Source of the DNA: Acidobacteriota bacterium
Lineage (GTDB): Bacteria; Acidobacteriota; UBA890; WLXD01
NCBI GenBank assembly: GCA_963666055.2
Contig: CAXWPH010000015.1
Location: 416,001-480,000 of the forward strand
Direction: 5' to 3'
DNA length: 64,000 nt
Shown: piece by piece, positions 1 to 64,000 of the stretch
Layout: the number at the start of each line of letters is the position of its first letter
How positions within the stretch are numbered: position 1 is the first letter of the stretch
Translations under genes and position numbers: made by a program
The notes under the pieces: model-generated
Databases searched by the model: none
The model's input: only the letters and a program-made list of their open reading frames with translations
Told to the model about the DNA's origin: nothing

Positions 1-1403
1 ACAGGCCCAACATCGTCTTCTACGTTATCGACGGGGCCGCGGCCGATCTGATGAGCGTCTACGGGTACAACCGCCGTACTACTCCATACCTTGAGCGCCT
101 GGCGGCCGAGGGCGCGGTCTTCGAACACGCCTATAGCAACTCCTCCTGGACGAAGCCCTCCACGGCATCGTTCATGACCTCGCTGCAGCACAGTGTGCTG
201 GGCGGCTACAAGACCCAATCCGATCCGCTCCCCGACCAGGCCATGACCATGGCCCAGCATCTTCATCGTGCCCATTACCAGACGGCTGTGTTCGTCGCCA
301 ACCCCAACGCCGGCACGCTGAGCAACCTGCAGCGGGGGGTCGATCTGCTGCGGGAGGACTGGGTCGAATTCAGCTATTTAGGTGGTGAGAACCACGCAGA
401 ATCCTCGCGATTTCTGCACGAGGCGTTCTGTAAGTGGCGGGAAGCGTACCCGGCGGAGCCCTACTGGGTGCACTTTCAGACGACCGACGTCCACCAGCCA
501 TGGAGACCGGTGGCTCCGTTCGCCGGGCTCTACGTCGGCCTGGATGTTGGCCAGCGCGTCAACGAATGGAGACAGCAGCTGGACGCGGCAAGCGGCGGAG
601 GCCAGTGGTGGACCCGATTCGACAACACCGACATCAGTCGCATTGAGTTTTACGACGGTGCTCGAGGCCTGTACGACGAGGGGATGGCACACAACGACTA
701 TCAGATCGGCCGGCTAGTAGAGCGTCTCAAGGCAGCAGGCGAGTGGGAGCGCACGCTGTTCATTGTCGTTGCCGATCACAGCCATGGGGCGGCCGGCCTT
801 CCGCAGCTTGATCCGCCAGCGCCTCCGTGGTCGGGGCCAAACTTCAGCTCCTGGATCACCCGCATCCCGATGATTGTGGTCTGGCCGGAGCGCATTGCTC
901 CCGGGCAACGCTTCAGCGAACCGGTGTCGATGATTGACATGCTGCCGACGATCCTCGATCTTGCGGGACTGCCGATGCCCGAGGTGATGCAAGGCCAATC
1001 GCTGGCGCCGTTGCTCCGGGGCGAAGAGGGCTTCCAGCCGCGGCCGGTGATCTTCGACGAATTCAACGTCGATTGGGACACGGGCGAGTTACGCGGTTCG
1101 ATCGAGCTGATCGATGGGCGATGGGGCGCGTCGTTAGAGATCAACCCGAGCCCGGAGGACGAGGAGCAGCCTGCCGAAGCGCGCCGCGCCGCCCCGCTGC
1201 TGCTCTACGACCTGTGGAACGATCCCTACTGCTTGAACAGCCTGCACGCCGAGCATCCCGACCTGGTCGAGAAGTACACCGCGTTGCTCGAGGCGCAGTG
1301 GGGAGCGCACCAGGCCCTGGCCCAGCAGTTCACTCAAGGCGGCGAGATACCGCTGACCCCGGAGCAGCTACGGGCTCTTCGGGCACTTGGCTACATCCAG
1401 TGA
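1..1403 (+). CDS. Sulfatase-like / alkaline-phosphatase-superfamily hydrolase (5' end runs off window)
   Basis: The frame is open from the window edge (RPNIVFYVIDGAAADLMSVYGY). It has sulfatase-type motifs TTPYL..LAAEG, SWTKPSTASFMT, ADH, RIPMIV, VSMIDMLPTILDLAG, GQSL and LYDL..DP, and ends LRALGYIQ. Confidence 0.85.
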   Translation, partial: RPNIVFYVIDGAAADLMSVYGYNRRTTPYLERLAAEGAVFEHAYSNSSWTKPSTASFMTSLQHSVLGGYKTQSDPLPDQAMTMAQHLHRAHYQTAVFVANPNAGTLSNLQRGVDLLREDWVEFSYLGGENHAESSRFLHEAFCKWREAYPAEPYWVHFQTTDVHQPWRPVAPFAGLYVGLDVGQRVNEWRQQLDAASGGGQWWTRFDNTDISRIEFYDGARGLYDEGMAHNDYQIGRLVERLKAAGEWERTLFIVVADHSHGAAGLPQLDPPAPPWSGPNFSSWITRIPMIVVWPERIAPGQRFSEPVSMIDMLPTILDLAGLPMPEVMQGQSLAPLLRGEEGFQPRPVIFDEFNVDWDTGELRGSIELIDGRWGASLEINPSPEDEEQPAEARRAAPLLLYDLWNDPYCLNSLHAEHPDLVEKYTALLEAQWGAHQALAQQFTQGGEIPLTPEQLRALRALGYIQ

Positions 1404-1404
1404 C

Positions 1405-1473
1405 GCCGGGAACGAACTCCTCGTCACCAACTGGTTCGACGAGCTGAAGCGGCTCGTGCCGACGGACCCGTAG
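1405..1473 (+). pseudogene. Orphan C-terminal tail of a kinase–β-propeller gene
   Basis: Translates AGNELLVTNWFDELKRLVPTDP*, matching the tails [15 protein letters not shown] (4705) and NWFEQLKRLVPTGP* (24631). Confidence 0.75.
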
Positions 1474-1505
1474 CGCGTAGTTGTACGGCGTGCTTGAGTA
1501 GGGCA

Positions 1506-1853
1506 ATGGCATTCAATGACCTGGAGCTGAAGCGATGCGAGAAGGCTGTGGGCAAGTACGTCGAGTCTCGTCGCCCGCCGCCACACATTCGCCCCCAGCT
1601 TGATCTGTCGTACCGAATACAGGGGCAGGGCGTAGAAATCTTCGAAGTTCGTCCTGCTTTCAACGACCCCAGCGTGACCATAGAGAACTGTGTGGCCAAG
1701 GCCACATACGTCAAGCGCGCCCAGGTATGGCGGGTCTACTGGAGACGTGCCGACCTCAAGTGGCATCGCTATGGGCCGAGGCCCAACGCCCGTTCAATCG
1801 AGGAATTCCTCAAGATCGTCGAAGAAGACGAATTCCGTTGCTTCTATGGATAG
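1506..1853 (+). CDS. DUF3024-family protein
   Basis: Motifs RRPPPHIRPQLDLSY, VEIFEVRP, VAKATYV..QVWRVYW.RADLKWHRY, and a terminal EDEFRCFYG. Confidence 0.8.
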   Translation: MAFNDLELKRCEKAVGKYVESRRPPPHIRPQLDLSYRIQGQGVEIFEVRPAFNDPSVTIENCVAKATYVKRAQVWRVYWRRADLKWHRYGPRPNARSIEEFLKIVEEDEFRCFYG

Positions 1854-1908
1854 GCTCAGCGGCTGGCAATAACTTCGAACGATTCGCCCACCCTGCCTCG
1901 GGAGCGCC

Positions 1909-4705
1909 ATGGAACCCGGCACCAAACTCGGCCCCTACGAGATCACCGAACAGCTCGGTGCTGGCGGCATGGGAGAGGTGTACCTGGCGCAGGACACGCG
2001 CCTGGGCCGCAAGGTGGCCATCAAGGTGCTGCCTGCCGAGTTCGCCTCTGACCCCGAGCGCCTCGCCCGCTTCGAGCAGGAAGCCCGCGCTGCCGCCGCC
2101 CTGAACCATCCACACATTGCGGTCGTTCACGATATCGGCACCGAAGGCGGCACCCACTTCATGGTGCAGGAGTACCTGGAAGGAGACACGCTACGGGAGC
2201 CGCTACAGAAAGGTGCGCTGCCGCTCAAGAAGGCACTCGGCCTGGCCACGGAGATTGCCGAGGCGCTGGCAGCGGCACATGCCGCCGGGATCATCCACCG
2301 GGATTTGAAGCCGGAGAACATCTTCGTCACCAAGGAGGGCCACGCCAAGGTGCTGGACTTCGGGTTGGCGAAGCTCACCGAGGTGGCGGGGGCAGGCTCG
2401 CCGGGCGGTGCAACGCAGTCACCGACGATGATGGGGACGGTTGCTGGTCAGGTGATGGGTACTGCCGGCTACATGGCCCCGGAGCAGGTTGAGGGCTCCG
2501 ACAAGATCGACCATCGGGCCGACCTGTTTGCCTTTGGTGCGGTGTTCTACGAGATGGTCACAGGACGGCGGGCGTTTGCGGGCGGCAACATTCACGAGAC
2601 GCTCAGCCAGATCATCAGCAAGACTCCGCAGGCGGTTCACGAGATCCGTGATGATTTGCCGTTGAAGCTCGAATGGATCATCGACAAGGCGCTGGCGAAG
2701 GACGTGAACCGTCGCTACCACACAGCGGGCGATCTCGGAGCTGACCTTCGCCAACTCCACGATGACATCGCAGCGGGTGTGGCGGTCCTGACTGGAAGCG
2801 GCGAGATGGCCATCGCTCCAAGCGCCGTGGAAACGGCTCGCGGCATCTCGTTGAAGCTGGCCGCCCCTGTGGTTGCCGCGCTCATGCTGGTGGCGGTTCT
2901 TGCCACCTGGTGGGCAATGCAGCCGGAGCCCGAGGAGCCCGGAAGCACCATCCGCGTGCAGCTCGACCCCCGCGTCGACACGATCATGAGTAGGAACGGC
3001 TCCGCAGTCGTGCTATCGCCCGATGGACGGCACGTTGCCTACGTCGAGGGTGACCCGAACGATGGAAGCGCGCTGTACCTTCGCGCTCTGGACCAGGAGG
3101 ACTCGACGACACTCGCGTCGTCGGCAACCATCGAGGGTTCGCCGTACCATCCATTCTTCTCGCCCGACGGGCAGTGGGTAGGGTTCGTCACCCCAAGGGA
3201 GCTGAAAAAGGTGTCCATAACCGGAGGCACCCCGCAGTCGATCGCGCCGGTGAACGCGAGTCGAGGTGCGGATTGGGGACCCGACGATACGATCGTCTTC
3301 ACACCAAACCGCACCAGCGGCCTGTTTGTCGTGTCGGCTGTCGAGGGTGAGCCAGGAACGCTCACCGAGCTTTCCGAAGGCGAGCGCAGCCACCGCTGGC
3401 CCCAGTTCTTACCCGGCGACAAGGCCGTGCTATTCACTTCGGCCGGGACCGGAGGCTTCGACGGGGCCAACCTCGAGGTCGTAGATCTCGAGGTTGGCGA
3501 GCGCCAGGTCGTGCACCAGGGCGGCACCTACGGCCGATACGTGCCGACGGGCCATCTGGTGTATTCAGACGCTGGAGCGTTGTTCGCGGTGCCCTTCGAC
3601 CTCGATACCCTGGAGACGACCGGCCCGCCGATACCCGTCGTCGAGAACCTCGCCGCCAACGCTCAAGGCGGGGTCTCGTTCGACTTCTCCGAGACCGGGA
3701 TGCTCATCTATCACATCAGAAGTGGCAGCGCTTTGAGCGCTTTCCAACTCGCCTGGGTGGAACGTGACGGCCAAATCGAGCCGCTGCCCTTCGAGCCGCG
3801 TAGGTCTCAGTACTTAGACCTCTCGCCGGATGACCAGCGCATCGCGCTCCAAATCCGGGGAGATGATGGGGACTGGGACATCTGGATCTACGAGATCGAA
3901 CGAGGGGGCAGCCAGGTGCTGCTGACCACGGAGGGTAACAACCAATTGCCCGTTTGGTCGCCCGATGGAGAGTGGGTCTTCTTTAGGTCGGATCGGGGTG
4001 GCAACAACGACATCTGGAAGCGCCGGGCTGACCGGAGTCTCGACGCCGAGCTGGTGTTGGATGCAGAGGCTCCCGTGGCCCCAGTATCGATCTCGGACGA
4101 CGGTGAGATGCTGCTTTTTATCACCGGGCTTCGGGGGCAGTACGACGTGGGGATACTGGCTCTCGATACAGGTGATACGGAAATGCTCGTCGATACCGCC
4201 GTCACTGAGACTTGGCCCACTTTCTCGCCGGACGGTCGCTTCTTCGCCTTCACTTCGACCGAGACCGGGCAATACGAGGTGTACGTGCGGGAGGTATCGA
4301 GCGGTCGGACATTTCCGGTCTCGATTGCGTCGGTTCGGTGCAGTGCCCACTGTCGCGCGCCATTTCGACGATAGACAAGACGGCCTACGAGTACCCCGTG
4401 GTGGTTTTTTCCCTCGCTGGTCGCAGCATGGAAGGGAGATTTACTACCGATCCCGCGTAGGTCCAGGCATCCTCGTTGCGGAAGTGGATGTGGAGTCGTT
4501 TTCCGCATCCGACCCTGTCGAAGTCTCGGACATCGACATAAGTCGCACTGGCAACTTCGATGTCACCGCCGATGGCGACAAGTTCCTGGTGACGGTGCCC
4601 GCTGGTAGTGATGAGACTGAGGCAACGGCACCCAACACACGACTCAACGTGGTCCTAAATTGGTTCGAGGAGTTGAAGCAGCGCGTGCCGACGGGCGGCT
4701 CCTGA
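1909..4705 (+). pseudogene. Hanks-type Ser/Thr kinase + TM + TolB/PD40-like β-propellers, interrupted near 4318-4397
   Basis: Kinase motifs [23 protein letters not shown] and GTAGYMAPE, a TM helix, and repeated (W/F)SPDG blades. The ORF stops at 4374, but the family tail (PRWSQ.GREIYY…[11 protein letters not shown]) continues in another frame to 4705. Confidence 0.85.
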
Positions 4706-4860
4706 TGATCGGCAAGACGCTCGGCCACTACGAGATCCTCGCCCCGCTCGGTGAAGGCGGGATGGGGCAGGTGTACCGAGCACGCGACACGACGCTGGAT
4801 CGTGATGTTGCGATCAAGGTGCTGCCGGAAGACTTCGCCAGCGACGCCAACCGGCTGGCA
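4705..4860 (+). pseudogene. N-terminal fragment of another Ser/Thr kinase
   Basis: The ATG overlaps the previous stop (TGATG). Translates [41 protein letters not shown]…RLA, then breaks. Confidence 0.85.
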
Positions 4861-4967
4861 CCACCGGTGCGCCGATGACCTACATGTATGAGGGGAGACA
4901 GTTCATCGTCGTCGCGGTCGGCGGCGTCCACCACGCAGCCGAGTTCGTCGCACTCGCATTGCTGTGA
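4851..4967 (+). pseudogene. C-terminal fragment of a PQQ-dependent dehydrogenase
   Basis: Translates [38 protein letters not shown], homologous to the C-terminus of the PQQ dehydrogenase at 62785 (GTTAGPMTYMLDGRQYIVVSVG…EYVAVALP). Confidence 0.8.
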
Positions 4968-5067
4968 GCGCCGGTGCGTATACGCAGCCAGCCCGGCCGT
5001 GTTGGCTCAGCAGGAGCGCGACGACCAAGAGCACCGTCGCCGGCATGAATCCCTGACGCGGTCGCCG

Positions 5068-5991
5068 CTACACTCCACTACAGGGTTTGAGGGTGACCCA
5101 GATGAGCTCGATCGGCTCGTCGCCGTTGTTGCCCGAGTCGTGCTGCTCCGACAGCTCGACGGCCTCCATCCAGCCGACAGAACCGTCGGGCGAAGGCCGG
5201 GTGCCGACTCTCTCGCTGCCATCGCGACGCCCGGACCACACACCACCCTTGACGTGAACGTAGACCTGCTCGCCCGGGTGGGAGTGCACCCCCTCCCACT
5301 GCCCCGGCTCGACGACGAACTTCTGCACCACGACGTAATCGTTCTCCAGCAGCAGTTCGCCCGGAATGTTCGGATAAAACGTGCCGGTGTGATGGTTCGC
5401 CACTAACGTGCAAGGTTTGAGGGTGATCCAGACCAACTCGATTGGGGTGTCTCCGGTGTTGCCGGAATTGTGCTCCTCCGACAGATCGATGGCATCCATC
5501 CAGCCGACGGAGCCGGCGGGCGAAGGCTGGGTGCCGATTCTCTCGCGGCCGCCACGACGCCCGGACCACACACCGCCCTTGATGGTCACCCAGAGCTGGT
5601 TGCCTGGGTGTGGATGGACCCCCTCCCACTGCCCCGGCTCGACGACGAACTTCTGCACCACGACGCGATCGTTCTCCAGCAGCAGCTCGCCCGGAATATC
5701 CGGATAAAAGGTACCGATCTCCTGGCCAGCAAAGAGCAATCCGGGGAGCGCCAGGATGACGGCGGCCAGCATCATACGGATCGGGTTTCGGGTCGCTGCA
5801 CTCGCGGGTGCTCGGCCCGGAACGCGGCATCGGTTGCCGCTCGTGAGGTCCATGGACGGCATCAGCTGACTCCTGGTCGAAGGACACTTGGGTCGCAGAT
5901 CGGGACACGACTCTATCAACATAAGGCCGCCAGTGGTCAAGAGCACAGTCCGTCCTAGCGCGGAATGATTACTGCGGTTGGATCGCATCAA
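5068..5991 (-). CDS. Secreted tandem-duplicated cupin protein (true start probably downstream, ~5776-5853)
   Basis: A signal-peptide-like stretch (MMLAAVILALPGLLFA) is followed by two near-identical cupin units (LLEND.VVVQKF..EPGQWEGVH.HPG…GSVGW…HxSGNxGDxPIEL.W.TLKPC). Confidence 0.75.
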   Translation of the reverse strand: MMRSNRSNHSALGRTVLLTTGGLMLIESCPDLRPKCPSTRSQLMPSMDLTSGNRCRVPGRAPASAATRNPIRMMLAAVILALPGLLFAGQEIGTFYPDIPGELLLENDRVVVQKFVVEPGQWEGVHPHPGNQLWVTIKGGVWSGRRGGRERIGTQPSPAGSVGWMDAIDLSEEHNSGNTGDTPIELVWITLKPCTLVANHHTGTFYPNIPGELLLENDYVVVQKFVVEPGQWEGVHSHPGEQVYVHVKGGVWSGRRDGSERVGTRPSPDGSVGWMEAVELSEQHDSGNNGDEPIELIWVTLKPCSGV

Positions 5992-6005
5992 GATCCGCCG
6001 GCTGC

Positions 6006-6054
6006 TCCCGTGGACCCTCCCCCGCCCTGACGATAGGCTTCATGCGCTCACCCA
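6006..6054 (+). promoter_or_regulatory. Conserved kinase upstream element / putative promoter
   Basis: TCCCGTGGACCCTC…CGATAGGCTTCATGCGCTCACCC recurs upstream of the kinase at 21914 (TCCCTTGGATCCTC…CGATAGGCTTCAGGCGCTGACCC). TAGGCT fits a TAnnnT -10 box. Confidence 0.5.
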
Positions 6055-6072
6055 CCCTTCTGCGGTAGCGCC

Positions 6073-8514
6073 ATGGAACCCGGCACCAAACTAGGCCCCT
6101 ACGAGATCACCGAGCAGCTCGGCGCTGGCGGCATGGGAGAAGTGTGGCTGGCGCAGGACACGCGCCTGGGTCGCAAGGTGGCCATCAAGGTGCTGCCTGC
6201 CGAGTTTGCCTCCGACCCCGAGCGCCTGGCCCGCTTCGAGCAGGAGGCTCGTGCTGCCGCTGCGCTGAACCACCCGCACATCGCCTCGGTCTTCGATGTG
6301 GGTATGGAAGACGGCACCCACTTCATGGTGCAGGAGTACCTGGAGGGCGACACGCTTCGGGAGCCGCTACAGAAAGGTGCACTGCCGCTCAAGAAGGCAC
6401 TCGGGTTGGCCACCGAGATCGCCGAGGCGCTGGCTGCTGCACACGCTGCCGGGATCATCCACCGTGATCTGAAGCCGGAGAACATCTTCGTCACCAAGGA
6501 GGGCCACGCCAAGGTGCTGGACTTCGGCCTGGCGAAGCTCACCGAGGTGGCGGGGGCAGGATCACCGGGCGGTGCAACGCAGTCACCCACGATGATGGGG
6601 ACGGTAGCCGGTCAGGTGATGGGTACTGCCGGCTACATGGCCCCGGAACAGGTCGAGGGCTCCGAGGAGATCGACCATAGGGCCGATCTGTTCGCTTTCG
6701 GCTGCGTGCTCTACGAGATGGTGGGCGGCAGGCGGTCCTTTGCCGGCACCAACGTGCACGAGACCCTGGGGCGCATCGTCGACAAGGATCCTGAGCCGCT
6801 GGCGGCGATCGATGCGCGCTTGCCCGTCGAAGTGCAGCGGATCGCCAAGAAGTGCCTGGCCAAAGAACCGGGACGGCGTTACCAGGGGGCAGCTGAGCTG
6901 GTCATCGACTTGCGGGTACTCGAAGCCGATGTCGAGTCGGGCACGGCCATGCCGCTGGGTGGCCAGCCGGTTGTCGCTCCAGCCGTCGTGGAAACGGCTC
7001 GCACTAGCCCATGGAAGTTGGCCGTTCCGCTGGCCGTGGCCAGCGCACTTCTGGCAGCTTTGGGAGTCTGGTTCACGATCCCGTCGCCGCCAGAGTCCGT
7101 CATCACGCGCTTCTACATCGACTATCCACCAGAGACTACTTTCCTGAGCGCTGCCACCCTCGGCGTTGCGATCTCACCCGATGGCAAGTCGGTGGTATTC
7201 AACGCCAACCGGCAGCTTTGGCTCCGAGCGATTGACGATCCTGTAGCCACACCCATCCGTGGCACGGAGCAAGCTAGAGTGCCGTTCTTTTCCCCCGATG
7301 GCCGACAGCTCGGCTTTTGGGGAGGCGACGGCCAGATCAAGAGCGTTTCGATCACCGGTGGTGCTCCGGTGTCGCTGGGGCCAGCGCCTGTGCGAGCCTA
7401 CGGAGCGAGCTGGGCAGATGACGGCTACATCTACTTCGGGCAGGGTGCCGGAGGGATCTTGCGGGTCTCGGACAACGGCGGTGAACCACAGGTAGTCGTT
7501 CAGATGGAAGAGGGCGAGCAAGCCTACGGCCCCCAACTTCTTCCTGGTGGCGAGTGGTTGCTGTTTACGCTGCGGAGCGGGTCCAGCTCGTGGAACGCTG
7601 CGAGCATTGTTGCGCAGCCGGTGTCCGGCGGCGAGCGCAAGCTGCTGGTAACCGGAGGGACCGATGGTCGCTACGTGCCCACCGGCCACATCGTCTACTC
7701 CCTCGAAGGCAACCTTTTCGCGGTGCCCTTCGATGCCAACAGCATGGAGGTTACCGGAGGATCGGTGTCCGTCGTCGAGGAAGTCCAACAAGCAGCCTCC
7801 TACACGGGAGCAGGCCAGTACGCGTTTTCGGATCGCGGTGACTTCGTGTACATGCCGGGAGGTGGTGCTACGAGCGCTTTCCAACTCGCTTGGGCGGATC
7901 GTAACGGCCAGGTCGAGCCGCTGTCCTTCGAGCCGCGTTCGTTTCTCAACTTGGACCTCTCGCCGGATGACCAGCGGATCGCGGTCGAAATCCAGGGAGA
8001 TGATGGGAAGTACGACATCTGGATCTACGAGATCGAACGAGGGGGCAGCCAGGTGCGGCTGACCACGGAGGGCAACAACGAAGCTCCCGTTTGGTCGCCC
8101 GATGGAGAGTGGGTTTTCTTCGTGTCGCATCGGAGTGGCAACTACGACATCTGGAAGCGGCGAGCTGACCGGAGTCTCGACGCCGAGCCAGTGTTGCATA
8201 TGGAGGCTCCCGTGTGGCCTATGTCGATCTCGGCGGACGGTGCGATGCTGTTGTTTAAAAGCGGGGACATCCCGAATAACGACGTGGGGTTACTGGCCCT
8301 CGATACAGATCAGGAGCCGGAAATGCTCGTCGCTACCGCCGCCAGTGAGGGATGGGGCAGTTTCTCGCCGGACGGTCGCTTCTTCGCCTTTTCGTCAAAC
8401 GAGACCGGGCAATACGAGGTGAACGTGCGGGAGGTATCGAGCGGTAGGACATTTCCGAGTACTGTCAAGTTAACTCGAAATCGATCGCTACTGTCAATAC
8501 AGCGACCAGGGTGA
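6073..8514 (+). pseudogene. Ser/Thr kinase + TM + β-propellers, C-terminally truncated at ~8460
   Basis: The kinase domain is near-identical to the 1909 copy. Homology ends at SSGRTFP and the NWFxELK tail is missing. Confidence 0.85.
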
Positions 8515-8815
8515 ACATGGGCTGGCGTCCCAGACCTCTGACGGCGAAGCGAAAGTCCTGCAGTCTGGCTTCCAGCGGTGTCCTGCCTCGGGCGGGGAGT
8601 TGCCGAGCCTGGTCGAGTCGCTCGCGCGGCACAACGAAAAGCAGATCCGCCAAAGCCCGCGCCCAAGCGCGCATCAGTGGAAGGGACTGCCCGGCCGCAC
8701 GATGCTCCGCGACCATGGCATCGAAGGCCGCGGCCATGTCGTCGCCGTATTCCTCGCGCAGACCCCGGGAGCAAATGCGCACCAGGGCACGATAGACACG
8801 ACCGGAACGGGTCAT
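8465..8815 (-). pseudogene. N-terminal fragment of an ADOP/MacB-FtsX-type ABC permease
   Basis: Y..L.R…REEYGDDM…QDFRFAVRGLGRQPMFTLVAVLTVAI is the typical ADOP start. The frame stops a few codons later. Confidence 0.75.
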
Positions 8816-8830
8816 CGATCTCCACCAGAG

Positions 8831-8864
8831 TATCCGACGGTGAATATAACCATCAATGAATATA
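8831..8864. promoter_or_regulatory. Tandem imperfect palindromes, putative PadR-like operator upstream of the permease stub
   Basis: TATCC-N6-GAATA(TA) at 8831 and TAACC-N6-GAATA(TA) at 8847, in an AT-rich patch just upstream of the minus-strand start. Confidence 0.4.
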
Positions 8865-8973
8865 TACTGCCGCCGCCGACAATGGAGGTTCCGTCCAAAG
8901 ACTGGATCTCTTTCTCTGTGCCGCAGACGCAAGATCGGGCGTCAATTCACCACTGCGGAGTGTCTCCGGGCGG

Positions 8974-10344
8974 TCACGGGCGCCCGACGACCAGGATCTT
9001 CAGATCGTTCACATTGGTGCCGGTATCCCCTGTCACCACCGCGGCTGACAGCCGTCGCAAGGCGGCGCCGGCGTCGTGGGCACGAAGATACTCGGGGAGA
9101 TCGAGCCCCATCCGGCGCGCCTCGCCGGCCACCGATCCATCGACCAGTCCACCGGCCAGGTCCGTCGGCCCGTCCGTTCCGTCGCTGTCGATGCCCACGA
9201 CGGCCACATCGCTCAAGCCGCCGATCCCGATGGCAGCGCTCAGCGCGAATTCCTGGTTGGGCCCGCCTTCGCCTGCCGGGCCGTCGATGCGGACAGTGGT
9301 CTCGCCGCCGCCGATGACAACGCATGGTGGGCGCGCAGGCCGACCGTTGTGGCAGATCTCCTTGGCGATGGCGGCGAACCTGTGGCCGATTTCAGCACTC
9401 TCGCCCTCGAGCGTGGTCGATAGGATGATCGTCTCGTAACCCAGGGTCTCGGCCCGCTGGGCCGCGCCAACGCAGGCGCGGTCGCCCGGCACCACCACGA
9501 GGCTCTGCGTCGGTCGATCCGCGAAGTCCTCTGGCTTTGGTGTTTCCTGATCCACGCCGGCGTTGCGCAGGTAGGCCGCCACAGAGGCCGGCACCCGTGA
9601 CCAGAGCCCGTAGCTGTCCAGCGTTGCCCTCGCGTCCGCCAACGTCGACGTGTCCGGTACGGTGGGATCGGTGATGCAGTCGAGAGCGTCTCCAATAACG
9701 TCGGAGACGGTGAGATTGATTAGCGGTGCTTGCGCCGGCATGCGCAGCGCTAGACGGCCTCCCTTTACGCGGCTGATGTGCTTTCGAACCGCGTTTATCT
9801 CGGTAATCTTGGCACCGCAGGTGAGCAGGGCATGGCTCGTTTCCTGCTTGTCATGCAGGGAAATCCCGCCCGCCGGATCGACGAACAGCGACGAGCTCCC
9901 ACCGGTGAAGCAGGCGATGACGAGGTCTTGGGGTTTGACGCGGTCGAGCAAGGCTTTCGTCTGTAGTGCTCCTAGCCGTGAGGCCTCGTCGGGCACCGGA
10001 TGGGCGGCAAAATGCTGTGGGATATGTTGCAGCTGTGCTTCCGCGCCGTGCTTGCCGACTACCAGACCGCCGCTGATTCTGTTCTCTAGCAGCTCTTCCA
10101 GGGCGCGGGCGATCGGCAAGCTGGCCTTGCCAGCTCCCACAACGAAGATTCGCCGGTCGGAGGCGATTTCGTAGCTCCGCTCGGCCACGGCCAGGTTGCG
10201 GCCATCGAATGAGATCAGCGCCTTGGTCGCTTCATACGGGTCCGCGGCGGCCAGGCCGTGACTAGCGATATCCAGGGCGACTCGCCGCAAATCGGCGATA
10301 CCGTGGCCTATCAGCTCTTCGGCGTTGCGAAAACCCGACCACAC
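8974..10344 (-). CDS. Glycerate 2-kinase (GckA/TtuD, MOFRL family)
   Basis: Motifs VVGAGKA, AAHPVPD, GGSSSL, INAVRKHISRVKGGRL, SDVIGD, GGETTV, GGPNQE, DSDGTDG and TGTNVND. Confidence 0.9.
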   Translation of the reverse strand: MWSGFRNAEELIGHGIADLRRVALDIASHGLAAADPYEATKALISFDGRNLAVAERSYEIASDRRIFVVGAGKASLPIARALEELLENRISGGLVVGKHGAEAQLQHIPQHFAAHPVPDEASRLGALQTKALLDRVKPQDLVIACFTGGSSSLFVDPAGGISLHDKQETSHALLTCGAKITEINAVRKHISRVKGGRLALRMPAQAPLINLTVSDVIGDALDCITDPTVPDTSTLADARATLDSYGLWSRVPASVAAYLRNAGVDQETPKPEDFADRPTQSLVVVPGDRACVGAAQRAETLGYETIILSTTLEGESAEIGHRFAAIAKEICHNGRPARPPCVVIGGGETTVRIDGPAGEGGPNQEFALSAAIGIGGLSDVAVVGIDSDGTDGPTDLAGGLVDGSVAGEARRMGLDLPEYLRAHDAGAALRRLSAAVVTGDTGTNVNDLKILVVGRP

Positions 10345-10377
10345 GGACAGCCTCCCCCGGGGCGATCGCGCCGCCGC

Positions 10378-11670
10378 CTATATCGGACGCCGGAAATCGT
10401 GTCCGGCGTAGCGGGCGACCGCGCCCAGCTCCTCCTCGATCTGTAGCAAGCGATTGTGTTTGGCGGTGCGCTCGCCGCGGATTGGCATGCCGGTCTTGAT
10501 CTGGCCGCTGTCGAGGCCCACCGCCAGGTCGGCGATGATCGGGTCCTCGGTCTCGCCGGAACGCTCGGAGACCTGGACGCCGTAGCCGCTGCGGTAGGCG
10601 AACTCCGCCGCGTCCCAAGCCTCGCTCAGGGAACCGATCTGGTTCACCTTGAACAGCATCGCGTTGGCGGCGTTCACAGCAACCCCCTGTTTGAGGCGCT
10701 CGACGTTAGTGACGAAAAGATCGTCACCCACGATTTGGGTCCCTGGCAGTTCCCTGGTCAACTTGGCGAAGCCCTCCATGTCGTCCTCGTCGAGCGGGTC
10801 CTCTATCGAGCCCAACGGATACTTCGCGGCCACCTGCTTATAGAGCTCGATCAAGGCGTCCCGATCGTACTTCTGGTCGCTCAACTCGTAGAGCCCAGCC
10901 ACTTTGTCGAACCAGTGGCTGGCGGCGCAATCGAGACCGTAGATGATGTCCTCGCCGAAGCCCACTTTGTAACCCGCATTCTCGCAGGCGCGCTGCACGA
11001 ACTCGAAGGGCTCCCAAATGCCATGCATCGGGGTCGCAAAGCCCCCTTCGTCGCCAGTATTGGTTGCCAAGATCCCGTACTTCTTGATCACAACATCGCG
11101 CAGAGCCTCGTTGATCTCGGTGGTGATCTGCAAGGCATGACGGTAAGTCTCTGCCCCAACCGGGATGATGATGAACTCTTGAATTTCTAGCTCGTTCGCG
11201 GTCAGCTTTCCGCCGTTGAGGCAGTTCATCAGCGGCACCGGCAGAACGTGCGCAGTCGGACGCAGGTAGCGGTAGAGGGGCACGCCGCACACGTTCGCCG
11301 CCGCACGCGCCACTGCCAGCGACACGCCGACGATCGCGTTTGCCCCTAACCGGCTCTTGTCGGGCGTTCCGTCGAGCCCGCACATAGCGACATCGATCTT
11401 CCGTTGATCGGTAACGTCCATGCCGCGCACGAGTTCTGCGATCTCGCCGTTCACGTTGGCCACCGCTTTCAGTACGCCCTGTCCGGAATACCGGTCAGGT
11501 TCGCCGTCCAACAGCACGTGCGCCTCGTGAGTGCCGGTCGAGCGCCCCTGCGGTACGTCGGCGCGCCCGGCGAGCGTTCCGTCCACCCAGATGTCGGCTT
11601 GGACGGTGGGCCAACCGCGACAGTCGATGATCTCTCGGGCCTTCGCGTCAGTGATTTTGAACCTGCCCAC
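10378..11670 (-). CDS. eno: Enolase (phosphopyruvate hydratase) homologue with atypical active-site residues
   Basis: Motifs REIID.RG.PTV, LGANAI, QEF, GDEGGF, LDCAAS, IEDP, VGDDLFVTN, KVNQIG, RSGETED and GQIKTG. Confidence 0.85.
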   Translation of the reverse strand: MGRFKITDAKAREIIDCRGWPTVQADIWVDGTLAGRADVPQGRSTGTHEAHVLLDGEPDRYSGQGVLKAVANVNGEIAELVRGMDVTDQRKIDVAMCGLDGTPDKSRLGANAIVGVSLAVARAAANVCGVPLYRYLRPTAHVLPVPLMNCLNGGKLTANELEIQEFIIIPVGAETYRHALQITTEINEALRDVVIKKYGILATNTGDEGGFATPMHGIWEPFEFVQRACENAGYKVGFGEDIIYGLDCAASHWFDKVAGLYELSDQKYDRDALIELYKQVAAKYPLGSIEDPLDEDDMEGFAKLTRELPGTQIVGDDLFVTNVERLKQGVAVNAANAMLFKVNQIGSLSEAWDAAEFAYRSGYGVQVSERSGETEDPIIADLAVGLDSGQIKTGMPIRGERTAKHNRLLQIEEELGAVARYAGHDFRRPI

Positions 11671-11825
11671 ACTTCCTCCAATGGTCTTGAAACACCATGA
11701 ATGTACCTTGATTCGCTGGCCCAGCGGATACCACTATGATCTTCGACGTCGATGGAAACCTGCCACCATTCGACGGGCCGATGGGCCCAGGCCAACTCCA
11801 CAAGGGGCGCATAACCGAGACTCAA

Positions 11826-13326
11826 ATGGCCGACCCACTCCAGCCCACAGCGGCAAGGGAAGCCACGACGCTCGATACCGAGTTCAAGCGGGGACTCGGT
11901 CTCTTCGATTCCACCATGATCGTCGTCGGCTCGATGATCGGCTCGGGCATCTTCCTCGTATCTCCCGATATGGCCCGGCTGCTGGGAAGCCCTGGCTGGC
12001 TCTTGGTCGCGTGGGCCATCGCCGGCGTCCTGACGGTCGCGGCGGCCCTCCTACGGAGAGCTCGCCGCCATGATGCCGCGGGCCGGTGGTCAGTATGTCT
12101 ACATCCGCGAAGCGTTCTCGCCGCTGCTCGCTTTCCTGTACGGGTGGACGCTCTTCCTGGTCATCCAGACCGGCCTGATCGCGGCGGTCGGAGTTGCGTT
12201 CGCTCGCTACTCCCAATGGCTCTGGCCCTGGATCTCAGAGGAACGCTACATCATCCCGCCACTCCACCTGTCCACACGATATGCGGTCTCTTTGTCGACC
12301 GCCCAGTTGGTTGGCATAGGCATGATCGCCTTCATCACCTGGACCAATACGCGTGGCCTCAAGTACGGAAAACTCGTCCAGAACGTATTCACCACCACCA
12401 AGACAGTTGCGCTGGTGGCGCTCATCTTCGTTGGTGTAACGCTCGGCTGGAGAGCTGGTGGCGGCGGGGTGAACTTCACCGACCTCTGGACGCCGCGTGG
12501 AGAGGTCTCCATCGTCCCCGGCTTGACGGCGGCGACGACCTACGGCCTGTTCATCGCGGTCTGCGTGGCGCAGGTCGGATCGCTGTTCGCCGCGGATGCC
12601 TGGAACAACATCACCTTCACCGCCGGCGAAGTGAAGAACCCGCGCCGCAACCTCCCCCTGTCGTTGGCCCTCGGCACCACCATCGTGATCGCCCTGTACA
12701 TCCTGACGAACGTTGCCTACCTGGCAACGCTCCCCATCGAGCAGATTCAGACCGCACCGTCGGACCGCGTGGCCACGGCGACCATCGAAGCCATTTTCCC
12801 CGGTTTGGGCGTCGTTTTGATGTCGATTGGCATCATGATCTCGACGTTTGGATGCAACAACGGGCACATACTGTCGGGGGCGCGAGCCTACTACGCTATG
12901 GCTCGCGATGGCCTGTTCTTCGCGGTGGCGGGCCGCCTCAATAAGCAGAAGGTGCCGGCGGCAGCCCTCGTGCTCCAGGGCCTCTGGGCAGCCACGCTCA
13001 TCCTGCCGAGAACTTTCGACCCAAATACCGGCACCTACGGCAACCTCTACAACAACCTGCTCGACTACATCGTCTCGGCCTCCCTGCTCTTCTACATCTT
13101 GACCATCGCTGGTCTATTTCGTCTCCGCCGCACCCGTCCCGACGCGGAGCGGCCGTACCGCGCCTTCGGCTACCCGATCGTGCCAATCGTCTACATGGCG
13201 GGCGCGGCCACCCTTGTGGTGGTTCTTTTCACCTACCGGACCTCCACGACGTGGCCGGGCCTGATCATCGTGCTCCTCGGCGTCCCGGTCTACTTCGTGT
13301 GGCGGCGCCGCCATGGTCGGGGCTAG
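11826..13326 (+). pseudogene. APC-family amino acid permease with frameshift near 12050
   Basis: The N-terminus (GLFDSTMIVVGSMIGSGIF…VAAAL) and the remainder (YGELAAMMPRAGGQYVY…) are in different frames. The sequence reads CTC CTAC where CTC TCC TAC is expected. Confidence 0.8.
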
Positions 13327-13597
13327 CAGACCGTGGTGAAAGTGTGGTGGGTCTGGCGACAGGGTCTTGCGAAGTGGAGGCAAGGAGAGAGGAGGAGGCG
13401 ATGGTTACCCCATCGTTGACGAGGAACGACGCAGCATGCGCGCGCAACCCCCTGTCGCCCGAAGGGTTACGGCGATTTGGGGCCATCTGCGGCGTTGGCC
13501 CTCCTGGACGATACAGCAAGCATCGCCTGCGTCGCGTCGCCTTGCATCTGGCCCCACGACGCCATAACCAGACCCACCAGAGTTTTTCAGCACCCTG
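13327..13597 (+). mobile_element. MITE copy 1 (271 bp, IS5/IS1182-like ends)
   Basis: Left end CAGACCGTGGTGAAAGTGTGGTGGGTCTGG and right end CCAGACCCACCAGAGTTTTTCAGCACCCTG, flanked by CTAG and TTAA. An inverted homologue lies at 17498-17768. Confidence 0.85.
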
Positions 13598-13699
13598 TTA
13601 ATGGTTAGGACGGGTACGCTTAACACCTAGCTCGGGCCGCGCCGGGACTGACTCTGTCTCTATCCTGGAGTCCTCTGGCGCCCCATTCGGGAGATTCTC

Positions 13700-15151
13700 A
13701 TGAGACTCCGAGCTGTTGTCGTCCGTGTTGCCCTGCTGACCTTGATCGCTTCGCCGTCGCAGGCGCAGACCGTCGACCCCAGCCTGGCGCTCTTCTTCCA
13801 GGCCGCCTCTCCGGACCAGGGCACCTCCGAAGACGCGCTCGAGGAGATCGGCAAGCACTGGAAGAACGGCTACGCAGCGCTCCTGCTCGACTGGATGCGT
13901 TTCCTGCCGTCGAGCGAGCGTGGCGACAACGCCCCCGGGCTGGGTGCCCGTGGCCAGCAGGAGCCCGACGATCCCGAGTTCTCCAACAGCCACGACCCGC
14001 GCGTGCAGACGCGCGAGCGCATCCTGAAGTTCCTCGAGAGGCAGACCGGACAGAAGCACGGCGAAGATCTCGACGCATGGCGCCACTGGATGTGGGCCCA
14101 ACCGTACGACACCCATGCCCAGATCAGTACGTTCAAGGCCAACCTCTACGGCAGCGTCGACCAGGCGTTCCGTAAGTTCTTTCGAGGTACGTCGGCGGTG
14201 CGCATCGACGAGATCGATTGGGGCGGCGTGCGGGTAGCGGGCATCCCGGCGCTCGACCACCCGCCGTTGGTTTCGGCGGCCGAGGCTTCGTACCTGGACG
14301 ACGACGACATCGTGTTCGGGCTGTATATCAACGGCCATGCGCGCGCCTATCCCAAGCGCATCCTAGCCTGGCACGAGCTCGCGTGGGACACCGTCGGCGA
14401 CCTGGAGATCACGTTGGTGTACTGCACCCTCTGCGGCGTGGTGATCCCATACAAGAGCGAGGTGGGCGGACAGGTGGTCAAACTCGACACTTCCGGTCTG
14501 CTGTTCCGTTCCAACAAGCTCCTATTCGACGAGCCGTCATCAACGCTCTGGTCAAGCATCACCGGCGAACCGCTGGTTGGCAGCATGGTTGGGAGCGGCG
14601 TGCGCCTCAGCCCCCTGCCGGTGGTGACCACAACCTGGCGTGACTGGCGCGCATCGAATCCGCATACGACCGTGCTGTCAGTGGACACCGGCTTCGAGCG
14701 GGATTACGGCGAGGGCGTGGCCTACGCGGACTACTTCGCCACCGACGAGTTGATGTTCGAGGTATCAAATCGAGACTCGCGGCTCAAGAACAAGGACGAG
14801 GTGCTGGCGGTGCGCTTCCCCGGTGGTGACGGCAATCAGGCGCTGGCGATCTCGACCGATTTTCTGCGACGCAACCGATTGTTCCATACCAGTTTTGCCG
14901 GGCGCGACCTGCTGGTAGTCACCAGCGAGGACGGCGCCAACCGGCTCTACGCTTCGCCGGCCGTGAAGCTCGTGCGCTTCCTCGACGGCAACCGCATTGA
15001 GGACGAGCAGGGCAACTTGTGGGAAGCGCGCGAAGATCGGCTGGTGCCCTTGGCCACTCCCGCGGAGGCGCTGCCGCGCCTGAATGCCTTTCGGGCCTTC
15101 TGGTTCGGGTGGTATGCGCAATACCCGGAAACGGAGTTGATCGCGAGCTAG
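13700..15151 (+). CDS. Secreted DUF3179-family protein (CxxC)
   Basis: A signal peptide, then motifs GGV…GIPALD.P, ARAYP.RIL.WHE, YCTLCG, SGLL..SN.L, TLWS.ITG, TTW.DW…P.T.VL and FWFGWY..YPET. Confidence 0.85.
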   Translation: MRLRAVVVRVALLTLIASPSQAQTVDPSLALFFQAASPDQGTSEDALEEIGKHWKNGYAALLLDWMRFLPSSERGDNAPGLGARGQQEPDDPEFSNSHDPRVQTRERILKFLERQTGQKHGEDLDAWRHWMWAQPYDTHAQISTFKANLYGSVDQAFRKFFRGTSAVRIDEIDWGGVRVAGIPALDHPPLVSAAEASYLDDDDIVFGLYINGHARAYPKRILAWHELAWDTVGDLEITLVYCTLCGVVIPYKSEVGGQVVKLDTSGLLFRSNKLLFDEPSSTLWSSITGEPLVGSMVGSGVRLSPLPVVTTTWRDWRASNPHTTVLSVDTGFERDYGEGVAYADYFATDELMFEVSNRDSRLKNKDEVLAVRFPGGDGNQALAISTDFLRRNRLFHTSFAGRDLLVVTSEDGANRLYASPAVKLVRFLDGNRIEDEQGNLWEAREDRLVPLATPAEALPRLNAFRAFWFGWYAQYPETELIAS

Positions 15152-15330
15152 TGCCCTTCCGTCTCGCCATCGACCACTCCACTCTTCGGTACCTTTGGTC
15201 GTCGGTCGAAACGCCGACTCAGCCGCCGCCTGAACGTTCCGATACGCAAGTCAGAGGCTATCCCTTGCTTGCAGCAGGGCCGCATGACTACAGTCCGTTC
15301 TGGGGTCGTTTCGAGTGGAGGTACCGTTCG

Positions 15331-16554
15331 ATGGCCGTGCGCCAAGTGCGGGGTCGACATCGCCGCAAGATCCTGTTCGCGAGCATGATGCCGGGAGTGA
15401 TCATCGGTGTCCCGCTGGCGATGTTGCTGGTTTCCGAGCTCCAATCACTGGGTCGCTTGGAGCAGGCATCGAGACAGGTGCTGACGCAGACCGGCGTGCG
15501 CGTCGCCGACGAGCTGGCGAGGGCGATTCGACGAGATCTCACGACCATGTATAGCGAGGTTCTGGACGCGATTCCACGCGTCGCCTTGCGTCGAGGGGAC
15601 CTGGAGAAGATCCGCTCTCTCGTGGACACAATCCGCGATCCCGTCGCGCTGGGTACCTTCTTCGTGGGTATGGCGTCGGCGAAAGCGGAAGCGTCCGGTG
15701 AAGCGACCCCCTACTCGGTTCTGTTCGCCGGGCCGGAGCCGTTCGATGGGCCCGAGAATCCTCGGCTTGGTGCGCCGACCGCGTTCGGCAGGCCTGCTGC
15801 CATCCAACCACCCGCTGCACCGAGCCGCCTGGGGTTCCACACCGACCCGGAGCTCGCCAAGGCCGTGGCCGCGCGCATCGAGCACATCGAGGCGACCGGG
15901 ATCTCGGAGGGTTGCGGCTTCGTTTCAGTCAGAGGCCAGGATCACCTTGTCGTCGTACGCCTGGTGTATTCGGATCCGACGCGCACCCGAGTCGATCGGT
16001 TCGTCGGATTCGCCGTCCCCGTCAAACAGCTTGCCTCACAGTACTTGCCCAGCCTGGCGGCCCAGATTCGCGGATCGGAAGCCCTCTTCTCAACCGACCA
16101 ACCACTGGAGGTCTCGATCTTCGACGCGAGCGGCACCGAGACCTATCGAACCGGCCCGTCGTTGGTCGGCAGCTACGTCCATCAGGCAGCGTTTCCAATG
16201 TTGCTGCTCGGCGACGACCACCTGCTAGCCAACCCCGACGACCACCAGCCCGTGCCTGTCTGGGTCGTTCGCACTGGCTATCCGGGGACCGATCCGGCGG
16301 AGCTAGCAAGGAGCAGCACTAATCAGCAACGTCAGGTGCTGTTTCTGGTGACCGTGGTCGCCGCGGTCGGCGTCGTCCTGTCGGGGCGCGCCGTCGCCCG
16401 CGAGCTCGGCGTCGCCGAACTCAAGAAGGAGTTCGTGTCCAGCGTCTCGCACGACCTGAAGACGCCGCTGGCGTCGATCCAGGTTCTTGCCGACACCCCA
16501 GCTCTCGCAGCAACTCGGTGTCCTGGGGAGTTTGATCAAGGCCTTTCTGGATGA
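15331..16554 (+). pseudogene. Membrane sensor histidine kinase truncated after the H-box
   Basis: GGAGG RBS, two TM helices and the H-box EFVSSVSHDLKTPLASIQ. Homology ends at ~16497 and there is no HATPase domain. Confidence 0.8.
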
Positions 16555-16577
16555 GCGCCCTGGCAGCGGCGGCATGT

Positions 16578-16965
16578 CGATGACGGCGGCATCGTGACGC
16601 TGCTCGACCCGGACAGCGGCGAGGTGCTCCACCGCGGCCGTCTCTACGATGCGGTCGAGAGCTACTTCGCCTCGCCGGTCGCCGGCGACGGCAAAATCTT
16701 CATGGTCAGCGAGGCATGCAAGGTGGCGGTGCTGAGGCCAGGCCCCACCCTCGACATCCTCGCAGTCAACGACCTCGACGACATCTGTTTCGCAACCCCG
16801 GCTATCGACGAGAATCACATCTACGTGCGCACCCGCAGCGCGCTGCACGCGTTCGCCGTGCCCGCGCCGGCGGGGCCGGCGGGGTCGAGTCAACAGCTGT
16901 CGGGTGCGGCGACAGCGATCGGCGGCAGGATCAGCAGACGAACATGGCCACAAGCGCTGCGATAA
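16578..16965 (+). pseudogene. C-terminal fragment of a PQQ-like (BamB-type) β-propeller protein
   Basis: DDGGIVTLLD..SGEV…GRL…YFASPVAGDGKIF..SE…ILAVNDL…FATPAI….IYVRT..LHAF, with no N-terminus. Confidence 0.7.
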
Positions 16966-17100
16966 TCGACTCGCCGGCGCCGCGTGGGCACCGCCTGAGG
17001 AAAGGGTCGGCGCCCACATGATCGGCAGCAGACTTCGATGCAATGAACGGCGAACTCTAACCGTTCGATACCATCTCGCCGCAGTCGCGCAGCCGATGAC

Positions 17101-17463
17101 TCAGAAGTTCATGAGCTTGTCGCTCTCTGCCGCAAGCTCAGCGTAGCGCTTCGGATCGATGAACTCGGCGTTCTTTCCCTCAAGATCGGCCTCGAAGACC
17201 TCACGGGCCTTCGCGCAACCCCCTCAGACGTAGATCGGCACACCGTTATCGACGGCAAACTGGAATAGCTCCTTGAGCGGCGGCATGCCGACGCCAACGA
17301 GGCTCTCCCGCAGCCCGTCCTTGAGGATCACCGGACTGTCAACGGCCAACACGATACCGACATCGTGCCCGGCTTCTTTGGCCCCTTTGGCGATGTGGAA
17401 GGGCAAGCTTGCACGGGTAGGATCATCGGCCCCGTGAGTACCCGTGATCAGGAATTTTGCCAT
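17101..17463 (-). CDS. DsrE-family selenoprotein (120 aa; UGA=Sec at 17224-17226)
   Basis: A DsrE-like N-terminus (THGADDPTRASLPF..A.GA.EAGH) reads through TGA as PIYV-U-GGCAKARE…GKNAEFIDP.RY.EL..ESDKLMNF*. Confidence 0.85.
17193..17213 (-). promoter_or_regulatory. Putative bacterial SECIS hairpin
   Basis: CGAAGGCC-CGUGA-GGUCUUCG forms an 8-bp stem with G at loop position 2. There are 18 nt between the UGA and the loop. Confidence 0.65.
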
Positions 17464-17497
17464 CGGACACCTCCCCTCTTCTGCCCCTACGTACTAA

Positions 17498-17768
17498 CAG
17501 GCCGTGGTGAAAGTGTGGTGGGTCTGGTTACGGCGAGTTGGGGCCAGATGCAAGGCGGCCTGACGCAGGCGATGCCCTAGCCATCGTCGAGGAAGGCCAA
17601 CACCGTAAATGGCCCCAAATCGCCGTAACCCTTCGGGCGACAGGGGGTTGCGCGCGTAGGCTGCGTCGTTCCTCGTCAACGATGCGGTAACCATCGCCTC
17701 CTCCTCTCTCCTTGCCTCCGCCCCGCAAGACCCTGTCGCCAGACCCACCACACTTTCACCACGGCCTG
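17498..17768 (-). mobile_element. MITE copy 2 (271 bp), perfect 30-bp terminal inverted repeats
   Basis: CAGGCCGTGGTGAAAGTGTGGTGGGTCTGG…CCAGACCCACCACACTTTCACCACGGCCTG, flanked by CTAA and CTAG. The interior is the reverse complement of copy 1. Confidence 0.9.
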
Positions 17769-17868
17769 CTAGGGCGACACCTCAAGCTTGACTCCTGGCC
17801 GCTACCCCCGGCGAAATCGAGGACCTCATGCGGGTCGACTTCGTTGCGCAGTTGAGGGGAATCGGGTG

Positions 17869-18183
17869 CTAGTGCAGCGTGGTGCTCATGGCGTACCACC
17901 CCTCCTGGAACTCGCCGCACAGCGTCGCCACCAGCGGGTGGCTGATCGGCTGACCGCCGTCGTCCGGCTCGAGGTTTCGCTCGGCCACGTAGGTCGTGTG
18001 GTCAGCCCCGTCGACGAGCACGTGATACCACGGGCTGTCTTTCGGCGGGCAAGACCGCGCCACCATCTCGTACCACTCGTCGGCGCCTTGAAAGGTGGCG
18101 TCGACGTCGAAGATGACGCCACGGTAGTCGAACTTCGTGTGATGGACGATCTGGCCGACGAAGAACCTGGCGGTGTGCTCCAT
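17869..18183 (-). CDS. hspQ: Heat shock protein HspQ / YccV-like
   Basis: F.VGQIVHH..FDYRGVIFDVD…PWYHVLVD…TYVAERNL..D…I.HP. Confidence 0.85.
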   Translation of the reverse strand: MEHTARFFVGQIVHHTKFDYRGVIFDVDATFQGADEWYEMVARSCPPKDSPWYHVLVDGADHTTYVAERNLEPDDGGQPISHPLVATLCGEFQEGWYAMSTTLH

Positions 18184-18521
18184 GACGCCGGTCACGTTAT
18201 CACCGCACGCCCCGTGCCGTCCTGAGTTTTCCTGAGTCGGTTGTTCATGTGGTCCTCTCCTGTTTTCTGTACTTCCTCAGCGAAACTCCCACGCCTTCCG
18301 CTTCGCCGGCTCGACAGGGTCCGAAGCGGGATTCTCCCGGTCTCATATTCGGTGACCACCAGGGTCTGTTGTTGTCGCGGTATACATTACCGTCCATTCC
18401 TGCGCCGTCACGTTGCCGCTGTCGGTTTGCCGACGCCAGAGTGGTGCTGGTGGCGCCGGGGACAACCCCGTTGCGCGTCGACCGACAACCCCGTCGGCGC
18501 CACCGCTCAAGGGAGACCACC

Positions 18522-19100
18522 ATGAGGTTGATGCGCGTTCCCGTCATGCCAGTCGCGGTCGCCTTGGCGGCCCTACTTTTGGCGGTTCCGAGCGTTGGAG
18601 AAGTCGTGCTTGAGGATTCCGCACTGCGGGTGGCCAACGTCTACCAGGCGAACCCGGCGCCGGAGATTTCCGCGCCGACAGCGCACATCAACGCTGCACA
18701 GGTTGGCTGGGAGAACATCGGCGCCATCACGCGCTGGAATACGGTCATTGGCGGCGACTCGATTCCCGACGACGACATGCAGGTAGGCCTCTGGGAGCTC
18801 GCGCCGCGGGCGATCTACGCCGGTCACGTTCACCCGGTACCGGAGTTCTACGTCGTCCTTGATGGGCAAGCCGAGTGGACCCTAGGCAGCGACACCTTCG
18901 TCGCCGAGCCGGGCGAGGTGGTCTACATCGCCCCGAATACGATGCACCGGATGGTGAACCTGACAGACGATCTGGTGCGGGCGGTCTGGGGCCGCTGGGC
19001 TCCGAACGGCGATCGCAGCGTGTTCGACGGCGAGTATCGGTTCGTGGAGCCGATTCCGGAACAACCACCTGAGGCAGTGTTCCCGCAGTCAGGGCAGTAA
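18522..19100 (+). CDS. Secreted cupin, DMSP-lyase (DddW/K/L-like) type motif
   Basis: A signal peptide, then RW.T.IGGD..P…M.VG..ELAP..IY..H.HP.PEFY.VL.G.AEW…GEVVYI.PN..H. Confidence 0.65.
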   Translation: MRLMRVPVMPVAVALAALLLAVPSVGEVVLEDSALRVANVYQANPAPEISAPTAHINAAQVGWENIGAITRWNTVIGGDSIPDDDMQVGLWELAPRAIYAGHVHPVPEFYVVLDGQAEWTLGSDTFVAEPGEVVYIAPNTMHRMVNLTDDLVRAVWGRWAPNGDRSVFDGEYRFVEPIPEQPPEAVFPQSGQ

Positions 19101-19390
19101 GACTGCGCTCAGGCAGCCTGTACACGCCGCGGTGGCCGGATGCGAGACCCCTCAACGCGAGACGCTCGCGCCGCTGTGATCTCGGGCCAGGCGGAGTACG
19201 CCCTTCTTCGTGCCAACCGTCGGGTTGAGCTCGATGACTACACGGAGCCATTCTGAGAGCGATCGGTGCGCCTGCCTGTATCCAGCGGCATTCCCGAGCT
19301 ACCGTTGATCCAATCGGGAGTTCGGGCTTTTGCCCAGGGTTCGGGTGGGCGCCGAACGGCTCAGCGGCGTTGGCTTGAAGGAGTCGAAGG

Positions 19391-20929
19391 ATGCGGAAAG
19401 CGACGTCATGTCGGTGGGCTTGGATAGCGATGGCCGCCCTGTCGACGCTGATCGGGTGTGGCTTGCAACCTCAGGAGCCTCCGCCGCGAGCGTCCTCGTC
19501 GGCGCTCGACGATGGCCTGTTGCGATGGGCGCTGCCGCCGGGAGCCGAGGCCTATGCGGACATCGACGGCAGGCGGCTGCACGAGTACGTGGTAGAGCAG
19601 GCGGCCATCTCACGCCGCTATCGCGACCAGGGACATCCTCGGTTCTGGGGCCGCATCACCGGTACCTCCGGCGACGCTGAGAGCGCCGCGTGGTTGGTCG
19701 CCAAATTAAGGGGGATCGGCTTGTCGGATGTGCACGCCCAACCACTCGACCTGGAGCCACAATGGATGCCACGGTCGTGGGCGGTCACGGTCACGGCAGG
19801 CGGCGAGACGATGGAGCTCGAATCGGCGCAGCCGGCCTACCGAGCGAACCCGACTCCCGCGCAGGGCCTGGATCTCGAAGCCGTGTACGTAGGTCTGGGC
19901 AGCGAGGCAGACTTCGCCGGCCGCGATGTTCGTGGCAAGGCCGTCTTTACCTTCAGGATGCCGTTGTCGAGCTCGGAAGAAGCGTTGCAACGGGCGGATT
20001 CTCGGGGCGCCGCGGCCGTCTTCAACGTCCCCATGCTGCCCGGGAACATGCGCTACCAGGCCTACCCCTCGGGGACCGTTGCGCCCGCGTTTAGCCTGGG
20101 AAGCGACGATGGCTATGCGGTCCGGGAGCTGATTGCACAGGCCTCGGATGGCGAGGCGCCGGGCGTCGCGATCAACCTCGACATCGAGCTGACGGCAGGC
20201 CTCGAAACCGCGCTCGTCTGGGCGACGCTGCCGGGGGCTACCGACGAGACCATCTACATCATGGCGCACCGCGATGGCTGGTTCGATGCTGCCGGCGATA
20301 ATGCCTCAGGGGTCGCCTCGATGATCGGCCTGGCGGAGCATTATGCTGAGATCCCAAGGGCCGAGCGGCGGCGAACGCTGGTGTTCGTCGGTCTGGATGG
20401 GCATCACAACAGCGGCCCTGGCCAAGGCGTCGGCAGAAGGTGGATGGTCGATCACAGAGACGAGCTCTTTGCCAAGGCCGCATTGGTGATCAACCTCGAA
20501 CATCCGTCGACGCTGCAGACGACCGTCCGCCCGCGGTACCACGGCACGGTGCAGACCGCCGACGGTCTGAGCTTTCGGGACAGCGACGAGATCGTCTGGG
20601 CCAACACCTACATGCCGCAGCAATGGTACGCGGGCGGACCCACGCGACCCCAGCTTCAGGCGATCGCCGTGCAGGCATTTCGTGAGTTCGGAGTCAGCAC
20701 CTATCTCGAGCCGAACCCAGTGCCACCGGCCGGTGATCTGGGCCGCTTCTGGCAGTTCGTTCCCGGGCTGGCAACCAGCGAGTTCTACCACTACTTCCAC
20801 TCCGACCTGGAGACGCCGGAGACGGTGCCGTGGACCGGGCTCGAGGCCTCGACACGCGCGCACGCACGGATTATCGACGAGGTGAACAAGCTCGAGCTCA
20901 GCGACCTGCAACGACCGGCAGAGCCCTGA
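19391..20929 (+). CDS. M28-family metallopeptidase lipoprotein with PA domain
   Basis: Lipobox LIGC, then AHRDG, AGDNASG, INLEH and HYFHS. Confidence 0.8.
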   Translation: MRKATSCRWAWIAMAALSTLIGCGLQPQEPPPRASSSALDDGLLRWALPPGAEAYADIDGRRLHEYVVEQAAISRRYRDQGHPRFWGRITGTSGDAESAAWLVAKLRGIGLSDVHAQPLDLEPQWMPRSWAVTVTAGGETMELESAQPAYRANPTPAQGLDLEAVYVGLGSEADFAGRDVRGKAVFTFRMPLSSSEEALQRADSRGAAAVFNVPMLPGNMRYQAYPSGTVAPAFSLGSDDGYAVRELIAQASDGEAPGVAINLDIELTAGLETALVWATLPGATDETIYIMAHRDGWFDAAGDNASGVASMIGLAEHYAEIPRAERRRTLVFVGLDGHHNSGPGQGVGRRWMVDHRDELFAKAALVINLEHPSTLQTTVRPRYHGTVQTADGLSFRDSDEIVWANTYMPQQWYAGGPTRPQLQAIAVQAFREFGVSTYLEPNPVPPAGDLGRFWQFVPGLATSEFYHYFHSDLETPETVPWTGLEASTRAHARIIDEVNKLELSDLQRPAEP

Positions 20930-20961
20930 GATCGATCTCCGTTGAAACAAGGAGCCTGAAG

Positions 20962-21765
20962 ATGCCGATTACTCGCTTCAACGAAAGGAACACTTGTCAC
21001 GCTCGGCGCCGAAACCGGACCCACGCGACCGCCAGACTCCTCGGCCGTGCGATGGTTGCCGCCCTTATCGCCGGGATACCGGCGATCGGTATCGCCGCGC
21101 AGCAGGTGGGCGTGTTCTACCCCGACATCCCCGGTGAGCTGTTGCTCGAGAACGAGTACGTCATCGTGCAGAGGTTCATCATCGAGCCGGGGCAGTGGGA
21201 GGGGATTCACTCCCATCCGGGCAACCAGATCGCGGTGCGCGTCAAAGGCGGCCTTTGGGCCGGACGCCGCGGTGGCCGCGAGGTGTACAGGATGACCGAG
21301 CCTTTGAAGGATGGCTCGGTCGGATGGATGGAGGCCATCGATATCTCCGAACAGCACGACTCGGGCAACGTCGGAGATACGCCAATCGACCTCATCTGGA
21401 TCACCCTGAAGTCCTGTGAGCCGGGGTCGAACCACGACGTCGGTCAGTTCTATCCGAACGTTCCGGGCGAAGTACTCCTCGAGAACGAGCGCGTCGTCGT
21501 GCAGCGGTTCGTTACCCAGCCAGGCCAGTGGCAGGGAGTCCATTCCCACCCTGGCAACCAGGTCTTCGTCCACACAAGGGGCGGCGAATGGACCATCCGC
21601 AGGGGTGCGCGCGAGACCGTTTCGGATGCCGAGACCGGCTCGGCTGGCTGGTGGGAACGCGTCGATATGAGCGAAGAGCACGATACCGCCAACAGCGGCG
21701 ATACTCCCATCGAGCACATCTTGGTCAACCTCAAGCCGTGCGGATCACTCGACAGCGGCAACTAG
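20962..21765 (+). CDS. Secreted tandem-duplicated cupin (paralogue of 5068-5991)
   Basis: AAGGAG RBS, a signal-like helix, and two FYP.(I/V)PGE.LLEN…PGQW.G.HSHPGNQ units. Confidence 0.8.
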   Translation: MPITRFNERNTCHARRRNRTHATARLLGRAMVAALIAGIPAIGIAAQQVGVFYPDIPGELLLENEYVIVQRFIIEPGQWEGIHSHPGNQIAVRVKGGLWAGRRGGREVYRMTEPLKDGSVGWMEAIDISEQHDSGNVGDTPIDLIWITLKSCEPGSNHDVGQFYPNVPGEVLLENERVVVQRFVTQPGQWQGVHSHPGNQVFVHTRGGEWTIRRGARETVSDAETGSAGWWERVDMSEEHDTANSGDTPIEHILVNLKPCGSLDSGN

Positions 21766-21913
21766 CGGATCGATCAACGTCGCTGTCAGCCTTCCTGTGC
21801 CGATGGACCCGTTGCGTCTTGAGCCGAGTCTCGCGAGCCTGCCCAACCTCTCCCTTGGATCCTCGCACGCTCCGGCGATAGGCTTCAGGCGCTGACCCCC
21901 CTCTGGGAACGCT

Positions 21914-24631
21914 ATGGAACCCGGTACCCGATTAGGCCACTACGAGATCCTTGCTCCGCTTGGTGCGGGCGGCATGGGCGAGGTGTACCGCGCTCGCGAC
22001 ACGACGCTCGAGCGCGATGTGGCCGTCAAGGTACTGGCCGCTGAGTTTGTTGCCGACCCCAGCTATCTGGCTCGGCTAGAGCGAGAGGCAAAGCTTCTGG
22101 CGGGGCTCAACCATCCGAACATCGCGACAATCCACAGCCTCGAGCAGGCCGCGGGCAGGCGCTTCCTCGTGCTCGAGCTGGTCGAAGGGGAATCACTCCG
22201 CCAGCGGCTCGCCAACGGACCCCTGCCGGTCGACAAGGCGCTCGATCTGTGCGTGCAGATCGCCCAGGGCCTGGAAGCCGCCCACGGTGCGGGCATCGTT
22301 CACCGTGACCTCAAGCCTGACAACGTGCTCATCACACCTCAGGGGCGCGCCAAGCTGCTCGATTTCGGTATCGCCAAGAGCACGGAGGTCAGTCCGGAGC
22401 TCACCGAGACAGCCCGGGCAACCGACCTGACCGTAGCAGGAACGCTCGTCGGGACACCTCCCTATATGAGTCCCGAACAAATACGCGGCGAGGCAATCGA
22501 CAAGCGCGCCGATATCTGGGCCTTCGGCTGCCTGTTGTACGAAACCCTGACAGCAACGCGTGCTTTTGCGCGTGAGACGCTGGCCGACACTCTCGCGGCG
22601 ATCGTGGATCGGGAGCCGGACTGGACCTGCCTCCCGAACTCTGTGCCCCCGCTAGCACGATCCGTGATGCAGAGATGCCTGCGGAAGGAGCGGAGCCAGC
22701 GGCTCCATGACATCGCCGATGCCCGGATCGACATCCAAGAGGCGCTAGCGGAACCCGGCGGCGACGCACACCGCGGCCGTCCCGAGACCGTCGCAACCAC
22801 CGTGCCTGACCGGCAAAGCGCCACTCGCATCGTCGGCGTCGTCATGGTGCTGGCGGCGGTGCTCCTGGGCGCCCTCGTCGGTTCACGATTCACCCGCCCG
22901 GAGCCAGGAGCTGTAGAGCGTTTCGTCCTCACAGCGCCGCCGAGCGAAACCGCGGCGACCGACAGAAACACTACAGATCTCGCCGTCTCCCCTGATGGCA
23001 CGCGCGTCGTCTATCGGTCGGCGCTGCAAGACAGCCTCTATTTGCGCGCTGTGGACCAGCTCCAAGGTGCCCTGTTGCGAGACACCGAGAGCGGCGCGGC
23101 CCCGTTTTTCTCCCCCGACGGCAACTGGGTGGGCTTCCGTTCTCGGGATCGTCAGGCGCTGATGAAGGCACCCGTGCTCGGTGGGCCCGCTCAGACCATC
23201 TGCCCTCTGTTATCTGAGCTGCGCGGCGCCAGCTGGGGAGCCGATGGCACCATCATATTTGCGGAGCGCGCCAGCGGCGGACTGCTGCGTGTCTCGGCTG
23301 CCGGCGGAGAGCCCGAAGTGTTGACCGTGCCCGATGCGGCAGCCGGCGAGATTTTCCACCGCTGGCCGCAGATCTTGCCGGGTGGCGAGGCAGTGCTCTA
23401 CACCAGCTCGCGTGGTGGCAGGACCGAGGACAGAAGTATCGCGCTGTTGACCCTGGCGACCGGAGATCACCTGTCCCTGGTTCCTCTGGGCAGCAATCCG
23501 CACTACTCGGCGACGGGACACATCGTCTTTGGCCTCGAGGGAACGTTGCGCGCCGTGCGCTTTGATCTCGGTCGGCTCGAGGTCACGGATGAGCCCGTTC
23601 GAGTGCTGGAAGACGTAATGACCAAGAGTGGAACAAGGGGCCGAGCGGGGCGCCAGGCCGGCGCGGCGAACTTCGCTCTGGCCAACAACGGATCGCTCGT
23701 CTACATATCGAGCGACGCCCAAACCCCGAAACGGACATTGGTGTGGGTAGACCGTCAGGGACAAGAGGAGGCTCTGTCTGCAGACCCGCGGATGTACCAG
23801 ATAGCTCGCATCTCACCGGATGGAACAGTCGTGGCGCTTGATTCGCGCGATGAGGAAAACGACATCTGGATCTGGAGCCTGCTCAGCCATGGACCTTTGG
23901 CGAGGCTTACATTCGACCGCACTCCCGACTTCGCTCCCGCCTGGGCTCCGGATGGGCGGGTGTTGTTCAGTTCGCGCCGTCATGGACCCGCCCAGATATT
24001 CGCGCGTTCTCCGGACGGTAGTGGCACCGCGGAGCAGCTGACCGATCTTCCGAACGACCTGTATCTCGACGACGTTTCGCCAGACGGCGGATCCATTTTG
24101 GCCCGCGTCCTGAGGGCTGACACGGGGTGGGATATCGTCCTCGTGACGCTGGGTGACGAGGGTTCGATTGACCGTCTGGTGGAGAGTCCTGCCCAAGAGA
24201 GGTACCCGAGATTCTCACCCGATGGCCGCTGGCTCGCCTATCAATCCGACGAATCGGGCCAGGACGAGATCTACGTGGTTCCGTTTCCTGACGTCGACGG
24301 TGGCAAGAGAGAAGTTTCGCACGGCGGCGGCATGAGCCCGGTGTGGAATCCGCAGGGCGGCGAGCTCTTCTATCGCGCTCTGGATGGGCGTGTGATGGCC
24401 GTTCCGATCGTCGCCGAGGGCACCACGCTGACATTCGGGAGCGCCGAGGTCCTGTGGGACAACTCCTACTACCTGGGCTTGGGACGATCGTACGACGTCG
24501 CTGAAGACGGCGAGCGGTTGCTGATGATCAAAGATGATCCTTCGCTGGCGGCGCGCCGAGGTGCGGCCGACATCGTGATCGTGCGCAACTGGTTCGAGCA
24601 GCTGAAGCGTCTCGTGCCGACGGGCCCGTAG
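21914..24631 (+). CDS. Intact Ser/Thr kinase + TM + TolB/PD40-like β-propellers
   Basis: HRDLKPDN, DFG and GTPPYMSPE, a TM helix, SPDG blades and the NWFEQLKRLVP tail. Confidence 0.9.
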   Translation: MEPGTRLGHYEILAPLGAGGMGEVYRARDTTLERDVAVKVLAAEFVADPSYLARLEREAKLLAGLNHPNIATIHSLEQAAGRRFLVLELVEGESLRQRLANGPLPVDKALDLCVQIAQGLEAAHGAGIVHRDLKPDNVLITPQGRAKLLDFGIAKSTEVSPELTETARATDLTVAGTLVGTPPYMSPEQIRGEAIDKRADIWAFGCLLYETLTATRAFARETLADTLAAIVDREPDWTCLPNSVPPLARSVMQRCLRKERSQRLHDIADARIDIQEALAEPGGDAHRGRPETVATTVPDRQSATRIVGVVMVLAAVLLGALVGSRFTRPEPGAVERFVLTAPPSETAATDRNTTDLAVSPDGTRVVYRSALQDSLYLRAVDQLQGALLRDTESGAAPFFSPDGNWVGFRSRDRQALMKAPVLGGPAQTICPLLSELRGASWGADGTIIFAERASGGLLRVSAAGGEPEVLTVPDAAAGEIFHRWPQILPGGEAVLYTSSRGGRTEDRSIALLTLATGDHLSLVPLGSNPHYSATGHIVFGLEGTLRAVRFDLGRLEVTDEPVRVLEDVMTKSGTRGRAGRQAGAANFALANNGSLVYISSDAQTPKRTLVWVDRQGQEEALSADPRMYQIARISPDGTVVALDSRDEENDIWIWSLLSHGPLARLTFDRTPDFAPAWAPDGRVLFSSRRHGPAQIFARSPDGSGTAEQLTDLPNDLYLDDVSPDGGSILARVLRADTGWDIVLVTLGDEGSIDRLVESPAQERYPRFSPDGRWLAYQSDESGQDEIYVVPFPDVDGGKREVSHGGGMSPVWNPQGGELFYRALDGRVMAVPIVAEGTTLTFGSAEVLWDNSYYLGLGRSYDVAEDGERLLMIKDDPSLAARRGAADIVIVRNWFEQLKRLVPTGP

Positions 24632-24827
24632 CGTTCCCAGCCGAGTCTCGGGAGTGGTACGCCGACTCCCGCGTTGCGCAGGCCGCTGAATCTGGAGCCA
24701 TCCAACCAGATATTTGACTGCCACCGTTACGCTGCGAGGGCGCGCATGCTCCTTCTCATTCGAGGTGCCCGACAGCGATGGGGTTCGCGTGGACCTCGGC
24801 GAGATCGTCTGCCGCCTGGAGCGCTAG

Positions 24828-24849
24828 CAGGCCGTGGTGAAAGTGTGGG
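24828..24849 (+). mobile_element. Solo MITE/IS terminal repeat
   Basis: CTAG followed by CAGGCCGTGGTGAAAGTGTGG, identical to the TIR of copy 2, then unrelated sequence. Confidence 0.75.
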
Positions 24850-25145
24850 GGTGCTCAACGTTCATCGGCGCTTACGCCACGCACCAGTAAGCAAGCATAG
24901 ACTTAGTTCCCCTCGCAGATCTGCGTAGGACCAACGGTCGTGTAAGCTCCCGCGGTTACGTCGCTCCGGCGCCATTTGCTATGGGTCACAATGCCAGCCA
25001 GGACACTCCAACCAGGCTCAGGACTTAGTGGGTGCGAGCCCGTCGGGGTCCAAGTTGCTCCCTGGGCGCACCATGCCGGATCGAGCGGCACCCCGTGGCT
25101 GTTGTCGCGGCTCTCGGGGCCAGCGCGAGCTTGTCGGTAGGCAGC

Positions 25146-26114
25146 ATGCGGCGCCGACTCGACCTCACCCTCCGCCTCGGCGTCAGCTTCGGCCTCGTCG
25201 CCTTCGTGCTCTGGCGCGCCGGCCTCGGCGACGTGGTCGCCATTCTGGGACGCATCTCGCTGGCAGGAGGCGTCGTCGTGATCCTGCTACACACGGGCGA
25301 TCGTTTGCTGATGGCCTACAAATGGCGCCGGTTGCTGCTCGCCAAGGGCGTCGACGTCGGGTTTGGCGAAGCCACCCGTGCGTACTACGTTGCGTCGTTC
25401 GCGAGCATCTTCCTACCCATGACGGTGGGCGCCGACATCGTGCGCGTCACCGTCATGCGCGGCAGCCGTGCCAGCACCGAGACGGTGATCGCCTCCATCG
25501 CGCTGGAGCGCGCCCTGGGTGCGCTGTCACAGGCGGTATTCTGCGCCTTCAGCGTGGCGCTCATCGTCGCGCTCCAGATGCAGGTACCGGTCGAGAGCTC
25601 GACGTTGACAATCGTCGCGGCCGCGGCAGTGCTGGTGCTCAGCTTGAGCTTGCCAATGTCATTCAAGATCGCCGCCAGCGCCCAGGCGCGGCTCAGCCAA
25701 CGTTCTGGTTTGAGCGGCAAGCTCGGTGTCCTGGCTGGCGAATACGCGAGCTGGCAAGATCACCCGCGCGAGATATGGATCTTCCTGCTGCTCACGCTCC
25801 TGGAAGGCCTCTTCCCGATCGTCACCTACCTGGCAGCGGCAGCCGCGCTCGATGTACCGACCACCGCCGTCGAGATGGCGGCGATCGTTCCGGTCGTTTA
25901 TCTGGTGGCACGGCTCCCGATCTCGGCGGCCGGCGTCGGCGTCGAGCAGGGAGGCTTTGCCTATGCGGCCACTTGGCTCGGGGTGATGGCGCACGCCCCA
26001 GCAGCGGCGATCTCGTTCTTGGTATCGCCGATCACGTTATTGATCGCGCTGCTTCCTGGCCTTGCCGCGTGGATCAGAGCGCGCCGCTCGAGCGCCACGG
26101 CCTGCCGGCACTAG
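25146..26114 (+). CDS. Lysylphosphatidylglycerol-synthase TM / flippase-like membrane protein
   Basis: Multi-TM protein with motifs KWRRLL, F.SIFLP..VGAD.VR, IALER and LPIS.AG.GV.QG. Confidence 0.75.
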   Translation: MRRRLDLTLRLGVSFGLVAFVLWRAGLGDVVAILGRISLAGGVVVILLHTGDRLLMAYKWRRLLLAKGVDVGFGEATRAYYVASFASIFLPMTVGADIVRVTVMRGSRASTETVIASIALERALGALSQAVFCAFSVALIVALQMQVPVESSTLTIVAAAAVLVLSLSLPMSFKIAASAQARLSQRSGLSGKLGVLAGEYASWQDHPREIWIFLLLTLLEGLFPIVTYLAAAAALDVPTTAVEMAAIVPVVYLVARLPISAAGVGVEQGGFAYAATWLGVMAHAPAAAISFLVSPITLLIALLPGLAAWIRARRSSATACRH

Positions 26115-26620
26115 CCCTCGGCGGCCGCGCCCTGCGTTCCCATCATATGGCGGACGTAGTGCTCCACCTGCAGGACGTTCTGTGACATCTCGATCACATC
26201 GATCAGCTTGCCGAACGAGGCCTCTTCTTCGACCTGCTCGGTGACGAACCACTGCAGGAACTGAAACGTGGCGTAGTCTTTCTTGCCCTGGGCAATATGG
26301 ACGAGCTCGTGGATCGCTCGAGTCACTGCCTGCTCCTGCCTGAGCGACGTCTTGAAGACATCGGTGACCGACGTGTAGCTTGCCTTCGGACGAGTCAACG
26401 CCGGGATCGATGGCGTTTTCCCGACTTCCTGAAGATAGGACACCAGTTTCATGGCGTGGCCTCGCTCCTCTCCGGCCTGTCGGTGAAAGAATGCCGCCAG
26501 GTACTCGAGGCTGCGGCCCTCCAGATACACGGCCATCGCGAGGTAGTTGTGGCTTGCCTGCAGTTCTCGCGCCACCTGCGCATTGAGCGCCTTTTCCATC
26601 GCCGCCGTGACCTTCGCCAT
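26111..26620 (-). CDS. ftnA: Non-heme ferritin
   Basis: LN.Q…EL.AS..YLAMA, EE..HAMKL, E..VT..I..L and FLQWFV.EQ.EEE. Confidence 0.9.
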   Translation of the reverse strand: MAKVTAAMEKALNAQVARELQASHNYLAMAVYLEGRSLEYLAAFFHRQAGEERGHAMKLVSYLQEVGKTPSIPALTRPKASYTSVTDVFKTSLRQEQAVTRAIHELVHIAQGKKDYATFQFLQWFVTEQVEEEASFGKLIDVIEMSQNVLQVEHYVRHMMGTQGAAAEG

Positions 26621-26840
26621 CTCTTCGACCCCCTCGCAGTTGACTCGAACCCGTGACGTCATTCTAGTGGCCAGGGTCGTGGGGCGCGCGCCATGCGACC
26701 TATCGCTCGCCGCAGCCGCCAACTATCCTAGGCGAGCGTCAAACCGATTCGGCGTACTCCAACATTGGCTGGATGCCTTGGTGCGCTCCGCCGCCGTCGC
26801 CGCGAATCGATCTACCGGATCCCCATCAAGGAGAGCTGCG

Positions 26841-27647
26841 ATGTATCGTTCCCGCTCCGCTTGCCTGAGCCTCCTCGTCATCGGCATGTTGACCGTCGGC
26901 TGCAGCGGAGGCGGCGAGCCACCGGCCGAGCCGGTCGACGCCGCCGAACCTGAACCCGTTTCGGTGCTGGATCATCCGGCTCGCAGCGAAGACGATCACT
27001 ACCGCGACGCTGGCTTCAAGCCACTCGAAGTCTACGAGTTCTTCGACATCGGCCCGGGCACGACGGTGGGCGACCTGTGGCCTGGCGGCGGTTACAACAC
27101 GGCAATACTGGCGCAGCTCGTCGGTGACGACGGCCGCGTCGTGGCAATTCTGGGGCCGGAACCCGCCGATCCGGAGCGCGTCGCTCGAAGCCGTGAGCGT
27201 TTCGCAGGGCGCCTGGACCCGTTCGGGTTCGCCAACCTCGAGGTCGTCGCCGACCCGACGGAGGTGCCGGAAAACACCCTCGACGTGCTGCTGACGGTTC
27301 GCAACTACCATGACCTCGGCGACGCACCGGACCGCCTCGCGGCCCTGCCTGCGTTCATGCGCGTGCTCAAGCCGGGAGGAATCTTCGCCGTCGTCGACGC
27401 CCAGACCGACAAGCCCGACGAGCGTGACGAACCGGTTCATCGCATCAACGATGAGCTGTCGCGCCAGGAGATCACCTCGGCCGGTTTCGAGTTTGTCGAG
27501 GCTTCGGACGTGCTTCTGAACCCCGATGACACGTACGATTTCGATGGACGCGAACGCGCCGGGGAAGATGGTGCCGAAGCCGATGCCCCGATTCACCGGT
27601 ACTACCTGCACCGTTTCGTTCATAAGTACCGCAAGCCGGTCGAGTAA
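26841..27647 (+). CDS. Lipoprotein with class I SAM-methyltransferase fold (COG4798-like)
   Basis: Lipobox TVGC, then D.WPGGGY.T, VRNYHD, LKPGG…VD, HRI and LLNPDD. Confidence 0.75.
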   Translation: MYRSRSACLSLLVIGMLTVGCSGGGEPPAEPVDAAEPEPVSVLDHPARSEDDHYRDAGFKPLEVYEFFDIGPGTTVGDLWPGGGYNTAILAQLVGDDGRVVAILGPEPADPERVARSRERFAGRLDPFGFANLEVVADPTEVPENTLDVLLTVRNYHDLGDAPDRLAALPAFMRVLKPGGIFAVVDAQTDKPDERDEPVHRINDELSRQEITSAGFEFVEASDVLLNPDDTYDFDGRERAGEDGAEADAPIHRYYLHRFVHKYRKPVE

Positions 27648-27735
27648 CTGTTTGCCTCGGGCAGTCCGGCATCGCGGGTGGTGAGCGTCTGACGACTCGC
27701 GGCTCTCGACGCCGCCTCAATAGGGAGAACACAGG

Positions 27736-28515
27736 ATGTACAAACCAACCTACCGTTGGACACTGGCGCTGGCGCTAATCGGGGGCCTTGCCACGATCGG
27801 CTGCGGGGCCACCGAGCCGGCTGCCGAGGCGCCTCCCGTGGAGGAGCCGGCAGATCCGGTGCCCGCGGGACTCGACCGGGGCGTCTTGGCTGATGCGGCC
27901 CGCCCTGAGGAAGAGGTCGCGCAGGACGAGTATCGCAAGGCCATCGACGTGTACGAGTTCTTCGGCATCGAGCCCGGCATGACGGTTGCCGACGTGTGGC
28001 CGGGAGCCGGCTACAACACGCACCTGCTGTCGCGACTCATGGGCGACGAGGGCACGGTGTACGCGGTGATGGAATTTTACGCCGACGGAGAGTTCGCCAC
28101 GCTCGACGCGCTCACCGAGCGCATCGAGGCCAGCGGGCTCAGCAACGTGCAGGTGGTGACGAACATCCCCGACGTTCCGGCGGGAAGCCTCGACGTAGCG
28201 GTGGCGGTCCGTAACTACCACGATGCTGAACAGTTCGGCAACGGCCGCCAGGCTACTGTCGCCCAGTTGCTGGACGTCATGAAATCCGGCGGCATCGTCG
28301 GTATCGTCGAGGTCGCGACCCCACACGAAGGTTGGCACGAGGACACCCACCGCCTGAACGAACAGACGGTGATCGACGAGTTCACGGCGGGCGGATTCGA
28401 GCTCGCCGGGAGCTCGGATATCCTCCGCAACCCCGACGACGACCACACTACAGCCGGCTTCGCGGACGGGCGTTACAAGACGGACCGCTACGTGCTCAAG
28501 TTCCGTAAGCCTTAG
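27736..28515 (+). CDS. Lipoprotein with class I SAM-methyltransferase fold (paralogue)
   Basis: Lipobox TIGC, then DVWPGAGY.T, VRNYHD, LRNPDD and TDRYVLKFRKP. Confidence 0.75.
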   Translation: MYKPTYRWTLALALIGGLATIGCGATEPAAEAPPVEEPADPVPAGLDRGVLADAARPEEEVAQDEYRKAIDVYEFFGIEPGMTVADVWPGAGYNTHLLSRLMGDEGTVYAVMEFYADGEFATLDALTERIEASGLSNVQVVTNIPDVPAGSLDVAVAVRNYHDAEQFGNGRQATVAQLLDVMKSGGIVGIVEVATPHEGWHEDTHRLNEQTVIDEFTAGGFELAGSSDILRNPDDDHTTAGFADGRYKTDRYVLKFRKP

Positions 28516-28563
28516 GCCGCCGCCTCGATGAATTGAGGCAGGCCAAACGCGGTCCCGACATCG

Positions 28564-28597
28564 AGGGCGGCCGGTCGACGATCGGTCGCCCTTGTTG
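28564..28597 (+). terminator. Hairpin / probable intrinsic terminator between convergent genes
   Basis: AGGGCGGCCGGTC-GAC-GATCGGTCGCCCT followed by TGTT. Confidence 0.55.
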
Positions 28598-28632
28598 CAT
28601 CCAGGCGCGTCTCGTCGCCAACCGCCGAGCCT

Positions 28633-29244
28633 TCAGGCGGCTTGCTCCACCGGATCCTCTGGCTCCTCCGACGGCTTCTCGACCGGCAAACCGGCGTGCA
28701 GCTTCAGCAGCACTTCCGCGTAAGCGCGCAGATCGGCCGTGGGGGCCTTCCCCGCACTGATCTGCTGGAGCCGGGCCATCACCGTCTTGAGCGCTATCTC
28801 AGCACCTTCCTCGGGCTCGATGACGACCAACCCCTCCGCCGGCGAGCCGCCCAGACCCAGGCGCGACAACCGCGGTGGGGTGAGCAGGTAGGCGAGCGTC
28901 TGGGGATGTACGCGAAAGTCCCGACGGCGTTGTGCAGGGGCTGCGTAGCTGCGCTTGCCGGTGTAGAAAGTTGCTGCCGAGGGGGGTGAATAGACGATGT
29001 ACGCGCCGGGCACCTGATCGGCGAGATGCTCGCCGAGCCGGTTCGACACCACCATACGCGCAACCTGATACGCCCGGCGGCGGTCAACACCCGCGACGAT
29101 GCCATACCGCGCCGTTTCTTGCTCGGTGTCGCGCAGCAGCTCGTTGACCGCGCCGCGCCAAGGACTCAGCGGCGAATAGGTATGGCGGAAGTAACGCAGC
29201 TGATCCAAGCCGCGTCGCAGTGCGCAGAGAAAATCGCTCAGCAT
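28633..29244 (-). CDS. Hypothetical protein
   Basis: A long ORF fills the gap between the convergent and divergent neighbours. No motif was recognised and the start is uncertain. Confidence 0.5.
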   Translation of the reverse strand: MLSDFLCALRRGLDQLRYFRHTYSPLSPWRGAVNELLRDTEQETARYGIVAGVDRRRAYQVARMVVSNRLGEHLADQVPGAYIVYSPPSAATFYTGKRSYAAPAQRRRDFRVHPQTLAYLLTPPRLSRLGLGGSPAEGLVVIEPEEGAEIALKTVMARLQQISAGKAPTADLRAYAEVLLKLHAGLPVEKPSEEPEDPVEQAA

Positions 29245-29353
29245 CGCCTCGCTCCCGATCGCTCGGCTGGCTGCGGGCGCGGTGTCGCGCCAGGCTGCGG
29301 CCAGTATACGGCGGCGGAGCGAACCGTGCAGCGACCTGCTAGTGTCCCGCCTC

Positions 29354-30343
29354 ATGAGCGATCTGCAGCTGCCGGGAATCGACGATGTCCGGGCCGCCGT
29401 ATCGCGGGTTGAGCCTTACCTGCACCGGACGCCCCTGCTTTCGTCGCGCACGCTTTCCGAGCACACCGGCCTCGAAGTATGGCTCAAGTGTGAGTGCCTG
29501 CAAAAGACGGGCTCGTTCAAGCCGCGCGGCGCCCTCAATCGTATAGCGACGCTCTCACAGGAGCAGCGCGATGCCGGCGTGATAACGATCTCAGCCGGCA
29601 ACAATGCCCAGGGTGTCGCCTTTGCAGCGCGCATCGCAGGCGTGCACGCAGTCTTGGTCATGCCGGAAACGGCGCTGGCGAGCAAGGTCGCAGCGACGCG
29701 CGCCTACGGAGCCGAGGTGGTCCTGCATGGCGACGTGCACGCCGCGTTCGAGAAGCTCGAGGAGCTGCGCCACGACCGCTCGCTCACCCTGCTACACCCC
29801 TTCGATGATCCGATGTTGATCGCCGGCCACGGCACACTCGGCCTCGAGATTGACGCACAGATGCCCGAAACGCAGGCAATCGTGTGCGGGGTTGGCGGCG
29901 GAGGTCTTTGTGGCGGACTGGGGGTGGTCTGCGACGGGCTCGGCAAGGGTACGCGCCTGTTCGCGGTCGAACCCGAAGGCGCGCCAACCATGACCGCGGC
30001 AATTGCGGCAGGCGAGCCGGTGCGGCTCGAGCACGTCGAGTCAATCGCCGACGGGCTCGCCCCGCCGTTCGTCGGGCATCTGAACCTCGAGGCAGCACAG
30101 CGCTTCGTCGAGCAGGTGGCGCTAGTATCCGACGAAGAGATCCGTCACGCTCTCGGGCTCGTGCTCGAACGAGCGAAGCTGCTTATCGAGCCGTCCGCCG
30201 CCGCTCCGGTCGCGGCTCTCCTAGAAGGCCGATTGCCATTGGAACCGGGCACCCGCGTGGTCGTGGTCCTCTCGGGCGGGAACCTCGACCTCGACACGCT
30301 CGCCGCACTCCTCCCCACACGCACGTCGAGGCAGATCTCATGA
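29354..30343 (+). CDS. PLP-dependent threonine/serine dehydratase family
   Basis: RTPL, LKCE.LQKTGSFKPRGA, SAGN.AQG, HPFD, GVGGGGL, SIADGL, EPSAA and LSGGN. Confidence 0.9.
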   Translation: MSDLQLPGIDDVRAAVSRVEPYLHRTPLLSSRTLSEHTGLEVWLKCECLQKTGSFKPRGALNRIATLSQEQRDAGVITISAGNNAQGVAFAARIAGVHAVLVMPETALASKVAATRAYGAEVVLHGDVHAAFEKLEELRHDRSLTLLHPFDDPMLIAGHGTLGLEIDAQMPETQAIVCGVGGGGLCGGLGVVCDGLGKGTRLFAVEPEGAPTMTAAIAAGEPVRLEHVESIADGLAPPFVGHLNLEAAQRFVEQVALVSDEEIRHALGLVLERAKLLIEPSAAAPVAALLEGRLPLEPGTRVVVVLSGGNLDLDTLAALLPTRTSRQIS

Positions 30344-32424
30344 CAAGCAACCGACAGCCGGCGAGATTTGGCGCGCTGCTCGTGCTCGGTGTTCTTACAC
30401 TGGTCGCGCCTGACCTGTCAGCGCAGGAGCCACAGACAGAGCAAGCACCGCCAGAGCAACAGCAACGCGTAGAGCAGATCATCACGGTCACTGCGACGCG
30501 CCGTCCGTTCGACCTAGAGGAGATCTCCGCCCACGCGATCGTCGTATCCTCCGACCAGCTTCGCCAGCGCCCGGCGCTGGGGCTCGACGAGGCGCTTCGT
30601 TGGGCGCCGCAGTTCAGCCTGCTACGGCGTAGCCCGGCACGCGCCGCCCACCCTACGTCGCAAGGTTTGAACCTGCGCGGCGTGTCCCCCAGCGGTACGA
30701 GCCGCGCACTTCTTTTGCTCGATGGGCTGCCGCTGACCGATGCATTCGGCGGCTGGGTGTACTGGAGCCGCACGCCATCGCTCCTCATCGAGCGTGTCGA
30801 GATAGTGCTCGGCGGCGCTTCGGGGGCGTTCGGCAACCAGGCGCTGGCCGGTACCGTGCAGATCGTGGCCCGCACGCCGCCGGCGAGCCGTGCAAGCATC
30901 CAGGTGCACGGGCTCGGCGGCAGCCAGGCGACCTTTCGTGGCGGCTTTGCGCTGAGCGCCGGCAATTCGAAGCGCGGCCTGATCCTGGCCGCGGACGCGT
31001 TCGACACGCGCGGCTACATCGCCGTGAGCGAGGCGGATCGCGGACCGGTGGACGAAGAAGTAGCGACGAGTCACCAGACGGCGATGCTACGCGCCCGCCT
31101 GGCGCCCGGGCTGCTGGCCGGGCTCGAGGTCTTCCACGAGGCTCGTAACAACGGCACCCCTGAGCAGACCAACTCGACGCGCGCATTCGGCGCCAGTCTG
31201 TCCTATAGCGGCGGCACCGCCACCAATGGCCATCGGCTCGCCGGGTTCGCGCGCCGACAGCGGTTTCGCAGTCGGTTCTCGAGCGTGATCGCGGCGCGCT
31301 CGCGGGAGCTGGCAGTGCTGGACCAGGAAGTTCCATCCTGGGAGACGGGCATCGGCGCCAACGCCTGGCGTCAGTACAGTAGCGGTCTGGTGCTGGGCGC
31401 TGGACTCGACTGGCGGCGGGTCGGCGGGGTGAGTCGCGAGGATGTTCTCCTGGCGGGATTCTCGCGCCAACCGGGCGGTACCCAGAACGTCGGGGGGCTC
31501 TTCGTTTCGGCACAGACACGCGTCGGAGATTCGTGGCACCTGGACGCCTCGCTGCGCGGCGACGGATGGCACAACAACCCGCGCGACCCGAACGCAGAAT
31601 CTCGATCGCAGTCCACCGTCTCGTCGCGTGCCGGCGTGGTCTTCAGCCCAGGGGGCGACTGGAGGCTGCGGGCCGCAGCGTATCGATCGTTCCGCGCACC
31701 AACACTCAACGAGCTGTATCGCCAGTTCCGCGTCGGCAACGTCTCGACCAGCGCCAACGACGAGCTCACCGAAGAACGCCTCACTGGCGCCGAGATCGGG
31801 GCCGACTGGTCGTCGGGCAGCCCCACCGCCGGGGGTCGAGTGCGAATCGGAATCACGGGCTACTGGAACAGGCTGCGCGACGCGGTGGTCAATGCCACTG
31901 TCGGCGCTACGTCGACGCTGATCTTGCGCCAACGGCGGAACCTCGGCGCCGCTACCGTGCGCGGAGTCGAGATCGACGCTTCGGTGCAGCGCGGCGGGTT
32001 CGCGGCCAACCTGGTGACCTCGTTGATCGGCACCCGCATCGATCAGAACCCCGTTGTATCCGGACAGCCACTGGTGTCGTTGGTGGGTAATCGGTTGCCG
32101 CAGGTGCCGGGCTATCGGCTACGAGGATCGCTCGCTTGGACCGCCGACCGATGGGGCGCCCTGATCGGCCTGCACGTTGCTGGCGACCAGTTCGAGGACG
32201 ATCGTAACCAGCTGCTTTTGGCGTCGGGCAGCTCCCTCGACGCGGCGCTCGATTGGCACCTTTCCGAGCAACTGTCGCTCGGCCTTCGAGGGCAGAACCT
32301 GCTCGACGAGCCCCTCGAGGTCAGGCGCACCTCGGTTCTGTTGCTAGGGCCACCACGGTCGCTATCGGTGACGTTCCAGCTTCGCCCTGATCGCGGCATG
32401 ACGGCAACCACAATGGAGCGATGA
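30340..32424 (+). CDS. TonB-dependent receptor
   Basis: A signal peptide, the TonB-box-like ITVTATR, a plug (LRG…LLLLDG.P…IERVEIV.G) and FRAPTLNELY. Confidence 0.85.
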   Translation: MTSNRQPARFGALLVLGVLTLVAPDLSAQEPQTEQAPPEQQQRVEQIITVTATRRPFDLEEISAHAIVVSSDQLRQRPALGLDEALRWAPQFSLLRRSPARAAHPTSQGLNLRGVSPSGTSRALLLLDGLPLTDAFGGWVYWSRTPSLLIERVEIVLGGASGAFGNQALAGTVQIVARTPPASRASIQVHGLGGSQATFRGGFALSAGNSKRGLILAADAFDTRGYIAVSEADRGPVDEEVATSHQTAMLRARLAPGLLAGLEVFHEARNNGTPEQTNSTRAFGASLSYSGGTATNGHRLAGFARRQRFRSRFSSVIAARSRELAVLDQEVPSWETGIGANAWRQYSSGLVLGAGLDWRRVGGVSREDVLLAGFSRQPGGTQNVGGLFVSAQTRVGDSWHLDASLRGDGWHNNPRDPNAESRSQSTVSSRAGVVFSPGGDWRLRAAAYRSFRAPTLNELYRQFRVGNVSTSANDELTEERLTGAEIGADWSSGSPTAGGRVRIGITGYWNRLRDAVVNATVGATSTLILRQRRNLGAATVRGVEIDASVQRGGFAANLVTSLIGTRIDQNPVVSGQPLVSLVGNRLPQVPGYRLRGSLAWTADRWGALIGLHVAGDQFEDDRNQLLLASGSSLDAALDWHLSEQLSLGLRGQNLLDEPLEVRRTSVLLLGPPRSLSVTFQLRPDRGMTATTMER

Positions 32425-34097
32425 GCCTGACAGCCCGTCGCCAGGCCCTGATGGTGGGACTGTGCTTGCTCGTTGGAGCGTGTGGGGGGCCCAACGCCGA
32501 TAGCGCCTCGGCGACGATCACCGCGGCCGATATCTCCCGTCTGACGAGGACGCTGGCTTCGGACAACTTTGCAGGGCGAGGTCCCGGGGGGCGAGGGGAA
32601 GCGACCACCATCGACTTTCTCCAGGGCGAGCTCGAGCGGATCGGGGTCGAGCCCTTCGGCGAACCCGATACGGAGGGCAATCGCACCTGGTTGCAGCGTG
32701 TTCCGGTGACCGAGATTACTGTCGACGCAGCCACCGCCGCGCTCCGCATGCCGCGAGGTCGCGGCGCCGCTCAGCAGGCCCGGCCCGACGAGTTGACCTA
32801 CGGTGACGACTTCGTCGCCTGGACCCTTCACGAGGACCCCTCCATCGACGTAACGGCACCGTTGGTATTCGCCGGGTATGGCGTAGTGGCGCCCGAAGAG
32901 GGCTGGAACGACTACAAGCGCGATCTGCGGGGCGCCGTGGTCGTGTTGTTGGTGAACGACCCTCCGGTACCCGGCAAGTTCGGCGACGACGCCATGACGT
33001 ACTACGGACGCTGGACCTACAAGTACGAGGAGGCAGCGCGGCAGGGCGCTGCCGGGGCGCTCATCGTCCACGACACCGAACGCGCCGGCTACGGCTGGGA
33101 TGTGGTGCGTAGCTCATGGACCGGTGCGCAGTTCAGCCTGCCGACGCCAACGGATCAGCCGGCACCGGCGCGCTTCGAGGGCTGGATCTCACAGCGCGCC
33201 GCCGATGAACTATTCAGCGCCGCCGGACTCAGCCTGACGGAGTCGATTGCGGCGGCGGCCAGTGCCGATTTCGAGGCCGTGGACCTGGGCGCAACCGCGA
33301 CGATCCATCTCGACAACAACCTGCGCCGTGTTGCCTCCCACAACGTCGTCGGGCGGTTGCGCGGGCGCCACGCCACCGCCGCCGGCGAGTACATCCTGTG
33401 GATGGCGCATTGGGACCACCTCGGTGAAGATGCCGGCATCGCGGGCGACGGGATCTACAACGGCGCGCTCGACAACGCTACCGGGGTGGCGGGGCTGCTT
33501 GAAGTTGCCGAAGCTTACGCGTCGCTGCGACGGGCGACACGCCGCTCGCATCTCTTCGTGGCGACAACATTGGAAGAGAAGGGCCTCCTCGGCTCCGCGT
33601 ACTACGCTGCCAATCCGATCGTGCCACCGGGCAATACGGTGGCAGCAATCAACATGGACGGGCTCAATATCTGGGGGCCGACCGAGGACATCACCGTGAT
33701 CGGCCTGGGAAACTCACAGCTCGACGAGTTCCTGCGGCAAGCCATCGAGCCGCAGGGGCGCACGCTCAGCCCCGACCCGGAATCCGCCAAGGGCTTCTAC
33801 TATCGATCCGACCACTTTCCGCTCGCCAAGATCGGTATTCCGGCGTTGTATATCGATGCCGGGGTGCGCTTCGTGGGACGGCCCGCAGGCTACTCAGACA
33901 TGGTTCGGCGGCAGTACACAGCGCTCCACTACCATCGCCCCAGCGACGAGTTCGATCCGACGTGGAATTTGGCCGGCGCCGAGGCCGACCTGCGTGCCCT
34001 CTTCGCCGTCGGCTTCAACCTCAGCGAGGGCACCGACTGGCCCGAGTGGTCGGAGGGATCGGAGTTCGGCGCCGCTCGCGCAGCATCCCTGCGGTGA
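32421..34097 (+). CDS. M28-family aminopeptidase lipoprotein
   Basis: Lipobox VGAC, then LASD.F.GR.PG, YYGRWTYKYEEA, AHWDHLG, NGA.DNATG, EEKGLLGS, RSDHF and YH.PSD. Confidence 0.9.
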   Translation: MSLTARRQALMVGLCLLVGACGGPNADSASATITAADISRLTRTLASDNFAGRGPGGRGEATTIDFLQGELERIGVEPFGEPDTEGNRTWLQRVPVTEITVDAATAALRMPRGRGAAQQARPDELTYGDDFVAWTLHEDPSIDVTAPLVFAGYGVVAPEEGWNDYKRDLRGAVVVLLVNDPPVPGKFGDDAMTYYGRWTYKYEEAARQGAAGALIVHDTERAGYGWDVVRSSWTGAQFSLPTPTDQPAPARFEGWISQRAADELFSAAGLSLTESIAAAASADFEAVDLGATATIHLDNNLRRVASHNVVGRLRGRHATAAGEYILWMAHWDHLGEDAGIAGDGIYNGALDNATGVAGLLEVAEAYASLRRATRRSHLFVATTLEEKGLLGSAYYAANPIVPPGNTVAAINMDGLNIWGPTEDITVIGLGNSQLDEFLRQAIEPQGRTLSPDPESAKGFYYRSDHFPLAKIGIPALYIDAGVRFVGRPAGYSDMVRRQYTALHYHRPSDEFDPTWNLAGAEADLRALFAVGFNLSEGTDWPEWSEGSEFGAARAASLR

Positions 34098-34214
34098 TCG
34101 CCGTTACCGTAAGGATATGAGACGATGCCAGATAGGTGCTCTGGAGCCAGAGGTCGAAGGTCCAGCTGACCCTGGGGCCCTGTTCCCACGCGTTTCTTGA
34201 CGGAGGAAACCTCA

Positions 34215-34829
34215 ATGGCCCACGAAGTACCTGACCTGGCCTACGCTTTCGATGCGCTCGAGCCGCACATCGACGCGCGAACGATGGAAATCCACCACGA
34301 CAAGCATCACGCTGCCTACGTCGCCGGCCTCAACGGCGCGTTGGAGGGGCAGGACAGCCTGCAGGCGATGAGCCTAGCCGAGCTGCTAGGCAACATCGAC
34401 GCGGCCCCCGAGGGCGTGCGCGGCACCGTTCGCAATCACGGTGGCGGCCACGCCAACCACTCGCTGTTCTGGTCGATCATGTCCCCCGATGGCGGCGGCG
34501 AGCCCGGCGGCGAGCTGGGCACGGCGATCGGCGCGGCGTTCGGTAACTTCGACGCTTTCAAGGAGGCGTTCGGAAAGGCCGGCGCGACGCGCTTCGGCAG
34601 CGGCTGGGCCTGGCTAGTGGTCGACGGCGACGGCGCGCTGCAGTGCTATTCGACCGCCAATCAGGATTCTCCCCACATGCAAGGACATACGCCCATCCTG
34701 GGCCTGGACGTGTGGGAGCACGCCTACTACCTCAACTATCAGAATCGACGTCCTGACTACATCGCCGCCTTCTGGAACGTGGTCAACTGGGACGAGGTCG
34801 AGCGCCGTCGCGCGCAAGCCAGCGGCTGA
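34215..34829 (+). CDS. sodA: Superoxide dismutase, Mn-type signature
   Basis: [33 protein letters not shown] and DVWEHAYY. Confidence 0.93.
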
Positions 34830-34853
34830 GATAGCGGGCTTTCCAAGCAGCTT

Positions 34854-34890
34854 TGGCCGGGGATGCGACGCTGCATCCCCGGCCATTTCT
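34854..34890 (+). terminator. Rho-independent terminator after sodA
   Basis: A 13-bp stem TGGCCGGGGATGC/GCATCCCCGGCCA followed by TTTCT. Confidence 0.75.
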
Positions 34891-34992
34891 CCGTTGGCCG
34901 CTTGGACCCCGCCACAAACCGCCCAACGGTGAGTACGGCCGGCCAAGCAAAGCTGGCTTGTCGGCGCCGACACGCGACGCTACCGTCCGCCC

Positions 34993-35964
34993 ATGAGTGA
35001 CCCTCCGGCGCTACGGACGATTGGCCTGGTCAAAGAGTTCGACGGGGTCGCCGCCGTCAACTCTCTCGACCTGGAAGTACCCACCGGCAGCGTCTTCGGG
35101 CTCATGGGGCCCAACGGCTCCGGCAAGACCACGACGATCCGCACTTGCTTGGGTATGTACGTGCCTGACCGGGGCGAGGTTCAGCTGCTCGGGGCAAGGG
35201 ACCCGCTCGCGGTTCGCTATCGCGTCGGGTACCTGCCGGAGGAGCGCGGCCTCTATCCGAAGATGCAGGTGAGGGAACAGCTCGCATTCCTGGGAACCAT
35301 CCGCGGCTTGCGCCGCGGCGAGGCGAATCGACGTGCCGCAGCATGGCTCGACCGGCTCGGCCTCGGTGACCGCTCCAAGTCGGCGACCAACGAGCTTTCC
35401 AAGGGGTTGCAGCAGAAAGTGCAGTTCGCTGCCGCGGTGATTCATGAGCCCGAGCTGCTGGTGCTGGATGAACCGTTCACCGGGCTCGATCCGGTGAACA
35501 CACGGCTGTTGAAGGAGCTGATCTTGGAGCAGAGTGATCGTGGCTGCACCGTGATCCTGTCGTCGCACCGCATGGAGCAGGTCGAGGCGATGTGCAACTT
35601 CGTCGCCCTCATTCATCGCGGCGACCTGGTGCTCAACGGCGCCCTGAAGGACGTGCGGGCTGCCCACGGGCACAGCACACTGGCCATCCGGTACGACGGT
35701 CCGAGCGGCTCGCTAGGCAACCTGCCAGGCGTGGCCAAGGTCAATGATTCCGGTCAGTCGGCACGACTGGAGATGCGGGCAGGAGCGGACACGCAGGCGC
35801 TGCTTCGAGTGCTGCTCGATCGCTTAACGTTGCACTCGTTCAGCTCCGAACAACCGTCGATGGAGGAGATCTTCCTCGATAAGGTAGGACCCGGCGCCGA
35901 CGGCAACGCGCATATGGCGCTGACCGATGAGGGCGAGCTGGTGCGCCAGGTGGAGACCTCATGA
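34993..35964 (+). CDS. ABC-2 exporter ATP-binding subunit (NatA-like)
   Basis: GPNGSGKT, YLPEERGLY, LSKG..QK, LDEPF.GLDP and SSH. Confidence 0.9.
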   Translation: MSDPPALRTIGLVKEFDGVAAVNSLDLEVPTGSVFGLMGPNGSGKTTTIRTCLGMYVPDRGEVQLLGARDPLAVRYRVGYLPEERGLYPKMQVREQLAFLGTIRGLRRGEANRRAAAWLDRLGLGDRSKSATNELSKGLQQKVQFAAAVIHEPELLVLDEPFTGLDPVNTRLLKELILEQSDRGCTVILSSHRMEQVEAMCNFVALIHRGDLVLNGALKDVRAAHGHSTLAIRYDGPSGSLGNLPGVAKVNDSGQSARLEMRAGADTQALLRVLLDRLTLHSFSSEQPSMEEIFLDKVGPGADGNAHMALTDEGELVRQVETS

Positions 35965-37235
35965 GCGCCACACAGGTGATCAACATTGCGCGGCGCGAAT
36001 TCATCGCCAAGGTGCGCAGCAAGTGGTTCATCATCGGGACGCTGTTGGTACCTTTCTTCATGAGCATGTGGGTGTTCATCCCCAACTTGCTGGCGCGGGC
36101 AGACGTCGAGCAGCTCCGGATCGTCGTCGCCGACGTGGGTACTGGTAGCGGCTCGCAGATCGCCGACCGCCTCCGCGAGATCGACGATTTCACGCTCGAG
36201 ATCACCGCCGTGCGATCGTTAACCAAGAGCCAGGCGGCGGTGGCGCGCACGTCGCTCCAGCAACAGATCGTCGACGAGAGCCTTGACGGCTACCTGCTCC
36301 TGGAGCCCGACGATGAGCTCGGCATCCGGGGCCGTTACTACGCGCGCGCAACCGGCAACATCGTCATCATCAGTGCCCTGGAACGAGCCGTTCGCCGGGT
36401 CGCGTTGGAGGACTATCTGCAAGGCAGCGGCTTGCAGTCGGAGCGTGTCAACGCTCTCGTTTCATGGGACCTGGAGGCAATCACCGTTTCCGCCGAGGGC
36501 GAAGAAGAGGGCGGCTTTCGGCGTGCCTACATGAGCACTGTCGTCCTCGCAATGCTGCTGTACATGACCGTGTTGATCGGCGGGCAACAGATGGGCAACT
36601 CGATCATCGAGGAGAAGTCGACCCGGCTGATCGAGCTCATTCTCGGCGCCGTTACCTCGACCGAGTTCATCTCCGGCAAGATTCTCGGCGTACTCGCCGC
36701 GAGCTTGTTACAGCTAGCGATATGGGTCCTGCTGTCGGTACTCGTGGGGTTGTTCGTCCTGCCGGCGTTGGCGGTGGGCGCGGCGATGCAGGGCACCGAC
36801 CTGATGGAATTCCTCGACCCGACACTGCTGTTCTACTTCGCCGTCTTGTACTTGCTCGGCTACACGTTCTATTCCGTGATCTACGCTGCCGCGGCGTCGA
36901 CTTGCACGTCGTCGGAAGAGCTCCAGCAGATCGCCTTCCCGCTGGTCATGCCGATGGTGCTGAGCCTGATGTTCGTGTTCTATGCGATCACCAATCCGGC
37001 AACCCTGGCCACCCGTTTGATCTCGCTGTTTCCGCCCACCACACCGTTGGTGATGCTGGCACGCATCAACGTGCTGCGACCGCCATTGTGGGAGATCTGG
37101 CTGGGCATTCTGCTGCTGTTGGCCGCTACCGTGGCGCTGGTGTGGGTGGCCGCCAAGATGTTCCGGTTCACCCTTCTGATGTCGGGTAAGCGCCCCTCCC
37201 TCAGCGCCGTCGTACGGCTGATTCGGGCTGCCTGA
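35961..37235 (+). CDS. ABC-2 permease (NatB-like)
   Basis: IARREF, IIEEK.TR..E, GKILG and multiple TMs; ATGA overlap with the upstream gene. Confidence 0.85.
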   Translation: MSATQVINIARREFIAKVRSKWFIIGTLLVPFFMSMWVFIPNLLARADVEQLRIVVADVGTGSGSQIADRLREIDDFTLEITAVRSLTKSQAAVARTSLQQQIVDESLDGYLLLEPDDELGIRGRYYARATGNIVIISALERAVRRVALEDYLQGSGLQSERVNALVSWDLEAITVSAEGEEEGGFRRAYMSTVVLAMLLYMTVLIGGQQMGNSIIEEKSTRLIELILGAVTSTEFISGKILGVLAASLLQLAIWVLLSVLVGLFVLPALAVGAAMQGTDLMEFLDPTLLFYFAVLYLLGYTFYSVIYAAAASTCTSSEELQQIAFPLVMPMVLSLMFVFYAITNPATLATRLISLFPPTTPLVMLARINVLRPPLWEIWLGILLLLAATVALVWVAAKMFRFTLLMSGKRPSLSAVVRLIRAA

Positions 37236-37407
37236 GAGCGTCGCGACCGGCAACCGTTAGCTGCTGATGAGACGCTCGCCAGCGACGGCACACCGAATGC
37301 GCGGCACCTCCGGCACGGTGGTAGTCTAGGCGCCTCCCCTATCCGATGCGGGCGTGGCCGTGTGCCTCGACGCGTCAAGCAATCGACACCACAGGGACGC
37401 CACCACG

Positions 37408-37752
37408 TTGAAGAAACCCCCGCGGCTGCCGTGGATCTTCGTCGACGGCGCTACACAGCAGACTTTTCGCATTCGTCTTGACCTCCCGGACTGGGATCCA
37501 CCCACCGAGGGCGACAAGCACAGTGAAGCACTGTGCGCTTTCCACGTCACCGGCGACGATGGCGCTGCGTTCGCGCTGCGACTGCAAATCTCCCGTGACG
37601 TGCTCAGCGACAACGCCATCGCCGACCCCGGCGCGCTCCGGGCGCTGGTGCAGGGCAAGGGTGTGGAGATCATCGAGGGTGCCATCCACAACGGCATCCG
37701 CGGTGACCACCAGCTGGTGTGGGAGTCCGATGGGGTTTCCGTCGTCGGCTAG
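37408..37752 (+). CDS. Hypothetical protein
   Basis: ORF with protein-like composition ending convergently with the HAD gene; TTG start is uncertain. Confidence 0.45.
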   Translation: MKKPPRLPWIFVDGATQQTFRIRLDLPDWDPPTEGDKHSEALCAFHVTGDDGAAFALRLQISRDVLSDNAIADPGALRALVQGKGVEIIEGAIHNGIRGDHQLVWESDGVSVVG

Positions 37753-38447
37753 CCTGCCGCCTCGACCAGATCGGCAAGGGTGGCCAGGTCGGGTACCTCC
37801 AGATGTGGGACGGCATCCGCTACCGGCGTGACCCCGCCTGGGCGACCGCTGCTGCGATTTACCCAGACTGTCGAGAACCCGAGTCTGCGAGCCGGTGCGA
37901 CATCATGATAGAGGCTCTGCGCCACATGCAGAATGCGCTCGCGCGGCAGGTCGACGCGTTCGAGCAGCGCGTTGAAGTTGCGCTCCGCGGGTTTGTACGA
38001 GCCCACCTGCTCCGCCGTAACGACCCAGTCGAAGGTCACGCCCAGGTTCGGTGCCGTGCCGGCAAAGAGCGCATCATCCACGTTCGAAAGCACGCCTAGC
38101 CGATAGTGGCCCGAGAGTCGACGCAGAGCGGCTCGGGTGTCGGGAAATACCGGCCAGCCAGCCAGAGAGTCGGCGAGCACCTCGCGCTCACCCGGATCGA
38201 GGCTCACGCTCAACGCTTCGGCGATGCGCTCCACGACACCGCCGAGGATCTCGGCATACGGTCGGTATTCGCCCTTCTCCAGCTCGGTCTCGTAGCGAGC
38301 ATACAGTTCCAGCAGGGCTTGAGTATCGACCTCCGGGATCTTGCGGCAGAACAGGCGCCCAAGAGCCTCCAAGATGCCGGTTCTCCAGTCAATCAGCGTA
38401 CCGTAGCAATCGAACGTGGCAGCGTCGTAGGCATGTAGGTCTAGCAT
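37749..38447 (-). CDS. HAD hydrolase, haloacid dehalogenase type II-like
   Basis: TFDCYGTLIDW, LSNVD, GSYKP, LHVAQS.YHD and WVNR. Confidence 0.9.
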   Translation of the reverse strand: MLDLHAYDAATFDCYGTLIDWRTGILEALGRLFCRKIPEVDTQALLELYARYETELEKGEYRPYAEILGGVVERIAEALSVSLDPGEREVLADSLAGWPVFPDTRAALRRLSGHYRLGVLSNVDDALFAGTAPNLGVTFDWVVTAEQVGSYKPAERNFNALLERVDLPRERILHVAQSLYHDVAPARRLGFSTVWVNRSSGRPGGVTPVADAVPHLEVPDLATLADLVEAAG

Positions 38448-38568
38448 CGTTGCGCTCCACGCGATCCAGTTCACCGGCGGCCAACATCGCAACCTCGGCG
38501 ATCTCGACTAGTCGAATGTTATAGTGGCATGCGCTGGATCCTTCCTCTCTCAGCGACCGCGAAGAGCC

Positions 38569-39327
38569 ATGTCTAAGAACTCCACGACACCCTGTGCGCA
38601 GGCTTTGTGCGGCGCTCTGGCAGCGTTCCTCCTCGTCGGCGGAGCTCCGGCGATTCTCGCGGCAGAGCCCCAGGGCCAAGGCGCAGCGGACCAGTTGGTG
38701 GTCTACCTGATCGACCATCAACTCATCTCGCGTGACGAGTTGATAACGATCCAGACGGAGATCGAGGCGGTGTTTCGCTCGCAGGCGGGTCTCGAGGTGC
38801 GCTGGGTGCTCGACGACTCGCCGCGCCGCCAATTGCGAAGCGGCGAGCTGCGCTTCCTGATCCTGGCCTCCGACGGCACCCGGTGGTTCCATGGTCCGTC
38901 GAACGTCATCGGTCTGGCGCCGCACGACGATACGGGCGTTGGCCGCAACTGCTTCGTTTTCTATCGCCAGGCCCTCTGGTTCCGCCAGCAAGCCGTTCTG
39001 CGATGCCGGGAGGCAACCCGTGCGCGTGCCGAGGCAGAAGCCGCCGGCGTGGAGCCCGACGCAGCAATCGAGTTGCTCGCCCCTGCCAAGTGCGGCACCT
39101 TCTTGCCGGCCTTGGCGCCACTCGTCGTCGCTCGAGCCGCAGCTCACGAGATGGTCCATATTCTTCTCAACAAGCTGGATCACTCGGGCTCCGGTCTGAT
39201 GCGCGAGTCGTTCGACTTGCGCGAGTGGCTCGCCGGAGAACGCGAAGCCTTCCGGCTCCTCCCCGAAGAAGTGGCCGCGCTCCAAGCCCTCTTCGGTGCG
39301 AACATCGCAATCCCGCGGGAGCGCTGA
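38569..39327 (+). CDS. Secreted protein with metzincin-like zinc motif
   Basis: A signal peptide, then AHEMVHILL…DH…GLM. Confidence 0.6.
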   Translation: MSKNSTTPCAQALCGALAAFLLVGGAPAILAAEPQGQGAADQLVVYLIDHQLISRDELITIQTEIEAVFRSQAGLEVRWVLDDSPRRQLRSGELRFLILASDGTRWFHGPSNVIGLAPHDDTGVGRNCFVFYRQALWFRQQAVLRCREATRARAEAEAAGVEPDAAIELLAPAKCGTFLPALAPLVVARAAAHEMVHILLNKLDHSGSGLMRESFDLREWLAGEREAFRLLPEEVAALQALFGANIAIPRER

Positions 39328-39566
39328 GCGACCGTCAGTTCGTCGGCTGGTATCCTTGATCGCATGAGGGGGATTGCTCAGCGCGGGGGTGGCGCGCGAG
39401 GCACCGCGGCGGCGGTTGCGATACTACTGCTGGCGGTCATGACGGCGTGGGCTGCAGCCCGGGACGCTGCGCTGGAGATTGCCACGATCACCGACCAGGT
39501 GGCACTCGACGTCAGCCCATCGAGCTCGAGCATGGCGGGCCGTTGACAGTGGCCGATTCCGTCGAC

Positions 39567-40265
39567 ATGAAAGGCCCGCGCGACCTCCGTACGCGCGACT
39601 TCGCGACCGCGACGTTGGACGTGGCAGAGCGCTCCGAGGATGACCTGCTCCCCAACCGCACGTACCCATCCAATCTGCTGTGGCGAATGACCGGGGCGCT
39701 GGATGCCTCAGCTGCCCCGGCTCGCATCCTCGATCTCGGGCCCACAAACAACGGGAACATCCAGTTCTGGGCCCGACGCGGGTTCGACGTCAGCTGCTAC
39801 GATCTGTTCGCGCACGAGGCCCGACGACTCGGACCGCTCGAGATCACCCCTTTGACGCTCTCGACCGATACCCTCCGCAAGCAGCGGCTGCCTTTCGATG
39901 ACGGCAGCTACTCGGCGATCTGTTCATGGAACGTGCTCTCGCGGCTGCCGTTCGTGCTCGCCCGACAGTTCGCCCGCGAATGCCATCGACTGCTCTGCCG
40001 TTCCGGCCTCATGCACGCCGTCTTCCTGGACTCCGACGGGCGGCTCGATACACGGCGGCAGTACCAAATCGTCGATCGGCAGAGCCTGCGAGTCACCTCG
40101 GCAGCGGTGCCGCGGAGGTTGCCGACCAACTGGGTGGACGCGGAGATCCGCCTGATGCTGTCGCGCTTCGCCGCTTGCGAGATCCAGGTCGCACCGTCGT
40201 ACACGCGCGAGGTGTTGGCGCAGCGGGCGCCCGTCGTACCGACGGCGCGCCGGCACGAGGCTTAG
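39567..40265 (+). CDS. Class I SAM-methyltransferase-fold protein
   Basis: ILDLGP, LPFDDGSY..I..W.VL and CHRLL..SG; start is uncertain. Confidence 0.6.
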   Translation: MKGPRDLRTRDFATATLDVAERSEDDLLPNRTYPSNLLWRMTGALDASAAPARILDLGPTNNGNIQFWARRGFDVSCYDLFAHEARRLGPLEITPLTLSTDTLRKQRLPFDDGSYSAICSWNVLSRLPFVLARQFARECHRLLCRSGLMHAVFLDSDGRLDTRRQYQIVDRQSLRVTSAAVPRRLPTNWVDAEIRLMLSRFAACEIQVAPSYTREVLAQRAPVVPTARRHEA

Positions 40266-40328
40266 TGTCCCCAGCCAGAAATGGAGCTGACTCGATCCGG
40301 TTTTCCGCTTCGACGCTATAATCGCCGC

Positions 40329-41363
40329 ATGGTTGACCACCTACCCGCCCCGTTCACGTCGGACCTCAAGGTCCTGGTATTGGCCGGCTCGAACTCTGTC
40401 TCCGAGCGGCGCCGCCGCCGCCGCGTCGAACAGCTCCGACGCAATGAGCCTGAGGTGCCACTCGAGAACAAAGCCTTCCTACTCTTACGTGATCGGCTGG
40501 TTATCGAGTACCTGCTCGATACGCTCGAGACTTGCGGCCTGCGTCGCGTGTGGATCCTGGCTCCGGAGCACTCGTTGCGCCGTATTCCAACGCGCTACGC
40601 TTTCCGCCCGCTGGTGCAGCGTCCCGGGGCCACGCTGGTCGCCAACTTGTCGGCAGCCTATACGGAGGTCGATCCACAGCCCGACGAGCCTGTTCTGGTG
40701 CTCTTCGGCGATCATCCGTTAACCACAGTGGCCGCCCTTCGAAGCTTCTTGTCGAGCTGTGGCTCGCAGCTCGACAAGGCCGACTTCTTTCACGGCGTCG
40801 CCGTGCAAGAAGCCTACGCCGAGTACATGCCGTTCTTCCGACGCACCTGTCTTCATCTGCGCGAGATGTCCGGCCGGGCCACCGGCTTGAACCTGGCGGT
40901 ACCCTCGCGACTTCATCGGCTGCGCCTCCTCGATGAGATCTACGGCGTGCGCAAGCAAGAAAAGCTTGGCGCCCTGCTCGGCCTCTTGCGCGTCGTTGTC
41001 TCGTGGCTCGGTACACGCGCTCCTGCGGCGCTGATCGACACGCTGATTCTGTCGGTCGCCAAGGAGTTGGAGAAGATCGGACGGCGGGGCGGTATCCGCG
41101 GACGCCTCGGGCGCACCTTCCGCTACGCATTGTCGTTGCTCGTCACACAACGCCGGATCGAGCGACACGGCGCTCGTGCGTTGCGTGCCGAGAACGGCAC
41201 CCGTCTTGTGCCTGTGGCACACGGCGGCGCCGGCATCGATGTCGACTTTCTCGAGGAGTTGCGACTCCTCGAAGACAACTGGGAGCGGCTACAAGATATT
41301 CAAGAGGCCCAAGACGCCCGCCTCGAGCCTCATGGCGATCGTACCTGGAGCTCCTCCCGGTAG
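40329..41363 (+). CDS. NTP-transferase (MobA/GT-A-like) family protein
   Basis: VLVLAG, ENKAFL…IEY.LD.L, GDHPL and GIDVD..E.L. Confidence 0.65.
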   Translation: MVDHLPAPFTSDLKVLVLAGSNSVSERRRRRRVEQLRRNEPEVPLENKAFLLLRDRLVIEYLLDTLETCGLRRVWILAPEHSLRRIPTRYAFRPLVQRPGATLVANLSAAYTEVDPQPDEPVLVLFGDHPLTTVAALRSFLSSCGSQLDKADFFHGVAVQEAYAEYMPFFRRTCLHLREMSGRATGLNLAVPSRLHRLRLLDEIYGVRKQEKLGALLGLLRVVVSWLGTRAPAALIDTLILSVAKELEKIGRRGGIRGRLGRTFRYALSLLVTQRRIERHGARALRAENGTRLVPVAHGGAGIDVDFLEELRLLEDNWERLQDIQEAQDARLEPHGDRTWSSSR

Positions 41364-42445
41364 GCCGTCCGGTAGCCGAGTAGCTGATCCAGCAACATCA
41401 GTTCGAGCGTGTACTCTCCCGGCGCTGCTTCCATGGTAATCGTACGCTGCACGACCTCTTGGCGACGGCCGTCCATCTCCGCCTCCGGAACGGTTATCAC
41501 CACCCGCTCCGACGCCAACGCCAAGGGCTCGTCACCGCTCAGCAACTGCGCATCGAGGACCATGTCGGTGGTGAACGCACCCTCGACGAGATGAAAGACC
41601 AACGAGTCGAGGCGGAAGGTCAGCTCGATTTCGATGTCCACTTTGCCGCCCGCCGCCGCCGACTGCCGCGTCGACCATCCGAACGGGATCTGGGCGTCCG
41701 GAAGCAGGACCGCGGTACGCACGTCGCTAATCGCTGCCTGGTAGTTGACCGGATTTACCAGGGAGCGATCGATAGCCATGTCGATAGCCCGCTGATAATC
41801 CGCCGGGATGCCAAGTAACAAGGAGCGTGCTTCAGCAAGCCGCGCCTGCACCGGAATCCCAGATACGCCGATGGGCTGCGGCGGCATCAGCTTCCAACGA
41901 CCGGCGCGGTACACGAACAGCAGCATCTCGTTGGGCTCCAGGCCCGGGTACCGCTGGTCGTACGACCAGAGAATGGGCGGTCGACTGGAGAACCCGGCGG
42001 GGTAGGAACCTTCGCGGCGGGTACGGTCTGGGGGCCCGAAGTGCATCACCATCTGACCGAAAGCGGTTTCCCAGGCTGGCCCACTGCGTGACTCGAAGTT
42101 CTCCATCGTATAGGTGAGCCGACGCTCGAACTCGTCGAGGTATTCGTTGCGAGGACCTCGCAGCAGCGGATCGCGGCGCTCCCAGAACAGCCTGATGAAC
42201 TGCAGGCGCTCCTGTGTTGTGCCGAGAGCATTGAACATCTCCTGCTCATCGCCCGTCGCGATCAGCGACACCGGACCCTCCAACCAGCGAGCCGTCCAGT
42301 CGGCGATTGACTCTCCATCGGCCGGCCCGGACAGGTTCTGAGCGCCCGCTGGCGACGGCGCGAAAGTAAGCGCTAGTGCCATCGCAGCCAAGCCCACGAG
42401 CCAAGGGGTGATCGATCTGCGGCTAGCCGTGCACCGTCTGTGCAT
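41330..42445 (-). CDS. GWxTD-domain protein (degenerate motif)
   Basis: A signal peptide, then ER..FI..FW.RRDP…NE…EF.RR…AWETAFG…FGPPD. Confidence 0.7.
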   Translation of the reverse strand: MHRRCTASRRSITPWLVGLAAMALALTFAPSPAGAQNLSGPADGESIADWTARWLEGPVSLIATGDEQEMFNALGTTQERLQFIRLFWERRDPLLRGPRNEYLDEFERRLTYTMENFESRSGPAWETAFGQMVMHFGPPDRTRREGSYPAGFSSRPPILWSYDQRYPGLEPNEMLLFVYRAGRWKLMPPQPIGVSGIPVQARLAEARSLLLGIPADYQRAIDMAIDRSLVNPVNYQAAISDVRTAVLLPDAQIPFGWSTRQSAAAGGKVDIEIELTFRLDSLVFHLVEGAFTTDMVLDAQLLSGDEPLALASERVVITVPEAEMDGRRQEVVQRTITMEAAPGEYTLELMLLDQLLGYRTAYREELQVRSP

Positions 42446-44489
42446 CGTTTGCCTCCGTCAGGGGTTGGTCTTGCAGCGCGCGTAGGACGACGATAGTAGC
42501 GTCGTCGGCAAGGGGCTCATCCCCACTGAACCTGTGGACCGCGCGGAAGACGGCCTCAACAATAGTCTTTGCATCCCGGGTGCGGTTCGCAAGTACCAAC
42601 TCGCCGAGTCGTCCGGCGCCGAACATCTCGCCACGGCTCTCGCCCGCCTCGACAACCCCGTCGGAATAAAACACCAGCACATCTCCCGGACTCAGGTCAC
42701 GTTCGATGAACGGGCCCGGAACGCGCGGCAGCATGCCCAGCGGAAGGCCATTCGACTCCAGTTCCTCCACGGTTCCCGAGGCATGGAGAATGTGCAGCGG
42801 GTAGTGGTGCCCGGCGTTCGAATAGCGGTACGAACGGTGGCCCTGATCCAGCTCGAAGAAGACCATCGTCATGAACTGGTTGTCGGCAGACATGTGCAGC
42901 AGGGTCTCGTTGAGACGCTCCATCAGCACGGTGGGTGATTCGTCGGATTGACCATGCGTGTAGATGGCGCTCTTGGCCATCGCCATCAGCATCCCGGCGC
43001 GCATGCCATGCCCGGCAACGTCGCCGACGACGATGCCCAGGTTGCCGTTTCGCAACATCAGGTAGTCGTAGTAATCACCGCCGACCTCGGTTGCCGGATC
43101 GGAACGCGCGGCGATATCGATGCCGTCCACTTGCGGCGGCTCGGTCGGCAGCAGGTTCATCTGAAACTCGCGGGCAATCTCGAGCTCGCGCTGCCGTCGC
43201 TCGGCCTCCACTGTGTCGCGCAGCAACCGTGCGTGATCCATCGCCAGGGCGACCTGATTGGCGAACCCGGCGAGGCTACGCACCTCTGCCCGGTCGAAGG
43301 CATAGGTCTCGAAGCGGCCGGCGATCAGGACGGCGCGCAGGGCGCCCTCGTGCGTAATCACCGGAACGATTACCGAGGCACCCGATTCCGGCTCCCAGAT
43401 CCGCTCCAGCACGCCCGGCGGCGCCTTGCGATGATCAACGATCACCACCGGCCGGCGGTCGGCGAAGCGCTCTACGAGCGGCAGCCATGGGGTGCGGCTG
43501 TTGAATCGATACAAGTGCTTTCCGGAGCCGTCGGCCCGCAACAGGACACACGAGCAGCCAGCGCTGTCGGTATCGGGCTCCACCAAGACCGCCACGTCCG
43601 GCTCCGACACGGCAAGCATCGAATCAAGCACCGCGGAATGCATTTCTTGCGGATTGAACGCCGAGCCGGCGGTCAGGTTGAAGTCATAGATGGCATCGAG
43701 CTCGCGTACCTTGCGCTCGTATGCACGTGCGCCGGGCAGCGCCAGCGTTGCCCTTGCCAGAACCACTACCAGGTAAACGATGCAGAGCAGCGCCGCCAGT
43801 CGCACGAACTCGACCAGCAGGTGCTGATGCTCCAGGGGAACCAGGCGAGCCACCGCCATCGCGCCAGCCAGCGGCATCAACGCTACGATCCAGCCGACGA
43901 ACACCGCCAATCGCTGCCGGGTATCGAGAACCAGGACCCACTCGGTGGGCGCGATGTAGGCGAGCAAGGCCGCCAACAATACGAGCGCCGCTTGCGCCAG
44001 CGACGGGTCGGTGAAGGACATTGGCTCGGCGCTCGGATGAGCCCGCGCCACCGTCGCCACCAACGTGAACGCGACTCCGGCCAGGAGCATGGTGGCCAGA
44101 TAGCGGGCCGCGCGCAGCCGGGTCAGCTGCGCCAAATCGATGGCCACCGATAACGCCACCACCAAAGCGATCGCCGCAACGCCGAGACACACGGCGTCCA
44201 GGAACCGCGCCAGCCCCAGCGGCAGTTCGAGGACCGCCACCAGCAGCAGGTAGAGCAGCGTTAGCACAAGGCCGCACAACGCCACGCCCGCGACGCGCAT
44301 CTTGGCGAGCGGCTCGGGCTGGGCGCGCGCGTCCAAGGTCCAGTACCAGCCGGCCGCAACCGCCAGCAGCAAGGCGCCTACTAGCGCCGTCAGAGCATGC
44401 GAACGCTCGGCTCCCGGCAGACCCGTGACGCCGACGGCGACAAGCACCACCACTAGCGGAATCGTCCAGCGGGAAACCAAAATCCTCAC
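42423..44489 (-). CDS. Membrane GAF + PP2C/SpoIIE protein phosphatase
   Basis: A multi-TM N-terminus and GAF domain, then ELEIARE.Q..LLP, VGGDYYD, GDVAGHG, NAGH, YSDG..E and DD.T. Confidence 0.9.
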   Translation of the reverse strand: MRILVSRWTIPLVVVLVAVGVTGLPGAERSHALTALVGALLLAVAAGWYWTLDARAQPEPLAKMRVAGVALCGLVLTLLYLLLVAVLELPLGLARFLDAVCLGVAAIALVVALSVAIDLAQLTRLRAARYLATMLLAGVAFTLVATVARAHPSAEPMSFTDPSLAQAALVLLAALLAYIAPTEWVLVLDTRQRLAVFVGWIVALMPLAGAMAVARLVPLEHQHLLVEFVRLAALLCIVYLVVVLARATLALPGARAYERKVRELDAIYDFNLTAGSAFNPQEMHSAVLDSMLAVSEPDVAVLVEPDTDSAGCSCVLLRADGSGKHLYRFNSRTPWLPLVERFADRRPVVIVDHRKAPPGVLERIWEPESGASVIVPVITHEGALRAVLIAGRFETYAFDRAEVRSLAGFANQVALAMDHARLLRDTVEAERRQRELEIAREFQMNLLPTEPPQVDGIDIAARSDPATEVGGDYYDYLMLRNGNLGIVVGDVAGHGMRAGMLMAMAKSAIYTHGQSDESPTVLMERLNETLLHMSADNQFMTMVFFELDQGHRSYRYSNAGHHYPLHILHASGTVEELESNGLPLGMLPRVPGPFIERDLSPGDVLVFYSDGVVEAGESRGEMFGAGRLGELVLANRTRDAKTIVEAVFRAVHRFSGDEPLADDATIVVLRALQDQPLTEANDAQTVHG

Positions 44490-44857
44490 GGATGCAAGTG
44501 TAGCAACGCACGCGGGGGCGGGCTCTGGAGCTTCGAGCCGTTTCGGGCAGCTGTTCCCTAGCCCCCACCAACAAGTCTAGCCCGAAGAAGAACCCGAGAG
44601 CGTAGTGGTGTGCAGCCGACGCCGGCCGCTCGGCTACACCGAGCTTGATCGTCTTGATGGCCTATCCGGTGCGGTGGCTGACGGCCACCTCGGGCAGGTC
44701 ACCCTGGCGCGGCCTCGTTTTGCCAAATGAAATGGCTGGGGGACGGATACTCTGAGGCCCAGGGGCCCCGGCCGGCCCGGTACCCCCCCCTCCGCCGCGG
44801 GGTCATGGCGACACGGAAGGAATTGATAACGGATCTTATGGAAAGCGGGTCGGAACT

Positions 44858-45052
44858 CTAGAGCTCAGTTGCTGCCGGCACCCGATCTTTCGCCATCCAC
44901 GTGTCCAAATCCTGGACGTCGAAGCGTAGTCGGCGGTGCTTCTTGATGAATGGAATCCGACGCTCGCCGACCATGGTGTAGAGGGTGTGATGCGAGTAGC
45001 CAATGTATTCCGCTGCCTGCCGGACGGTTAGATACCGGCACTTGGGGCTCAT
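44858..45052 (-). CDS. Excisionase-like HTH (HTH_17) protein
   Basis: GAGGAGG RBS, then YLTVRQAAEYIG.S..TLY..V..RRIPF.K….RFD..DLD.W. Confidence 0.8.
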   Translation of the reverse strand: MSPKCRYLTVRQAAEYIGYSHHTLYTMVGERRIPFIKKHRRLRFDVQDLDTWMAKDRVPAATEL

Positions 45053-45426
45053 GTTCGATTCCTCCTCGCCTGGGGGGATTTCCAGATCATCTCCCGAGGG
45101 TTCGCTTGAAACGGACCTCAATAAGTCAGTTTTCCCTGGAGCCGTTGCGAGAACCCGCCGCCCCTCTTCCACAAGCGAGGTGAAACGCCTCTCGAGCCCT
45201 TGAGCACGTTTGGGGCTGCACGTAAGCACGCCGCTCTGGAGTTGCTGGGCTAGGCCACGGTAGTACCACACCCAAGGTCGCAGCTCGCGCTCCGCACCTG
45301 AGACGAGATCCTGGACGTCCTGGAAGATCTGATCGGCCTCTGTATTCAGGGCCTGTGCTTCGAGGTTTCTTCGTATCGCGATTATGAGCCGCGAAACCAA
45401 TCGGAGCCGGAATCGGGGGTCGACAG

Positions 45427-45807
45427 GTGGCCATCTACATCGAGGTGGCGGAGGCACCGGACTGCGCGATCGCCGACGCGTCGCTCGCCTACGGGATCCT
45501 CGTCGACGCCGACCGTGACCCCGCGACTGGATTCAAGAAGCGGGCGGTGAAGAACCTCGGCATCGACGCTCGGCTGTCGGCGACGTGCGATCCGGTTACC
45601 GAGATGCTGGTGAGCCCGCTCGGGCCGGTGCAGGTCGATCCGACGCTCCGTGACACCACCCTGATCGAGATCTCGACCACCGTCGACATGTTGCCTTCGG
45701 TGAACTTCTATTGGATCGCCTACGCGACCGAGAACGGCGAGATGGTGCGCGCGCCCGACAACAAAGACCACCGCTGGTGGGCCGTCACCGAGATCATCAC
45801 ACCGTGA
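45427..45807 (+). CDS. Hypothetical protein (possibly a C-terminal fragment)
   Basis: Protein-like ORF with GC3-biased codons (YGILVDADRDPATG…RAPD). Confidence 0.5.
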   Translation: MAIYIEVAEAPDCAIADASLAYGILVDADRDPATGFKKRAVKNLGIDARLSATCDPVTEMLVSPLGPVQVDPTLRDTTLIEISTTVDMLPSVNFYWIAYATENGEMVRAPDNKDHRWWAVTEIITP

Positions 45808-45818
45808 GGGCGCTACCG

Positions 45819-46190
45819 ATGAGATCGAGAGCGGCCACGAAGTTCCTATTCGCTCTGCTGCTTCCTGCGCTCGCCCTCGCGCCCGCAACGCCCGTGGGCC
45901 CGAGCGACGCGGTTCAGGTGATGTTCAACGTCAGCGAAGATGGGGTCGACCCCGCGGGTGATTGCGTGGTCACCATCATCGCCGTGGAGTTGCAGGGTAC
46001 GACCGTAGTCGAACGGACCCCGACGAGGACACCTCAGCGGCCTCCAGAAGCAACGCTAGCTGCTGCTCTGGGCAAGGTGGGCGATCTGGGTGGACGGGGT
46101 GAGTTCATGCGCGGGAGCTTACTCCCCGTCGAGGACGCGACACCGAAAGCGCCTCACGCCAACCCCACAAAGCCGCTGATACCGTTTTGA
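45819..46190 (+). CDS. Hypothetical secreted protein, probably truncated
   Basis: Signal peptide (KFLFALLLPALALA); the 3' part runs into the repeat/att-like region. Confidence 0.35.
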   Translation: MRSRAATKFLFALLLPALALAPATPVGPSDAVQVMFNVSEDGVDPAGDCVVTIIAVELQGTTVVERTPTRTPQRPPEATLAAALGKVGDLGGRGEFMRGSLLPVEDATPKAPHANPTKPLIPF

Positions 46191-46381
46191 TACCGATTTA
46201 CCCTCTACAGGGGGTGTTTTCCTGGGGTAGACCCCCCGAAAACAGTCCGGTTTTGTTCGTACGTGTGTAGCAACGGTTTGTTAGGATTATTGGCGCGCGC
46301 GAATACCGCTGCCCCTCGCCGCCCATTCTGGCGGTGCGCCCCTCGCGAACAGACTAACTTGGAAGGTGTTCGAAATACGCG

Positions 46382-47227
46382 ATGATCGAGGTTGAACAGC
46401 TAACGAAATTCTACGGTCGTCACGCTGCGATCCGGAACGTGAGCTTCACGGCCGCCCGCGGCGAGATCCTCGGCTTCCTGGGCCCGAACGGATCCGGCAA
46501 GACCACCACGATGCGAATTCTAACCGGGTACATGCCCGCCACCAGCGGCACGGCGAGGGTGGCCGGGTTCGACGTGTTCGAGGAGTCTAAGGAGGTACGG
46601 AAACGCGTCGGCTACCTTCCGGAGAACCCGCCGCTGTATCCCGAGTTCACGCCTCGCGCCTACCTCGACTTCGTGGCGGCAATCAATGGGGTCGCCAGAG
46701 CAGACCGGCGGGCCGCGGTCGATCGCGCTCTTGAGGCTACGGCGATCTCCGACGTTGCCTCACTGCCGATCAGCACGCTGTCGCGCGGCTACAAGCAGCG
46801 CGTTGCCATCGCCCAGGCCATCGTCCACGAGCCTGAGGTGATCGTGCTCGACGAGCCCACCATCGGACTCGATCCCAAGCAGGTGATCAGCGTCCGTAAG
46901 CTCATCAAGTCGCTGGCCAGCGATCGCACCGTCATCCTGTCGACACACATTCTCCCCGAGGTGACGCAGCTGTGCGACAGGGTGGTGATCATCTCGCGCG
47001 GCCAGATCGTTGCCGACGATACGACCGATTCGTTGACCGCGACCGAGGACCTCGAGCAGGTGTTTCTACGAGTCACTACCAGCGACGTGACCGAGGACGA
47101 GGCGGCGGCCGACGAGCACGTAGAGGCTGCGGCCGACGAAGCCGACCGCGACGTGGCCGAGGACAACGAGTCAACCGACGACGACGACGAAGCGTCGCCG
47201 ACCAACGATAACGGAGGTGGGAAATGA
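46382..47227 (+). CDS. ABC ATP-binding protein (GldA-like)
   Basis: GPNGSGKT, GYLPE.PPLY, LSRGYKQR, LDEPT.GLDP and STHIL. Confidence 0.9.
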   Translation: MIEVEQLTKFYGRHAAIRNVSFTAARGEILGFLGPNGSGKTTTMRILTGYMPATSGTARVAGFDVFEESKEVRKRVGYLPENPPLYPEFTPRAYLDFVAAINGVARADRRAAVDRALEATAISDVASLPISTLSRGYKQRVAIAQAIVHEPEVIVLDEPTIGLDPKQVISVRKLIKSLASDRTVILSTHILPEVTQLCDRVVIISRGQIVADDTTDSLTATEDLEQVFLRVTTSDVTEDEAAADEHVEAAADEADRDVAEDNESTDDDDEASPTNDNGGGK

Positions 47228-47997
47228 GCAACATCTGGGCGCTCGCCTACAAGGAGTTGCGCGCCTACTTCCTATCGCCCATCGGCTACGTCGTACTCGC
47301 CGGCTTCCTGCTGATCACCGGCTTCATGTTCTGGAACATGCTGGCGCAGTTCTCCCGCTTCGTGGCGATCTACTCGTCGATGCAGCGGCCCGACATGATG
47401 CAACAAATGAACCTCAACGACATGGTGATCACGCCCTTGCTCGGCAACGTCACCGTGGTGTTCATCTTGATCATGCCGCTGGTGACCATGCGGCTCTTCG
47501 CCGAGGAGCGCGCCCGCGGCACCGACGAGTTGTTGCTGACCTCGCCGATCAGCACCCTCGAGATCACCTTCGGCAAGTTCCTCGGCGCGGCGTGCTTCCT
47601 GTTCGTGCTGTTGGGACTTTTCTTCATATACCCGTTGGTGCTGATTTACTTCGGCGACCCCGAGCTACCACGGATCTTCACTGGCTACCTCGGCCTGCTG
47701 CTGATCGGTTTGTCGGCGATCGCCCTCGGGCTGTTCACGTCGACGCTGACGGACAGTCAGATAGTGGCCGGAGTTCTCGCCGGCGGCCTGCTGCTGATGC
47801 TACTGCTGATCTCGTGGCCCGCCGACGCCGTTGGCGAACCGTTCGGCGCCGTCCTGCGCTACCTATCGATTACCGAACATTCCAGTGACCTGAACCGCGG
47901 CCTGGTCAAGGCGGAGGACATCATCTACTACCTCAGCCTCATAGCGATTGGCCTTTTTCTTTCGCAGCGCTCGCTCGAGTCGCTGCGCTGGAGATAA
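47224..47997 (+). CDS. ABC permease (GldF-like)
   Basis: KELRAYF.SP..Y, TMRLFAEER..GT.ELLLT.P and GKFLG. Confidence 0.88.
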   Translation: MSNIWALAYKELRAYFLSPIGYVVLAGFLLITGFMFWNMLAQFSRFVAIYSSMQRPDMMQQMNLNDMVITPLLGNVTVVFILIMPLVTMRLFAEERARGTDELLLTSPISTLEITFGKFLGAACFLFVLLGLFFIYPLVLIYFGDPELPRIFTGYLGLLLIGLSAIALGLFTSTLTDSQIVAGVLAGGLLLMLLLISWPADAVGEPFGAVLRYLSITEHSSDLNRGLVKAEDIIYYLSLIAIGLFLSQRSLESLRWR

Positions 47998-48002
47998 AGC
48001 GG

Positions 48003-49616
48003 ATGGGGGACTATCGGACATTCGGCCCACTCGGCGTCATTGTTCTTGTCTTCGGGGTGCTTGCTGGTCTGCTTTCCGGCGACTGGTCGTCGGCATACGT
48101 GCTTGCCCACCTGATTCTCGGCGGCATGATGCTGGCCCTGTACCTGTTTACCCACATCGACTCGCTCAGGGAGTCGGTCAGCGGCCGGCAGGCCAAGCAC
48201 GGCACCAACGCCATCGTGTACACGCTGCTGACGCTGGCGGTCATCGTGGCGGTGAATTACTTCGCCGCCCAGCGGTCGTGGCGTTGGGATGTCACCGAAC
48301 AGGGGATCTTCTCGCTGGCGCCACAGACGACCCAGCTGTTTGACGGGCTCGAGGTCGACGTCATGGCGCGTGGCTTCTACCGCGAAGGTGAGGAGGGAGC
48401 GACGCGCGACCTGCTCGACGGTATCGCCGCGGCGTCATCGCGATTCAGCTATGAGTTCATCGATCCGGACAAGAGTCCCGAGATCGCCCAGACGTACGAG
48501 ATCAGCGAGTATGGAACCTTGCACATCACCGCCGGCGACGAGACCGCCAAGATCACCGAGATCGACGAAGCCGGAATCGTCAATACCCTGATCCGCCTTA
48601 CGTCGGCGAGACGCAAGGTGGTCTACTACGTATCCGGGCACGATGAGCTCGACCCGGACGATTCGACCGCCCCGAGGGGGTTCGGTCTCGCCAAGGCGGC
48701 GCTCGACAACGAAGGCTATGACTTCGAGCCGCTGGTGCTGGCCAGCGTCCCGGACGTGCCCGCCGATGCCGATGTCCTCATTTTGGCCGGCGCCCAGCGG
48801 CCCCTCCTGGAGCGCGAGGTCGACACGCTTGGGCGCTACCTGCGGCGCGGTGGCAAGGCGATCGTGCTGATCGATCCTCAACAAGGCGATGAGCTCCGCC
48901 CGCTACTGGCTGAGCGCGGCGTCACCCTCGGGGACGACGTGATCATCGAGGAGTACGTGCAGCTGTTCGCTGGGGCGACCCTGGGCGTCGAGCCGGTGGT
49001 CGGCAACTATGGCACGCACGAGATCACCAGCGGCTTCCGTGAGCGCACCATCTACCAGCTCGCACGGAGCGTGGCAGCGACGGAGGATACCCCCGAGGGC
49101 ATCGTTGTCGCTGAGCTCGCCCTGACGAGCTCCAGCTCGTGGGCAGAAAACGACCTCGAACGCCTGTTCGGCAGCGGCGAGGTCGAACGCGGTGACGAGC
49201 CGGGCGGCCCGCTCGCCTTGGGGGTAGCAGCAACCGCTACAGAGGCCGCGCTCGACTGGACACCGCCGCTCATCGCCTCGGCTCGAGGCGGCGAGGTAGT
49301 TCCAACGACCAGCAATGGTGACTCCACCGAGGAGGCTCCTTCGGATCTCGAGGGGCGGCTGGTGGTGTTCGGCGACTCCGAGTGGATCAGCAATCGCTAT
49401 ATCAACAATTTCTTCAACCAGGACCTCTTTCTGAATGCGATCAGCTGGTTGGGGGGCGAGGAGCAGTTGATCTCGATCAGGCCGCGGCAAACACGCGCTT
49501 CGCGCGTCATGCTGACCGCCAACGAGAGCCAGGCCGTCTTCTACATCGCCGTGCTGTTGATGCCGGAGCTGATCCTGTTCTGCGGTATGTTGGTCTGGCT
49601 CAAACGGCGCAGGTAG
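48003..49616 (+). CDS. GldG-like ABC auxiliary protein
   Basis: WD.T…FSLAPQT, GH.E, YL.RGG, GRLVV.GDS and N.DLFLNAI.WL. Confidence 0.85.
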   Translation: MGDYRTFGPLGVIVLVFGVLAGLLSGDWSSAYVLAHLILGGMMLALYLFTHIDSLRESVSGRQAKHGTNAIVYTLLTLAVIVAVNYFAAQRSWRWDVTEQGIFSLAPQTTQLFDGLEVDVMARGFYREGEEGATRDLLDGIAAASSRFSYEFIDPDKSPEIAQTYEISEYGTLHITAGDETAKITEIDEAGIVNTLIRLTSARRKVVYYVSGHDELDPDDSTAPRGFGLAKAALDNEGYDFEPLVLASVPDVPADADVLILAGAQRPLLEREVDTLGRYLRRGGKAIVLIDPQQGDELRPLLAERGVTLGDDVIIEEYVQLFAGATLGVEPVVGNYGTHEITSGFRERTIYQLARSVAATEDTPEGIVVAELALTSSSSWAENDLERLFGSGEVERGDEPGGPLALGVAATATEAALDWTPPLIASARGGEVVPTTSNGDSTEEAPSDLEGRLVVFGDSEWISNRYINNFFNQDLFLNAISWLGGEEQLISIRPRQTRASRVMLTANESQAVFYIAVLLMPELILFCGMLVWLKRRR

Positions 49617-49621
49617 GCATC

Positions 49622-51466
49622 ATGCAGATCCGCAACACGTTGATCATGGCCGTCGTACTGATCCTCGTCGGCGGCTTTGTCTACTTCTACGAGGTCCAGG
49701 GCCGAGCGGAGCGCGAGGAGACCGAGCGTCAGGAGGAGTTGCTGCTGCACTTCGACTCCGATCAGGTAACCGCGATAGAGGTCACCACTGCCGCCGGCAC
49801 GGTGCGCGCCACCAAGACCGATGGGGACTGGGGCATCGTGGCTCCCGTGACGATCGGCGCCGACGGTGCTGCCATCGACTCGCTGGTCGACCGTATGGAG
49901 CGCGGCAAACACGAACGCCTGATCTCCGAGGCGGCCACTGACCTGGCACCCTATGGTCTCGCAGAACCGGTCGCGCGGGTGACCCTGGAGCTGTCAGATG
50001 GTGGGCGCGCCGCCTTGGCGGTCGGCAATGACACGCCAGTCGGCTACAACGTCTACGTCACGGTCGGCGACGATGGCGATGTCCACAGCGCCATGCGCGG
50101 TATCAAAGATGCGCTCGACAAGTCGCTCTTCGACCTGCGAGACAAGTCGGTGTTGGTGTTCGATGAGGACGAAGTACGCCACATCGAGCTGTCGCGCGGA
50201 ACGTTCCGCGTCGAGCTCGATGCCAAATCCGAGAACGACGGCGACGAGGCGCAGTGGATGGCCACGACACCGTTTGAAGGTCGCGCTGACGGCGACATGA
50301 TCGATGATCTGCTGTCGACGCTGTACACCGCCGAGGCAACGTCCTTCCTTATCGACGCCGAGCCCACGCCGGCGCAGCTCGACGAATACGGTCTCGTGGA
50401 GCCGACCGCGACGATCACGTTGCGCACTGAAGACGATGCGTCGCACGGCCTGATCATCGGCAGTGCGGCACCCGACGAAGATGGCTTCTACGCCATGCGC
50501 GCCGGCGGCACGTCGGTGTTCGTCGTGGAGAGCGATCTGCTCGACGACGTGCCCACAACCGTCGACGGATTGCGCAACAAACAGGTCATTGTGCTGGCGC
50601 GAGCGCGCGTCCGAACGCTCACGGTGCAACGGGCGAGTGCCGCTCCGATTCGCCTCGAGCGCGACGGCACCGACTGGAAAATCACCGAGCCTCGGCAGCT
50701 GGAGGCCGACTCGTCGGTTGTGTCTCGACTGCTCAGCGCGCTCGAGGATCTGCGCGCCGAGGGATTCGCCGCCTCCAGCGCCAGCGCCAACGCCAGCGAG
50801 ACCATCGTCACGGTCGGCTTGGTCGCGGACGGCGACGACGACGGCGTGGTCAGTGAGACGATCGAGGTTCGCACCGGCGGCTCGCGGTCGATCGTGCCAC
50901 TGTCGGAAGCCGACGACGAGGATGCCGAGGAACTCGAGGTTGCCTACGTGAGCACCTCACTCGACGACACCGTCTACTTGGTGCCCACCGAGGACACCTC
51001 CGATTTGGACCTCGACCTGTTCGATCTGCGCGTCAAGACGCTCATCGAGTTCACCCAGGCCAATCTGGACGAGATCCGCATCGAAACCGCCGGGCAGAGC
51101 TACACGCTGACCAAGGCCGGCGGCGACTGGTCACTCACCGCCGGCGGATCGATCGAGACCAGCGACGTCTCCGACCTACTGTGGGACCTCAACTACCTGC
51201 GCATGGAGGGGGTCACCACGGAGTGGTCGGGCACCGCCCCTGATCTGGCGTCGTACGGTTTGGCGTCACCGCGCTATCGACTGCAGGCATCCATCGACGG
51301 TGCGTCGGTGGCCAACATCGAGCTTGGTAGCGAGATCCCGAGCGCAGAGCCTGACGCCTCCAGCCGAGCCTACGCAATCGTCGAGGGCCATAGCGCCGTC
51401 TACGAGATCGCTGCTTCGTTGGCCGACGCTCTCGACACGCTGGTGGAGAAGCTGGAGGGCAGCTGA
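49622..51466 (+). CDS. DUF4340-repeat membrane-anchored protein
   Basis: An N-terminal TM, then repeated W….P….AD…L..L and L..YGL..P / LRDK units, downstream of a GldG-like gene. Confidence 0.75.
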   Translation: MQIRNTLIMAVVLILVGGFVYFYEVQGRAEREETERQEELLLHFDSDQVTAIEVTTAAGTVRATKTDGDWGIVAPVTIGADGAAIDSLVDRMERGKHERLISEAATDLAPYGLAEPVARVTLELSDGGRAALAVGNDTPVGYNVYVTVGDDGDVHSAMRGIKDALDKSLFDLRDKSVLVFDEDEVRHIELSRGTFRVELDAKSENDGDEAQWMATTPFEGRADGDMIDDLLSTLYTAEATSFLIDAEPTPAQLDEYGLVEPTATITLRTEDDASHGLIIGSAAPDEDGFYAMRAGGTSVFVVESDLLDDVPTTVDGLRNKQVIVLARARVRTLTVQRASAAPIRLERDGTDWKITEPRQLEADSSVVSRLLSALEDLRAEGFAASSASANASETIVTVGLVADGDDDGVVSETIEVRTGGSRSIVPLSEADDEDAEELEVAYVSTSLDDTVYLVPTEDTSDLDLDLFDLRVKTLIEFTQANLDEIRIETAGQSYTLTKAGGDWSLTAGGSIETSDVSDLLWDLNYLRMEGVTTEWSGTAPDLASYGLASPRYRLQASIDGASVANIELGSEIPSAEPDASSRAYAIVEGHSAVYEIAASLADALDTLVEKLEGS

Positions 51467-51511
51467 TAGGGTCGCGAATCTGCCAGCGTTCAGACTCCTG
51501 ACCAAGCCTGC

Positions 51512-53533
51512 ATGCCCAACGACCCCGCGTCGCCCGAGAGCCTCGATCCTCAGGGCACCGTATCGCCCCTCGTCCCGGCATCCGTGCGGCTGCCGGAGCT
51601 GACCATCAAGGGCGTTGTTCTCGGGATCCTGCTGGCCATCGTTCTGGGCGGTGCCAACGCCTACCTCGGACTATTCGCCGGCATGACCGTCTCGGCATCG
51701 ATACCGGCTGCGGTGGTATCGATGGCAGTGCTGCGTGGCTTCCGCAACTCGAACATACTCGAGAACAACCTAGTCCAGACGGCGGCTTCGGCCGGTGAGT
51801 CGCTGGCTGCCGGCGTCATCTTCACCATTCCGGCGCTGGTGCTGATGGGGCACTGGGAGTCTTTCGACTATTGGCAGGTGACGGCGGTCGCCGCCGTCGG
51901 CGGGGTTGTGGGCGTGCTCTTCAGCATCCCGCTGCGGCGCGCCCTGGTGGTCGAGGAGCAACTGCGGTTCCCAGAAGGCGTGGCGACCGCCGAGGTGCTC
52001 AAGACCGGCGGCGTGGTGCGTGGCGCCGACGCGGAGACCGCGGGCCTGATCGACGCTGGGGTCGACGAGAACACGCAGCGCAACAGCATCCGCGCTCTCG
52101 GCATCGGGGCACTCGGCGGCGCGGCGATGAAGTTCGCCGAAGCCGGCATGGGCCTGTGGAGCGGGACCTTGACGGTCGGCGGCCGGGCCCTCGGAACCAT
52201 CTGGATTCTCGGCATCAATCTCTCGCCGGCGCTGGTTGGCGTGGGCTACATCGTCGGCTTGAACATTGCCGCGGTGGTATTTGCCGGCGGGGTGATCGCC
52301 TGGTTCATCGGCATCCCGATTTACGTCTGGCAGACGGGGATGCCGGCCGGCAACGCCGTCGACGCCGCCTACGACATCTGGAGCAGCCAGATCCGCTATC
52401 TGGGCGTCGGCGCCATGGTTGTTGGCGGTCTCTGGGCCCTCATCAACCTCATCGGACCCGTGCGTCGCGGAATTGCTTCCGGAATCGCTGCCTACCGCGC
52501 GGCGCGCTCCGACTCGGGGGCGCGCACTGTCCGAACCGAGCTCGACGCGCCGATGAACTACGTGCTCATCGCCACCGCCCTGTGCGTCGTGCCGATGTTC
52601 GCTGTGTACCAGGTAGTCCTCCACCAGGCAGCGATCTCGGCGCTGCTGGCGGTGGTGATGCTCTTCGCCGGGTTCTTCTTCGCCGCCATCGCAGGCTACA
52701 TGGCCGGCCTGGTGGGTTCGTCGAACAACCCGATCTCCGGCGTAACGATCGCCACGATTCTGTTTACGTCTTTCCTGTTGCTCTGGTTGCTGGGGCCGGA
52801 TAATCCGATCGGGCCCCCCGCCGCCGTGTTCGTTGGCGCCATGGTGGCGTGCGCGGCGGCGATTTCCGGCGACACGATGCAGGACCTCAAGGCCGGGCAC
52901 CTGCTGGGAGCGACACCCTGGCGACAGCAGGTCATGGAATTGGTGGGGGTGGTCTCGGCCGCCTTCGTAATGATGCCGGTGTTGTACCTGCTACAGGCAC
53001 GCTACGGAATCGGCCCGCCCACAGCAGCGCAGCCCGACTCGCTTAGTGCACCGCAGGCGACCCTCATGAGCAGCGTGGCGACGGGGGTATTCGAGGGTGG
53101 CCTGCCCTGGACAATGATCATCATCGGCGCGGTGGTCGCGGCATTGATTATCGTGCTCGACAAGACGCTCGAGGCGCGCCAGACAAGCTTCCGGACGCCG
53201 GTCCTGGCGGTCGCCGTCGGTATCTACCTGCCTCTCGAGCTCACCACTTCGATCTTCATAGGCGGTCTCGTTTGGTGGGCAGCGGAGCGCGCCTCGGTGG
53301 CGGGTGGGGGCAAGCAATCGTTGCGCGGCCTGCTGCTGGCTTCGGGCATGATCACCGGTGAGGCGCTCATCGGTATCGGGCTGGCACTGCCGATCATGCT
53401 GTCCAGCTGGTCGCCGGTCTTCGGCGCCGACATGTTCCGCGTGGCTACCGCCCCGCTGGGCGGCTGGCCCGGATTCGTCGGCCTGAGCGCGTTGGCCTAC
53501 GCGATGTACCGCGTCTCGGTGGGCCGCCGCTGA
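51512..53533 (+). CDS. OPT-family oligopeptide transporter
   Basis: ANAYLGL.AG.TVSASIPAAV, ENN.VQT.ASAGES, FPEG.A.A, SNNP.SG and QDLKAG.L.GATP. Confidence 0.9.
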   Translation: MPNDPASPESLDPQGTVSPLVPASVRLPELTIKGVVLGILLAIVLGGANAYLGLFAGMTVSASIPAAVVSMAVLRGFRNSNILENNLVQTAASAGESLAAGVIFTIPALVLMGHWESFDYWQVTAVAAVGGVVGVLFSIPLRRALVVEEQLRFPEGVATAEVLKTGGVVRGADAETAGLIDAGVDENTQRNSIRALGIGALGGAAMKFAEAGMGLWSGTLTVGGRALGTIWILGINLSPALVGVGYIVGLNIAAVVFAGGVIAWFIGIPIYVWQTGMPAGNAVDAAYDIWSSQIRYLGVGAMVVGGLWALINLIGPVRRGIASGIAAYRAARSDSGARTVRTELDAPMNYVLIATALCVVPMFAVYQVVLHQAAISALLAVVMLFAGFFFAAIAGYMAGLVGSSNNPISGVTIATILFTSFLLLWLLGPDNPIGPPAAVFVGAMVACAAAISGDTMQDLKAGHLLGATPWRQQVMELVGVVSAAFVMMPVLYLLQARYGIGPPTAAQPDSLSAPQATLMSSVATGVFEGGLPWTMIIIGAVVAALIIVLDKTLEARQTSFRTPVLAVAVGIYLPLELTTSIFIGGLVWWAAERASVAGGGKQSLRGLLLASGMITGEALIGIGLALPIMLSSWSPVFGADMFRVATAPLGGWPGFVGLSALAYAMYRVSVGRR

Positions 53534-53559
53534 AGCCAGCCGCGACCGATCAGACGGAG

Positions 53560-54744
53560 GTGGCCGCCCCACCACCTATCGGCCGTGACGTACGAAAGCT
53601 GGGCGTGGTCAGCCTGCTCACCGACCTGAGCAGCGAGATGCTCTACGCCGTCGTTCCCCTCTACGTCACCGAGGTGCTGGGCGCTCCAATCAGCGTCGTC
53701 GGGTTGATCGAGGGCGTCGCTGAGAGCACGGCGAGCATGCTCAAGGCCGTCTCGGGTTGGCTGTCGGATCGTACCCGGCGCCGCCGACCCTTGGCGCTCG
53801 CCGGCTACACGTTGTCGGCCATCGCCAAACCGCTGCTGGCGCTGGCTGCCAGCTGGACCTGGGTGCTCGGTGCTCGTGTGGTCGACCGCGCCGGAAAGGG
53901 ATTGCGGGGCCCGGCACGCGACGCCCTGATCGCCGCCTCTACGGCGCCCGAGCATCGCGGCAGGGCGTTCGGGTTCCATCGGGCCATGGATACGACGGGT
54001 GCCGTCATCGGGCCCCTGCTGGCGCTCGCAGCGCTCTCCATCTTCGGCCTGAGCTACGCCAGGCTCTTCCTGCTCGCCGCCGTCCCGGCGTTTGCGGGGA
54101 TCGTCGTGCTCACCCGGGTCGCCGAGATCCGCGGGCCGCTGCCTGAGTCGCCCGCCACGGGTGCCGCACTCGGGGCCTCTCCCGAGCTCCGCCGGTTTCT
54201 GGTGGTCGTTGCTCTGTTCGCCCTCGGCAACAGCAGCAACGTCTTCCTGCTGTTGCGCGCCCGCGATCTGGGCTGGTCGCCAGAGGGCATCCTGGGCCTC
54301 TACGTGATCTACAACCTTACCTACGCGGCCGCGGCAATGCCGGCTGGATCCCTGTCCGACCGCATCGGACGCCGCGGCGTCCTGCTGGCTGGCTTTACGC
54401 TCTCCGGCGTCGTCTATGCGGGCTTTGCGATCGCCGACGATCGTCTCTACGCCGTACCGCTGTTGGCTCTCTATGGGCTCTACGCCGCAGCCTTCGCGGG
54501 TGCCGGCCGTGCCTACGTAAGCGACCTGGCGCAGCGCGGTCGTCTGGCCACCGCCATGGGGCTGTATCAGGCAGTCACCGGCGTGCTCGTCCTAGTGGCC
54601 AGCCTGATCGCCGGAATGTTATGGGAGCGGTTCGGTGCCCATGCACCGTTCATCTTCGGCGCCACCACGTCGTTGGCCGCCGCAGTCCTGTTCGCCATCG
54701 TGTGTCGTGAACAGCAACCACGAGCCGCGGTGCGTGGAGCCTGA
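53560..54744 (+). CDS. MFS transporter
   Basis: GWLSDR..RR, DR.GKG.RG.ARDA and G.LSDRIGRR, in a multi-TM protein. Confidence 0.9.
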   Translation: MAAPPPIGRDVRKLGVVSLLTDLSSEMLYAVVPLYVTEVLGAPISVVGLIEGVAESTASMLKAVSGWLSDRTRRRRPLALAGYTLSAIAKPLLALAASWTWVLGARVVDRAGKGLRGPARDALIAASTAPEHRGRAFGFHRAMDTTGAVIGPLLALAALSIFGLSYARLFLLAAVPAFAGIVVLTRVAEIRGPLPESPATGAALGASPELRRFLVVVALFALGNSSNVFLLLRARDLGWSPEGILGLYVIYNLTYAAAAMPAGSLSDRIGRRGVLLAGFTLSGVVYAGFAIADDRLYAVPLLALYGLYAAAFAGAGRAYVSDLAQRGRLATAMGLYQAVTGVLVLVASLIAGMLWERFGAHAPFIFGATTSLAAAVLFAIVCREQQPRAAVRGA

Positions 54745-54761
54745 TCTTGCCAGCCTCCGGC

Positions 54762-56210
54762 CTACTCGTCGTCAGCGGCCGTTCCGAAGGCCTTGAGCAC
54801 CTCTCGGGTGAGATCCCAGTTGCTGAACCCCTGCCGCCCGTAGTCGAGGCCGCGGCGCACGATCACCAGGTCGTGCGAGGGTACAACGATGGCGTATTGC
54901 CCGCGGTTGCCCGCCGTCGAGTAGGCGTTGCCTGGCACGTCGGTGCGATCGTCGGGTACGAGCCACCACTGGCCACCGTAGAAGTTGCCGCGCGTTGCGG
55001 TGGATGGGGCCGGTTTGCGAGTGAACTCGATCCACTCTTCGGACAATAGCCGTCGGCCGTTCCACATGCCGTGCTGCAGGTAGAGCAGCCCGAACCGGGC
55101 GAGGTCGCGCGCGTTCGTGTAGACCTGGCTGCTGAGGATGAAATCTCCGAAACGATCCACGCTCAGTAGCGTGTTGCGCATGCCGATCGGATCCAGAAGG
55201 GCGCTGCTCGGGTACTGCAGGTATTCCTGATCGTCGCCGATCGCCAGCTTCATGGCGTACACGGCGAGCAGGGTGTCGTAGTTTTCGTAGTCCCAGTGCG
55301 ACCCCGGCGCGCGGATCAGCCCGCGGCTCCGGGCGCCGCGGATCGAGCTGGCGCCGGCCCAGTAGGCCTGTCCCGAGCCGGTGGCGTACTCGAGCCCGGC
55401 GTTGTCGACGGTGTTGAGGCCACTCGACATGTTGAGCACGTGCCTCAAGGTGATCCGGGCGCGCGGATCGGACTCGGCGTCGACGGCCTCCGGAAGCCAC
55501 TCGAAACCGAGCGGCGCATCGAGCTGTAACCGACCCTCATCCACCAGCATGCCAATGAGTGTCACTGCGATGCTCTTTGCCGTCGACCAGGTGCGCGTAC
55601 GCGTGGTCATGTCGACCCCAGGCGCATAGCGCTCGTGGACGATCCGGCCGCGATGAACAACCAACAAACTCAGGGTCACCTGCTCGGGCGACTCACGCTC
55701 GAATGCCCAGTCCGATGCGGCCTGTAGGCTGGCGGCGTTGAGCTCCGGTGGGAACGGCTCCTCGACAACCATGTCGCCATCAGGCCACGGAATGGTGGTT
55801 GGATCACCAGACGGCGGCAGCGTCTCGAGAATCGGTAGGCTGTCGATATCCTCGAAGGTCTGATCGGGCGCCATGATCACGCACCCCAGCCCGTCGCGGA
55901 ACGCCGCGCGCATCACCGGCGTGCCACCGGGTGTCCCGATCGCCACTGCCCGACGATCCCAATCGACGACGTAGTCGCCACCTGCAGGCGTACCCACCGG
56001 CTGTCGTAGATACGCTAGCTCCTGCTCAAAGACGTGCTCGAGCGTGCGATTGGATGTGAACAGGCCATTGCACATGAAGATCGCTTGCTGCCCGTACTGG
56101 ATGATGTTGCGGTTGGTACGCCAGTAGTCGTAGGACTCTGCCTGCTGAGCGCTGGTAACTGCCGGAAGCAGGAGCGTGAGAGTTGTGAGTTGGGCCAGCA
56201 GACGCTTCAT
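54762..56210 (-). CDS. Secreted β-lactamase-family serine hydrolase
   Basis: A signal peptide, then SxxK (WSTAKS), L.M.SGL, YxN (YEN), RDLARFGLLYL and YG.QWW. Confidence 0.85.
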   Translation of the reverse strand: MKRLLAQLTTLTLLLPAVTSAQQAESYDYWRTNRNIIQYGQQAIFMCNGLFTSNRTLEHVFEQELAYLRQPVGTPAGGDYVVDWDRRAVAIGTPGGTPVMRAAFRDGLGCVIMAPDQTFEDIDSLPILETLPPSGDPTTIPWPDGDMVVEEPFPPELNAASLQAASDWAFERESPEQVTLSLLVVHRGRIVHERYAPGVDMTTRTRTWSTAKSIAVTLIGMLVDEGRLQLDAPLGFEWLPEAVDAESDPRARITLRHVLNMSSGLNTVDNAGLEYATGSGQAYWAGASSIRGARSRGLIRAPGSHWDYENYDTLLAVYAMKLAIGDDQEYLQYPSSALLDPIGMRNTLLSVDRFGDFILSSQVYTNARDLARFGLLYLQHGMWNGRRLLSEEWIEFTRKPAPSTATRGNFYGGQWWLVPDDRTDVPGNAYSTAGNRGQYAIVVPSHDLVIVRRGLDYGRQGFSNWDLTREVLKAFGTAADDE

Positions 56211-56500
56211 GGTGTTTCCCTCCTGGCAGCAGCCTGTCGTGAAAGTGTGCGGCTCACATACTCCCACACGTTCTTCGCCGCCAGCGTTGACTTCGAAGAT
56301 GCGCCGATTAACGGATACAGCTGAGGGCGCCGACCCGCGAGCGGATCGATCTTCGTCGAGACCTCCCGAGCCACCAGACTAGCGGGACGCTGGAAGACAA
56401 TCCGCACGCCCGCAGCGTGGGCGCGCCGGAAGCTCTCACGCTGTACGCGGCCGACCTGGCGCTCCTTGTCGAGCGACTCGGGCAGGAGATCGCCGCGATT

Positions 56501-59491
56501 CTATTGCCCTACATCTCCGTTCTCATCGACCTTCACGACAAGCCAGCGACCGACGTAGGCGCTCGGATCGATGTCCGACAGTCGAGCACGCCTTCGACCC
56601 TGTCGCGTCATTGTCGTTACCTCGACCTCCACGAGGGCCTCTCTCGCCAGCCCGAAGTGCACGGGCATGGCGTTCTGAGAGTTGTAGCCAGACCCGGTGT
56701 CGACGATCCGCGTTCCGAGCAGCGCGCCGCTCGCTGCATCGAACAGGCGAACTTCTGCGCCGGCGCGCGTGTAGTGGCCGTCCGCGTCGAGAACGAGCAC
56801 CTGCAGCGACCTGCGGGCGCGTTCGTCAACCTGTGAGTTCAGCAGCAGGTAGTGCATACCCGCCGCTGAACCGCCGGTGAGCGCCAGGTCGAGGTCGCCA
56901 TCGCCATCCATGTCGGCCCAGTGGGCGCCATGGTCCGATTCTTGATCACCGACCACCGGCGGCGTGACGTCGGTGAACCGGTCACCGTCGTTGTGGAACA
57001 GGTAGTCACGGTAGTTGCGGCCGCCGCTGACGGTACCGTTGACATACAGGTCGGGACGGCCGTCGTTGTCGTAGTCGCCCCATGTCGCCGTGTCGTAGCG
57101 GCTGTCGATGGCCAGCCCCATGCGTGGCGCGACGTTCTCGAACGTACCGTTCCCGAGGTTCCGGAAGAGACCATTGGGTCCGTAGTTGGCCATGAAGACG
57201 TCGAGCTTCCCATCGCTGTCAAAATCCGCAATGGCTGGCCTCACGGTGCCAAACGACGAGTTTCCGAGCATCCGTCCGCCGTTGTCCAGACCGGCCTGTG
57301 CGGCCACATCAACGAAGCGCGAACGATCATTGCGGAACAACCCGTTGGCGTCGCCATCCATGTTGGCGACCAGGAGATCGAGATCACCGTCCTCATCGAA
57401 ATCGAACCACGCGGCGCCGACGGTGCGGCGCGGATCGTCCACGCCCAGAGCTTGGGCGACGTTGGTAAACCTGCCGTCGTCGTTTCGGTACAGGGCGTTG
57501 GGCTTGTCGCGCAGGCCGACGAACAGGTCGAGATCTCCATCGATGTCGTAGTCGACCCAGCTCACCTGCCGAAAGCTACCGGTCATCTCGAGCCCGGCAG
57601 CTTCCGTCACGTCGGTGAACCGCCCCCCGTCGCCGGTGTTCTCGTACAGCTTGCTCGAGCTTCCCTGACGCGAAACGAAGCCGACGAACAAATCCAGGTG
57701 CCCGTCGCCGTTGTAGTCGCCCCAGGCCGAGGCCCGCGTCACGTCGTTGTCGGCAACACCGACCTGCGCGGCCACATCGGTGAATGTCCCGCCGTCGTTT
57801 CGGTACAGCCGGTTGGCGCGTTGATTGAAGCCCACGAAGATGTCCAGGTCGCCATCGTTGTCGTAGTCGGCGATTGCGTTGGTGTAGGTGTTGCCGGCAC
57901 CGAACACATCCTCTTGCACGGTCTCGAACTGCGGCCGCCAATCAGTGAACGGTTTGCGCGGCATGCGTTCGTCAACCATCGCTGCCTGATAGGCCAGGCT
58001 GGCGAGAACAACCGAGTTGATCTTCAGATCCTCGGGCAGCAGCTTGTCGAACACATCCATGTTCGTGTGGTGGGTTCGGGTGCGGTATTCGATGCGATCC
58101 TGCAGGATCTGGAACCCGGGCAACCCCGCCTCATCGAACGACAGCTGATCGGAGCCGCGATTGCTGAAGTTCGACAGGGTGCCGACCTTGAGATCGTCGA
58201 ATGGCTTCATCCACGCCTCGAAGATCGGCGCAACGAATTGGTTGCCCTGCTGGTGAATTCCACGAACCTGACCTGTGCCGTTGTCCATGTTGAAGTAAAC
58301 CGAGAAGTTCTCGTAGTCGGCCTTCACGCCGTCTCGAGGATTCCCGAAATGCTCGGCCACGTAGGCGCGGGAGCCGCGTAGCCCGCCCTCTTCGTTGCTC
58401 CAAAGCGCAACCCGTATCGTGCGGCGCGGCGCCACACCGATGGCCTTCAAGATACGCATGGCCTCCAGGACACACGCCGATCCGGAAGCATTGTCGGTGG
58501 CGCCAGTGCCGGAGTGCCAGGAGTCGAGATGGGCGCCGATCATGACGACCTGGTGCGCCAAATCGCTGCCCGGAATCTCGCCGATCACGTTGTATTCCTG
58601 GCTGTCGCGCTCCTCGATGCGGATGCGGACCTCCGCTTCCATCGTCACCGAGACGTTGGCGGCGGCCAAACGATACATCCGGCCATAGTGTTCCGGTGCG
58701 ATGTACAGCGTCGGAAGGCTATGGCGCACCGATGCCGGCGACCGGTCGCGTCTGCCGGTGACGAAGACCGTGCCGTCCCCGCCTTGGGCGGCCACCAGAA
58801 CCACGGCAACACCCTCGGACCTGAAGAACTCCTCCAGCTCATCGGCGCCGAGATCTTCACGCCGCGGCGGATTTCGGGTCCACTCTTCCTCGCGCCGCAA
58901 AGCATTGTTCCGGTCCACGCCTTCCTCGACAAACGTCGCCAACGATCCATCGTCGTGTCGGATCGCAGCCGGCTTGAATCGTGGACCGTATTGCCGCATC
59001 GGTGTGGAGAGCACGATTGCGCCCTGCAGACGGCCGCGATAATCCTCCAATTCCGCATTGCTTCCGATATCGGCAATCACGACCTCGCCGCTGATCTTCC
59101 CGTTGGTCCCGGCGGTGAAAGCCTGTGGGTAGCCGATCAATGGCTGGTAGTCGGGCTCCAGCATGTGCAGCGAAACGTATTCGACGTCCCAGTTCACACC
59201 GTGCTCGCCCCATGGCGCGATCGTCGCGTTGCTGAGCCCGATCTGTTGCATCGTGCTCAAAGCCCATTCTTGCGACTCACGCATGTTGGCAGAGCCTGAG
59301 ACCCTCGGACCTATTACGTCCGTGAGGTGCCACGCATAGTCGATCACCTGAGAACGGTTGAAGCCCTCGTCGCGGATCCTCTCAACTGCCTGCCAATACA
59401 GGTTCCCTTGTGATCGAACGGGTGTGCCCGTTAGCAGCACGGCGGCAATGATCAGAAGGGAACCGAACACCCTCGAAGCAACGCGGCTCAT
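56501..59491 (-). CDS. Secreted M28 peptidase fused to FG-GAP/VCBS repeats and an ASPIC/UnbV domain
   Basis: GAHLDSW, DNASGS, EEGGL.GS and HHTNMD, then DYDNDGD.D repeats and GSGYNSQN…HFGL. Confidence 0.88.
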   Translation of the reverse strand: MSRVASRVFGSLLIIAAVLLTGTPVRSQGNLYWQAVERIRDEGFNRSQVIDYAWHLTDVIGPRVSGSANMRESQEWALSTMQQIGLSNATIAPWGEHGVNWDVEYVSLHMLEPDYQPLIGYPQAFTAGTNGKISGEVVIADIGSNAELEDYRGRLQGAIVLSTPMRQYGPRFKPAAIRHDDGSLATFVEEGVDRNNALRREEEWTRNPPRREDLGADELEEFFRSEGVAVVLVAAQGGDGTVFVTGRRDRSPASVRHSLPTLYIAPEHYGRMYRLAAANVSVTMEAEVRIRIEERDSQEYNVIGEIPGSDLAHQVVMIGAHLDSWHSGTGATDNASGSACVLEAMRILKAIGVAPRRTIRVALWSNEEGGLRGSRAYVAEHFGNPRDGVKADYENFSVYFNMDNGTGQVRGIHQQGNQFVAPIFEAWMKPFDDLKVGTLSNFSNRGSDQLSFDEAGLPGFQILQDRIEYRTRTHHTNMDVFDKLLPEDLKINSVVLASLAYQAAMVDERMPRKPFTDWRPQFETVQEDVFGAGNTYTNAIADYDNDGDLDIFVGFNQRANRLYRNDGGTFTDVAAQVGVADNDVTRASAWGDYNGDGHLDLFVGFVSRQGSSSKLYENTGDGGRFTDVTEAAGLEMTGSFRQVSWVDYDIDGDLDLFVGLRDKPNALYRNDDGRFTNVAQALGVDDPRRTVGAAWFDFDEDGDLDLLVANMDGDANGLFRNDRSRFVDVAAQAGLDNGGRMLGNSSFGTVRPAIADFDSDGKLDVFMANYGPNGLFRNLGNGTFENVAPRMGLAIDSRYDTATWGDYDNDGRPDLYVNGTVSGGRNYRDYLFHNDGDRFTDVTPPVVGDQESDHGAHWADMDGDGDLDLALTGGSAAGMHYLLLNSQVDERARRSLQVLVLDADGHYTRAGAEVRLFDAASGALLGTRIVDTGSGYNSQNAMPVHFGLAREALVEVEVTTMTRQGRRRARLSDIDPSAYVGRWLVVKVDENGDVGQ

Positions 59492-59779
59492 CTATCGAGC
59501 TCCTTCCGAACTTGAGGCAAGTACAAACACCGGTGGAGGTTGCGACATCGTACCGGACGCCGGGTGTGTGGAGCAGCCGCAGTCACCACACCTGTACACC
59601 CGCAGCGCAAGAGCAAGGCCCTCAGACGCGCGGGTGCTATCAAGTTAGCGAGGCGAGTCCGGTTGAAGAGATTCCGGACAGCGCCGGGCGACGCTGTTTC
59701 ACGCCAAAGTTCAGCGTCGCATGCTCGGCAGACAGAATCGCGCAATCCCTTGGCCTACTCGGGATTTCAGCGGGAAGAC

Positions 59780-59830
59780 TGGCGGGGCCGACGGGATTTG
59801 AACCCGCGATCTCCGGCTTGACAGGCCGGC
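59780..59830 (-). tRNA. 3' fragment of tRNA-Asp(GTC), att-site type
   Basis: The reverse complement is GCCGGCCTGTCAAGCCGGAGATCGCGGGTTCAAATCCCGTCGGCCCCGCCA; no D-arm or 5' acceptor strand is present upstream. Confidence 0.8.
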
Positions 59831-59946
59831 TCCAGACAACATCTAAACTGTTCGTAACACGCGACTTATCCACACACGAAAAAAGCGCGTGTAGCCACTG
59901 TGTAGCCTCCCCTGACCGCTGGACCTGGTGTTGGTTCGTTGGATTG

Positions 59947-59986
59947 GGGGTGGAGCAGTCAGGTAGCCTGTCGGGCTCATAACCCG
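59947..59986 (+). tRNA. 5' fragment of tRNA-fMet(CAT)
   Basis: GGGGTGGAGCAGTCAGGTAGCCTGTCGGGCTCATAACCCG; the T-arm and 3' end are absent. Confidence 0.75.
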
Positions 59987-60176
59987 GGTAGCGCGCTCAG
60001 GGGAGCCTCCCCCCTGGTTCCACTTTTGGTTCCACATTTCCCCAGGTAATCCCTGCCGCTAGCAAGAATCACCAACGATCACAGATCACGGCGGTTGGCT
60101 GCCATCCAGCGCGCTCTCAGCGATTTCGAGTGATGATCGGCACTTACGCACGCACCTGCGAAGTGACCCGACCAGA

Positions 60177-60230
60177 ACTCAAAATCCGGTGGGCTTACGC
60201 TCGTGAGGGTTCGAGTCCCTCCCTCGGTAC
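60177..60230 (+). tRNA. 3' fragment of tRNA-Leu(CAA), att-site type
   Basis: ACTCAAAATCCGGT, a long variable arm, then GAGGGTTCGAGTCCCTC CCTCGGTAC; the 5' half is absent. Confidence 0.75.
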
Positions 60231-60480
60231 TTCTTTAGATACAACGAGTTACAGTATTCTCGACGCCACTAGGGGCGTCAGGTAGCGGTTGCGTGGGGCC
60301 ACATTTGGGGCCACATCACAGCGCAAGATCGGTCCCCATAGCAAGGATCGATAAAGATCGAGAGCAGCCAGCAACACCGCGACGACAGGCGTTGCGGGAA
60401 ATAGCCAGGTATCACGGGCGATCGCGGCAGGTGCGCGAAATGGGGTGAACCCTCCGCCGCTAACGCACGTCCGCCTTCCG

Positions 60481-61242
60481 TCAGAAGTCCTTGACCCGCT
60501 TGATGGTCTCCGGATCGAGGAAGCAGGCGACGGTGGCCTCCCGTTCCAGCCGCATCGCAGCAGCGAGGTCCGTCATCGCCGTGCGGTAGAGCGTCCGGCG
60601 CATGGCGCGTACCGCCAGCGGCGGCAGCTCGGCGAGCTGGCGCGCCACAGCGCGCGCCTCGTCCATCAGCGCGGCATCGGGCACCACGCGCCAGGCAATG
60701 CCGTACTCGCGCAGCGTTGCGGCGTCGTAGCGCGCACCGAGAAACAGCATCTCTCTCGCGCGGTTGAGGCCGACCAGCGCTGGCAGCAGTGCGGTGACGC
60801 CGCCGGTGACGAACAGGTTGAGCGAGACCTCCGGGAAGAAGCCCTTGGCGCTTTCGGCCCAGATCGGAAAGTCGCAGTTGATCGCCCATTCCAAGCCGCC
60901 GCCGACGGCCCAGCCGTTGATCGCGCCAACCACCGGCTTGCCGCCGAAGACGATGGCGTCGGTCGCGCGCTGGATCGCGTCGACGATGTCGCGTGCAGCG
61001 GCCTCGGTCTCCGGGTGCGTGTGCTCGCGCCGGTCATCGCCGGCACAGAACCCGCGGCCGGCGCCGGTGAAGATCACTGCCCGCGTGTCGGGGTCGGCGT
61101 CGGCGTCGGCGAAGGCCTGCGCCACGTCGTCGATCAACTGGCGGTTCATGGCGTTGAGGCTCTCCGGCCGATTAAGCGTGATGGTGCGGACGCCGTCGGC
61201 CTCGCGCTCGCTCAGCACCGTCGCGTAGTCGAATGCAGTCAT
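60481..61242 (-). CDS. Enoyl-CoA hydratase/isomerase family
   Basis: ITLNRP..LNA, FCAG.D, KPV..AING.AVGGG.E and FPE. Confidence 0.9.
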   Translation of the reverse strand: MTAFDYATVLSEREADGVRTITLNRPESLNAMNRQLIDDVAQAFADADADPDTRAVIFTGAGRGFCAGDDRREHTHPETEAAARDIVDAIQRATDAIVFGGKPVVGAINGWAVGGGLEWAINCDFPIWAESAKGFFPEVSLNLFVTGGVTALLPALVGLNRAREMLFLGARYDAATLREYGIAWRVVPDAALMDEARAVARQLAELPPLAVRAMRRTLYRTAMTDLAAAMRLEREATVACFLDPETIKRVKDF

Positions 61243-62555
61243 GTGTAGGTTCTCCAGACGCGGCGAGTCTTTCCTTCGGTGCGCGGCAGGCTGAGCGGTG
61301 GCAGCACCGTCACCCGCGCCGTGGCACCAAGCTCCCGCTTGATTGCCGCCTCGATGCTGGCCGCCAGATCAGCGCCGTCCTGCCCTTCGGCTAGCTCGAC
61401 CTCGACCGGCAGCACATCCTAGGGCGGCGGCCGGTCGAGCACGATGCGGTACTCGCCGCTCGCCGCGTCGAAGCGGTTGAGCACGGACGCCACCATGGTC
61501 GGGTATGTATTGAGACCGCGCACCACCACCATGTCGTCGCTGCGGCCGACGACGCGGAACCGCGGTACCGTGCGGCCGCAGTCAGCCCGGCCGGTGCCGG
61601 TCAACGTGACGATGTCGCCGGTGCGGAAGCGCACCAGCGGCTGGCAATCCTTAGCGAGGTGGGTCAGCACCAGCTCGCCGGACTCGCCCTCGCGCCACGG
61701 CAGCCGGGTGCCGGCGTCGGGGTCGATCAGCTCCGCCTCCAGCACGTCGGTCGCCATGAGGTGCAGGTCGTTGCAGAGTTCCGTCTGGCCGGCGAAGTTG
61801 CACAGCACGTCGGAGACGCCGTAGTTCGCGTTGCGGGCGCGGAAGCCCCAGGTCTCCTCCAGCCGGGCACGGAACGCCGGGTCGTCGAGGCCGGGCTCTC
61901 CGCCGAACAGGCCGAGCTGCAGGCCGAGGTCACGCGGCGCCAGGCCGGGATAGTGCTCCGCCAGCACCTGCCCCATCACCGCCGGATAGGAGGGCGTGCA
62001 GGAGATCGCGGTGACGCCGAGCTCGCGGATCACCCGGATCAGGCCCGTACTGCCGCCGACCCCGTAGGGGATCACCGTGGCGCCGGTGGCCTCCAGCGTC
62101 GTGTGGTCGGTGAACCCGCCCATCCAGAGCTGATAGTTGAGACAGTGCACCACCCGGTGGCCCGGTCCGAGTCCGGCAGCGGACTGGGCGCGCGCGCCGA
62201 CCGCAGCGGTCATCCTCGCGTCCGCGGCCGACAGCGCCAAGTTCATGGCGTCGCCGGTGGTCGCCGAGGTGCGGTGGACGCGGCAAATTTCCTGCGGCGG
62301 CGCGGCGAGGTAGCTGCCGAACGGCGGCTGGGCGCGCTGGTCGGCGCGCAGCATCTCCTTGTCAGTGAACGGCAGGTCCGCCAGCTCCGCGAGGTCGCCG
62401 GTCAGTTTCAACCCGGCGAAGTGCCTTGCGTAGAACACGGACGCGCGCGCTACATAGGCGCTCTGCGCGCGCCAACGGTCTGTGCGGATCGCTGCGAGCT
62501 CGCCTTCGTCGAGGAACTCTGCCCCATCGATCGCGTGCTGTGTCCGCACCGTCAT
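61239..62555 (-). pseudogene. Phenylacetate-CoA-ligase-like (PaaK family) with in-frame TAG at 61419-61421
   Basis: LPFTDK, HRTSATTG, GGEPG, YG.SD, RFRTGD and GRSDDM. After the TAG the frame continues (DVLPVEVE…LPRTEGKTRRVW) to a TGA overlapping the hydratase ATG. Confidence 0.8.
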
Positions 62556-62784
62556 CTGCCGTACAAATAGCCAGGATTGAATTTGCTGCAACCCAGACTG
62601 TCTACCACTCGACAGTCTCCCTGTCTCGGCTCCTGTTGCCGGTTGTGCTCCCGTGCGGCAAGCGCTCAGGTGGGGGTCGCCAGCAAAGCAGCAGCAACTA
62701 GCCGCGGGGGCTGCAGCGCTGCGGCTTCACCGCGATTGGTTGAGCGAACGACCCACTGACCCACCACCTGCCTGTTCCCGTCGC

Positions 62785-64000
62785 CTAGGGGAGCGCCACC
62801 GCGACGTACTCCGGCGGGTGGTTCTGGTCGCCGACCGACACGACGATGTACTGCCTACCGTCTAGCATGTAGGTCATAGGGCCGGCTGTGGTTCCGGATG
62901 GCAACTCCATGGCCCACACCACGTCGCCGGTAGCCTTGTCATAGGCGCGAAAGACCCTGCCCCAGGCCCACTCCTCGTCGAGGGTACCCATGACGGCGTT
63001 GCTGCCCTCTCCGAGGAAGAGCAGGGTCTTGGTCAGCAGCGGCGCCGGACGGTTCGGAACGCCGAGCGGCGGCAGGTTCAGGTGCCGCAGCAACGGGTGC
63101 TTTCGCTGCCCGTCGCCGTTGGCCGCCATCCACAGCTGCTCGCCGCGGTTCAGGTCCAGGGCCGTGATGCGGCCGTGGGGGGGCTTCATGATGAACAGTC
63201 CGTCGATCGTGGGCGCGGCGGCCGGCTCGTAGGCGTACTCCATGGTCGCCGCCGGGTCGGTCTGCTTGACTGCGTTGCGGTTCGTCGGGCCGTAGGAGCT
63301 GTTGGAGACCGCGTAGTAGACGCCGGTCTCCGGGTCGAACGCGCCAGTGTTCCAGTTGCCCGCCCCCCAGGAGCCGGGGTACAGCAGCGAGCCCTTCGTG
63401 CCTCCGGGCTCGTCGCTGGGGACGGAGGGCGGCGTGAACAGGGGCCCGGTGACGTACTGGCTGGCGAGCTCGCGCGCCTGGCGGTTGAGCGCCGGCGTGT
63501 AGTCGATCAGGTCGGCTTCGGTGATGCCCTGCCAGTCGAACGGCGGCGGCTTGGTGGGGAACGGCTGTGTCGGCGAGGCTGCCTCCCCGGGCACCGTCGA
63601 CGCCGGCACCGGGCGCTCCTCGATGGGCCACAAGGGCTCGCCGTTCCGGCGGTCGAACACGAACAGGAACGCGTGCTTGGTGGGCTGCATCACCACCGGG
63701 ATCCGGCGCCCGTCGACCGTGATCTCGCCCAGCGTCGCCGGGCCGATGGGCTCGTAGTCCCACAGGCCATGGTGGATCATCTGGAAGTGCCAGACGCGCT
63801 CACCGGTCTGCGCGTCGAGCGCCACGAGGCTGTTGGAAAAGAGGTTGTCGCCCGGCCTCCAGCCCCCGTACCAGGCGGTCGTCGGAGCCGAGAACGCCAC
63901 ATACACGTGGCCGAGCTCCTCGTCGGCGCTCATCAGCGACCAGGCACCCATGTCGCCGGCGACCTTCCACGAGTCGTTGCCCCAGGTCTCGACGCCGAAC
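62785..64000 (-). CDS. PQQ-dependent (glucose-type) dehydrogenase, 5' end outside window
   Basis: RPGDNLF.NSLVALD..TG..VWHFQ..HH.LWDYE, WPIEERPVP, GNW…FDP and PMTY..DGRQY. Confidence 0.9.
   Translation of the reverse strand, partial: FGVETWGNDSWKVAGDMGAWSLMSADEELGHVYVAFSAPTTAWYGGWRPGDNLFSNSLVALDAQTGERVWHFQMIHHGLWDYEPIGPATLGEITVDGRRIPVVMQPTKHAFLFVFDRRNGEPLWPIEERPVPASTVPGEAASPTQPFPTKPPPFDWQGITEADLIDYTPALNRQARELASQYVTGPLFTPPSVPSDEPGGTKGSLLYPGSWGAGNWNTGAFDPETGVYYAVSNSSYGPTNRNAVKQTDPAATMEYAYEPAAAPTIDGLFIMKPPHGRITALDLNRGEQLWMAANGDGQRKHPLLRHLNLPPLGVPNRPAPLLTKTLLFLGEGSNAVMGTLDEEWAWGRVFRAYDKATGDVVWAMELPSGTTAGPMTYMLDGRQYIVVSVGDQNHPPEYVAVALP

Follow-up and report, generated by a model that had tools for sequence, protein, structure and literature searches.

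The stretch of DNA analysed here (the window) comprises 64,000 nucleotides of contig CAXWPH010000015.1 from an Acidobacteriota bacterium and carries, on its reverse strand, a gene for a DsrE-family protein with an in-frame TGA at codon 80 (Table 1). From the ATG at 17463 the ORF caller (table 11) yields a 79-aa product ending at TGA 17226-17224. As the first-pass annotation had noticed, the frame stays open beyond this codon, for exactly 40 further codons (GGCAKAREV...KLMNF) that place the codon in the context PIYV-U-GGC and complete the Pfam match. The ORF cut at TGA matches DsrE (PF02635) with E 7.5e-6 over profile positions 2-76 of 116, and the read-through protein matches the full domain (positions 2-116 of 116) with E 5.7e-16 and 59.2 bits against a gathering score of 22.7. 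U80-G-G-C83 is the sole thiol/selenol pair of a protein without further Cys. Contigs from four public runs (up to four studies) all cover codon 17224-17226 with no listed change, and the TGA is therefore not an assembly error. No NCBIfam family matched the protein at E<=0.01, and a scan of the window for hidden selenoproteins returned three candidates, of which one is this gene and the other two (16552, plus strand, and 14767, minus strand) are weak and lack a motif.

Table 1 Features of the window, of related loci and of the host genome.
Feature	Position	Strand	Remarks
DsrE-family selenoprotein gene, full	17101..17463	-	predicted 120 aa; UxxC = U80/C83; TGA stop 17103-17101
In-frame TGA, codon 80, inferred Sec	17224..17226	-	opposite first Cys of Cys-X7-Cys in DsrE3A (PDB 3MC3)
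Cys83 codon (TGC), predicted resolving Cys	17215..17217	-	TGA at this codon (UxxU) in 11/128 TGA-bearing relatives
Putative bSECIS upper stem-loop	17193..17213	-	8 bp (17213-17206 with 17200-17193); loop CGUGA 17205-17201
Shine-Dalgarno-like GGAGGT	17469..17474	-	5 nt before ATG 17463; similar in near-identical relatives L037/L038
MITE, 271 bp, terminal inverted repeats	17498..17768	.	CTAG site 34 nt upstream of ATG; left flank CTAA
hspQ (YccV-like) gene, upstream	17869..18195	-	3' half co-duplicated with dsrE on C14
DUF3179 gene, Cys form (YCTLC)	13700..15151	+	nothing tying it to the DsrE gene
Host Sec methyltransferase gene	C15:403828-404619 (L171:7826-8620)	-	predicted 264 aa; WTG-U-IAG; no Cys; 8-bp SECIS-like hairpin
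UxxU loci			L084, L094, L096, L098, L101, L103, L104, L105, L113, L129, L131
Ten further candidate host selenoprotein genes	C15:816092, 747740, 548067, 964675; C6:385813; C5:39864; C12:215962; C14:571245; C3:78592; C5:31936		

The gene had been described as standing alone next to a MITE, with a Cys-form DUF3179 gene about 2 kb away, and both neighbours are present as described. DUF3179 was considered as a partner of DsrE and rejected; as it is a Cys form and is missing from the annotated neighbour clusters of relatives, it is best regarded as a bystander. The solitary position holds at the window locus, and not with respect to the family, in which a Sec methyltransferase is the commonest neighbour, or to a second copy of the gene on contig C14. 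This copy (C14:289300-290063, L024) differs by one synonymous base, and the two are the only PF02635 matches in the host genome. On C14 the MITE site is empty, and a glucose/sorbosone dehydrogenase (GSDH) gene is fused in frame with the 3' half of hspQ. The MITE occurs in 81 full-length copies in the genome with a CTAG target duplication; it is a bystander that may affect expression of the DsrE gene. A copy of the same family also lies at about 13320-13590 of the window, and no element of 0.4-3 kb with MITE ends, a possible autonomous partner, was among the matches listed by the scan. Two other genes of the window appear to be broken. Within 15019-16965 a sensor histidine kinase stops just after the HisKA start and is followed by a short fragment resembling the end of a PQQ-type propeller protein, without a Pfam match, and at 11736-13326 the beginning of an amino-acid permease seems to be in a different frame from the rest.

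Near-identical genes (96%) on three metagenome contigs have another upstream region, with TATAAT in two of them, and a downstream flank that matches the C14 copy. As the upstream region of these relatives is replaced in the window and no sigma-70-like promoter was found at 16800-18400, expression in the host is uncertain. Contigs from a metatranscriptome run span the TGA in a relative of about 96% identity, although such contigs do not show transcription, and three RNA runs plus one possible run with the host species label contained almost no words of the gene, a result that does not prove absence. None of 25 other genomes of the class, four of them from the same genus and 92-96% complete, contained the DsrE selenoprotein in a profile search, and a TGA-bearing relative of 41% identity occurs in one genome of the same phylum. 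The simplest reading of this distribution would be a recent gain of the gene and its duplication.

Homologues were compared at 131 loci, made up of the best 80 of 315 confirmed metagenome matches and the 51 of 54 genome loci that reach codon 80. The codon is TGA in all of these 80 metagenome loci and in 48 of the 51 genome loci, the others being two with Cys (L165/L166) and one that is frameshifted; TAA or TAG was never seen. Of the 128 loci with TGA, 115 reach a stop after another 40-41 codons; in 10 the contig ends first, and 3 deviate. Sequence conservation does not drop at the UGA, as the mean majority-residue fraction is 0.65 before and 0.66 after it (50 genes, <90% nucleotide identity), and variation in the 40 downstream codons falls mostly on third positions. 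The database entries look very different: among 119 homologues, 114 end just before the site, two are 120 aa long with Arg in its place, and three are fragments or chimeras. A more distant set was drawn from the 50%-identity representatives (151 proteins in 153 aligned rows). Of these rows 49 end at the site, and in the 82 that show a residue there it is Cys in 45, Ser in 22 and something else in 15, mostly Arg, Gly, Trp or Leu, whose codons can differ from TGA by a single base. Some full-length relatives (P0003, P0004 and others) have one of these four residues or Ser ahead of xxC, likewise a single base off TGA, and could be either mutants of a Sec codon or read errors, whereas a separate SxxS group of 19 has lost both thiols. 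The first-pass annotation had predicted Cys opposite the UGA in homologues and conservation beyond it, and the alignments bear this out, with downstream conservation equal to that upstream. The second motif position is C or U in 127 of the 128 TGA-bearing loci. A search for fusions among longer proteins gave one match in 210 candidates, which is apparently chimeric and thus weak evidence, and one Usp-DsrE fusion of the Cys form was present among the representatives.

An 8-bp hairpin with a G-containing loop, pointed out earlier 3' of the UGA, is present in the predicted RNA fold. Its loop lies 18 nt after the UGA with the G (17204) at loop position 2, and a weaker lower stem reaching 17222/17182 is predicted as well. 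In our own script, which is not bSECISearch, the element (loop CGUGA, 8 bp, 18 nt, -17.7 kcal/mol) falls within the bSECIS constraints. The consensus outlined in PMC13188914 has a loop of 3-9 nt with G in its first two positions, a stem of 4-16 bp, a distance of 16-37 nt from the UGA and an energy <= -7.5 kcal/mol. This simple filter is weak alone, since it also passes 2-38% of control windows that lack this hairpin; on minimum-energy folds, 40 of 58 distinct homologue windows pass. Hairpin energy was dropped as evidence, as stability was not above that of shuffled sequence (z -0.66 to +1.18), and an Rfam search of 16900-17900 gave two chance matches but none to a SECIS model. The support for the hairpin as a putative bSECIS element is comparative, coming from codon constraint and covariation. 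At codons +6 to +9 (Ala-Arg-Gly-Val) one synonymous codon accounts for 86-94% of cases in 50 non-redundant genes, compared with 30-65% (mean 48%) for the top synonymous codon at 31 comparable codons elsewhere in the same genes. A 6-bp core is paired in 94.6% of cells with 12 double-sided changes, counts that are inflated by kinship, and none of 500 shuffles was as high, while slid windows gave 26-63%. The loop G is invariant in all 50 genes. Relatives do not share the three outermost of the eight pairs (pair 16-32 forms in 15 of 49), so that only a core of 5-6 bp is general, and the 5-nt loop of the window gene arises from a Gly-to-Glu change that opens the innermost C-G pair.

The host genome (5.73 Mb, 95.7% complete) encodes SelA (E 5e-135), SelB and SelD, all above curated cut-offs, together with two tRNA-Sec (selC) genes with anticodon UCA (C6:7932-8029 and C13:66090-66187). 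The earlier suggestion that the organism decodes Sec is thereby supported. Across the family, selB is above cut-off in 41 of the 48 genomes with Sec-DsrE, which are metagenome-assembled with completeness not given, and in both genomes with the Cys form, compared with 2 of 14 control genomes.

An AlphaFold2 model built on a 34-row alignment with Sec entered as Cys has a pLDDT of 97.6 and places residue 80 at the end of a strand (E77-80) leading into a helix (81-86). The top Foldseek matches all have the DsrE fold: 3MC3 (TM 0.83), YchN, Swol_2425, DsrEFH, TusBCD and 2QS7. U80 aligns with the first Cys of 3MC3, which is named as the active-site Cys in PMC4175335, in agreement with the proposal that the UGA occupies the position of the DsrE catalytic Cys. 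In the model, the protein thus has a DsrE fold in which a selenol is predicted to take the place of the active-site Cys. Among solved structures the best match is DsrE3A of Sulfolobales (SSO1125, 3MC3; Mcup_0681; E 7e-6). In Metallosphaera, the active-site Cys of DsrE3A, a trimer, is described as forming a Cys-S-thiosulfonate that is passed to TusA (PMC4175335). Identity to DsrE3A is however only 27%, the window protein has U-X2-C where DsrE3A has Cys-X7-Cys and does not belong to the DsrE3A type by this motif, and DsrE3A genes sit with tusA and hdr-like genes in sulfur oxidisers. The fold is also that of DsrE/TusD of DsrEFH (2HY5) and TusBCD (2D1P) and of E. coli YchN (1JX7), but unlike in DsrEFH and TusBCD there is no DsrF/H or TusB/C partner among the PF02635 matches of the host. 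TusD models gave a weak score, on one Cys relative only.

A closer counterpart exists among published selenoproteins. Sec variants of DsrE, which the first-pass annotation took as known, are documented in several surveys: DsrE-like UxxC selenoproteins were found in Sargasso Sea data in 2005 (PMC1088965), DsrE 1 and DsrE 2 selenoproteins in the GOS survey (PMC2398784), a DsrE-like selenoprotein in Desulfovibrio vulgaris (PMC1794560), and WP_014524487.1 is the catalogue example (PMC13188914). Like these, the window protein combines PF02635, UxxC, one predicted Sec and a putative bSECIS directly 3' of the UGA, and it is placed with them by motif and Pfam family from the published descriptions. 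Judged from its sequence, the window gene is therefore an additional member of a selenoprotein family described since 2005. DsrE selenoproteins are still called uncharacterised in a 2026 review (PMC13188914), the main text of BSepDB (PMC13326102) gave no match for Dsr, and the Cys-only DsrE of the SAO system (bioRxiv 10.1101/2022.07.06.499078) is a different case. The published papers contain 1-19 DsrE selenoprotein sequences each, compared with the clade in 48 genomes found here, chiefly from Acidobacteriota, Chloroflexota, Methylomirabilota/Rokubacteria and Actinomycetota. As this widespread clade is nearly always truncated in the database and has no NCBIfam match, DsrE selenoproteins are undercounted.

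Some relatives appear to carry a second Sec. TGA is also found at codon 83, giving UxxU, in 9 of the 80 metagenome loci (the best 80 of 315) and in 2 of the 48 genome loci, both from Methylomirabilota, and these loci keep the conserved tail and the same hairpin. After de-duplication seven UxxU rows remain in a quick tree (93 rows, 120 columns, many open forks, used only for the scatter of labels), six of them grouped with good support and the seventh placed separately on a long branch; the main UxxU branch includes Methylomirabilota. The catalogue lists DsrE-like proteins as UxxC with one Sec (PMC13188914), and no UxxU DsrE was reported in the literature searched, which included few subscription papers. 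Four UxxU loci lie near a DUF5676 gene.

The most common neighbour of dsrE among relatives is an ArsM-like, SAM-dependent methyltransferase gene, found within about 1.3 kb at 33 of the 131 loci, upstream, downstream or divergent; a 34th match (31%) is unrelated. As the 131 loci are redundant and many are short, this count is better read together with the 18 of 61 loci that have both flanks long enough and contain the methyltransferase. After removal of near-duplicates it lies beside dsrE in 21 of 93 rows, scattered over the quick tree, and the pairing is seen in 9 of the 48 genome loci; these nine come from Acidobacteriota, Chloroflexota, Pseudomonadota and Actinomycetota. The reading frame of 31 of the 33 methyltransferase ORFs ends in W(T/S)G-TGA-IAGAL and continues for 55-80 codons, whereas two do not reach this point or are shifted. 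In alignment with the algal ArsM (CmArsM), this TGA falls on Cys224. The nearest known kind is the Sec arsenite methyltransferase family (NF008823, UxxG; NF041536, NF041537, NF047649; UxxG forms catalogued in PMC13188914), which the partner resembles in reading W(T/S)G-U-IAG at the Cys224 position, followed by a hairpin of its own. Unlike that family, the partner lacks equivalents of Cys72 (T/V/I in 37 of 37 readable sequences) and Cys174 (G in 38 of 38) among 40 copies, and its ORFs cut at TGA score below the cut-offs. ArsM enzymes are said to have at least three of the four Cys equivalent to CmArsM 44, 72, 174 and 224 (PMC5552862); with no Cys at the 72 and 174 positions, and position 224 present only as Sec, the partner falls outside this rule.

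The host genome has its own Sec methyltransferase gene, 28.5 kb from the DsrE gene and outside the window, and a copy of the 271-bp MITE lies just downstream of it. The methyltransferase with TGA occurs in 14 of the 25 class relatives, all of them without this DsrE. At E<=1e-60 it was found in 15 genomes out of the 48 with Sec-DsrE, and a partial copy in one more; in 9 of these 16 it is adjacent to dsrE. Such a distribution counts against an obligate pair, and no DsrE-methyltransferase pair was reported in the literature searched, which included few subscription papers. Other recurring neighbours point to sulfur. Metallo-beta-lactamase/rhodanese genes occur near dsrE at 17 of the 131 loci, and presumably encode persulfide dioxygenases, with a weak match to NF040641. 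YeeE/YedE genes, presumably encoding transporters of sulfur compounds as their Pfam name suggests, are found at four loci, as are globin genes. MddA (methanethiol S-methyltransferase) is encoded, above cut-off, beside dsrE at seven loci, and mddA replaces the Sec methyltransferase gene as neighbour in one branch (L040, L041, L042, L046, L051, L053, L119). MddA is described as a methyltransferase of H2S and methanethiol (PMC12904073). Further neighbours encode MFS transporters and LysR, MerR and apparent ArsR-rhodanese regulators, and other likely selenoprotein genes lie beside a few relatives, a split AhpC (L118) and a GrdB-like gene (L139/L140).

Based on these comparisons, codon 80 is almost certainly decoded as Sec, and the 79-aa 'fragment' is very likely a 120-aa DsrE-family selenoprotein in reality. 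SelB with Sec-tRNA would bind the G of the CGUGA loop and insert Sec at the UGA. It is extremely improbable that the TGA is a true stop, of a 79-aa protein or a pseudogene, or a sequencing error. Nearly all database homologues are annotated as ending there and the hairpin alone is unremarkable, but the codon is always TGA among the stops, is kept in four runs and is followed by 40 codons that are as conserved as those upstream and vary mostly at third positions; a stop at residue 79 would, in the model, cost the fold two strands and several helices. As to function, the fold, the position of Sec and the neighbours of relatives favour a carrier of sulfane sulfur, and the whole account, decoding included, in which the Sec80 protein acts as a selenium-based carrier of reactive (sulfane) sulfur, is in our judgement probable, if far from certain. 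Sec80, in place of the DsrE active-site Cys, would attack a persulfide, polysulfide or polythionate (possibly a selenium analogue) to form a Sec-S adduct. A rhodanese/persulfide dioxygenase or a methyltransferase, for instance, could then accept the adduct, with Cys83 releasing or resolving it. By analogy with 3MC3 a homotrimer would be expected. Such a protein likely serves in the handling or detoxification of sulfide and sulfane sulfur; the sulfur-handling genes in question were found at the loci of relatives and not at the window locus.

Characterised DsrE carriers have either a single Cys or Cys-X7-Cys at this site; the UxxC spacing is different and would fit a redox enzyme just as well. 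Alternatively, then, the selenoprotein could be a thiol-disulfide oxidoreductase or peroxidase, whose UxxC cycles between selenenylsulfide and reduced states and reduces peroxides or proteins, for example the Sec of the methyltransferase. The location of UxxC at a strand end and helix start (E77-80, H81-86), and the near-constant C or U at the second position favour this reading, the UxxU variants suggest a redox pair, DsrE-like UxxC proteins were placed among thiol-dependent redox selenoproteins (PMC1088965), and many homologues are named 'predicted peroxiredoxin' by JGI. The fold is nevertheless that of DsrE and not thioredoxin-like, the characterised DsrE proteins described in PMC4175335 are sulfur carriers, and sulfur-handling genes recur as neighbours, so that we consider a redox enzyme unlikely, though a serious contender. 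It seems improbable that the selenoprotein binds or carries a metalloid or heavy metal (As, Hg) and supplies the thiol/selenol missing in the ArsM-like methyltransferase. Although the best NCBIfam matches of the partner, all below cut-offs, are arsenite-methyltransferase selenoprotein models, its Sec aligns with CmArsM Cys224, MerR-type regulators lie beside a few loci, and several bacterial selenoproteins are tied to As and Hg resistance (PMC13188914), the partner lacks the Cys72 and Cys174 equivalents and falls outside the three-of-four-Cys rule, and the host copy is devoid of Cys. A Pfam scan of 128 neighbour proteins named neither an arsenate reductase nor an arsenite exporter family, and the methyltransferase exists without this DsrE in the class relatives noted above. 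Perhaps, finally, the host copies are recently acquired, unexpressed passengers and the neighbour pattern reflects only a clustering of selenoprotein genes, as the split AhpC and GrdB-like genes beside relatives would also allow. The absence of the gene from the 25 class relatives, the near-identity of two copies with rearranged flanks, the MITE 34 nt upstream of one and the lack of a promoter-like site fit such a history. We give it very little credence, as both copies retain an intact frame, ribosome-binding site, UGA and hairpin, the host has no other DsrE gene, and the methyltransferase linkage recurs in separate branches of the quick tree, in at least four phyla and in different gene orders.

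If the sulfane-sulfur carrier is the correct reading, a wider scheme can tentatively be drawn, which we hold to be rather unlikely as a whole: Sec-DsrE may be the carrier half of an undescribed pathway of two selenoproteins that methylates sulfur or selenium rather than arsenic. Sec-DsrE would load sulfane sulfur or selenium and give it to the ArsM-like methyltransferase with its single Sec, MddA being the recipient in one branch. Bacteria of soil, sediment and sea would in this way form methanethiol/dimethyl sulfide or methylselenides. The site would have turned into a two-Sec UxxU (diselenide) centre in Methylomirabilota. For databases, the immediate consequence is a corrected annotation, very likely from a 79-aa ORF to a 120-aa selenoprotein. 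For specialists the gene itself is ordinary, and the testable lead lies in the unannotated clade, the UxxU form and the methyltransferase linkage. The recurring neighbours (Sec methyltransferase, persulfide-dioxygenase-like/rhodanese, YeeE/YedE and MddA) offer a concrete functional assay, and with the UxxU form a comparison of Cys, one-Sec and two-Sec variants on a single small scaffold would become possible.

Beyond the window, one in-frame TGA each was found in 8 of 17 AhpC-TSA matches and in a formate-dehydrogenase-like gene of the host. These eight AhpC-TSA-family genes, the formate-dehydrogenase-like gene and a rhodanese-like candidate are likely hidden selenoprotein genes (Table 1), and the host looks selenoprotein-rich. 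An ARAGORN call of tRNA-Pyl (CUA) at C5:65608-65685 is probably false, as no PylS match was above cut-off. Besides the two tRNA-Sec contigs, a Lys-Glu-Thr tRNA cluster is likewise doubled (C7, C10), so that duplication or strain mixing is possible. In a rough scan, similar hairpin loops of the form CG(U/G)GN were seen after several of the candidate UGAs.
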